Source: a virus | Taxonomy: Duplodnaviria > Caudoviricetes | IMG/VR virus record: IMGVR_UViG_3300044477_000241 | Span: 1 to 33,705 of that record | DNA: 33,705 nucleotides | Direction: 5' to 3' (one strand) | In this document: one piece after another, positions 1-33,705 of the stretch | Layout of the letters: each line of letters starts with the position of its first letter | Position numbering within the stretch: position 1 is the stretch's first letter | Position numbers and translations under genes: made by a program | The notes under the pieces: generated by a model | The model's database searches: none | What the model was told of the DNA's origin: nothing | What the model saw: only the letters and a program-made list of their open reading frames with translations

Positions 1-79
1 CTTATGCCTGAAATGGTCCTTTGCATGCTGATCCGATCCGAGTACGTACACGTCAATATTGCCACTATATTATAATTGC

Positions 80-119
80 AAAAACGGAATGTGCACTTTT
101 TAAAAAACGGAATGTGCAC
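80..119 (+). repeat. Left-end transposase-binding repeats (2 x AAAAACGGAATGTGCAC, 23-bp period)
   Basis: Exact direct repeats at 80-96 and 103-119; inverted copies occur at the right end. Confidence 0.85.
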
Positions 120-131
120 TTTTTTTAAACG

Positions 132-171
132 AAAACGGCCAGCAAAGATAACACTCTGCTGGCCGTTTTTT
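132..171. terminator. Intrinsic terminator, likely bidirectional
   Basis: AAAACGGCCAGCA (132-144) / TGCTGGCCGTTTT (157-169) inverted repeat, downstream of the minus-strand genes at the genome end. Confidence 0.75.
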
Positions 172-194
172 AAAAGAATCTGTTAATTAATTGA

Positions 195-365
195 CTACCT
201 GAACGGTACCCTGTAAATTGTAAGTCCTTGTATTTCAAACGGTAACGCTTTTTTCGATATGCTATTGTAACTCAATCCCTTAGCAATACAGGCCTTCTTA
301 AGATTACCCCAGGCTTCAGGATCTTTACCTGGCGATAAAATTATGATTATTGTTTGTCTATCCAT
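195..365 (-). CDS. Small hypothetical protein (56 aa), possible HTH-type DNA binder
   Basis: Start reassigned to MDRQT at 365, just after the upstream stop. WGNLKKAC..KGLSYNSISK resembles a helix-turn-helix. Confidence 0.6.
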   Translation of the reverse strand: MDRQTIIIILSPGKDPEAWGNLKKACIAKGLSYNSISKKALPFEIQGLTIYRVPFR

Positions 366-372
366 TGTTTTG

Positions 373-1032
373 CTATTTAGAAGGTCTAAGCCTCTTAATA
401 ATTTCATTTTCAATATATTCTTGAATAAGAGAGGCCAATTCAGGATTTTCAGTAAATTCAGAAACTACACGGGGTATGTCAGACAAATAATCAGTTGGTT
501 TATTTCTCAAATCTGCATTACTATTTATTGCTCGTACAAATACATCAATGGTTGTTTCGAGCGTGGAAGCATTTTGGGCTAAGAATACAGCATAGGATTC
601 ATAATTTTGAACTCTATTTTCATAGACCCCTGAATCGTAAATCAGCTCTTTTATCCCCTGAATTTTTTCACCATTGACGTTAACATTGATTTCTGCCCAA
701 TCGTATTTTTTATAGACTTTATCAACGTACTTTCGCCAAACTTCATCAGATACCAATTCTGCGCAATTTTGATTTTTACGCAATTCGAAGTAAGGCATAT
801 CATCACTGACATATTTGCTTACAACGATCTTCATATTTCCACGTAGTGACCATAATTCCGGGAGTCTGTCATTAGCTTCTTTAACCTCAATTGCCAAATA
901 GTTGTTATCCCTGTTATACGCATGTGAGAAGTAGGACATCAACTGTACTTTAAAACCTGCGTTCTTAAGCGCTTCATAAACCATGTAGGTTTCACTTTCC
1001 TCAACCGAATTGATAAATTTAGAAGTTTCCAT
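373..1032 (-). CDS. Hypothetical protein (219 aa), AT-rich accessory gene
   Basis: Long ORF with its own promoter box; no recognised motif. Confidence 0.8.
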   Translation of the reverse strand: METSKFINSVEESETYMVYEALKNAGFKVQLMSYFSHAYNRDNNYLAIEVKEANDRLPELWSLRGNMKIVVSKYVSDDMPYFELRKNQNCAELVSDEVWRKYVDKVYKKYDWAEINVNVNGEKIQGIKELIYDSGVYENRVQNYESYAVFLAQNASTLETTIDVFVRAINSNADLRNKPTDYLSDIPRVVSEFTENPELASLIQEYIENEIIKRLRPSK

Positions 1033-1058
1033 ATGTGCAATTTTTAATTGTTATGCGG

Positions 1059-1066
1059 CAAAGATA
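1059..1066 (-). promoter_or_regulatory. Bacteroidota sigma-A -7 promoter element (TATCTTTG)
   Basis: Matches TAnnTTTG, 27 nt upstream of the ATG at 1032. Confidence 0.7.
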
Positions 1067-1160
1067 CAACGCATAATTGCATTTACCAAATTATTTTGCA
1101 AATATTCTTAAAATAATTGCATTTTTAACATTTCAAAGAACGTGATGATTTAAACGACGT

Positions 1161-1970
1161 TTAAAAGCCGCTTAAATCATAATTAGCCGTCAACATCTCT
1201 ACCTTCTTCTTACGGCCCTTCGGGCTATTATTAGCCACGGTTACTTCCATTACGTATTGTTGTTGCGACCACTTGCACTTCTTCGCGTAAGTGTCCAGGA
1301 TTGGGGATGGATATGATGATAGTAAGAATCGTCCTTTCATTGATTTACATACCTTCAGAAGGTTTTCGAAGTCCTCAAGAGTGTAGCCATCATAGTGTCC
1401 ACAGTCGCTGTTGAAGTAGGGAGGATCGAGATAGAAGAATGAATCAGCGCCATCCCTGGACTCAATGATCCGGATGGCATCGGTACACTCGATCTGAACC
1501 AACTGCAGGCGGATCGAATAGTCCTCGGTGAATGAATCGCGCTTGTTCGCGATCTTCTTAGAGGTTGTATTCTTTGCCTTGTCGTAACCCCAGGAGCCGT
1601 CGATGATGGAAGCAAAGGACTGAGTGGCCAGCGTCCATAGTGCCCACGCTCTCTTGATCTCGTTGAACATATCAGGGTTCTCATAAATAACCCTTGCCTT
1701 GCGATGCAGATCCCGCGCATGGAGGCTGATTCGGATCTCCTGTTCCAGGGCAACAAAGTCATTCTTGACGACCCTGTAATAGTTGATCAGTTCCTTGTTC
1801 GTATCGTTGATCACCTCCACGGGAGATGGCTTTTTTGCGAAAAATACTGCGCCGCCTCCAAAGAAGGGTTCGCAATATAGAGTATGTTCCGGAAGCATCC
1901 CTACAATCTTCCCGCACAACTTCTGTTTACCGCCGTAGTAGGTAATGGGCGTTCTCATCTCTATACTCAT
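1161..1970 (-). CDS. DNA N6-adenine methyltransferase (Dam/D12 class)
   Basis: YYGGK, EPFFGGGAV (SAM-binding), VIND and YLDPPY catalytic motifs. Confidence 0.95.
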   Translation of the reverse strand: MSIEMRTPITYYGGKQKLCGKIVGMLPEHTLYCEPFFGGGAVFFAKKPSPVEVINDTNKELINYYRVVKNDFVALEQEIRISLHARDLHRKARVIYENPDMFNEIKRAWALWTLATQSFASIIDGSWGYDKAKNTTSKKIANKRDSFTEDYSIRLQLVQIECTDAIRIIESRDGADSFFYLDPPYFNSDCGHYDGYTLEDFENLLKVCKSMKGRFLLSSYPSPILDTYAKKCKWSQQQYVMEVTVANNSPKGRKKKVEMLTANYDLSGF

Positions 1971-2731
1971 AATGCAAAGGTTATATTTAAGTTGACATCC
2001 GTTGAATTCAGCGTGTTAACGAACACGTATCCAGTTGTATGATCGATCTGTAATGAAGTGAAATCGCTACCATCATAGGAGGTTACGAATCGCCTGGTGG
2101 CCGATGGACGGTACCCCAGCGGAAGAGTGAAGATCGCACCGTGACCGCTGCTGATTGTAGCGATTCCCTTGATGTGGACAACATTCTGATTATCCTTCCG
2201 GAAGGCCACTACATCTTCCCCGGACTTATTGGCCCAGGTCTGCTCGAATGCTGGCTCACCGTTTTCCCCTACATTGTGCCAAGCCTCGCATAGATTCGAA
2301 TTCGTCTTGATCAGGTCGATTAAATAAGGAGCAGTCGCATCCATATCGTTCATGCCGACGCTTTGAGATATCAAGATTCCGCGCCTGATCTCATAACAGT
2401 CATGAGCATTATGATCAGCGAAGATCTTGTTACCGGAAGGATCATAGCTGACACCGACGGCCCATTTTATGCCCTGGCCATTTACCAATGTAACATTATG
2501 GGCATCAACCTTCAGGACTTCTCCATTCAGACATATGTAACCGGCTGTCGTCGAGTATACACTGCCGTTTATTGAGATCTCGCATCCCGATAATCTGAAG
2601 GAGTCACGTGGTTCTATTCCGAAAGCCGAGATTAAGCCATAAATTGCTTCTCTGATTGCCTCTTCGGAGAAACGGAGATCATCAAGTACGAATGGCATTC
2701 TGCCAGTATCAGTTGTCTTTAATCGATTCAT
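1967..2731 (-). CDS. Short tail fibre / receptor-binding protein
   Basis: Last gene of the baseplate cluster. C-terminal VHIKG...IFTLPLGYRP is typical of phage receptor-binding domains. Confidence 0.75.
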   Translation of the reverse strand: MNRLKTTDTGRMPFVLDDLRFSEEAIREAIYGLISAFGIEPRDSFRLSGCEISINGSVYSTTAGYICLNGEVLKVDAHNVTLVNGQGIKWAVGVSYDPSGNKIFADHNAHDCYEIRRGILISQSVGMNDMDATAPYLIDLIKTNSNLCEAWHNVGENGEPAFEQTWANKSGEDVVAFRKDNQNVVHIKGIATISSGHGAIFTLPLGYRPSATRRFVTSYDGSDFTSLQIDHTTGYVFVNTLNSTDVNLNITFAL

Positions 2732-2732
2732 A

Positions 2733-3233
2733 TCAATAAGGTTGAATTAAGTATCGTTTACCGGCCAGACGGTAGTAATTAATCTGGGCTTTCATTTCAT
2801 TAAATAAGGCGTTGTTATTAGCCGTTAATTCACTATATAATAATGTAGGAACGTTCACCATGAAGTCGAACTGACCTGCGTATTCTGAATAATTACCAAT
2901 GTAGAGCTCTATGTCTTCAGAAGCAGTGGCTATATAAATGGGTTCGAATTCTTCAGCCTGGTTACTCAGGTAAACGAAATCTTCATTTACCACGTCGCTG
3001 ATGAAGATCGGATCGGGATACGAATTGAACTTATCATTCAGGAGCTTCTCCAGGTAGACAACCTGGCTGGTGAACGATACCCGATCCAGCATCGATTCAC
3101 GGAACAGGTCGAATTTAGCCCATAAATACTGCGATTGCGACACCAATGAAGTCAGCCATGCAACCATCGCATCCTTTCTCAAGAATGGTGGCAGCAGTGC
3201 CTGAATTACCCAATTCAAATCGATGTTAAACAT
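2733..3233 (-). CDS. Baseplate wedge protein (P2 gpI / Mu gp48 positional analogue)
   Basis: Follows the J-like gene; LLPPFLR and QVVYLEKLLND motifs. Confidence 0.7.
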   Translation of the reverse strand: MFNIDLNWVIQALLPPFLRKDAMVAWLTSLVSQSQYLWAKFDLFRESMLDRVSFTSQVVYLEKLLNDKFNSYPDPIFISDVVNEDFVYLSNQAEEFEPIYIATASEDIELYIGNYSEYAGQFDFMVNVPTLLYSELTANNNALFNEMKAQINYYRLAGKRYLIQPY

Positions 3234-4038
3234 TAGCTATATAGTTGACTGTTAATGTGTCCAATTTGAAATACCCTGAATAGGCCTCATAGTTCTGGCC
3301 GACGGTGATCCACTGCTGGCTGATTCCGGTTCTGGCCAGAATAGTACCACCAACAGGATCGATGACACCAGCAGCGGCCTGAATAGCATCTACCAATTTA
3401 GTACGGTTCAGAATGCCACCATATTTAATTGATTCCAGGAACAACTGAATTGCTATCTCAACCGGATAGGTTCCATCGGTGATAAGGCTTCCATCAGCAT
3501 TTAATACAAGAGGGTCGTAAACGATTGAAAGGCTAATATTTAAAAGGTCTGGTGGTTGGTTAATGACCGCCACCGGGGTGCCTGCGAATTTCATCGCATT
3601 AATATAGGCCGTAAATGCGTTTTGAACTCCAGTTGAAAGCTGTACCGGTTCACCGGACAAATCCTCTCCTGAGATCTTAATGCGCACCTGGCCATAGATC
3701 TCCTTCACGGCAGCCCTCTTGATAACCTTCTTACTCTCGTCAATGACGGCATATTGATACTTACGATTAATATACTCCAGTGCATCTCCATATTGGAATG
3801 CCAGCGTGATCTCGTGATACCATGCGATGGTACCAGGAATCATATTGGCCACGAAGCTTTCAATTTCGATTTTGAAGACATCCCACAATTGCTCCTGGAT
3901 ATTCATCACAACAGCAATAACGTAGGCCCACAGCCGATAAATAGCGGTCTGTGACGTACTGGTCAATCCCGATAATGCTGATTGGCCACTGATTTGAGCC
4001 AATATCTCCGCTTGTATGATACTTACTTCTCTTGCCAT
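3226..4038 (-). CDS. Baseplate J-like wedge protein
   Basis: Start reassigned to MAREVS (4038); PGTIAWY and KFAGT motifs; gene order. Confidence 0.75.
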   Translation of the reverse strand: MAREVSIIQAEILAQISGQSALSGLTSTSQTAIYRLWAYVIAVVMNIQEQLWDVFKIEIESFVANMIPGTIAWYHEITLAFQYGDALEYINRKYQYAVIDESKKVIKRAAVKEIYGQVRIKISGEDLSGEPVQLSTGVQNAFTAYINAMKFAGTPVAVINQPPDLLNISLSIVYDPLVLNADGSLITDGTYPVEIAIQLFLESIKYGGILNRTKLVDAIQAAAGVIDPVGGTILARTGISQQWITVGQNYEAYSGYFKLDTLTVNYIANV

Positions 4039-4039
4039 A

Positions 4040-4315
4040 TTAGTCAATAATAAAATCGTTTTCAATTTCCATATAATCGATCCCGGTGAGCTTAGCTGGC
4101 TGTGTGGCCACTGTAACACCCTTCTTTGCCAGGTAGGCGCTGATCGCATCACTGCTCTGATCGATCAGTAATTCATCACCAGGATTGAACGTCGCGCAAA
4201 AATCAGTGATCCCATTATCGATCATGATCTGTACGGCCTTCTCAGGCCCACCACAATACTGAGTTGCGAGATCGAATAATGACTGTCCACCTCTTATGAT
4301 CTTAGCGCTCTGCAT
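4040..4315 (-). CDS. LysM / tail X-like baseplate protein
   Basis: GQSLFDLATQYCG...N.I...PGDELLI LysM-like pattern. Confidence 0.75.
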   Translation of the reverse strand: MQSAKIIRGGQSLFDLATQYCGGPEKAVQIMIDNGITDFCATFNPGDELLIDQSSDAISAYLAKKGVTVATQPAKLTGIDYMEIENDFIID

Positions 4316-4592
4316 CGATGTTCAATTTGTCGTTAATATATGATACCTCGTTAACCTTATAACCGTCGCTCTGCAACTGCAGGCGAATCAATTTCCGGTA
4401 GTTTCCATCAATGATGCCATTCACCATTGACGTAACGTTAGCTCCCAGCAATGGAAACTGTTTGAAGTGACCCGGCGCTGCGCGCAGGATCAGTTCGATG
4501 TGCTGATCATCGGATGGACCAATTACGAAATCACCATTTTTAATAATGGGATCAAGATTTTCATCAAGTAATATGTCCTGTACTTTTGCCAT
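4302..4592 (-). CDS. Baseplate gp25/gpW-like sheath initiator
   Basis: GDFVIG.SD.QHI..IL...PG.FKQFPLLG pattern; follows the spike gene. Confidence 0.7.
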   Translation of the reverse strand: MAKVQDILLDENLDPIIKNGDFVIGPSDDQHIELILRAAPGHFKQFPLLGANVTSMVNGIIDGNYRKLIRLQLQSDGYKVNEVSYINDKLNIDAER

Positions 4593-5149
4593 TAATGTTG
4601 TACTTTATTGTCCTCAATTTCCTGAACTGATGTCTGTTGTAACTGCTGAGAGTACCACGATGCTGCTGCAGTCTTCAGAGCCGCTCCACCATCGCTTGGG
4701 ATCGGCGTCCAGGTCGTAAATGCCATTTTAATCGCATTTAAATCCTGTTCAATGGTGTTGAGTTTCTGTACCAGATCGCTGATGTTGATCAACCCACCAT
4801 TGTCGCCACCATTGAGTATCACACCATCATCTGAGATCTCTCCGGAGCTGCTTCCTACCTTGAATAGAATCTTCTCAATATCGCTATATTGCGATACGTA
4901 CCCGGCGTTCTTATTCAGGAAGGCTACGGTCACTCTGCTGTTAGCCTTCGGAATGATGACCACTCCGGAATCCATTGATTCATCCACCTGCAGGCGAACG
5001 CCAGTTATAGGAGCGCTCCCATCGATGGGAGTAACATCCACCAATCGCTTATCCTCATCCACCTGATCAACCGTACAGACAACAGAGTACAATTCTTCAT
5101 TCTGAATAATTGACCTGACAAGGATTCTCAACGCGGTTTTTACATCCAT
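4592..5149 (-). CDS. Baseplate spike (gpV / Mu gp45-like)
   Basis: N-terminal OB-like region (VDVTPID...IPKANSRVTV), C-terminal His, position after the hub gene. Confidence 0.7.
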   Translation of the reverse strand: MDVKTALRILVRSIIQNEELYSVVCTVDQVDEDKRLVDVTPIDGSAPITGVRLQVDESMDSGVVIIPKANSRVTVAFLNKNAGYVSQYSDIEKILFKVGSSSGEISDDGVILNGGDNGGLINISDLVQKLNTIEQDLNAIKMAFTTWTPIPSDGGAALKTAAASWYSQQLQQTSVQEIEDNKVQH

Positions 5150-5150
5150 A

Positions 5151-6137
5151 TTAAAAGCCAGTTAATTGTTGATCCAATGTGATGGTTTGTTTGTAGCCTG
5201 ACAGTCCTGAAGTCTTGCTTACTGTCTTAATTAAATAGCTGCCTGAAGGATGATATTTATCACCCTCAATCGTGGCGATATCGCCCTTCTGTACGGATGG
5301 CGCACCCATCGCTGTGAAGTTGCCGACGTAGCCGGTGAACTTCAGCTCTTCCAATTGCTTCTCTGCATATACCTTAAGTTCCTTCTCTGATACGTTGTAC
5401 TGAAATACTGTCCTCACTTCGCCATCGGAATCACCCACCTCGACTTCAATGCGTGAGTTATCCGGGAGGATTGAAGTGGCCTTGATCTTAAGACGGATAT
5501 CTTCAGCGTTGCGGAACTCGAGATTGTCGTAATTCACGATGTTACCCGTCTCACCCATTCTGAACTTATGTTCAGTGCGATGATCCGTCCAGTAGGCGAG
5601 GCCGCAATATAGAACCTGCTTCCCATCAATATTCCTGAAGTAAGAGTACAGACCATAGGTGTTCTTTAATTCATCGAGGATATTGGCAGGGCTGGCCTTG
5701 GATATGCGAAACTGGCCGAGGCTGACTTCCTTCTCCCCCAGGGGAACCTGGAACGACATTCCTTCCGGGAGGATATCGGTAAGCAGTTCTTTCAGATTGA
5801 CTTTTGAATAGTTTTTTGTAATGCTCCCCTTCTTCAGCATCCACATAGAATCATCAGCGCTCAGACTGACTGGCACACCACTCTTAATGGTTCGCAGGTA
5901 GCCTGTGAATTCTCGCAATAAATTACCATCATAGCCGAGATCCACAGTAACCTGATCACCTACCTTCAGCAACGGATCATCACCCATCGCCACCTGCTTG
6001 CCTTCCCATGTGAATTTCCGTGGGATGGTGATCTTGCAGGTATCCGTGAGCGTCTCTATGCTCTGATCAATGGTAATTGAAACCATATAATCAAAGGCCC
6101 ATTTTCCGATTTCGATATGTGACTGGGGCTGGAACAT
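5151..6137 (-). CDS. Baseplate hub (gpD / Mu gp44-like)
   Basis: LTDTCKITIP, VTVDLGYDG...EFTGY and C-terminal GSYLIKTV motifs. Confidence 0.8.
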   Translation of the reverse strand: MFQPQSHIEIGKWAFDYMVSITIDQSIETLTDTCKITIPRKFTWEGKQVAMGDDPLLKVGDQVTVDLGYDGNLLREFTGYLRTIKSGVPVSLSADDSMWMLKKGSITKNYSKVNLKELLTDILPEGMSFQVPLGEKEVSLGQFRISKASPANILDELKNTYGLYSYFRNIDGKQVLYCGLAYWTDHRTEHKFRMGETGNIVNYDNLEFRNAEDIRLKIKATSILPDNSRIEVEVGDSDGEVRTVFQYNVSEKELKVYAEKQLEELKFTGYVGNFTAMGAPSVQKGDIATIEGDKYHPSGSYLIKTVSKTSGLSGYKQTITLDQQLTGF

Positions 6138-6742
6138 TAGTCTTTTAAAATAAGTTCAATAGGTTCATCGCTGACGGCTTTAATATTAAATGCCTGCATA
6201 TTCTGATATCCCTGGCGTTGCGGAAATTCGTAATCTTCAATCACCAGGTTGTGTATATTGAATAACTGAAAGAATTCTCCAACTACCTCCAGCGCTTCCG
6301 GAATGTTACAGATATCATTCAGGGATGTCACGTCCTCGATCGGATACCGGTATGGATTGTTATCAGCGAAAGCACCGCGAATTGAAATCTGCCAGTCACC
6401 ATTATTGATATATTCTTTAACTGTCCCATTACGGCCCTGCATAGCGGTTTTAACGATTGTTTTTTTCATTTGAAGGGTAACGATGCTCTGCAGTATCTGA
6501 ATCGATTTACCGCCTTCTTTTTGCTCCTTCAGGTAAAAGTCACACCACACAGGTACACCGGAGAAGATCTTCGAGTAAACCTGCTTACCTGTCTCCGCTG
6601 TAGACATCGATGTTGCTTCAGGGCGCGTCCACGATTCCTGGTAATTGCCACCGCCGGTCTCCAGCGGGCGCACCAACGGGACAAAGGGCTTCACTGCTAC
6701 AGTTGCCAATCCGAAAGAATTCAAAATAAATTGCTTCTTCAT
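6137..6742 (-). CDS. Tail tube initiator (DUF6046-like)
   Basis: KTIVKT...GRNGTVKEYI..GDWQISIRG and AVSDEP motifs; follows the tape measure. Confidence 0.7.
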   Translation of the reverse strand: MKKQFILNSFGLATVAVKPFVPLVRPLETGGGNYQESWTRPEATSMSTAETGKQVYSKIFSGVPVWCDFYLKEQKEGGKSIQILQSIVTLQMKKTIVKTAMQGRNGTVKEYINNGDWQISIRGAFADNNPYRYPIEDVTSLNDICNIPEALEVVGEFFQLFNIHNLVIEDYEFPQRQGYQNMQAFNIKAVSDEPIELILKD

Positions 6743-8532
6743 ACGTCTACTCGATTAGCATCATTGATGGCCGTAAGTAATATCTTCGTCACTTCATCCT
6801 TGATCTCAGTTCCGGATTCCTTAACCGTAGCCGCGTGAACATTAATACCACCCTCGTTGAGGTTGGTAATGTAAATGTTGATGTTCTTTTGCTTAGCATA
6901 ATCTCCGCTCAAAGAATTGATCTTTTCGAGCTCTTTATACGGATTCGTGGGATCTGCCTCCATGCCTTCCGGTATGGGATTGTATTTGTTGAAATTTGCC
7001 CACATGTCCTGAACTACACCAGAAGATCCCTTCATCAATTTGGTAATATCTCGCATTTCGATAACCTTATTCGTAAGAATATTACCAAATTTTTCATTTT
7101 GCTGCGTTGCCATATCTGCTGTCATTTCCGCAGCCCAGAGAAAGTTTTTCGATCTCTTTAACATTTCGTCGAAGTATACCCGAGATTTTGTTCCCCTTGC
7201 AATTGTTTCATCATCAAACCCTCGCATCTTGTCGACAAAACTCTGTTCTGCCTTATTCAATTGGGCAGCTAAATCCTCCTGATATTTAATATGGGGTGCG
7301 ATCTTCTCTTGGTTAGCCTGGTACGCAATCTTGTATTTCATTTGCGTATTATACGCCTCAAGGTTGGCGGCCAGTTGCTGAACATTGATATTCTCAGCAT
7401 CCAGATTCTTGAGTACTTCAGGGGCAATTTGATTTAACCGATTGTAATTCTGAAGGCGAATCTCCTGTGGTAATTGCGAATCCATCAGCGTACGAGCGAG
7501 AGCGTTTACTTCAGATTGCTCCGATTGCATGTGAAGAGACATAGGAACCGTGATATACTCTTTTGCCTTATCAATCACTTTTCCCAGGCCACCACTGAGC
7601 TCGACAAGTGGGCCGAGTAGCGCCCCGCTTTGCTCTTTCAGGTCTTTAAATTTGTTATTGAGCTGAGTCATTCCGCCAGTACCGGCTTTTGCCGCAGCCT
7701 GCGCACTGCCGCCAAATTCCGTGTTCAGCTCTTTTAAGATAATCTCCTGAGCCTTCTGTATTTGGCCGGATTTCACATAGGTCTCAATGAGTTTCTTTTG
7801 CTGATCATCCAGTTGAACGCCGGCGCGACGCAGTGCATTCACTCCCTGTATAGGATCGTTGAGAGCCTTGCCAACCTGCAAGGTGGCAGAATTCAGATCC
7901 GTTCCCATCTTGGTGGCCATGTCCTGAATCGCAGGAATGGCGCGATCGTAGATCTCACCTCTAACTTTTGTAAAAGTCAACAAGATGGATTGGGCCTTCA
8001 GGGTAACGTCATTTTCAAACAAGGTTACGTCCTGAAGCTTATCAGCCTGGTTTTGCAGATCTCCGTATTGTTTTCCGGATACACCCTTCGTCGAAATCAA
8101 AGAAGCCTTTACTTGTGCCTCCGCCTGCTGGCCCTGGTTCCACTCCTCGAGGGCTCCACGCGCGAAACCTACGGCTTTCATGACACCGCCGATAATGAGA
8201 CCCGCAACGCCTGCAGCAGCGAAACCACCCATTCCGGGTGATTCCGCAGTTGCAGTTTCCATTTTAGTTTTTTGGATTTTTAAGCGTTGGATTTCGGCGT
8301 TTGCCGACCGAATCTGTCGCAGATCAACGGAGATACGACGTGTGCGATTTAGTTCATCCAGGCGTCGATTAATTTGATCAATCGACATGGTCGCTACGCG
8401 AGACTCCTGAGCTATTTTGCCGAACGATGACTTGATGGAATTATAGGCTACCGTACTCTTACTCTTTAGTTGAGAAAGAGGCCCCGACATCATGTCTTTT
8501 AAAAACGCTGTAAATTCCAACCTGTTACTCAT
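6739..8532 (-). CDS. Tail tape measure protein (597 aa)
   Basis: Helical Ala/Gln/Lys-rich protein with GKALNDPIQG..ALRRAGV motif; follows the chaperone. Confidence 0.9.
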   Translation of the reverse strand: MSNRLEFTAFLKDMMSGPLSQLKSKSTVAYNSIKSSFGKIAQESRVATMSIDQINRRLDELNRTRRISVDLRQIRSANAEIQRLKIQKTKMETATAESPGMGGFAAAGVAGLIIGGVMKAVGFARGALEEWNQGQQAEAQVKASLISTKGVSGKQYGDLQNQADKLQDVTLFENDVTLKAQSILLTFTKVRGEIYDRAIPAIQDMATKMGTDLNSATLQVGKALNDPIQGVNALRRAGVQLDDQQKKLIETYVKSGQIQKAQEIILKELNTEFGGSAQAAAKAGTGGMTQLNNKFKDLKEQSGALLGPLVELSGGLGKVIDKAKEYITVPMSLHMQSEQSEVNALARTLMDSQLPQEIRLQNYNRLNQIAPEVLKNLDAENINVQQLAANLEAYNTQMKYKIAYQANQEKIAPHIKYQEDLAAQLNKAEQSFVDKMRGFDDETIARGTKSRVYFDEMLKRSKNFLWAAEMTADMATQQNEKFGNILTNKVIEMRDITKLMKGSSGVVQDMWANFNKYNPIPEGMEADPTNPYKELEKINSLSGDYAKQKNINIYITNLNEGGINVHAATVKESGTEIKDEVTKILLTAINDANRVDV

Positions 8533-8729
8533 ACTAATGCTCCCTTTACGATGGTTAGCGGATGCCCTTTTTCAAGCGCCCACATGATCTCATTATACGC
8601 AGCGATCCATTCATCATCACTCAATTTCGTCGGATCAATGTGATTATAAATCCGAATGAGCGCATTACATTTTCGAATGAAATCCTTTTCCGGATCAGGA
8701 TTTACACCATCGGAATCTAATTTTTTTTT
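8529..8729 (-). CDS. -1 frameshift extension of tail assembly chaperone (GT analogue)
   Basis: A9 run at 8721-8729. The -1 frame is open (LDSDGV...IDPTKLSDDEW...ALV) to a TGA overlapping the tape measure ATG. Missing from the ORF track. Confidence 0.85.
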   Translation of the reverse strand, partial: KKKLDSDGVNPDPEKDFIRKCNALIRIYNHIDPTKLSDDEWIAAYNEIMWALEKGHPLTIVKGALV

Positions 8730-9055
8730 ATCTCCGCCATGAAGATGACGATCATGTCATTCACCCTGGTGCAGGCACTCAAGAAGAATTCATCATCGTC
8801 AAGAAGGCGTTTGTCGCCCTCCAGGAAGCTTGATCTTAAAACCACTTCCTTTGCACCCAGCGGGTCAAAAGACTCCTTGGACATCGAAGCACTGATAATA
8901 TTACGATCAGGTTTTTTAAATACAGCGGACGCTGTTTCACCCTTGGGGTTGATTGCTTTGATTTCGAAAACCTCAGGAACGCCATACCTTTTTGCAATTT
9001 CATCCAGGCGTTTTTTATCTGCAGGCGAAATTTTTACTTTATCGTCTTTTTTCAT
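8717..9055 (-). CDS. Tail assembly chaperone (G analogue)
   Basis: Lies between tube and tape measure; ends IKKN on a slippery A run. Confidence 0.85.
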   Translation of the reverse strand: MKKDDKVKISPADKKRLDEIAKRYGVPEVFEIKAINPKGETASAVFKKPDRNIISASMSKESFDPLGAKEVVLRSSFLEGDKRLLDDDEFFLSACTRVNDMIVIFMAEIKKN

Positions 9056-9066
9056 TTATTTTGAAA

Positions 9067-9498
9067 TTATGGTTTCCAAATAATATGTGACATCAATAAG
9101 GGAATTTCAACCTCGAAAGATTTTGCATTCTGCTTCAGGTCGCGTGAATTTTTCTCAAACCGGCAGTTTTTCAGCATATGTGTTACAACAACTCCTGAAG
9201 GAGGGAGAAATGAAACCGGGATATCAAATTCAGGAATCTCCTGAAGACGTCCATTGGGAGCAACGTTTTCCAATGCTACAACTTCTTCGGAAAGCAACGT
9301 AATGCTGCCGGTACACTTGATGTTACCATGACCACGTGATACCGGTCTATTACCAGCACCGTACTGATCTTCCATCTCTTCTTCATCATCGTACTTAATG
9401 CCGATGATACCGGCGACGGTAACACCGAGAATATTCATACGAACATCTGCCCAGGAGTAGGCATGTCCATTAATTAAGGGGGGGAATCCTTGTGCCAT
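9067..9498 (-). CDS. Tail tube protein
   Basis: ING..YSWAD and YGAGNRPVSRGHG motifs; follows the sheath. Confidence 0.85.
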   Translation of the reverse strand: MAQGFPPLINGHAYSWADVRMNILGVTVAGIIGIKYDDEEEMEDQYGAGNRPVSRGHGNIKCTGSITLLSEEVVALENVAPNGRLQEIPEFDIPVSFLPPSGVVVTHMLKNCRFEKNSRDLKQNAKSFEVEIPLLMSHIIWKP

Positions 9499-9528
9499 AT
9501 TAAATGAGTTTTAAATTGCGATTAAACA

Positions 9529-11019
9529 CTATGATAATTTCTTTACGTAACCAATTTTTACAGCGATGTTGCGCGATACAGCAACACCTACAAGGCCGAC
9601 ACTACCGTTTAGAACTGAGGTTGATTGAATGTCCTGGTTAGGATTGATTACGAACTTCGCTCCGGAGAGCTCGCCATCTCGTTCCATCTGATCCAGAAAT
9701 CCCTGAGCGAGACTTTCCAGGTAAGCGACAGTATCCGCAGGGAGCTGTCCTGTCTTAGCATCCACGTAAACGGGGCCGTTGAGCTGTTTGAGCAATTTGT
9801 AATAACAGCCTCTCACAGCTTTATCCATCGCAATAGAATTGCTGATGAATGCAAAATCAGAATCTGCTGGGCAGCAAGCATGGTCATCATTGAAGTAGCT
9901 TCCGGAATCTCCGACATATTTCTTCAGGAACACATAGCCGCGATTATGCAGCGTGTTTGCCGGAGAGGAGGTTTCGTCAGTAACAAGATCGCCGTTTGCA
10001 AATGCGGGCACGTCGAGCTCGACAGAGGCCATATTGAACTTGCCTACCCATCCAATATTTTCATGAACCTTGGCGCGCGATAACGCGCCTAACTGTGCAC
10101 CAATGCAGGTGATGCTGTATCCCTTTGCATCGAATAACACCTTTCCTGCAGCAGCACCATCCTGGCCGATACTTACCATTACACCTTCTCCGGTGAGAGC
10201 ACGTAAGTTGGGGAGCGTAGTAAGGTCGTCGATAGCTGCGATGTTAGCGCCGTACATGAGAGCGACCGGCATGTGCTTCGCGTCAAGTTTATCGCGCATG
10301 CTCTTGAGCGCCGTAATATGTGCGGTATTGAAGGCGACATCCTTCATGTATACGGCCATTTTGCGAAGTTTACCCTGCGTGGCCACCTGCATGGATTCAA
10401 CCTCGTCGAAGTTGTAGGCCTGCGGAATAGGATAAATTCCAACGTGCAATTCAGCGCCAGAATTGATGCGGAAGAATTCGCTGATATGGTAATGAACCAC
10501 GTCAAAGAATGAAGCTTCGCCACCGCTGAACTGGGTAACAGCCGCAGTACCGGTTCCGGTATTAGCGTAGACCAGGTGCGTACCGCCATTGATACTGGAT
10601 CCGAGACCGGCGGGAGGCGTCAGCGCAACATTCTTTGCTGTACCTCCCGCGATGTAGCCATGATTCTCTGTGCCAAGGTTAATGGAAGCGCGCAGACCTG
10701 TAGCGATATCTTCAGCAATATCATCTGTAAGTACGGTGTAAGTCCCGAGGACTACACCATCCATTGTGATGGTTGATACGTTTCCAACTGTTCCCACTGC
10801 AGTGATCAGTACTGCCCCACCGGTGGCAACAGTTTCATCCGAATTATTCGGATCAATTCCGAGCGCGATGGCGTGCTCAGGATCGATGATCTGCTTCACC
10901 GGAACGTCGAATCCAGCCGGGGAGAAATTTGAGAAAACAAGCAGGCCAGAAATGTGATCTTCACCTGCGAGCGGCCTGCTCAGGCCACCATTTTGACGGT
11001 CAAATGTGATATTACTCAT
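9529..11019 (-). CDS. Tail sheath protein (DUF2586-like)
   Basis: DHISGL, HYHISEFFR, VHENIGWV and YFNDDH...SDFAFI...MDKAVR motifs. Confidence 0.85.
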   Translation of the reverse strand: MSNITFDRQNGGLSRPLAGEDHISGLLVFSNFSPAGFDVPVKQIIDPEHAIALGIDPNNSDETVATGGAVLITAVGTVGNVSTITMDGVVLGTYTVLTDDIAEDIATGLRASINLGTENHGYIAGGTAKNVALTPPAGLGSSINGGTHLVYANTGTGTAAVTQFSGGEASFFDVVHYHISEFFRINSGAELHVGIYPIPQAYNFDEVESMQVATQGKLRKMAVYMKDVAFNTAHITALKSMRDKLDAKHMPVALMYGANIAAIDDLTTLPNLRALTGEGVMVSIGQDGAAAGKVLFDAKGYSITCIGAQLGALSRAKVHENIGWVGKFNMASVELDVPAFANGDLVTDETSSPANTLHNRGYVFLKKYVGDSGSYFNDDHACCPADSDFAFISNSIAMDKAVRGCYYKLLKQLNGPVYVDAKTGQLPADTVAYLESLAQGFLDQMERDGELSGAKFVINPNQDIQSTSVLNGSVGLVGVAVSRNIAVKIGYVKKLS

Positions 11020-11097
11020 AATTATGATTTTGGATTGTCGAAACTTAATGCAATAAGTAGAATTACAATGAAAAGATATAAGAGTATTAAATCCATC

Positions 11098-11796
11098 TTA
11101 TTTGCTCCTTTTCATTAAAAGAATTATAAATAGAATTGATAAAACAAAGAATATCGGGAATCCCCACTCGGAGATTACCTGGTACGTATCTGCGACCTTG
11201 TCCCATTTTGTCGTAGGCTCTTCAAAGCCCGGATCGGAGCAAGGAATGGTGTCGTTAATTATGGTTGTATCGTGTATGGTATCAGCGGGGGTCGATGCTT
11301 TCATGGTCATCGTATTATTAACGCTATCGTATGAATATTCAATTGCGATATTTGATCCGCTGTCAGGTTCTTTTTTGTAAACAACATTATTCTTAAGTGA
11401 ACCAAGATTTACATGGGCAGTATTACTATCTGCTGGGCGAATTATTTCATTAACTATCGTATCGTGGATATAAGCCACCGGAGGCTTACTATTGCCAAAC
11501 TTCTCCTGGCATCGTTGATAGGTAGTGCAGGAGCTGGCCATCATAATGAACAGCAAAGGAATCATTACGATTGAGGTTCCGTCGAACCGATTACGGTAAT
11601 TGCGATCGCTCTGATCCCTGAACCAGAGAGCCGTGTCCTTAACACGGAATAATAGCAATACCACAGGCATGATCGCGGCAAACACCTCTCCGCTCATTTT
11701 ATCGCTGACGAGACAGTAGATGCAGACTGCTAGAATAATCAGGCCGATAATAGTAGTTTTCCAATTGTCAATAAGACGTTCCTTCGCTTTTTTCAT
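11098..11796 (-). CDS. Putative holin-unimolecular spanin fusion (232 aa)
   Basis: Start reassigned to MKKAK (11796). NWKTT + two TM helices, an internal hydrophobic stretch with ASS-C lipobox (Cys90), a polar domain and a C-terminal TM + KRSK. Confidence 0.7.
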   Translation of the reverse strand: MKKAKERLIDNWKTTIIGLIILAVCIYCLVSDKMSGEVFAAIMPVVLLLFRVKDTALWFRDQSDRNYRNRFDGTSIVMIPLLFIMMASSCTTYQRCQEKFGNSKPPVAYIHDTIVNEIIRPADSNTAHVNLGSLKNNVVYKKEPDSGSNIAIEYSYDSVNNTMTMKASTPADTIHDTTIINDTIPCSDPGFEEPTTKWDKVADTYQVISEWGFPIFFVLSILFIILLMKRSK

Positions 11797-11818
11797 TATT
11801 GGTTTTTTTGAGGTTTTG

Positions 11819-11856
11819 AAAAAAGGGCCTGCATTGCAAGCAGGGTACAGGCCCTT
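11819..11856 (-). terminator. Intrinsic terminator/attenuator between the lysis genes
   Basis: Minus strand AAGGGCCTG...CAGGCCC hairpin followed by a T tract. Confidence 0.75.
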
Positions 11857-11874
11857 ACACAACAGGAGGAGGTA

Positions 11875-12636
11875 TCAGGATTTTTTAGTTGTCGTTTTCG
11901 GAGGCGTGTAAATATTACGTTCCGGAATACCGTTATTCCTTAACCATAACTGGACATCGAATGAGGGGCAGGCCTTTTTATCGAATTGGTTGTGCCCGGC
12001 TATTACTATATTCGGATGCTCTTTGATTGTTGCCAGAACGTATAAATAAAGGGCCTGCTTTTGCTTATCAGTCCGCGTATCGAGCGGTTCCATCTTAGCA
12101 TTGCAGCCTCCGACATATACGACGTGGCGACTTTTGTAGTTGATACCCGCAACGCCATTCGTGATTTCCCACGAATCAACGTTATTATCGCGGTTGTAGG
12201 GGACGAGGTTTTCGATCGTACCGTTCAGATGGATCATATCGGCATAACCGACCTGATGCCATCCACGTTGTACCAGGTGCCACTGCTCAATATCCTGACG
12301 GGACACCTCGCGTCCGGCAGGCGTGGCAGTGCAATGGATAACCAAAAATGCAAGGGCTGCCATAAAAATGAATTTTTTCATAAGTAAACTATGAAGTTTA
12401 GTTTTAATCTTCCCTTTCTTGGAGCCTGGCATATGCTCAGGAAGATCCGAATTGCCAGTATCTTTCATCAGGCGTCTACGACACCAGGTAACGAACCAGC
12501 GAGCGAGTGCCTGGCCTATCCAGATACATGCCCCCGTAGCTATGGATGATAAAATCAACCATAGCCAATTGGGGATCATGTTCACCAGGACAACGCCCAA
12601 CACTGTCGCCAATGCGTTTAATTTGTGTTCCAACAT
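11875..12636 (-). CDS. Endolysin, T7-lysozyme-type N-acetylmuramoyl-L-alanine amidase, with an N-terminal membrane (holin-like) extension
   Basis: VIHCTAT, GW..VGY, GHN and KACPSFDV Zn-amidase motifs. The first ~50 aa are hydrophobic. Confidence 0.9.
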   Translation of the reverse strand: MLEHKLNALATVLGVVLVNMIPNWLWLILSSIATGACIWIGQALARWFVTWCRRRLMKDTGNSDLPEHMPGSKKGKIKTKLHSLLMKKFIFMAALAFLVIHCTATPAGREVSRQDIEQWHLVQRGWHQVGYADMIHLNGTIENLVPYNRDNNVDSWEITNGVAGINYKSRHVVYVGGCNAKMEPLDTRTDKQKQALYLYVLATIKEHPNIVIAGHNQFDKKACPSFDVQLWLRNNGIPERNIYTPPKTTTKKS

Positions 12637-12639
12637 TGT

Positions 12640-13551
12640 TTAAGCGGACTGTTGGATAATTGCAACAACACCAGGATTAGTCCCACGGCGCGAACGTCCA
12701 CCGGCGTACAGAGAAGCGCTGTACACGTCGCCGTAGTTTTGGGGATCGTCAATTCTCTCGAAGTAATTGACTGCACCAATAGCACGGGCAACTTCATTTT
12801 TCTGCCAACACAGTGTAACTGCGTTATCAGTTGCAGCTTCCTTGAAGACTTCAGGATTTGGATCCTTAATCACGGGAGTCTGGGCGTTGGTAGCGACAAG
12901 CACCGAGGATCTCTCCAGAATAGTGAATCCGTATAACCTGCCGATGGTGCCTTCTTCAAGATTCATGATTCGGCTGGCATCGCGGCCAGTATTCCAGGTT
13001 GCGTCGGCCTGCAGTTGTTCAGCCATATCAGTGTCAATAAGAGCATAGCGATCTTTCTTGGGAATGTTCAGCTTGTTCATCAGCTTCTGAGCTTTTTTCA
13101 GGTCAGCCGCTAACAAGGCTTTACGATTTCCGGTTCCTACGTGAGCTTCAACTGAACCACCACTGGTTCTTATGATCATACAGTTCGTTGACCATTTGTA
13201 AAGAAGTTGCTCAGCAGCGAGCTCAGTGAGGGCGCTGGTATCTTCGCCGAGAATTGAATCCAGCTTATTGTAAGAACACTCGGCCTTTTCAGCCTCTGAA
13301 ATCAATCTCGGATCACTGGTAATATAGTCGAGAGCATAGAGCACATCGACATCCTGACGCCTGGAAATCGTTGCAGGCAACTGTGTTCTGTTAATCTTTG
13401 CCTTGCTGGGTTCGCCAGCCTTGGGAATATGGACAACAGTGCCATTACCAATGAGATCACCGGATTCGTCGAAACTATAATTTACGAATGAATTATCTTT
13501 GAAAAGATTTTCAATGATATATTTCACCCATATTTCTTTATTAATTGCCAT
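12640..13551 (-). CDS. Major capsid protein
   Basis: 303 aa, downstream of the protease; VHIP.AG, IPKKDRYALID and GTIGRLYGFTILE motifs typical of HK97-fold coats. Confidence 0.85.
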   Translation of the reverse strand: MAINKEIWVKYIIENLFKDNSFVNYSFDESGDLIGNGTVVHIPKAGEPSKAKINRTQLPATISRRQDVDVLYALDYITSDPRLISEAEKAECSYNKLDSILGEDTSALTELAAEQLLYKWSTNCMIIRTSGGSVEAHVGTGNRKALLAADLKKAQKLMNKLNIPKKDRYALIDTDMAEQLQADATWNTGRDASRIMNLEEGTIGRLYGFTILERSSVLVATNAQTPVIKDPNPEVFKEAATDNAVTLCWQKNEVARAIGAVNYFERIDDPQNYGDVYSASLYAGGRSRRGTNPGVVAIIQQSA

Positions 13552-13581
13552 AATTTAAATGGGGTTAAGTGAATAATTAGG

Positions 13582-14322
13582 TTAGCTAATCTTTGAATGT
13601 CCAACAAGATATAGGGTTCCATCGCTGTTGACGAAGTGCAGGTAATACTTGCTGGATGCTGCAAATGTGAATTCACCGGTGTCGAAACCGCTACCATAGA
13701 TGACCTTCTTAGTCCCGTTGGTTTGCAACTTAAAAAACACGTCGCAACCTTCCGGAGCATTGGTCATGGTGGCATTCAACGTTACGTCGACAGATGCCAG
13801 CGTATCGGTAACATCAATGACGTTTTTGTTCTTGTCAACAGTTACACTGACAACGCCAGCGGCACTTTCAACGAAAATTGATTTCGAAGTAAGAACTGCT
13901 GCAGTAGGAGCTGCTTCAGGATCGAGTCTGAGGTTAGTCAGGTACATATCGCTACCATCATAGGTTAGCTCAAAAATGGCGGTTTGCAAAGCATCCATTG
14001 TGATAGTCTTGCTGATGCCAGGAGCGGTCACAAGTAAATCCTTGTCTGCAACATTACCGCAGTCAATGATAACAATTGCCTTAGCCCCGGGAGTTACCTG
14101 TTCTGCGATCGTAAGAGCAACAGTGAGATCTTCAGACATCGGATCTGAGAGCACAATGATCGTATGCATTTCGCGGATCTCCGCGTTAACAATACCTTCG
14201 ACAGCCTCGGCAGGATCTAAGGTGATGGTTTCATGCACAGGGAAAAGAACATTTTTGTGTTCCTTGATAAATTCCGATAACTTAAAGTTCCCGGAAAAGA
14301 AATGTTTCAAATTCTGCCACAT
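13582..14322 (-). CDS. Putative head decoration/structural protein with two tandem beta domains
   Basis: Lies between protease and capsid; the two halves end in similar motifs (YDGSDMYL / SDGTLYL). Confidence 0.55.
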   Translation of the reverse strand: MWQNLKHFFSGNFKLSEFIKEHKNVLFPVHETITLDPAEAVEGIVNAEIREMHTIIVLSDPMSEDLTVALTIAEQVTPGAKAIVIIDCGNVADKDLLVTAPGISKTITMDALQTAIFELTYDGSDMYLTNLRLDPEAAPTAAVLTSKSIFVESAAGVVSVTVDKNKNVIDVTDTLASVDVTLNATMTNAPEGCDVFFKLQTNGTKKVIYGSGFDTGEFTFAASSKYYLHFVNSDGTLYLVGHSKIS

Positions 14323-14350
14323 ATTCGTATGGGTTTAGTTGATAATTGGG

Positions 14351-15502
14351 TTACTGTTTAGGCACACTTCCATATGCCGATTTATAGAGTTTTTCAAAAT
14401 CAAGGCGATCCGGAGAACCAGCGGGAGCGTTGCGCATTGCGGTCAATCTCTGAGGATCCTTCTTCTGATAATCCTCAAATTTCCAGTCCTTACGTTCATC
14501 AGATTTATCTTCATGATGAAGTTGGCCTACGATAGAGGTATACACCATCATCGAGTCCAGGACTTTCTTGGTGTTTTCAAAATCACTTTTCGCCAGGGAC
14601 ATGTAGGTCTCTCTCTGATCAGCGGTAATCTTTTTTGCAGAAATCGCTGAATCAACCAGGACAGCTACTTTATCACCCTGGAGTGATGTGATCTGATTCT
14701 GCAGCTCGATGACCTTGTCATCAACCTGTTTCTTTTCGCTTTTTAGCGATACCATAGAATCAACCATGCGCTGAACTTCAGCGTAGATATTATCTTCAGT
14801 GGCATTGGGATCGAGTTTTACGTCAGCCCGCGCGAGCAGGTCGACGAAACGTTTGGGATCTTTCATGTTTAATTCGAGTTGGTTTTTAAATTGAGTGTTA
14901 AAATTCTTCCAGAGATTGGTGGGGGTATCGATTTTCTCAGGCACAATTAATTCAGGCCCGTCAACGATACCATCGATCAGCCCTGCCGCTAAAGCTTCCT
15001 GAGCGGTAAACCATGTTTCAGTCCCGCGTTTAAACCACGACTCCTGAATCTCCTGATTGGTTTTGCCACAACGTTTCGCATAGATATCAACCAGATCATT
15101 CTTTAATGAATCCAATTGATCGGCGTTGCTTCGTAAGGTATCAGAATCACCGTTGATTTGAGTCGTAGGCAGATGAATCATTAAGCGGCCATACTTGTTC
15201 ATGTATACCTTACGATCAGTAGTCGCACATATAGCACTGCCCATACTTGCTGCTAAGGCATCGATATATAGATCTACCGTTTTCTTACAGGAGCGAATCG
15301 CCGTACGCATCGCGATGCCTTCAAAGATGTCACCGCCTGGTGAATTCACGTGCACCTCTATGACATCATAGGATTTAGCGCATTCGTTCAATGCATTCAC
15401 AAACTCACTTGAGAGACAATCCCATCCTAAGGCGCCATAAACTAATATTTGTGCGACGTTACCCTCTTGTGGTTTTTGAACATCGAAGAACTTTTGTGGC
15501 AT
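14351..15502 (-). CDS. ClpP-type prohead protease fused to scaffold
   Basis: VNSPGGD, ALAASMGS (Ser), MIH (His), ETWFTAQEA..AGLID; coiled-coil C-terminal half. Confidence 0.92.
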   Translation of the reverse strand: MPQKFFDVQKPQEGNVAQILVYGALGWDCLSSEFVNALNECAKSYDVIEVHVNSPGGDIFEGIAMRTAIRSCKKTVDLYIDALAASMGSAICATTDRKVYMNKYGRLMIHLPTTQINGDSDTLRSNADQLDSLKNDLVDIYAKRCGKTNQEIQESWFKRGTETWFTAQEALAAGLIDGIVDGPELIVPEKIDTPTNLWKNFNTQFKNQLELNMKDPKRFVDLLARADVKLDPNATEDNIYAEVQRMVDSMVSLKSEKKQVDDKVIELQNQITSLQGDKVAVLVDSAISAKKITADQRETYMSLAKSDFENTKKVLDSMMVYTSIVGQLHHEDKSDERKDWKFEDYQKKDPQRLTAMRNAPAGSPDRLDFEKLYKSAYGSVPKQ

Positions 15503-15690
15503 AGGCTTAAAAATTTGCGGGTTAAATGAATTTGGAAATGCAAAAATGTATCAATAATTAATGCCGTGCAAATCGTATTTTAGTGACTATCAAAATTTAA
15601 GCACTCATTATATCTATAAATATAATGACTATTATTTAATTAAAAAATTGCGCGCGCGAAAGCTAAGTTTGCAGAATTAAATTTTTGCAT
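15503..15690. promoter_or_regulatory. Divergent late promoter region
   Basis: TAAGTTTG on + (15664-15671) and near-consensus CATTTTTG on - (15541-15548), between two diverging structural operons. Confidence 0.65.
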
Positions 15691-16161
15691 ATGCCTCTAA
15701 AAAAATTATTAGGTCGACAGACCAAAAAAAAGAAACTGGCTAAGATTCTGTACATAAATAGCCATCTTACACAGAAGGAAATTGCAGCGCAGGTGGGCGT
15801 TACAGAAGCTACCCTATCAAAATGGGTAAACGATCCGACTGAGAAGTGGAGCGTTCAAAAGGCTTCTTTCACGATTACCAGACAACAGGAGCTTCTTCGA
15901 ATTTATGCGCAAATTACAGCGCTCAACACAGCGATTGAAGAGCGCGAGAGAGGCGCTCAGTTTCCGACAAATTCTGAAGCCGATATCTTGAGTAAGCTCA
16001 GCAAGGCCGCCAAGGCTCTCGAGACGGATACAACAGTGAGTGAAATTATCAACGTAGCGATTGGGATCACTGAATACATTCAGGCGATCGATCCAATTAA
16101 GGCGAAAGAATTCTCTGCATTGTTAGACGGTTACATATCTTCCAAAATGTCGCAATTATGA
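15691..16161 (+). CDS. Terminase small subunit (HTH)
   Basis: LTQKEIAAQVGVTEATLSKW HTH; overlaps the terL start. ATG at 15691 preferred over TTG at 15685. Confidence 0.8.
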   Translation: MPLKKLLGRQTKKKKLAKILYINSHLTQKEIAAQVGVTEATLSKWVNDPTEKWSVQKASFTITRQQELLRIYAQITALNTAIEERERGAQFPTNSEADILSKLSKAAKALETDTTVSEIINVAIGITEYIQAIDPIKAKEFSALLDGYISSKMSQL

Positions 16162-17684
16162 AATTAAGCGATAAGCAGGCGTTCAAAAAATGGGAGCAGC
16201 AGCGACGTAATATTGCGCGGTCTACTGACATTGTCAAAGAATTACCCACAGACCAGGCAAAGCGAATCAAGCGTCTTGAGTCCAATCCTGAAGAATGGTT
16301 TCAGTATTACTTCCCAAACTACTTCAGCTCCCCTTCAGCGCAGTTCCATCGTGACGCGAGTAGCCGCATTATTGATAATGATCGCTGGTATGAGTCACGT
16401 GCCTGGGCGCGTGGACTTGCTAAGTCTACCCGATCCATGATGGAGTTTACCTATCTTGCATTAACCGGAAAGATAAAAAATCTGCTGCTGATCTCCAATT
16501 CAAACGATAATGCCATACGACTGTTAATGCCCTTCATGATCAACTTCGAAGAGAACCAGCGCATAAAGAATGATTACGGCATTCAGGTAACGATGGGAAG
16601 TTGGGAGGCTGGTGATTTTAAAATTAAAGCCGGATGTACTTTCAGGGCCGTTGGTGCACTGGAGTCACCCCGTGGATCACGAAATGAAAATTACAGGGCC
16701 GATGCTATTCTCATTGATGACTTCGACACAGACAAGGAGTGCCGTAATCCTGATATCATCACGCATAAATGGAAATGGATTGAAGAAGCTCTTATCCCGA
16801 CACTCGACGTTTCCGGAAGCTATAGAGTACTATTCAACGGCAATGTGATCGCTAAGGACTGCTGCGTAACGCGATTTATGAAAATCGCTGATTACATCGA
16901 TTTAATCAACATTCGCGGTGAGGATGGAAAGAGCTCATGGATTGAAAAGAACAGCGAGGAGGATATCGATAAATTCCTGGGTAAGCTATCCTATGCTGCC
17001 GGACAGAAGGAATACTTCAACAATCCGATATCGGAGGGGAAGATCTTCAAAAAAATGGTATGGGGACAGGTTCCGGATTTGAGCAAAATTAGGGCTTCCA
17101 TTGTCTATGGCGATCCGGCTCCATCAAACAAGGAAGTTACTAAGGGTTCGTACAAATCAGTATTTCTTATCGCTGAAGATCAAGGCAAGTTTTACGTGTA
17201 TACCGGCTACCTGGATCACACCAGCAATCCCAATTTTGTTGACTGGTATTTCAATTTGCACGATTATATAAACGAAAAAACCCATGCATATTACGGCGTT
17301 GAGAACAACTCTTTGCAAGATCCATTTTACGAACAGGTGTTTCAGCCTCTTTTTTTAGCGAAGGGCAAGGAGAAGGGATACTACTTACCGATTCGCCCTG
17401 ATGGCCGTAAGAAGCCTGAGAAGTTTACCCGCATTGAAGGGAACCTGGAACCACTACATCGCAATGGTCAGTTAATTCTGAACATTGCTGAAAAAGACAA
17501 TCCCCATATGCAGCGACTTGAACAGCAATTCATGAATTTAGATGAACAGCTCAGTTCTCCCGCTGATGGCCCGGACTGTATCGAAGGAGGAATTTTCATG
17601 CTCAGCAACAAGCTCAGGACGATTGATACAGGCGCTATACAGAGCATCTCACGAACATTATTCAAAAACAAACAACGCTACTAA
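16158..17684 (+). CDS. terL: Terminase large subunit
   Basis: Walker A-like ARGLAKST, SPRGSR, ILIDDFD (Walker B), nuclease motifs YGDPA and DGPDCIEG. Confidence 0.92.
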   Translation: MKLSDKQAFKKWEQQRRNIARSTDIVKELPTDQAKRIKRLESNPEEWFQYYFPNYFSSPSAQFHRDASSRIIDNDRWYESRAWARGLAKSTRSMMEFTYLALTGKIKNLLLISNSNDNAIRLLMPFMINFEENQRIKNDYGIQVTMGSWEAGDFKIKAGCTFRAVGALESPRGSRNENYRADAILIDDFDTDKECRNPDIITHKWKWIEEALIPTLDVSGSYRVLFNGNVIAKDCCVTRFMKIADYIDLINIRGEDGKSSWIEKNSEEDIDKFLGKLSYAAGQKEYFNNPISEGKIFKKMVWGQVPDLSKIRASIVYGDPAPSNKEVTKGSYKSVFLIAEDQGKFYVYTGYLDHTSNPNFVDWYFNLHDYINEKTHAYYGVENNSLQDPFYEQVFQPLFLAKGKEKGYYLPIRPDGRKKPEKFTRIEGNLEPLHRNGQLILNIAEKDNPHMQRLEQQFMNLDEQLSSPADGPDCIEGGIFMLSNKLRTIDTGAIQSISRTLFKNKQRY

Positions 17685-17685
17685 C

Positions 17686-18135
17686 ATGAGTGATTTTATT
17701 CTATTGACCGATTATCCGGCAAGCATCCATGCCGAGATCCTGCAGGCCATTATTCGCAACGATGAGACCATCGTCGATATCGCCGAGGATGCCGCAATTG
17801 AGTTAATGAGTGGGTACCTAAATTCACGCTATGATGTGTCCGCGATCTTCGCTCAACGCGGGGCAGCACGCAATCCAATATTGCTGGCGTTCGCGAAGGA
17901 TATCGTACTGTACGATCTGTACAGCGCACACGCTCCCCAGAAGATTAGCGAAAATCGCGTTAAGCGATTTGAGCGCGCTATCAAGTGGCTTGAAGATGTT
18001 CAGGCTCAGCACATAAACCCCGTTGGATTACCCCCGATATCTGTAGGCGATGATGGTGGATCTGGATCCGGATCCGGGAACCTGGCCACCGGGATCATCA
18101 CGGCGAGTAATCAGAAAAGAAACAATCATTACTAA
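17686..18135 (+). CDS. Head-tail adaptor (Mu gp36 / DUF1320-like)
   Basis: Start reassigned to MSDFI (17686); YLNSRYDV, DIVLYDLY and AIKWLEDV motifs. Confidence 0.85.
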   Translation: MSDFILLTDYPASIHAEILQAIIRNDETIVDIAEDAAIELMSGYLNSRYDVSAIFAQRGAARNPILLAFAKDIVLYDLYSAHAPQKISENRVKRFERAIKWLEDVQAQHINPVGLPPISVGDDGGSGSGSGNLATGIITASNQKRNNHY

Positions 18136-18256
18136 CTCTAATCGCATTCAAATGCCATTTAACTCGACGCGTGTGCGACTTTTTAAATGAAATTAACCCG
18201 ACGCCCCACTTGGGGTTTAAAACGCCTTAAATCGCAAATTTTTAAATTATCCTATT

Positions 18257-19552
18257 ATGGCCCAAAAACAAGCAGGGGAAACACCCTCTGAGATAATTAT
18301 TCAAAAGATTGATATACGGCAAGTTGTACGCAATTCGATCGATATTCAATCCTGGCGTAACGCACTACGCAGCGCCGAGAGCACTACTCGGCCACAAAGA
18401 ATCCTACTTTATGACCTCTATGATGAACTGCTGCTGGATGGCCGCCTGAGCTCCGCGATCGACAAACGCAAAAGAGCCGTAACCAATACACCCATGACCT
18501 TCACCGTGGACGGTGAAGAAATGCCGGAGATCATGACCCTGATCCAGTCGCCCTGGTTTTCCGATATGATCTCAGATATACTCGATTCAAGATTTTATGG
18601 CCACAGCCTGCTGGAGTTTACTCAGTTCCTTCCGGATAGCATCGATTATACGCTGATTCCACGTAAACACGTGGTTCCGGAAACGCACCGTGTAACCTGG
18701 ATGCAGGGCGGAAGCGAAGGTGTTTCCTGGGATGAAATGCCCTATTATAACTATACACTGGAGGCGGGTAAGGAACGGGATCTTGGGCTAATCCTTAAAG
18801 CTGCTCCCTATGTCATTTTCAAACGTAACGGATTTTCTGATTATGCTCAGTTCTGCGAGATCTTCGGAATACCGATGCGAATCGGTAAGTACAATCTTCA
18901 GGATCCGGAAGGTCGACAGGCTCTCTTGCAGGCACTCAACGAAGCCGGATCAGCGCTTAGCATGGTCATTCCTGAAGGAACCGACGTAGAAATCAAAGAA
19001 CCATCCAATGTCACCGGAGGCAACACGCTATTCTCGACACTGATCGATCAGTGCAACAAAGAGATCTCCATTATCATTCTCGGCCAGACCCTGACTACGG
19101 AACAGGGAACCAATGGAGCGCGCAGTCTTGGTGAAGTACACATGGATGTCGAAGAGCAGATCCACATGGACGATCGCCAGTATATTGTGAATTGGCTGAA
19201 CTACGAATTTAAGTGGCTCCTGGAATTGCACGGTTATAAGGTCACCGGTGGCGCATTCGACTTTGTCGATATAGAGCGAGTAGATCTGGGTAAGCGGATC
19301 GAGATTGACACGAAATTGAATGATGTGATCTACATCGATCCGGATTATTTCTATGAGAAATATGGAATTCCTAAACCTGACAACGCCGACGCTATGAATA
19401 AGGAAATGCGCGCACGCAAACTGAATCCGCTGGGTGCATTCAACCCGGCACAGGTACCACAACAGCAGCAGCAATCATCGAAACAAGATCCGAAGGCAAC
19501 AGCCTGGCTTAAATCCTTCAGACGTTTTTTTCCGGACGGCCCTCGAAGATAA
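18257..19552 (+). CDS. Portal protein (Mu gp29 / DUF935-like)
   Basis: FYGHSLLE, FCEIFGIPMRIGKY and EISIIILGQTLTT...SLGEVH motifs. Confidence 0.92.
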   Translation: MAQKQAGETPSEIIIQKIDIRQVVRNSIDIQSWRNALRSAESTTRPQRILLYDLYDELLLDGRLSSAIDKRKRAVTNTPMTFTVDGEEMPEIMTLIQSPWFSDMISDILDSRFYGHSLLEFTQFLPDSIDYTLIPRKHVVPETHRVTWMQGGSEGVSWDEMPYYNYTLEAGKERDLGLILKAAPYVIFKRNGFSDYAQFCEIFGIPMRIGKYNLQDPEGRQALLQALNEAGSALSMVIPEGTDVEIKEPSNVTGGNTLFSTLIDQCNKEISIIILGQTLTTEQGTNGARSLGEVHMDVEEQIHMDDRQYIVNWLNYEFKWLLELHGYKVTGGAFDFVDIERVDLGKRIEIDTKLNDVIYIDPDYFYEKYGIPKPDNADAMNKEMRARKLNPLGAFNPAQVPQQQQQSSKQDPKATAWLKSFRRFFPDGPRR

Positions 19553-19559
19553 GAGGGCC
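19525..19559 (+). promoter_or_regulatory. Programmed -1 ribosomal frameshift signal (portal to MuF)
   Basis: T TTT TTT heptamer in portal phase, 6-nt spacer, GGCCCTC/GAGGGCC stem-loop; the -1 frame is open into MuF. Confidence 0.8.
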
Positions 19560-20421
19560 CTATGATCACCTGACCGCCTTCCCGGATCTATATCCTGCAT
19601 GTCCCCATTGCGGTGGCCTGCATCATACGTTCACCAATACAGTGGGCGATGATCTTCTGAAGGAACTGGATAAGCAAACTTCAAAGGTTGCAAGAATGAT
19701 ATACCAGGGGACACTTCCTGAAGACTTCGTCATCGACGAAACCATGACGCGTCAGATTGCGCTGAAGCTTCGCGATGCCATTCTGGAGGGATTTGGCAAG
19801 GCAGGCTCAAACATCGATTATAACACACCGGACGGGGCTGTAATCCGCAACCTGGAAGAGTCGGTCTATTCCTTCAGCGCGGCAAAGAATTACAACCAAC
19901 TGCGTGACATGACCAGCGCATTGCTCAACGATGATATGGTCGTTCGCTCGTTCCGGGAATTCAAAGAGATCTGCAATAATATCAGCTATCAGTATAACAG
20001 CTCCTGGCTGTTGAGTGAGTATAACACTGCGATCGCATCCGCTCAGACCTCTGCCCGGTGGAATGAATACCAGGAATCAGCGCAGGAGATGCCCTACCTT
20101 CAGTACGTCACTGCCGGAGATGACCGGGTGAGAGAAGAACACGCAGAGCTGGATGGAATCATACGACGCATCGATGACGAGTTCTGGGACACGTATTATC
20201 CTCCCAATGGATATAACTGCCGGTGTGATGTAATACAGTTACCTGGTGAGGCCACGGAGGCCGATATCGAGAAGTACACTCTTCCAGTACTCGATCCAAT
20301 CTTTGCCACCAATTTAGCAAAGACCGGCGTGATCTTTCCAACGGATCATCCCTATTATACCGATCTCCCTGCCGAGGTCGCAGCGAAGGCTAAAGAACTC
20401 TTCAATAAAGACAGCGAATGA
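19531..20421 (+). CDS. Minor head protein MuF / SPP1 gp7-like (probably translated as a portal fusion; alternative GTG start 19642)
   Basis: EYNTA, YVTAGDDRVREEH..LDG and PPNGYNCRC motifs; frame open from 19513. Confidence 0.88.
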   Translation, partial: SGRPSKIRGPYDHLTAFPDLYPACPHCGGLHHTFTNTVGDDLLKELDKQTSKVARMIYQGTLPEDFVIDETMTRQIALKLRDAILEGFGKAGSNIDYNTPDGAVIRNLEESVYSFSAAKNYNQLRDMTSALLNDDMVVRSFREFKEICNNISYQYNSSWLLSEYNTAIASAQTSARWNEYQESAQEMPYLQYVTAGDDRVREEHAELDGIIRRIDDEFWDTYYPPNGYNCRCDVIQLPGEATEADIEKYTLPVLDPIFATNLAKTGVIFPTDHPYYTDLPAEVAAKAKELFNKDSE

Positions 20422-20963
20422 TGGACGAGAATATCAATTGGTCGGAGATACAGTCGAAGCTCACCGCTGTTATGCGGTCATTGCCTCGTAAGATGGGGAC
20501 AATTATTGTCAACTTCAGCAAGGATCGATTCCGTGCGCAGATGTGGGTGGACACGACATACCAGCCGTGGCCACGTCGCAAAAAGACGAAGAAGAAAAGC
20601 GATCAGGGAAGAGCCCTGTTGATTAAATCAGGAAGGTTGCGCCGGTCTGTGCGCATCATCTCCACGACCAGCAACAGCGTTACAGTCGGCTCTGATGTTC
20701 CATATGCAGCAGTACATAACGAAGGTTTCAACGGTGTAGTGTCCATCAGTGGCCATGTGCGCAAGAACGTCCAGAAACGCGCGGTTTATTCGATTATAAC
20801 AAAAAAGAAATCAACGCGCCGGGTGAGCGTGGGAGAGTATTACGTCAAGCCACACAATCGGAACATGAACATTCCGAAAAGACAATACATGGGAAATAGC
20901 ATGATGCAGACTCGTTTAATCGAAGATCTAATCACAAAAGAAATTTTAAACGCATTTAAATAA
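20418..20963 (+). CDS. Virion morphogenesis protein (Mu gpG-like neck)
   Basis: LIKSGRLRRS, VGSDVPYAAVHNEG and IPKRQYMG motifs. Confidence 0.85.
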   Translation: MMDENINWSEIQSKLTAVMRSLPRKMGTIIVNFSKDRFRAQMWVDTTYQPWPRRKKTKKKSDQGRALLIKSGRLRRSVRIISTTSNSVTVGSDVPYAAVHNEGFNGVVSISGHVRKNVQKRAVYSIITKKKSTRRVSVGEYYVKPHNRNMNIPKRQYMGNSMMQTRLIEDLITKEILNAFK

Positions 20964-20973
20964 CATTTAAACG

Positions 20974-21525
20974 ATGGACAGATTTTATCTTAGCGTTGTT
21001 CGACAATTAAAAAATGAAGTCCCGGAACTCTCCTGGATCGACTGGGACACCGGGCAATTATATCCCGACGATGAAGAGGAGAATGGCAACTATACCGTTA
21101 CCTTTCCATGCGCGCTGATCACGATCCCGGATGTGGATTACAGCGATATCGGAAGAGGAGTTCAACAGGGAGACTTGCTTCTTCAAATTAAACTGGGAAT
21201 CGATAGTTATTCGACATCGCATATCGCCGGGGGTGTAGAAGCACCCGACCTGGTTCAATCAACAGTAGATCTACAGTTGATTAAAAAGATCAACAAGGCG
21301 CTGCATGGGTTCGGTGGCTATATCATACCAGGAGATAATGAGGATGAATTCATCGACAACCATTTCTCCCGACTTATGCGCGAGAAGGTCTCTACTGAAC
21401 AAGGGGTATTTGGCTTGAAAATATTCAACCTGGCATACTCGTGTGTCATAAGAGACCACAGCAGCGAAGATGATCTCACTGCTGCACAAATCACAGATAT
21501 CACTATTAACCAATCACAACAATAA
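20974..21525 (+). CDS. Putative tail terminator (Mu gp37-like)
   Basis: VPELSWIDWDTGQL...FPCALI motif; follows the neck gene. Confidence 0.65.
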   Translation: MDRFYLSVVRQLKNEVPELSWIDWDTGQLYPDDEEENGNYTVTFPCALITIPDVDYSDIGRGVQQGDLLLQIKLGIDSYSTSHIAGGVEAPDLVQSTVDLQLIKKINKALHGFGGYIIPGDNEDEFIDNHFSRLMREKVSTEQGVFGLKIFNLAYSCVIRDHSSEDDLTAAQITDITINQSQQ

Positions 21526-21527
21526 TT

Positions 21528-22208
21528 ATGGCTGGACAAAATTCAGAACTGCTGAAGTCCTATTTTCAGCGGAAGAAAAAACCTAAAGTGGAGCACTTCG
21601 AGGCCCTGGTAGACTCACTTTTTGAAAAGGCTCAATCAGTGCTTCCAAAAGTCAATGCCCAATACAACCTGGGGAGCTCCGATTATACCTGGGCTGATAT
21701 ATTCTCCGGGCGCGTGACAACTTCAGAGCTGTTAATCAACGGACGGTCGTCGACATACCTCGGCGAACGCAATATTCTCACAGCCTACTCTCTTGACAAA
21801 ATCGATCTTGAGAATGGAACGCCTGTGAAAGGTTACTTCACAGAGCAATTGGTACAGGATGGTACTATTAGCCTGGTGAATGGAAACCGCATCCAATTAC
21901 CTGTTGGAGGGGTCTACGATATAGACCTCCAGTTCACGGTCTATGGTGCCAACAATCCTGGTAATATTTATACCTACCTGCGATGGAGCGAGGATGATGG
22001 ACAGACTGACATCCCTCTATCTGGAAGCATTGACACCTTCGCAGCCGACTCCTACAGAACAATTACCAAGAGATTTCGTGTACAGATCGGCGGGCCGCGT
22101 AAAATTGAATTGGACTTCTTAGCCAATGAAAGGTGTTCGATCAGTAAGTTCGATGATCTTGACTCAGGTTTACCGGCATACATGATTACGGTAACACAGG
22201 TGCGCTAA
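21528..22208 (+). CDS. Putative virion appendage/adhesin (226 aa)
   Basis: N-terminal LKSYF...KP...F..LVDS motif; beta-rich C-terminus (GGVYDIDLQF). Confidence 0.5.
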   Translation: MAGQNSELLKSYFQRKKKPKVEHFEALVDSLFEKAQSVLPKVNAQYNLGSSDYTWADIFSGRVTTSELLINGRSSTYLGERNILTAYSLDKIDLENGTPVKGYFTEQLVQDGTISLVNGNRIQLPVGGVYDIDLQFTVYGANNPGNIYTYLRWSEDDGQTDIPLSGSIDTFAADSYRTITKRFRVQIGGPRKIELDFLANERCSISKFDDLDSGLPAYMITVTQVR

Positions 22209-22384
22209 TTGCGCAATCCTGAATCATTGATCCGCGGCCCCCTGGCGACAGGTACCGCGGATTTTTTTAATGCATCCAATTTCTGCTGAAGGTGTTTCCG
22301 TTGGGCCATGTCCTTGACCTGGTTAATTTGCGCCTGCAGGCGCGATAGATCTTCGGAGGTAATAATGATTTCAGTGGCAGACAT
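22205..22384 (-). CDS. Small ORF (59 aa, MSATEIIIT...), coiled-coil-like, behind a structured leader
   Basis: Translated by hand; below the ORF-track cutoff; has an upstream promoter box. Confidence 0.6.
   Translation of the reverse strand: MSATEIIITSEDLSRLQAQINQVKDMAQRKHLQQKLDALKKSAVPVARGPRINDSGLRN
22230..22268 (+). terminator. Terminator of the packaging/head operon
   Basis: ATCCGCGG...CCGCGGAT stem followed by a T tract. Confidence 0.8.
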
Positions 22385-22395
22385 AGTGGGTGGGT

Positions 22396-22512
22396 TAAAA
22401 AATTCCCGGATGTGTCTGTCACCTTACATACAAAGTATATAGAAGTCGCCTATCTTGCGAGTTGGCCATCCGGGAATGGCATTAGACTTCGAATACTTTG
22501 TGATAACAGACG
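22396..22512 (-). ncRNA. Structured leader RNA with alternative pairings (c4-like architecture)
   Basis: Three nested stems plus a competing 11-bp stem followed by a U tract. A G-U pair supports the minus strand. Confidence 0.65.
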
Positions 22513-22515
22513 GGG

Positions 22516-22523
22516 CAAAGATA
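22516..22523 (-). promoter_or_regulatory. -7 promoter element (TATCTTTG)
   Basis: Consensus box immediately 5' of the structured leader. Confidence 0.7.
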
Positions 22524-22524
22524 T

Positions 22525-22551
22525 AAAAAAAAACGCCTGCTGCTGCAGGCG
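22525..22551 (-). terminator. Terminator of the lipoprotein moron / early operon
   Basis: CGCCTGC/GCAGGCG hairpin followed by T9. Confidence 0.85.
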
Positions 22552-22569
22552 CCTTTCCGGGTTATTGAA

Positions 22570-22953
22570 TCACTCTAATCGAGTGTAGTAATATGTTGTA
22601 TTAAATCCTGTTATAGGGTCTGTTTTAAGAATCAATTTTTCACTTGTAAACTTTTTTAAAATCAAAATGTTTGTCGATGCACCTATTGTAACGTAAAGTT
22701 TCCCGTCTTTTATATTCCAAAATCCATTCGCAGTAGTATCTTCTTCAATAGAACGAACATATCTATTATTTTCTAAATATGTTGTTTTTTCATAAAGGAG
22801 CTCTTCGCCTGTCTCTTTGTAAACACTTTCATTTCGAATACATATTATACTATCAACGACCCACGTTGTCCCTTCTAATTGCTCAAGGGTTTTATCGCAT
22901 GAGGTTAAGACTATGGAAATGATGACGCCCAATATTACAACGATTCTTTTCAT
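22570..22953 (-). CDS. Lipoprotein with lipocalin-like domain (moron)
   Basis: MKR + hydrophobic core + LTS-C lipobox; LEGTTW and GFWNIKDGKL motifs; AT-rich. Confidence 0.8.
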   Translation of the reverse strand: MKRIVVILGVIISIVLTSCDKTLEQLEGTTWVVDSIICIRNESVYKETGEELLYEKTTYLENNRYVRSIEEDTTANGFWNIKDGKLYVTIGASTNILILKKFTSEKLILKTDPITGFNTTYYYTRLE

Positions 22954-22967
22954 AATTGTTATTTTTG

Positions 22968-22975
22968 CAAATATA
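22968..22975 (-). promoter_or_regulatory. -7 promoter element (TATATTTG) for the lipoprotein gene
   Basis: Consensus box 15 nt upstream of the ATG. Confidence 0.65.
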
Positions 22976-23140
22976 TTATATTTTTGATTTATTGAACACG
23001 CCTCCCGGGGAGAATTTCAATTGCCGGGACATCTCCCTTAGTTTCCGGGCCTGCTCATAATCAATCTCGAGTTTCTTTTTTCGTGGACGATCATCACCTG
23101 CAGGTTCCTGGTTAAATAAATCCGGATCATTCGATTTCAT
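22976..23140 (-). CDS. Small hypothetical protein (54 aa, MKSNDPDLF...)
   Basis: Translated by hand; overlaps the end of the activator gene and fills the gap to the next promoter. Confidence 0.5.
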   Translation of the reverse strand: MKSNDPDLFNQEPAGDDRPRKKKLEIDYEQARKLREMSRQLKFSPGGVFNKSKI

Positions 23141-23381
23141 CGCTAAATAACGTTAATTGTTTAATAGGCTTGGACGCCTTGATCATAGAATTTAGATAGT
23201 CGTTGTTATCCTTAATAATCTTAATGATAGATTGCTCTCCAATGAAGAACTCCTTCAACGACAACTTCGCAATTACGTCATCGTAGCGTAATCGGCGCAC
23301 CTCGTGCCAATAATAGAATCTCTCTGTTAGCTTCATGTTGCGAAGCCTAATTAATTCGGGATCTCTTCCTTTATGGCTCAT
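23127..23381 (-). CDS. Putative Mor/C-like late transcription activator
   Basis: Near the end of the early operon; RN...RFYYW...LS.KEFFI.E..I.KII resembles the Mor HTH domain. Confidence 0.6.
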   Translation of the reverse strand: MSHKGRDPELIRLRNMKLTERFYYWHEVRRLRYDDVIAKLSLKEFFIGEQSIIKIIKDNNDYLNSMIKASKPIKQLTLFSDEIE

Positions 23382-23692
23382 ATAATCTCCTGTTCGATGC
23401 GATCGTTGATCTTCTGTACAACGATCTGTGTGTATATGTCAAGTTCTACAACTACATCTTTGAAAATGGTATAAAAGGCCATCGCCTCCGGGATCGATAG
23501 TACGACCGTATTCCGCTTGGTAAGATGCCACTTCCTTGACCAGAGTCGCTGCGCCAACTTCAACAAGATCTCGCGCATCATGATCGCGTGCGGCTTGTCG
23601 TAGGTTGCAATCACCTTTTCACAATTCCGGAAGGAATCAGTCAACGCCTCGAATTCATGCTTATCAAAATAAAAGTTGAACTTCTGGATCAT
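23378..23692 (-). CDS. Hypothetical protein (104 aa)
   Basis: Start reassigned to MIQKF (ATGA overlap with the upstream stop). Confidence 0.75.
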   Translation of the reverse strand: MIQKFNFYFDKHEFEALTDSFRNCEKVIATYDKPHAIMMREILLKLAQRLWSRKWHLTKRNTVVLSIPEAMAFYTIFKDVVVELDIYTQIVVQKINDRIEQEII

Positions 23693-24114
23693 GAGTTGAA
23701 TTGGTTTTCGAATCGACGTTGATTGATGTAGGTTTCCGGATAGGCGCGCTCCATGCGCGGATGCAATTTCAAGTACTGATCGTACCGCGCCAGGCTGACG
23801 ATACAAGCAGCTCTATCTTGCTGCGGGAGCGCCTGCCATAGCTTCTTGACGCGGGCCTTATTCCCAACCTTGTAATTATACGTGTCCCAGAAGGCTTCGA
23901 AGGATAGATCCTGTGGCACCTCCCTGAGCACGGCAGAGAACTTCTTTGCAAGCGTCTGCAACTCCTCATAATCATGAGGCAGGTTATCGATCAGGTAGAT
24001 CGTGTTACGATCCGATAACTCTTCCGGGAAGGTTACGCCGCAAAGCAAGCCGTCTCGTTCCCGGAAACAGAATTCAACAGTATGGTGAACGCCGATCATC
24101 AAGTATTTTTTCAT
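23689..24114 (-). CDS. Hypothetical protein with a replication-initiator-like C-terminal helical domain
   Basis: FEAFWDTY..KVGNK...YPETYINQRRF motif. Confidence 0.65.
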   Translation of the reverse strand: MKKYLMIGVHHTVEFCFRERDGLLCGVTFPEELSDRNTIYLIDNLPHDYEELQTLAKKFSAVLREVPQDLSFEAFWDTYNYKVGNKARVKKLWQALPQQDRAACIVSLARYDQYLKLHPRMERAYPETYINQRRFENQFNS

Positions 24115-24545
24115 AGCCTCTCTAAAAAGTATTTGTAAAAGACTTCAAATTGATAGCATAATGTCTGCAACTCGCTGTATGAATATTTATTAAGGTTCTT
24201 TTTTAGTCCAATATTAGGGTGATCCTGTATATACTGATTGATGGCAGCCACCTTCTCATAAGATGTCATGGCGTTATTGATCACTTTCATCTCATAGCAA
24301 TACCGGAAGATGTTCTTACGGATGCGATCGCCGGGTTTGTGATCCATCGACGAGGACTTCTCTTTGAATAGATGCAGCATCGCATCAATTTCATGCACAT
24401 TCAGCTCGTGGAAGGTTCTCTTCTGGCCCCCGGTGAATTCAGCGATGGCAAGTTCCCGGTAGTCCAGGAATGATTGTCCTGAAAGCCTGCTCATGCCTAC
24501 CATGATAGATCTCAATTGATCTTCCTTAACCTTCCTGTCCTTCAT
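24111..24545 (-). CDS. Putative GemA/gp16-like protein
   Basis: Position, and duplicated helical motifs (FHELNVHEI; LNKYSYSELQTL). Start uncertain (24545/24554/24581). Confidence 0.5.
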   Translation of the reverse strand: MKDRKVKEDQLRSIMVGMSRLSGQSFLDYRELAIAEFTGGQKRTFHELNVHEIDAMLHLFKEKSSSMDHKPGDRIRKNIFRYCYEMKVINNAMTSYEKVAAINQYIQDHPNIGLKKNLNKYSYSELQTLCYQFEVFYKYFLERL

Positions 24546-24945
24546 TTTCAACATAGATTTCGATGTTTTCACAAACCGCATTCATACGGCGTTTAAATGC
24601 TGTAAAAGAGGGGTAATACGATTGGTAGATATTGACCTTTTTAGGCTCGAATTTTTTCGCAAACGCAGCCCCGCATGTCCGTTTCACTGCTCTTAATTCT
24701 TTATCTGAATGTGTCCTAATAGTAATGGTTTTTTCATATAAATATTTTGACTCAGGATGATTCTGCTCGCGATTAAACCATTCTCCTTTAAACCAACCAT
24801 TAATATACAATTGATGCATAACTCGATTTTTATAAATACTCATAAAAAGATCGATTATATGACCATCACATCTCAATTTAATTGGCGAATAGAGGCTGTA
24901 TTTGGCCTCCAATTCATCCCACTGCTGTTTGGTTAACTTTGCCAT
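24526..24945 (-). CDS. Hypothetical protein (139 aa)
   Basis: Start reassigned to MAKLTK, overlapping the upstream stop. Confidence 0.75.
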   Translation of the reverse strand: MAKLTKQQWDELEAKYSLYSPIKLRCDGHIIDLFMSIYKNRVMHQLYINGWFKGEWFNREQNHPESKYLYEKTITIRTHSDKELRAVKRTCGAAFAKKFEPKKVNIYQSYYPSFTAFKRRMNAVCENIEIYVENEGQEG

Positions 24946-25169
24946 TATTCGTCGTATTTCTGCCCACAGAACGGGCAATAAGTTACACTGATCGGTTGAC
25001 GATATGGCTTTGACCAGATGTTATTTCGTTTCATACGAAAGGACTGGTATGCATAAAATAAACCCTGAAGATTCTCAACAAAGGGCAATTCAATCTCCGC
25101 CTGGGGATCTCCAGTGCGTCTGCGCAACTCCTGGTTGCGATTCATTATGCAATTACAAGCCATATTCAT
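24945..25169 (-). CDS. Small Zn-finger protein (CxC...CPFCG)
   Basis: Four cysteines. Start reassigned downstream of the tRNA-like element. Confidence 0.7.
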   Translation of the reverse strand: MNMACNCIMNRNQELRRRTGDPQAEIELPFVENLQGLFYAYQSFRMKRNNIWSKPYRQPISVTYCPFCGQKYDE

Positions 25170-25177
25170 TAAATTTG

Positions 25178-25261
25178 TGGAGAGGGTTGGATTTGAACCA
25201 ACAACCTGAAGCAACTTCGAAGCGTGCACGCAACCGCTCTAACCACTTGAGCTACCTCCCC
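25178..25261 (-). tRNA. tRNA-like element (pseudo-tRNA, no canonical anticodon arm)
   Basis: Acceptor GGGGAGG/CCTCTCC+A, D arm GCTC-AAGTGGTTA-GAGC, T arm GTTGG-TTCAAAT-CCAAC; 33-nt non-canonical middle. Confidence 0.8.
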
Positions 25262-25296
25262 AATATGGTAGATGCCTTATCTACCATCAGTAATTT

Positions 25297-25506
25297 TTAC
25301 TCCTGTTCTTTGAAAATATCAACTTGTTTCTCGGAGCACATCCGAATAATAATTGCTATCCAAACTATAAAGTATAAAGCTCCCATTACTACCCACAACC
25401 ATTGCGGAGCCTGGAAATAGCTCAGTGCCATAAATGCGCACAGTGTTTGCATAGTAGGAAACGCTACTGGTAATTGGTTTCGATTGATAACTTTTCGTTT
25501 TTTCAT
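25297..25506 (-). CDS. Small two-TM membrane protein
   Basis: Basic N-terminus and two hydrophobic segments. Confidence 0.7.
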   Translation of the reverse strand: MKKRKVINRNQLPVAFPTMQTLCAFMALSYFQAPQWLWVVMGALYFIVWIAIIIRMCSEKQVDIFKEQE

Positions 25507-25881
25507 AATTGACGTTTTATTAGGCCCATTCTGGGCAGATTATTAATCTTTCAGTTCCTGTTCAATTTTATTGGCTTGTTAGGGGATGATTATTCTATAT
25601 CCGCCTCGGCTCTCCAATAAACACTATCTCCTTCGTTAATATGATTTGACAGCCAATCTGCTGCGTCTTGAAATTCAAAGCCGTTCAATTCAATAATACC
25701 TCCTTTATAGGATGACTTTATAATTTGATCATATACCTCCTGTGGCATTTCAACATCGTGCAATTGTACTTGGTACGTTACTCTCACTACTAAATCTTCA
25801 ACTGTTTTCATGACTTTACGTTTTAAGCCCATTCTGGGCATATTATTATTGATCTTTCAATTCTTTCTCGAGTTCATCGGC
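25500..25881. repeat. Imperfect ~75-bp direct repeat (25500-25575, 25805-25881) flanking one gene
   Basis: Shared exact core GCCCATTCTGGGCA (25524-25537, 25827-25840) with similar flanks. Confidence 0.8.
25590..25811 (-). CDS. Hypothetical protein (73 aa)
   Basis: Start reassigned to MKTVED. Confidence 0.7.
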   Translation of the reverse strand: MKTVEDLVVRVTYQVQLHDVEMPQEVYDQIIKSSYKGGIIELNGFEFQDAADWLSNHINEGDSVYWRAEADIE

Positions 25882-25989
25882 GTGAGTGGCTAAAACCTTT
25901 AGAATCGTTTCTAAGTCTTCAGCATAATCGAATAGGGCACCACCTACATAGGCTTCCCAATATCCATTTCTGTATGTTATTTCAATCAT
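25846..25989 (-). CDS. Small hypothetical protein (47 aa, MIEITY...ELKDQ)
   Basis: Translated by hand; ATGA overlap with the upstream gene. Confidence 0.65.
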   Translation of the reverse strand: MIEITYRNGYWEAYVGGALFDYAEDLETILKVLATHADELEKELKDQ

Positions 25990-26450
25990 GACAACCTCCC
26001 TTTCCGTTCGATTTCTTTGAGTACGGGCATTAATATCTCAATATCATGTTCATCGACGCCAATTTCACGCATTTCATCAACGGTAAGTGAATTGCATCTT
26101 AAGGCATCTTCAACAATTGTATCCTCTCCATGAGATTGGAGGATCACTGCACATGCTGCAATGAATCCCAGAGAAAATTCATGCTTATCACGCTCCACTC
26201 GGTTATCGATCATGCTTCGTGATGAATGATTAGATTCGCCATGATGGCTACATTTAGATGATTTTTTTATTCGATCAATGAAGTTCACCAACCTGATTTC
26301 AATTTCTTCATCACTGGCCCTTTCTTTAAAACATAATCCATGATTCCTAAGATGCAATTCAATGTCACAGGCTCCATAAGCCTCCTCGATTAAAAATTGC
26401 TTCACAAGATCTTTGAATTCTTGTGTTTGACACATTTCCTGTTTGTTCAT
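25986..26450 (-). CDS. Hypothetical protein (154 aa)
   Basis: ORF in operon phase; no recognised motif. Confidence 0.7.
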   Translation of the reverse strand: MNKQEMCQTQEFKDLVKQFLIEEAYGACDIELHLRNHGLCFKERASDEEIEIRLVNFIDRIKKSSKCSHHGESNHSSRSMIDNRVERDKHEFSLGFIAACAVILQSHGEDTIVEDALRCNSLTVDEMREIGVDEHDIEILMPVLKEIERKGRLS

Positions 26451-26456
26451 AAGCTT

Positions 26457-27020
26457 CTATTTTTTAGTTTTTGTGCTCAATATCGTAAAAGGCCCTTGCA
26501 CGCCGGTAGAATAGCATTCTGCGGCGCTCAGGGCCTGTTTTACCAACAATCGACTATCACTATATGTCTTATTCTTTATGAGGATATAGAGCGCTCCCAA
26601 CGCGAAATCAGAGCCACATCCTACCGATCCGTATCCGGACGCAGATTCAGCTACCTGGAAGTCTTCCGAGATTTCAAAGAGCCGATCATGATATCCGACC
26701 AGGAAAGTACCTCCCCGGTCATCACCATGATCACCCTTCATCAGGTATCCACCGTTGACGAAGCACCTTCGAGCTTCATCAACGAAGTCTGTACACATAT
26801 ACCGATAGATGTCTTTTGTCTTAATTTCAGGTGGCACAAATGAAAATCGAAGAAGGTTAATCATCCTGAATGATGTCGTGCATCCGATCAGGAATTCACC
26901 GTTAAAAAATACTTTGGGATCTTTCCTGATGATGACGCTATTATCACCGATCGCGGCTGAATCGCCACCGATCACAACGCACTTACGTGCCCTGTCAATT
27001 ACTCCAACGATGCATGTCAT
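26457..27020 (-). CDS. Ntn-hydrolase, HslV/proteasome-beta-like protease
   Basis: Start M-T-CIVG (Thr nucleophile), GGDS, KVF and SVGCGS.FALGAL motifs. Confidence 0.8.
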   Translation of the reverse strand: MTCIVGVIDRARKCVVIGGDSAAIGDNSVIIRKDPKVFFNGEFLIGCTTSFRMINLLRFSFVPPEIKTKDIYRYMCTDFVDEARRCFVNGGYLMKGDHGDDRGGTFLVGYHDRLFEISEDFQVAESASGYGSVGCGSDFALGALYILIKNKTYSDSRLLVKQALSAAECYSTGVQGPFTILSTKTKK

Positions 27021-27037
27021 GTTAAATCCTGTTTTGC

Positions 27038-27107
27038 TCACCGGGAGGGAATCGAACCCTGAGACCAAGAGCCTGCGCGCCTGTGATCGCGCCTTATCTT
27101 CCCGGTA
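27038..27107 (-). ncRNA. tRNA-like element lacking a D arm
   Basis: TACCGGG/CCCGGTG stem, AGGG-TTCGATT-CCCT T arm, GCGCG/CGCGC middle hairpin; fills the intergenic gap. Confidence 0.65.
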
Positions 27108-27116
27108 AATCCTAAA

Positions 27117-27707
27117 TCAAAGTGCCGACCAGTTCAACTGGATCGGGACGTATTTGTCGTTACTGTCCCGGCGGGAAATGTTGATGTATTTGCGGCGGTT
27201 ATTAACGGCAATTGAAGCCTTGATAAGGTCTATAGCCTCCACCCACTTTGGATGCGTTATTTTCAAAGAAAACAGGCTAAAAACGCGGGTTTTATCCAGC
27301 CTTCCCTTAGTCGTGGTGAATGCATTATTCACCAGCAACACTAAGTCGTTGTCCGCACCTTTTGTCTTCTCCTCCAGGAACTCCTGTATCTTCGCCTGGG
27401 CAAGGGTGATTTTGTCATCAAAATCGACAATCTCATCCATTACAACTTCAACTTTCAATTCCTTATCGAAGGAGAAGAATGTAGCGTTTCCTTTGCCCTT
27501 TGGCTCCATATTGCGTTCGGTGAACATCAATTGGTAGAGCATGTCGGTATCAGTGATAGCTGCTTCTTTGAACGCCTTCAGAGCCTTATTCAATTCTTCA
27601 GCCCTCTTAGCAATTCTTGCAACTACGACTTCCTTCTTTTTGTCGAACTTGGAGACATACTGCGCAGGGACAGTTTCTCCGCGATGGTTCTTCCATTCTT
27701 TTTGCAT
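27117..27707 (-). CDS. DUF3164-like protein (Gam-position gene of Mu-like phages)
   Basis: KGNATFFSFD and W.EAIDLIK.S...YI...R motifs. Confidence 0.8.
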   Translation of the reverse strand: MQKEWKNHRGETVPAQYVSKFDKKKEVVVARIAKRAEELNKALKAFKEAAITDTDMLYQLMFTERNMEPKGKGNATFFSFDKELKVEVVMDEIVDFDDKITLAQAKIQEFLEEKTKGADNDLVLLVNNAFTTTKGRLDKTRVFSLFSLKITHPKWVEAIDLIKASIAVNNRRKYINISRRDSNDKYVPIQLNWSAL

Positions 27708-27717
27708 TGTTTTTGAT

Positions 27718-27984
27718 TTAGAATATGGGTAAAAATGAATTTTTTCTTATCATATCCGAGAGTTCATTGGTTAGCTCAGCATACTTATAGCGAAGCTCTT
27801 CACGATCACGGAATACGTTGTGCCAGTGATCATCATCGGAGGAGTTAATATTAAGCCACTCTGTTGACGATTTGATTTGTACGCCTGCGATATCACGCTT
27901 GGCAAGCAGACTGTTATATTTATTCAATATTCGAATCTGTTCGCTCGGTGTGACTGTCGCTGCAATATTTGATTGTTCGTTCAT
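27718..27984 (-). CDS. Hypothetical protein (88 aa)
   Basis: ORF translationally coupled in the early operon. Confidence 0.7.
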   Translation of the reverse strand: MNEQSNIAATVTPSEQIRILNKYNSLLAKRDIAGVQIKSSTEWLNINSSDDDHWHNVFRDREELRYKYAELTNELSDMIRKNSFLPIF

Positions 27985-28355
27985 ACAAGTTCTTTTGTAT
28001 AGGATTCAAAGATTGTCTTGGAAGGGAATAATCGCACGTCATATACATTATGAATGCGACGATACATGTTATTGAGCTCAATAACCTGCTCATGAGTAGG
28101 GTTGATGATCCAGTTTACTTCAGCAAGGAAAGTCTCATCCTGCTCCATCCATATGTTACGCCACCATGACCAGAACAGGCCTTTGCCGGAGGTAAGCATC
28201 TTCACAGTCTCTTCAGGTACAACCATCTGATTGCGGAGATAGTCAAAGCCGCAGTCGATCTGAAATTCCATCCACTGTGCCTGTGACATATTCAGCAATT
28301 GCTGGCAGCGAGCTGCGAGAACGTCTCTTTTAATAGTTACCATGTTGGGGTTCAT
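27981..28355 (-). CDS. Hypothetical protein (124 aa, FWSWWRNIW motif)
   Basis: ORF in the early operon. Confidence 0.75.
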   Translation of the reverse strand: MNPNMVTIKRDVLAARCQQLLNMSQAQWMEFQIDCGFDYLRNQMVVPEETVKMLTSGKGLFWSWWRNIWMEQDETFLAEVNWIINPTHEQVIELNNMYRRIHNVYDVRLFPSKTIFESYTKELV

Positions 28356-28357
28356 AA

Positions 28358-28765
28358 TTAGTCCTCCACTTCTAAATGATTCGCTTTCTCTTCGATTTCG
28401 GCAATCGTTGCATTTAGCTCTCTTTCAGCCTCCGGTGTCAACTTCTTGGAATGCCTGTCATTGTAGATCTTGCTCTTTACCTTCTCACGCAACTCCTTCA
28501 GCTCAGGAACGGTATTTGGCAAGCCATTTTCCTTAATTTTATCAAGGATTGAACCCTTAGTCTTAACGCCTTTGGAGGCGCCACTGGAGGATTGATCCTT
28601 GCTTTCTTTTGCTTTTTCAGTTGCCGGAACAATCGCAGTTAGGATCTCTTCAGTACTGCATTTAAGAGACCCTCCCTGAATCGCGCGGATAATTGACTGG
28701 AAGTCCACTGGGCCATCGGCGTTCCCGATGGCGATGATAATGATATTGGAATAATGTTCTGACAT
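28358..28765 (-). CDS. Hypothetical protein (135 aa)
   Basis: ORF in the early operon; helical C-terminus. Confidence 0.75.
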   Translation of the reverse strand: MSEHYSNIIIIAIGNADGPVDFQSIIRAIQGGSLKCSTEEILTAIVPATEKAKESKDQSSSGASKGVKTKGSILDKIKENGLPNTVPELKELREKVKSKIYNDRHSKKLTPEAERELNATIAEIEEKANHLEVED

Positions 28766-28776
28766 GATTATCCTCC

Positions 28777-29631
28777 TTATGCAGCGTTAGTTAAACGTTC
28801 TGTTTTGATCTGCTCGATTTCCGATTTCACGCGGCGCAGATCGTTCTTTGACGCGTTGATCACGCGCGCGATTGATTCTTCGTCGCCTACTTCATTAACC
28901 TGACATATCAATTTAATGGCTTTAGGCGTGACACCGGAGAGGGGCAGGAATTCAGATCCCATCCTGGAATAGATCTCCTGGAAGGCCTGCTTCTGAAGCC
29001 GTACTCCCTTGAGAATATGCTTCTGGAAAAATGGAGCCCCGCAGAGCACAAATCCACAGTTAGTCTTGTTGTAGAGCGTCTTGTAGAAGTTCAAGACGCC
29101 ATCCTTGAGTTTGTCGGCTTCATCAATGATCACCAGGGGGAGATCTTTCGCATTCAGACACTCAACGATCTCCATGACCATTTGATGCACGGACAGTCCC
29201 GGTTCAGTGAGTCCCATTGCCTTACGCAACTGCTCAAGAAATACCTTCTTTGTCCAATACTCGTCACATTCAATATAGTACACGTTGGGAGATTTGGACG
29301 CATAATCCTTGAGTGCATACGTTTTGCCACAGCCGGGATCGAAGGCGATGGCCTTGCTAAGTCCCTTCTTTTGAGAGTGCATGCATATGCCGACGATTCT
29401 GCGATAATCGGCAGTCTCAGCAGTTACCCAGTCTTTTTTAACGCCGAGTTTCGCCGCAAGGGTGTTGATCATTGTCTTGGATACCTTATCCCAATTGCCA
29501 TCACGGACGTTCATCAGTTGCGCCGGGGATATTCCAAGTGAGCGGGCTACCTCAGTTAAATTGCCGGTAACCTGAATTCTTTCCTTAACTGCAATTTGCA
29601 GATTGATTTTGATTACATTTGTGGTCTCCAT
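28777..29631 (-). CDS. MuB-like AAA+ transposition ATPase
   Basis: N-terminal HTH, Walker A PGCGKT, Walker B IIDEAD, EIYSR and DLRRV. Confidence 0.92.
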   Translation of the reverse strand: METTNVIKINLQIAVKERIQVTGNLTEVARSLGISPAQLMNVRDGNWDKVSKTMINTLAAKLGVKKDWVTAETADYRRIVGICMHSQKKGLSKAIAFDPGCGKTYALKDYASKSPNVYYIECDEYWTKKVFLEQLRKAMGLTEPGLSVHQMVMEIVECLNAKDLPLVIIDEADKLKDGVLNFYKTLYNKTNCGFVLCGAPFFQKHILKGVRLQKQAFQEIYSRMGSEFLPLSGVTPKAIKLICQVNEVGDEESIARVINASKNDLRRVKSEIEQIKTERLTNAA

Positions 29632-29637
29632 ATGTGT

Positions 29638-29988
29638 TTACTTTAAATTGTTATTTATGGCGGCCCCTTCTGTTGACTCGGTGGGGGTCGACTTTTCTTG
29701 CACCTTCAGAATGTACAGTTCTACCGCTGTCTGCCCTTCACGTTCGTAAAGAGATTTGATATTTCTGTAATGGTCTACCATGACAGGAACCCGCGCGGCG
29801 TAGTACTTATTTGCCCTAATTACTTCACCGTTCTTGGTTTTTGTAATTCCGGCGTTGATAAAACTCTGACCAAGAATCGATCGAAGTTCAGTTTTTTGAT
29901 TGCCGAGCGCGTCGAGCTCAGCTAATTCCGGGAGCCTTGCAGCCATCTCACGAAAGGATTGGCGCAGGAATGCATCTGTTTTATTCAT
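29638..29988 (-). CDS. Hypothetical protein between transposase and ATPase
   Basis: 116-aa ORF overlapping the transposase stop. Confidence 0.75.
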   Translation of the reverse strand: MNKTDAFLRQSFREMAARLPELAELDALGNQKTELRSILGQSFINAGITKTKNGEVIRANKYYAARVPVMVDHYRNIKSLYEREGQTAVELYILKVQEKSTPTESTEGAAINNNLK

Positions 29989-32032
29989 CGTTGTCCTCCA
30001 ATTGATTAAGTTGTATGTTGTAAATATTGTTTTTGGCGATTTTCACGTAGAAATCCTCCTCCTCGTCGATAATCTCAGGAGTAGGGGCTTTCAGCAGATT
30101 GTTGGATTCATTGAGCATCCCTTTGATTTCGTTGCCGACCGGGAACATGCCCTTTGCGTATCCTTCCGCTTCGATCGAGCGGGCCGGATCGATCCCAGCA
30201 CTGGAAAGTAGATTACGATCCTGGTCGTGCATATCCATGATCAGGCCCTTGACATTCTTCTTCATATCCAGGATTCGATTCAATCTTGTGCGATCGCCAT
30301 CCTGCATATCTGCGAAGGCCATCGGAACGGGCTCAACCCGGTTGACCAGGTAATTCGTAGACCCCTCGTCAGCGGTGATCAGGATCTTATTCAGATCCCA
30401 CTCGTCGTAGATCACTTGAAATTCCTTTCCGGCATTCTTTACAAAGAATTCCGGTTCAAACTCCATATAATTGTGGGTGATGCCTTCAATTGTTAGCCTA
30501 ATTCCCGCATTTGTAAGCCTGTGTTGATAGATCATATCGCCACGGGAGTGTATCTGCCCAAATAACTGAAGTCTCTTTATATCGCTTAATTTGCGATCCC
30601 GGGAGCGGTCTGCTTCTTTCCATTCCTGAAACAGGCTCTTCCCGTTGTCCCGGATGCTGTTATTCCATGCCCATATTGCAATGTCTATCTGCTGCAGTAC
30701 ACCACTTTCATCAGGGAACTGATGTCTGATCTTGGATAAAAAGTCACGATTGGGTTGATGTTTAGCCGTAATATTGGCTCCTGCGTAGTTTTTGAACCTG
30801 CGAAGCACGAGGTTATTGAGTTTTGCGAAACTTTGCTCCACCGTCTTATCGCGAGCATTACCGACGGCTGCCGGTGTGAAGTAATCCTTATTCAACGCGA
30901 TCGCTTCGTAGAATGGTCGCATTTTGCTGATTGCGAAATTATCGACCTTGATCTGGTGGGGAAGTGATTCTGCTGATATGCAGGCTTGTTTCCATGCTAT
31001 TCGAGCGAGTTCGGCGCTCTCTGATTCACCAGTGGCGTACCCAACGATGAAGTCGTTGAATGCATCAGTGATGATATAGACCATCTTACGTTTCCAGTAC
31101 TTAATGATCTGATGATTCTTGCTGTCCTGGACACACTCCTGGTAGAAGAGTTCCATAGGAGTTCCGTCACCGACCCACAGTAAGTTAGGCTGTGAAGGAC
31201 GGAACCGCTTCACAATAAAGTCGAACGCGTTGCGCCACTGGCCGATGCCTTCCCGGAACGATTTAACTTCGATTTCGTTGATGTAATTACGAACCGTCTG
31301 AGCGGTGATTACGGGCCATCCCCTGTCGAGACCGGTATGATTTACGATCTTGACAATCTGATCAATGGGGAATTGGTTACTTTGTGATGCAACCTGGCGG
31401 ATCAGCGCGCGCATCTCCGGGTTCACTTTGGCAGTATTCGCATTGCCATAGTTGTGCTTAATCACGGATTCAGGGCCAGCGATTTTGTATTGCTCGACCT
31501 TCTCCATGAGCCGTCTGTAATTCGTCGGGAGCTTTATACGTTTGGCGGCAATAAATGATGTAACCGCCTGAAAGAATGCCTTTTTAGATTTAAATCCGAA
31601 CCTGCCTACATCGAATTTTACGTCGTCTCTGACGAGCAGGATCAGTTCCATCCACCGGCAGGCTTCGATGTACGAGCTCTTATCCCGGGGAGGCAGATGC
31701 CTTCCATCAGGGAGTCGGTATTCATCGAAGTAATGCGCGTGATCAGCGCGGGCGTTGAGGAGGGACTGAATGGATGATTCGAAGGAGATCGAATGAGGAT
31801 CCTTACCTCCGCAAATCAGTTGAGTGATCAGGTTTTTGTATTGATCTGCGAGGCCATCAAAGTGAAGATATATGCTGCGGCCCTCTTTATGGTGTGGCCA
31901 AGTGTTTAATTTTCCATTTCGATGATAATTGAGAGCTTTCCAAATGTACTCATTTGAAATACCACATTCAATGAGCTCATTGACTGTACAACAGAGCAGC
32001 GATTGATTATTATATGTGCGGTAGATTGGCAT
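29981..32032 (-). CDS. MuA-like DDE transposase (683 aa)
   Basis: WVGDGT, KVDN and KTVEQSF catalytic triad. Start reassigned to MPIYR (32032). Confidence 0.92.
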   Translation of the reverse strand: MPIYRTYNNQSLLCCTVNELIECGISNEYIWKALNYHRNGKLNTWPHHKEGRSIYLHFDGLADQYKNLITQLICGGKDPHSISFESSIQSLLNARADHAHYFDEYRLPDGRHLPPRDKSSYIEACRWMELILLVRDDVKFDVGRFGFKSKKAFFQAVTSFIAAKRIKLPTNYRRLMEKVEQYKIAGPESVIKHNYGNANTAKVNPEMRALIRQVASQSNQFPIDQIVKIVNHTGLDRGWPVITAQTVRNYINEIEVKSFREGIGQWRNAFDFIVKRFRPSQPNLLWVGDGTPMELFYQECVQDSKNHQIIKYWKRKMVYIITDAFNDFIVGYATGESESAELARIAWKQACISAESLPHQIKVDNFAISKMRPFYEAIALNKDYFTPAAVGNARDKTVEQSFAKLNNLVLRRFKNYAGANITAKHQPNRDFLSKIRHQFPDESGVLQQIDIAIWAWNNSIRDNGKSLFQEWKEADRSRDRKLSDIKRLQLFGQIHSRGDMIYQHRLTNAGIRLTIEGITHNYMEFEPEFFVKNAGKEFQVIYDEWDLNKILITADEGSTNYLVNRVEPVPMAFADMQDGDRTRLNRILDMKKNVKGLIMDMHDQDRNLLSSAGIDPARSIEAEGYAKGMFPVGNEIKGMLNESNNLLKAPTPEIIDEEEDFYVKIAKNNIYNIQLNQLEDNDE

Positions 32033-32044
32033 ATTTTCCTTTTG

Positions 32045-32091
32045 TTTCTGTGGCCGGATTCGATCCGACCGCATCTCGCTCTGCACAGAAA
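32045..32091 (-). ncRNA. tRNA-like minihelix (acceptor + T arm) in the transposase leader
   Basis: TTTCTGTG/CACAGAAA stem stacked on GTCGG-ATCGAAT-CCGGC; 14-nt connector. Confidence 0.6.
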
Positions 32092-32122
32092 AAAGGAGCC
32101 TCAGCCCGAAGGCATCGGCTCC
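32089..32122 (-). terminator. Terminator/attenuator upstream of the transposase
   Basis: GGAGCC...GCC-TTCG-GGC...GGCTCC followed by T6. Confidence 0.8.
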
Positions 32123-32131
32123 ATAGCATCT

Positions 32132-32350
32132 TTATTTATCAGGGTTTTTAGGACGCATCGCATCGATAAGGAGAGGAATCACGTTGCTGCTGAGATAGGT
32201 GTGCAGAGATTCCTGGATATGTTCCCGCGTTTTAGGGTCTAACTTATAGACGCCAGGGAAATCGCGAAATATTGATGTCTTCGTGTCGATGTGCTCTTCG
32301 GATAGCAGTTCGCGTGCTTCCTGGATTAGAGATTCTTGCCACTTCTTCAT
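32132..32350 (-). CDS. Hypothetical protein (72 aa)
   Basis: Second ORF of the early operon. Confidence 0.7.
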   Translation of the reverse strand: MKKWQESLIQEARELLSEEHIDTKTSIFRDFPGVYKLDPKTREHIQESLHTYLSSNVIPLLIDAMRPKNPDK

Positions 32351-32368
32351 TTTGCTATGGTTTATAGG

Positions 32369-32590
32369 TTATAGTACGGTTTGTCTCGATTTTACATTCT
32401 TATCAGCCAATTCACGTGCAATCTCAATAACTCCTCTGGCGTCGTTTGAGAATCCGTGCAGAATTTTTGAAATGTGAATTGGGGTGACACCGAAGGCCTC
32501 AGCAATTCTCTTGATATCGCCCTTATTGAGGCCCCTGAGTATTTCTGTCTGTTCGGGATACTTTCTTTTATCATCCGACCGTTGTGCCAT
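32369..32590 (-). CDS. Ner/Cro-like HTH regulator
   Basis: IKRIAEAFGVTPIHISKILHG HTH; divergent from the repressor. Confidence 0.8.
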   Translation of the reverse strand: MAQRSDDKRKYPEQTEILRGLNKGDIKRIAEAFGVTPIHISKILHGFSNDARGVIEIARELADKNVKSRQTVL

Positions 32591-32688
32591 ATAAAAAATT
32601 GTTTATGTTTGTTTAATCTTTGCAAAGATACTATCATATAACCTAAAAAAGCAAGCATAAGGCTTACTTTTTACAATTATTTTTTTAT
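32591..32688. promoter_or_regulatory. Lysis/lysogeny switch region with overlapping promoter boxes and an operator-like palindrome
   Basis: TATCTTTG on - (32623-32630), AATCTTTG on + (32615-32622), imperfect palindrome at about 32646-32672. Confidence 0.65.
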
Positions 32689-33078
32689 ATGTCAATAAAT
32701 CAACGTATTGTAGAGATCATAAAATATTATAATCTCAACAAAAATTCATTTAGTAAGAAGATTGGCCTTCAGAACAATACAACAATCGGGAATATTGTCA
32801 CCGGGAGAATGAATTCCCCATCATATGATGTTATTTGTAAAATATTGCACGCATTTGACGGTATCAGCGTAAAATGGTTAATACTTGGTGAAGGAGAAAT
32901 GATTGAGGATAAAACAAACTCGCCACCAGGCGATGCAGAGTTGTTAGGGCATTATAAGGATATCATTGAAAACCTTAAACTTGTTAATAGACAACTTGAA
33001 AGCATAAATTCTCAACTTATTGATGAACTTAATGAATTCAGAGGCCATCCTGATGGCCAAAAAAGAAAGGCAGGATAA
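32689..33078 (+). CDS. Phage repressor (XRE/CI-like HTH, no peptidase domain)
   Basis: N-terminal HTH ending WLILGEGEM, with a coiled-coil C-terminus. Confidence 0.85.
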   Translation: MSINQRIVEIIKYYNLNKNSFSKKIGLQNNTTIGNIVTGRMNSPSYDVICKILHAFDGISVKWLILGEGEMIEDKTNSPPGDAELLGHYKDIIENLKLVNRQLESINSQLIDELNEFRGHPDGQKRKAG

Positions 33079-33237
33079 TTTATTTGAATTGCAATAGATA
33101 ATCCCACCATTGAGAAGTCTCATGGCGCTATTAAAGCCAATAAAGGCACGGGTTATAGTTGTAACTTTCGCAAAGGTTTTTATATTTTATTAACTAAAAT
33201 ATTTTTTTGTGGTTTTTACGTACCTTTAAACTTAAAT

Positions 33238-33272
33238 GGTAAGGTAAAATGGTAAGGTAATGGGTAAGGTAA
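33238..33272 (+). repeat. 3 x GGTAAGGTAA
   Basis: Copies at 33238, 33251 and 33263. Confidence 0.85.
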
Positions 33273-33556
33273 GTGATATTTATGCGATTTATTGGTATTT
33301 TTGCACCTTAATATCTATTTTGTTTAAATATGAGGCTTTTTGCGCAAACGTATGTGCACCGGTGGGGATAGATTATAATAATGGAATATTGCTGCAATTA
33401 CGCGTAAATAGGGCCTTGTAGAAGGTATTTTATGTGGATAGAAGGTTTCTGGTGTACTATTATATAATATACAGTGCTTAAATGACCTTTAAATTATATT
33501 TAAGTGGCTCTTTCGATACGATTGCGGCCAAAAAATTATAGTAAAATTATAGATAA

Positions 33557-33675
33557 TTGCACATTCCGTTTTATTTGGTCGTAATGTGAAAAATCGGCCA
33601 AAAAAAAGAGAAACAATGAGTTATAAAGGTTTTTTAAAGGCAGGAGAGTGTACTTTCCGTTTTTACCCCCTTACA
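33557..33675 (-). repeat. Right-end transposase-binding sites and terminal CA
   Basis: TGCACATTCCGTTTT (33558-33572) and GTGTACTTTCCGTTTTT (33648-33664), inverted relative to the left repeats; ends TTACA. Confidence 0.85.
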
Positions 33676-33705
33676 TTGCAGCCTCCTTTGGCAATGTGCA
33701 CGGAG
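33676..33705 (+). other. fbaA: Host flank: fragment of a class II fructose-bisphosphate aldolase gene
   Basis: GCA GCC TCC TTT GGC AAT GTG CAC GGA = AASFGNVHG, the class II aldolase Zn-ligand motif. Only 30 nt are visible. Confidence 0.65.

What the first reader, a model, noticed from the sequence alone, without database searches (positions are those of the whole stretch)
11098..11796. Holin fused in frame to a unimolecular spanin, with an internal lipobox
Seen: one ORF with NWKTT + 2 TM helices (aa ~16-51), a basic linker (RNYRNR), hydrophobic IVMIPLLFIMM-ASS-C90 (codon 11527-11529), a ~120-aa Thr/Asp-rich domain, and a C-terminal TM + KRSK. Established: u-spanins such as T1 gp11 have an outer-membrane lipoprotein signal plus a C-terminal TM, and NWKTT 2-TM proteins resemble small holins. 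Inference: a lysis polyprotein split by host signal peptidase II into a holin-like membrane part and a lipidated spanin, fixing 1:1 stoichiometry. I know of no description of this design.
Basis: partly seen in the sequence, partly recalled or inferred. Interest (0 to 1): 0.85.

Follow-up and report, generated by a model that had tools for sequence, protein, structure and literature searches.

The report
Holin-like protein fused to unimolecular spanin
One phage gene joins a small holin-like membrane protein to a predicted envelope-spanning lysis lipoprotein (a spanin), a join shared by about thirty diverged relatives while other phages keep the two parts as separate genes, and the host's lipoprotein peptidase likely cuts it in two.

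Summary
The ORF is real (minus strand, 232 aa) and directly follows the amidase endolysin of a Mu-like, probably Bacteroidota, phage. The join is conserved: 30 aligned full-length proteins (20-37% identical to the query) share it, with the mid-protein lipobox Cys in 29 of 30. Both halves also occur alone: of 65 hits, 25 are fused, 27 are stand-alone lipoprotein-plus-C-terminal-helix proteins and 9 are stand-alone two-helix proteins. Trees reject a single origin of the fusion. The window has no usable internal start. PHROGs already holds the architecture, unannotated (phrog_5595).

The C-half has u-spanin anatomy but no homology to T1 gp11, and it carries periplasmic cysteines. 'Holin' is unproven: there is no holin-family hit, only 7 of 42 stand-alone loci have an endolysin just downstream, and a second small membrane gene competes for the role. 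Lipidation and cleavage are inferred, not shown.

Five literature searches found no description. This scan noted a similar mid-protein-lipobox design on other DNA (e1-5873197). Verdict: a genuine, recurrent lysis polyprotein architecture, a new variant of known parts.

The parts
11098..11796 (-). Fused gene, 232 aa: two-helix module + internal lipoprotein signal + u-spanin-like domain
   Evidence: phrog_5595 matches aa 5-219, E 2e-8; A-rich stretch before the ATG; homologues start at the same place
11635..11796 (-). aa 1-54: basic N-terminus, NWKTT, helix 1 (aa 14-30), helix 2 (aa 34-50), conserved KD; holin-like module, predicted N-in/C-in
   Evidence: 62% identical to stand-alone P0023
11572..11634 (-). 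aa 55-75: basic linker, predicted cytoplasmic; would serve as n-region of the internal signal; no ATG/GTG/TTG
11527..11571 (-). aa 76-90: hydrophobic h-region and lipobox ASS-C90
   Evidence: Cys in the same column in 29 of 30 fused proteins, always after G or S
11164..11529 (-). aa 90-211: predicted periplasmic domain, short helix then five beta strands; extra Cys96 and Cys186
   Evidence: AlphaFold2 on a 59-sequence alignment, pLDDT 84, pTM 0.42; Cys96 invariant in that alignment
11101..11163 (-). aa 212-232: C-terminal membrane helix and KRSK tail
11875..12381 (-). Amidase endolysin, directly upstream (likely own start at Met86 or Met92 of the 253-aa frame)
   Evidence: Pfam Amidase_2, phrog_822 amidase E 2e-49; 5 of 5 relatives match only aa 86-245
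12469..12636 (-). 'Gene X' module: second small hydrophobic protein, in frame with the amidase in this genome; rival holin candidate
   Evidence: separate small membrane genes in this slot in L001, L002, L014-L018, L072-L074; homology to them not shown

Best explanation
The gene encodes one four-segment membrane protein that is likely a lysis polyprotein: the host's Lgt and signal peptidase II would lipidate and cut it at the internal Cys90, freeing a predicted unimolecular spanin and leaving a small inner-membrane protein that is likely a holin or one half of a two-part holin. Predicted steps: the basic N-terminus stays in the cytoplasm and helices 1 and 2 form a hairpin. The basic linker and aa 76-89 act as an internal signal that puts Cys90 at the periplasmic face. 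The lipidated end goes to the outer membrane while aa 212-228 stay in the inner membrane, spanning the periplasm. After the amidase removes the wall, the spanin would fuse the two membranes. The fusion arose more than once from neighbouring genes, which delivers both parts 1:1. Shown: frame, conservation, separate existence of both halves, cassette position, repeated origin, purifying selection on the N-half in one pair. Inferred: topology, lipidation, cleavage, spanin activity. Weakest step: holin activity.
For: Fusion conserved in 30 aligned proteins at 20-37% identity to the query, plus L069, L072 and L073. Lipobox Cys in 29 of 30, always after G or S, with the same make-up as in 27 of 27 stand-alone relatives. 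Stand-alone relatives of the C-half have an N-terminal lipoprotein signal and, nearly all, a C-terminal helix; 8 of 8 tested on DNA have an in-frame stop 0-16 codons upstream and lie one or two genes after an endolysin-like gene. In four of the five other DNA-read fused loci the endolysin is directly upstream (L001, L002, L072, L073). The helix-then-beta-strands pattern matches that described for T1 gp11 (PMC6139136, section 13). A Met-plus-K/R internal start is possible in only 6 of 30 proteins, and not in the window. One fused clade is rejected for the spanin part (p-AU 6e-14) and for the two-helix part (p-AU 0.008). L072 vs L073 differ by 10 synonymous and 0 non-synonymous codons in the two-helix part. 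The nearest named language-model clusters for aa 1-60 are mostly holin-bearing, score 0.81-0.84, a lead only.
Against: No holin family matches the N-half: 0 of 13 members in Pfam, one PHROG holin hit at E 0.05, none to the T1 holin. Only 7 of 42 stand-alone loci have an endolysin within 1.5 kb downstream; 22 of 42 have a portal-like gene there (many are near-copies, and some are cut short). A second small membrane gene precedes it in 37 of 42, and those genes, more than this one, give weak holin hits. Related cassettes (L014-L018, L074) have amidase plus u-spanin without this module nearby. In Mu, a holin/antiholin pair proposed from topology proved dispensable (PMC9239132, passages). The window's lipobox has A at -3, off the consensus. 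The family has periplasmic cysteines, absent from all 58 u-spanins of PMC6139136. There is no homology to gp11 beyond the lipobox. Helix 2 is below the hydropathy threshold in 14 of 30. L069 has no endolysin next to the fused gene.
Confidence: 0.5

Rival explanations
1. Processing is as above and the C-half is a u-spanin, but the two-helix part is not a holin. It is an antiholin, a holin helper or a spanin accessory, and gene X is the holin.
For: A small membrane gene precedes the stand-alone module in 37 of 42 loci, and such genes carry the weak holin hits (phrog_920 E 0.003, phrog_20 E 0.04; phrog_4898 E 0.009). Cassettes L014-L018 and L074 show gene X, amidase and u-spanin without the module. 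The module fuses repeatedly to more than one kind of spanin-like domain. Pairs of small membrane proteins with unequal roles are known (PMC13056207, abstract).
Against: No test separates the roles. Class II-like N-in/C-in anatomy and holin-bearing neighbour clusters fit a holin. In L010-L013 and L019 other small two-helix proteins fill the slot between endolysin and spanin.
Confidence: 0.27
2. The protein is not cleaved, or not sorted to the outer membrane. It stays a four-segment inner-membrane protein, perhaps lipidated, with a role other than spanning the periplasm.
For: I found no paper on a lipobox processed behind two membrane helices. The window's lipobox has A at -3. Helix 2 is weakly hydrophobic in 14 of 30, so the Cys could face the cytoplasm.
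Against: The lipobox and h-region are kept in 29 of 30 diverged fusions with the same make-up as in stand-alone lipoproteins. No other spanin candidate was seen in the window's late operon.
Confidence: 0.13
3. Two in-frame overlapping genes: the spanin is made mainly from an internal start, and the long product is a by-product of a lost stop codon.
For: Such in-frame joins occur sporadically in these cassettes: gene X-amidase in this window, X plus module in P0007, tandem module in P0063. 6 of 30 fusions have a Met followed by K/R, and 16 of 30 have some Met in the linker or early h-region.
Against: The window has no ATG/GTG/TTG in codons 51-77. Starts at 78, 81, 85 and 86 lie inside the h-region and give no charged n-region. 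14 of 30 have no candidate Met, and some linkers are only 3-6 residues long.
Confidence: 0.08
4. Assembly or sequencing artefact removing a stop between two genes.
For: The window comes from one assembly, and no raw reads were available.
Against: The same join occurs in 29 diverged proteins and five other contigs and in a 243-position PHROG family.
Confidence: 0.01

Closest known systems
Unimolecular spanins (T1 gp11 type; PMC6139136)
   Same: Lipobox Cys, short helix then several beta strands, C-terminal membrane helix with basic tail, position after the endolysin. Bacteroidetes phages are reported to use u-spanins only (PMC12596118, passage).
   Different: The lipoprotein signal is internal (Cys90), behind a two-helix module. 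There is no sequence similarity to gp11 beyond the lipobox. It carries conserved periplasmic cysteines, absent from the 58 u-spanins of that paper.
Class II (two-helix, N-in/C-in) holins, e.g. phage 21 pinholin (class recalled)
   Same: Size, two hydrophobic segments, basic ends, place in the late lysis cassette.
   Different: No family match. After cleavage it would keep a third helix (the spent signal). It is paired with an amidase lacking an obvious export signal and with a second small membrane gene.
PHROG family phrog_5595 (unknown function, 243 positions)
   Same: The profile spans both halves. The window matches at E 2e-8, P0033 at 1e-41; stand-alone halves match positions 9-72 and 75-234 separately.
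   Different: Unannotated; no function or architecture described there.
Two-protein holin-like systems (mycobacteriophage LysF1a/LysF1b, PMC13056207 abstract; Mu gp19/gp20/gp25, PMC9239132 passages)
   Same: A two-helix N-in/C-in protein beside a second small membrane protein in a lysis cassette.
   Different: No homology tested; none is fused to a spanin.
Bradyrhizobium japonicum FbcH cytochrome b-c1 precursor (recalled; search did not retrieve it)
   Same: A bacterial membrane polyprotein split at an internal signal sequence by a host signal peptidase.
   Different: Respiratory, and cut by a type I-like peptidase as I recall; no lipidation and no sorting to the outer membrane.

Membership tests
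Unimolecular spanin | N-terminal lipoprotein signal | tested here: not met
   The signal is internal (aa 76-90). It is met by 27 of 27 stand-alone relatives, Cys at 6-37, and would be met after cleavage.
Unimolecular spanin | Lipobox [LVI][ASTVI][GAS]C | tested here: inconclusive
   The window has ASSC (A at -3). L is at -3 in 14 of 23 fused hits with the motif located. PMC6139136 verified the off-consensus AWAC.
Unimolecular spanin | C-terminal transmembrane helix | tested here: met
   aa 212-228, hydropathy 2.8, then KRSK
Unimolecular spanin | Periplasmic short helix followed by four or more beta elements | tested here: met
   AlphaFold2 model, one short helix and five strands, pLDDT 84, pTM 0.42; a prediction
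Unimolecular spanin | No periplasmic cysteine (0 of 58 in PMC6139136) | tested here: not met
   Cys96 and Cys186; Cys96 invariant in 59 sequences
Unimolecular spanin | In a lysis cassette near the endolysin | tested here: met
   Amidase directly upstream; the same in L001, L002, L072, L073; not in L069
Unimolecular spanin | Outer-membrane localisation and complementation of lambda Rz/Rz1 | not testable with these tools
   bench test
T1 gp11 sequence family | Homology of the periplasmic domain | tested here: not met
   hhalign probability 21.7%, 21 columns over signal and lipobox only; gp11 not named among the 50 fold-search rows shown
Holin (class II) | Small protein with two membrane helices, N-in/C-in | tested here: inconclusive
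   Met in the window by hydropathy and charge; helix 2 passes in 16 of 30 fused relatives; no topology predictor available
Holin (class II) | Homology to a described holin family | tested here: not met
   Pfam 0 of 13; PHROG best holin hit E 0.05; language-model leads 0.81-0.84 only
Holin (class II) | Linked to an endolysin | tested here: inconclusive
   Yes in the window; 7 of 42 stand-alone loci within 1.5 kb downstream; in phage fF4 it lies at the end of the tail module
Holin (class II) | Timed, energy-poison-triggerable membrane lesion | not testable with these tools
   bench test
Winoviridae (Mu-like Bacteroidota phages) | Core genes and protein-cluster phylogeny (PMC8776804) | not tested
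   Transposase, MuB-like protein, Mu portal, Clp protease, capsid, sheath and gpD-like genes are present, but no clustering was run

The most novel reading that the evidence does not exclude
A true holin-spanin polyprotein, evolved repeatedly in Bacteroidota phages, in which cleavage by the host's signal peptidase II is the licensing step of lysis. One cut both matures the outer-membrane-anchored spanin and releases an active holin, whose leftover signal helix or weakly inserted second helix sets the timing. It would show that Lgt/LspA read lipoboxes deep inside polytopic proteins.
Probability: 0.22. Interest if true: 0.88.

Novelty: new variant of a known kind. Interest (0 to 1): 0.68.

Why it matters
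Holins and spanins are described as separate gene products, and lipoboxes are sought only near the N-terminus. A recurrent, conserved fusion with a mid-protein lipobox would add a new spanin gene architecture. It gives a clean test of whether Lgt and signal peptidase II process an internal site behind two membrane helices, and of whether host processing can couple inner- and outer-membrane lysis. Annotation rules that need an N-terminal signal would miss such genes, which may account for some phages listed as spanin-less (inference). It also assigns a likely role to phrog_5595 and to a family of stand-alone cysteine-bearing u-spanin-like proteins.

Tried and rejected
Pfam gave nothing for the whole protein or for relatives above cut-off. 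tblastn against cultured phages gave 2 chance hits for P0001 and none for P0004. The word-indexed search for shorter relatives of aa 1-60 found none; the unindexed search did. Two scans of bacterial genomes found no relative (narrow patterns), so the host is not pinned down. No RNA holder is listed; run X2 touches only the flanks, which is no evidence on expression. The full-length fold on 8 sequences was poor (pLDDT 57). The fold search of the mature domain gave 1 match at E<=0.001, unnamed, TM 0.37. The language-model search of the whole protein gave only unnamed clusters under 0.85. The window's gene X was not found by a profile of 7 slot-mates. The L019 two-helix protein is not homologous to the module. 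Stop-codon recoding was considered and is not needed, as the frame is open in table 11. The upstream TTG start at 11862 was rejected because homologues begin at the ATG. No complex prediction of the two halves was obtained, so binding between them is untested.

Full report
Observation. The finding lies on the minus strand: ATG 11796 to stop 11098, 232 aa, open in table 11. All named features are present: NWKTT (aa 11-15), hydrophobic segments at 14-30, 34-50, 76-92 and 212-228, RNYRNR, ASS-C90 at 11527-11529, and KRSK. The contig that is probably the window's source covers 10800-13000 in one piece at depth 20.5 without differences; this is not independent, and no raw reads were available.

Setting. 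The window is a 33.7-kb virus record with a Mu-type transposase, a MuB-like protein, Mu portal and gp36-like genes, Clp protease, capsid, sheath, tube and tape measure. A Bacteroidota host is inferred from neighbour clusters and from a relative of the N-half in Flavobacterium phage fF4; it is not shown. The order is capsid, small hydrophobic 'gene X' module in frame with an amidase endolysin (Amidase_2; phrog_822 E 2e-49), this gene, sheath. A scan for hydrophobic ORFs showed no other holin or spanin candidate in this operon.

The join is conserved. phrog_5595 (unknown function, 243 positions) matches aa 5-219. An unindexed search of 1.84 billion cluster representatives gave 65 hits. Sorted by length and matched part, 25 are fused (the query included), 27 are C-half alone, 9 are N-half alone, and 4 are other: a cut fusion, a fragment, an unrelated long protein and a tandem N-half. 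With five more fusions full-length proteins align at 20-37% identity to the query. The Cys is in the C90 column in 29 of 30, always after G or S; the thirtieth has a CSGC six residues on. The fused frame was read from DNA in L001, L002, L069, L072 and L073. An endolysin is directly upstream in four of these, not in L069. Two scans of bacterial genomes found none.

Both halves exist alone. The 27 C-half proteins carry the lipobox at residue 6-37. For 8 of 8 loci tested, an in-frame stop lies 0-16 codons before their ATG. In the 11 stand-alone loci an endolysin-like gene lies one or two genes upstream; I recognised these by eye from motifs, not by a family scan. In five of them (L010-L013, L019) a different small two-helix gene sits between endolysin and spanin, in four overlapping its start, which offers the path to fusion. 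The N-half closes within 75 codons in 42 of 42 stand-alone loci; 37 of 42 have a small membrane gene just upstream, 7 an endolysin, 6 a lipoprotein with C-terminal helix and 22 a portal-like gene within 1.5 kb downstream. Many of these loci are near-copies and some end early. Profiles built only from stand-alone halves find 25 of 30 (N-half) and 30 of 30 (C-half) fusions at E<1e-3; the sets were picked by likeness to the query, so this is partly circular.

Repeated origin. A quick tree of 56 spanin parts needs 10 changes between fused and alone (shuffled mean 18.7; well-supported branches force 2). One fused clade is rejected, p-AU 6e-14 (55 rows, long-branch L020 left out; P0071 was dropped for lack of my motif, and the partial rows P0014, P0016 and P0018 and the five fusions with another spanin-like domain were not included). 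The tree of 47 two-helix parts also rejects it, p-AU 0.008, on only 58 columns. The window's N-half is closer to stand-alone P0023 (62%) and to P0003 (67%), which bears a different spanin-like domain, than to fusions with its own kind of C-half (41-43% at best). Gains cannot be told from losses. L072 and L073 differ by 10 synonymous and 0 non-synonymous codons in the N-half, so it is under purifying selection while fused (one pair).

No internal start. In codons 51-92 the window has ATG/GTG/TTG only at 78, 81, 85 and 86, all inside the h-region. A Met followed by K/R within seven residues is found in 6 of 30 fusions, any Met in 16 of 30; linkers run from 3 to 23 residues and all hold K or R.

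The C-half. AlphaFold2 on 59 sequences gives a short helix, five strands and a long C-terminal helix (pLDDT 84, pTM 0.42), the pattern described for T1 gp11 in PMC6139136 (I read the abstract, section 13 with its lipobox subsection, and two passages). Against membership: profile comparison with gp11 aligns only the signal and lipobox, the fold search was uninformative, and the family has periplasmic cysteines (Cys96 invariant), whereas none of that paper's 58 u-spanins has one. It likely works like a u-spanin, but it is not a gp11-family member.

The N-half. It has class II-like anatomy (class recalled), but no holin family matches. The nearest named language-model clusters mostly carry holin families, at 0.81-0.84 and with shares of 18-100%, which is a lead only. 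The neighbouring gene X types give the few weak holin hits, and cassettes L014-L018 and L074 show no such module near the spanin. Mu warns against calling holins by topology (PMC9239132, passages); two-protein holin-like systems exist (PMC13056207, abstract). Helix 2 passes my hydropathy cut in 16 of 30 fusions; if it did not insert, Cys90 would face the cytoplasm. I put holin or holin subunit at about even odds.

Mechanism. Shown: frame, conservation, separate halves, position, repeated origin. Inferred from established lipoprotein biogenesis (Lgt, LspA, Lol; recalled): N-in hairpin, internal signal, lipidation and cleavage at Cys90, outer-membrane anchoring with the C-terminal helix left in the inner membrane, membrane fusion after the amidase acts. 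The kept lipobox is the only evidence for processing, and it is indirect. Expression is untested.

Literature. Searches for spanin+holin+fusion+Bacteroidetes (9 of 10 listed), u-spanin+holin+fused (7 papers), 'holin-spanin fusion', lipobox+internal signal peptide+Lgt+lipoprotein and holin-spanin/spanin-holin/holin domain/lipobox found no description. Passages read in PMC12596118, PMC10367356, PMC9636201 and PMC8776804 describe none. Searches were seen as listings. The library lacks most subscription papers, and I opened no supplements; the SpaninDB tables and SI file 7 of PMC8776804 could list such proteins. Among this scan's notes, the sequence look-up found nothing, while e1-5873197 reports a two-helix module joined to a lipoprotein with a mid-protein signal in another genome and e1-6471142 a similar join to a secreted beta domain. 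These are unchecked notes, not support.

Verdict. A real, recurrent gene architecture built from known kinds of parts: a new variant. Interest 0.68; the boldest reading, cleavage licensing a true holin-spanin polyprotein, has probability about 0.22.

Noticed in passing
window 11875-12636 (-): The amidase frame carries an 85-aa N-terminal extension with a hydrophobic 'gene X' module and no stop between them. 5 of 5 amidase relatives match only aa 86-245, and the slot holds a separate gene in relatives. This is a sporadic in-frame join or a membrane-tethered endolysin.
   Followed up: partly
proteins P0007 and P0063: Other joins of the same module: a gene X-like part fused to it (P0007) and a tandem duplicate (P0063).
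   Followed up: no
L021-L062: The stand-alone module follows a second 53-62 aa membrane gene in 37 of 42 loci, often directly before a portal-like gene; possibly a conserved two-gene holin-like pair.
   Followed up: partly
window 11509-11511 and 11239-11241 (-): Cys96 is invariant and a Cys near 186 is common in this u-spanin-like family, suggesting a disulfide, unlike described u-spanins.
   Followed up: partly
window 22570-22953 (-): A 127-aa lipoprotein (N-terminal signal, LTSC) with no Pfam match, outside the lysis cassette; possibly a superinfection-exclusion or moron gene.
   Followed up: no
L010:2815-3053 versus L011:2814-3302: A 162-aa six-helix membrane gene before the endolysin in L011 appears in pieces in L010.
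   Followed up: no
L069:4905-5663: The two-helix module is fused to what looks like a further kind of lipoprotein domain with C-terminal helix, with no endolysin beside it.
   Followed up: no
window 1161-1970 (-): D12-class adenine DNA methyltransferase at the end of the tail module, a position also seen in phage fF4.
   Followed up: no

Follow-up and report, generated by a model that had tools for sequence, protein, structure and literature searches.

In dnaX, the long form (tau) is read in frame 0, the short form (gamma) arises when a −1 shift brings ribosomes to a nearby stop, and both enter the same oligomer; we know of no dnaX case in which the same cassette works with the opposite polarity. 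A related arrangement is found in T7 gene 10, where part of the head protein gains a C-terminal domain through a poly-T slip site. Among phages, the −1 frameshift of the tail chaperones G and GT (Xu, Hendrix and Duda 2004) is cited in passages of PMC4378225, PMC7911831, PMC12846349 and PMC2628397, the first of which names T TTT TTC as a G/GT slip site and the third of which also names the T7 gene 10 capsid-extension frameshift. Such frameshifts as appear in the accessible text of these four papers, and of PMC5576092, PMC12135933, PMC10367356, PMC11699363 and PMC5512222, belong to tail chaperones, the T7 coat protein or spanins. MuF/SPP1 gp7 and the MuF polymorphic toxins are treated in the accessible text of PMC5576092, PMC11699363 and PMC5512222, where MuF is a gene of its own; the word “frameshift” occurs 0 times in the main texts of these three papers, and PMC5512222 mentions MuF and portal domains fused to effector domains. 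We found no published account of a portal-MuF frameshift in either polarity, though subscription journals and supplements may hold one.

Here we analyse the junction of the portal and MuF genes in a Mu-like phage, starting from a stretch of 33,705 nt of viral DNA (the window, by which we mean the whole stretch). Like G/GT as described in the sources above, the junction has an X XXY YYZ heptamer towards the 3′ end of a gene for morphogenesis and a −1 frame lacking a start, and the short and long forms would share their N-terminus. G/GT sits between the genes for tail tube and tape measure; here, in contrast, the slip site belongs to a gene of the head module, the portal, the extension is MuF and the products would be parts of the virion; in addition there is a covarying hairpin, and some relatives have the polarity reversed. 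The comparison with T7 gene 10 differs in that the gene here is the portal rather than the capsid, and in that the T7 extension does not constitute a conserved gene family of its own. The logic of dnaX tau/gamma is shared with the relatives of inverted polarity described below, but dnaX encodes a bacterial clamp loader and not a phage head protein.

Methods

We gathered 251 loci by taking the best 80 matches per collection by likeness to the MuF of the window, which together with the window make 252 records; the set leans towards this MuF and is not a random sample. MuF lies in the −1 frame relative to the portal in 169 records, is fused in frame in 31, lies in +1 in 16 and is in the same frame but unfused in 8; the remaining 28, with no portal in the stretch, were left out. 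Cutting at 80% portal identity gave 165 clusters (125 with MuF in −1, 23 fused, 14 in +1 and 3 same-frame unfused). A further 79 loci (L254–L332), of which 76 are fused and 3 incomplete, were gathered with a Porphyromonas fusion. A strict heptamer is a sequence of the form X XXY YYZ, in register; at the end of the portal gene it was scored within the last 12 codons. A MAFFT DNA alignment of ten junctions placed the stem arms wrongly, and anchored tests were used for the arms instead; pair types per locus were read off the fold computed for that locus and serve for description only. Trees were made with FastTree, and with IQ-TREE in a smaller run.

Results

The phage and its portal-MuF junction

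The window encodes a Mu-type transposase, a transposition ATPase, a terminase, a Mu portal and an adaptor (Pfam and PHROG profile matches), and sequence searches find its kin in Bacteroidota. By these matches the phage is a Bacteroidota Mu-like transposable phage, the label Bacteroidota coming from its kin. The head genes lie in two divergent blocks (14351-16161), the minus-strand block holding protease, capsid and tail genes and the plus-strand block terminase, portal and MuF. A 246-aa ORF (13582-14322, minus strand) flanked by the genes for the Clp-type head protease and the major capsid protein has no Pfam or PHROG match. The phage also has a second recoding site, of the G/GT tail chaperone type, at 8720-8728 on the minus strand: a 112-aa gene (9055-8717, minus strand) upstream of the tape measure gene has the 3′ end ATA AAA AAA AAT TAG, and the −1 frame past it runs for 64 more codons (to about 8529), its stop overlapping the tape measure ATG.

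The features of the portal-MuF junction are collected in Table 1. Two solved portals match the portal of the window (E 1e-20 and 2e-16), and the gene 3′ of it matches Phage_Mu_F with 70.9 bits against a curated cut-off of 29.6; this ORF ends with the MuF domain and, unlike the MuF polymorphic toxins, has no effector extension or toxin domain at its C-terminus. Portal codons 423-425 (CGT TTT TTT) contain the heptamer. The stem arms, GGCCCTC (19538-19544) and GAGGGCC (19553-19559), enclose an 8-nt loop holding the portal TAA (19550-19552), which unshifted ribosomes would reach 6 codons past the heptamer. A TAA at 19510-19512 closes the −1 frame upstream, and with entry predicted at 19531 (S-G-R-P...) the predicted products are 431 aa (49.4 kDa) and 425 + 296 = 721 aa (82.3 kDa). 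An initial annotation had proposed this heptamer, spacer, stem, loop stop and −1 frame, and every coordinate was confirmed on the sequence; recomputing both product lengths gave the same values, and its claim that MuF has no ATG before 19744 (residue 78) holds in the −1 frame. The ATG at 19562 is in another frame and starts an ORF of only three codons.

Table 1. Features of the portal-MuF junction, in window coordinates.
Feature	Position	Strand	Evidence
Portal gene (Portal_Mu/DUF935), 431-aa zero-frame product	18257..19552	+	PF06074, E 6e-86
Q-rich low-complexity linker past the portal domain	19451..19495	+	Pfam match ends at residue 371
−1 open frame, encodes MuF, 302 codons	19513..20421	+	PF04233, 1.9e-19
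T TTT TTT slip site, in the register of the portal codons	19525..19531	+	Sequence, cluster comparison
6-nt spacer CCGGAC	19532..19537	+	
7-bp GC-rich hairpin, predicted stimulator	19538..19559	+	Folding, covariation
LY and CxxC/H segment in the −1 frame, 5′ of the first GTG	19588..19623	+	Low model confidence
First in-frame GTG, MuF residue 44; possible secondary start, not conserved	19642..19644	+	
MuF domain modelled with confidence (−1 frame residues 46-301)	19648..20415	+	AlphaFold model

When only the window is considered, the hairpin has a z of −2.63 in 39 nt, with 0/200 shuffles equally stable, and none of the other 26 in-frame strict heptamers counted with it in the 30 ORFs of the window is followed by a more stable one; windows of 69-121 nt around it are not unusual (z −0.84, +0.48 and −1.20). 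By itself the hairpin is therefore modest evidence, and the strong evidence for a signal is comparative. A GC-rich stem beside a T run at the end of a gene might also call to mind an intrinsic terminator, but the T run lies 5′ of the stem, 6 nt off, and on the minus strand it is A's that follow the stem. Runs of at least 5 T in the 8 nt past the stem, as a terminator would have, were found in 1/42, 0/27 and 0/20 cases, and we attach next to no probability to this reading.

Conservation of the heptamer, frame and hairpin

MuF is in the −1 frame relative to the portal in 125 of the 142 unfused clusters. Of these −1 clusters, 104/125 have a strict heptamer in the last 12 portal codons, compared to 1/17 of the remaining unfused clusters; the rate in 3469 interior windows is 5.3%. 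T TTT TTC is the commonest (40 clusters), followed by A AAT TTT (22), A AAA AAG (11), A AAA AAA (10), T TTT TTT (9) and A AAT TTC (8), with 13 clusters lacking a site. The signal is kept among portals sharing only about 50% identity or less, and the swapping of different slippery words at one position is hard to attribute to protein sequence.

Structure downstream of the heptamer follows the same pattern. When 40 nt are folded, the mean MFE is −12.5 and −13.0 kcal/mol at offsets 0 and +5 versus about −5 upstream, and z is below −2 for 69/108 slip sites versus 12/157 interior heptamers. Stems of at least 6 pairs, which cluster at a spacer of 5-6 nt, form from a locus's own arms in 39/47 clusters of the T class (peak spacer 6) and 21/31 of the AAT class, compared to 15% and 19% when arms are swapped, and 0/2000 arm-swap permutations, which ignore relatedness, reach the observed pairing. 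Of the 21 clusters in the A-run class only 2 have a hairpin, so that another mechanism is likely there. The alignment test suggested in the initial annotation thus gave a frame that is not random, a conserved heptamer and covarying arms. Its TTTTTTN motif describes the T class, but is replaced elsewhere by A AAT TTY and A-run sites; likewise the hairpin covaries in the T and AAT classes but is not a feature of the A-run class.

The same fusion could be encoded by the mRNA itself if RNA polymerase slipped in the T run and added a U, and the T7 homopolymer of the window lends this some plausibility. Such slippage is associated with homopolymers of about 9 nt or more, a length that the window run does not reach but that is found in the A-run class, where runs are 9-12 nt in 18/21 clusters and come without the hairpin; this class may use polymerase slippage. 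In the T class, however, the T run is only 6 nt in 38/47 clusters, and the 31 clusters of the AAT class use A AAT TTN, which is not a homopolymer. A hairpin at a constant distance 3′ of the slip site is, moreover, a ribosomal feature, being still untranscribed while the polymerase sits on the run. We consider transcriptional slippage very unlikely as the explanation for the window.

Several further observations were made at these sites. Just 5′ of the slip site in the window is an amphipathic-looking segment, AWLKSFRRFF (19502-19531), and a Trp within 12 residues before the site is found in 15/47 T-class clusters and in 1/31 and 0/21 clusters of the other classes. Hankyphage p00 (BK010646.1, L007:3769-3817) has T TTT TTC, a 6-nt spacer and a GCCCCG/CGGGGC stem, located 14 codons 5′ of the portal stop and beside an annotated overlapping ATG, a combination that weighs against the frameshift reading; in its relative L011 the signal is retained and the overlapping ATG is absent. 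In the Hankyphage virion mass spectrometry data (PMC12135933, S6 Table), MuF is listed in the 250-85, 85-30 and 30-10 kDa slices, but the 250-85 kDa slice also lists small proteins, Gam and the adaptor among them, so that its presence there does not point to a fusion.

The start of MuF

An ATG near the portal stop is found in 8/84 slip clusters versus 21/33 non-slip clusters, a tally covering the 117 of 142 unfused clusters that could be anchored. At least 82 codons before the MuF core, 82/102 slip clusters have no ATG and 52/102 have no ATG, GTG or TTG, the other 50/102 having some such codon. In the nearest proteins, conservation of the −1 frame begins at the slip site. An LY motif marks the portal end in 16/23 separate-gene clusters, which include Hankyphage, itself carrying the signal, versus 3/103 slip clusters; a looser form of it lies past the shift in 87/103 slip clusters, counted over a longer window and with no null computed.

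The AlphaFold model of the −1 frame is confident for residues 46-301 and poor for residues 1-40 (pLDDT 38-60), and with such values the N-terminal CxxC segment is unsupported as part of the MuF fold. Neither sequence search nor Foldseek found a solved relative of MuF. As the model becomes confident at about residue 41-46, a start at GTG 19642 would yield the whole MuF core; a start at ATG 19744 would drop a confident helix. It is thus conceivable that MuF is made separately from GTG 19642, the heptamer and hairpin being incidental or serving mRNA stability or coupling. This GTG lies directly upstream of the first helix modelled with confidence (46-65), it has an A at −3 and at −6, as is favoured in Bacteroidota starts, and relatives exist in which MuF is a separate gene starting with ATG. 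However, an ATG, GTG or TTG is found at the equivalent position in 20/102 slip clusters when 28 are expected by chance, and separate initiation does not explain why several heptamer types occur in register, why the −1 frame prevails or why fused genes, described below, retain the signal. Judging from these comparisons the MuF start codon is not conserved, and we regard separate synthesis as an unlikely account of the junction, with some independent initiation at GTG 19642 being possible in this genome on the strength of the model.

In-frame fusions and a proposed inverted polarity

Three Porphyromonas phage records have one CDS of 852-853 aa annotated as portal, and most of 70 longer proteins hold both portal and MuF domains; these in-frame fusions match the predicted fusion length. 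Fused genes are common enough (also 23/165 clusters) to raise the question of whether the window simply contains one whose T run has recently lost 1 nt or was misassembled, and single-base changes in runs do interconvert the two forms, as the +1-frame stops of A-run fusions illustrate. Yet L067, L092 and L012, which are the closest relatives and share about 50% identity, have the same split, stop and hairpin, and a public contig (X1), possibly the source of the same DNA, has the same letters with no indel; a sequencing run, X2, spans 19128-19389 and so ends short of the site. A broken fusion is accordingly highly improbable.

In all 76 fused loci gathered with the Porphyromonas fusion, which make 20 clusters at 90%, a strict heptamer stands in register (for instance at L254:2763-2769) and is followed, past a spacer of 6 nt, by a stem that starts with GC. 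The heptamer is T TTT TTC in 18 clusters; in the other 2 it is C CCT TTT and the stem differs. The −1 frame reaches a stop 17-20 codons on in 17 clusters and 32-36 codons on in 3. The heptamer pattern is found at 4/15,660 other codons. Given how these genes use codons, the synonymous choices that build it have a log10 P of about −13 (18 clusters), a value that treats the clusters as independent though all are in one clade. That the 20 clusters form one clade points to long retention rather than 20 events. Two fusions outside the clade (L205 and L246) also retain a T-type site and stem, and on the portal tree fused and split forms alternate with 15 changes, at least 11 of them forced (7 and 5 in the smaller tree).

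In the fused clade a shift would yield a short portal, which is the inverse of the polarity predicted for the window. Retention of the signal in both designs suggests that a mixed portal ring is under selection, and both short and long forms seem to be needed. The portal-MuF fusion proposed in the initial annotation is supported, but as in-frame fused relatives keep the signal too, the mixture, rather than the fusion as such, seems to be the point; its further suggestion, that recoding sets how many MuF domains are built into the ring, is an inference.

The −1 tails of the inverted clade often end in W-x-x-P-H before the stop. The motif recurs in the tails (identity 0.42 versus 0.28 in frame 0; 16/17 rows), but the comparison was anchored on the motif itself, and the recurrence is only suggestive. 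The C CCT TTT sites (L328:2661-2667 and L329:2676-2682) have a different, long stem, and their −1 tail contains an IDQLYYG segment resembling the end of separate-gene portals.

For all 23 fused clusters of the main set the picture is less clear. An in-register heptamer is found in 18/23 (null 65/361), with 17/23 and 15/23 in the other registers, and a −1 stop within 6 codons in 10/18 (null 44%), little nearer than expected by chance. A +1-frame stop directly follows the run in 6/18 overall, including several A-run fusions. Inverted polarity is not established for the A-run fusions, as a kept signal and a recent single-base change are indistinguishable there.

Discussion

The heptamer and hairpin at the portal-MuF junction are very probably a programmed −1 ribosomal frameshift signal, by which two portal forms would be made from one mRNA. 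The comparisons provide an in-register heptamer, a covarying 3′ structure in the T and AAT classes (not in the A-run class) and an open, conserved −1 frame without a conserved start of its own. In the proposed mechanism, the hairpin would pause the ribosome and two tRNA-Phe would slip back together on U UUU UUU; shifted ribosomes would go on to make the 721-aa portal-MuF, and unshifted ones would terminate at the stop in the hairpin loop. Short and long portals would then co-assemble in the portal ring, and MuF would enter the head as a covalent tail of the portal. In the inverted clade the shift would instead end the protein after a short tail (about 20 codons in most clusters) to give the short portal, selection apparently keeping the mixture whichever form is the default.

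In many relatives the tail would also carry a C-terminal effector domain into the head. MuF has a C-terminal extension of more than 60 aa in 73/97 slip clusters, and 38/72 of the extensions scanned match CdiA_C, LPD3, Gln_amidase or ADP-ribosyltransferase families. With so many MuFs bearing effector extensions, the switch would also set effector dose. Three longer MuF homologues (P0156, P0163 and P0164) have a precomputed PF14890 domain, which we take to be intein splicing. In Mu, the C-terminus of the portal is trimmed during head assembly, and trimming of this kind would offer MuF a route of release. We lean slightly towards the broader proposal that the junction is a reversible recoding switch used in both polarities, with every ring mixing short and MuF-bearing subunits and recoding dosing the effectors.

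If the shift has an efficiency e, the fraction of long subunits would be e in one design and 1−e in the other. The existence of two polarities would then imply that e is near one half, that assembly or processing evens out the difference, or that copy number is loosely constrained. Should these proposals be correct, the portal would join the list of recoded phage genes, and annotations would need correcting for many phages from gut, oral and environmental sources, including Hankyphage and the Porphyromonas phages, whose annotated MuF starts, or lone “portal” CDS, would be in error or only partial. They would also give a concrete answer to the question of how MuF, and the effectors borne by it, enter the head and in how many copies.
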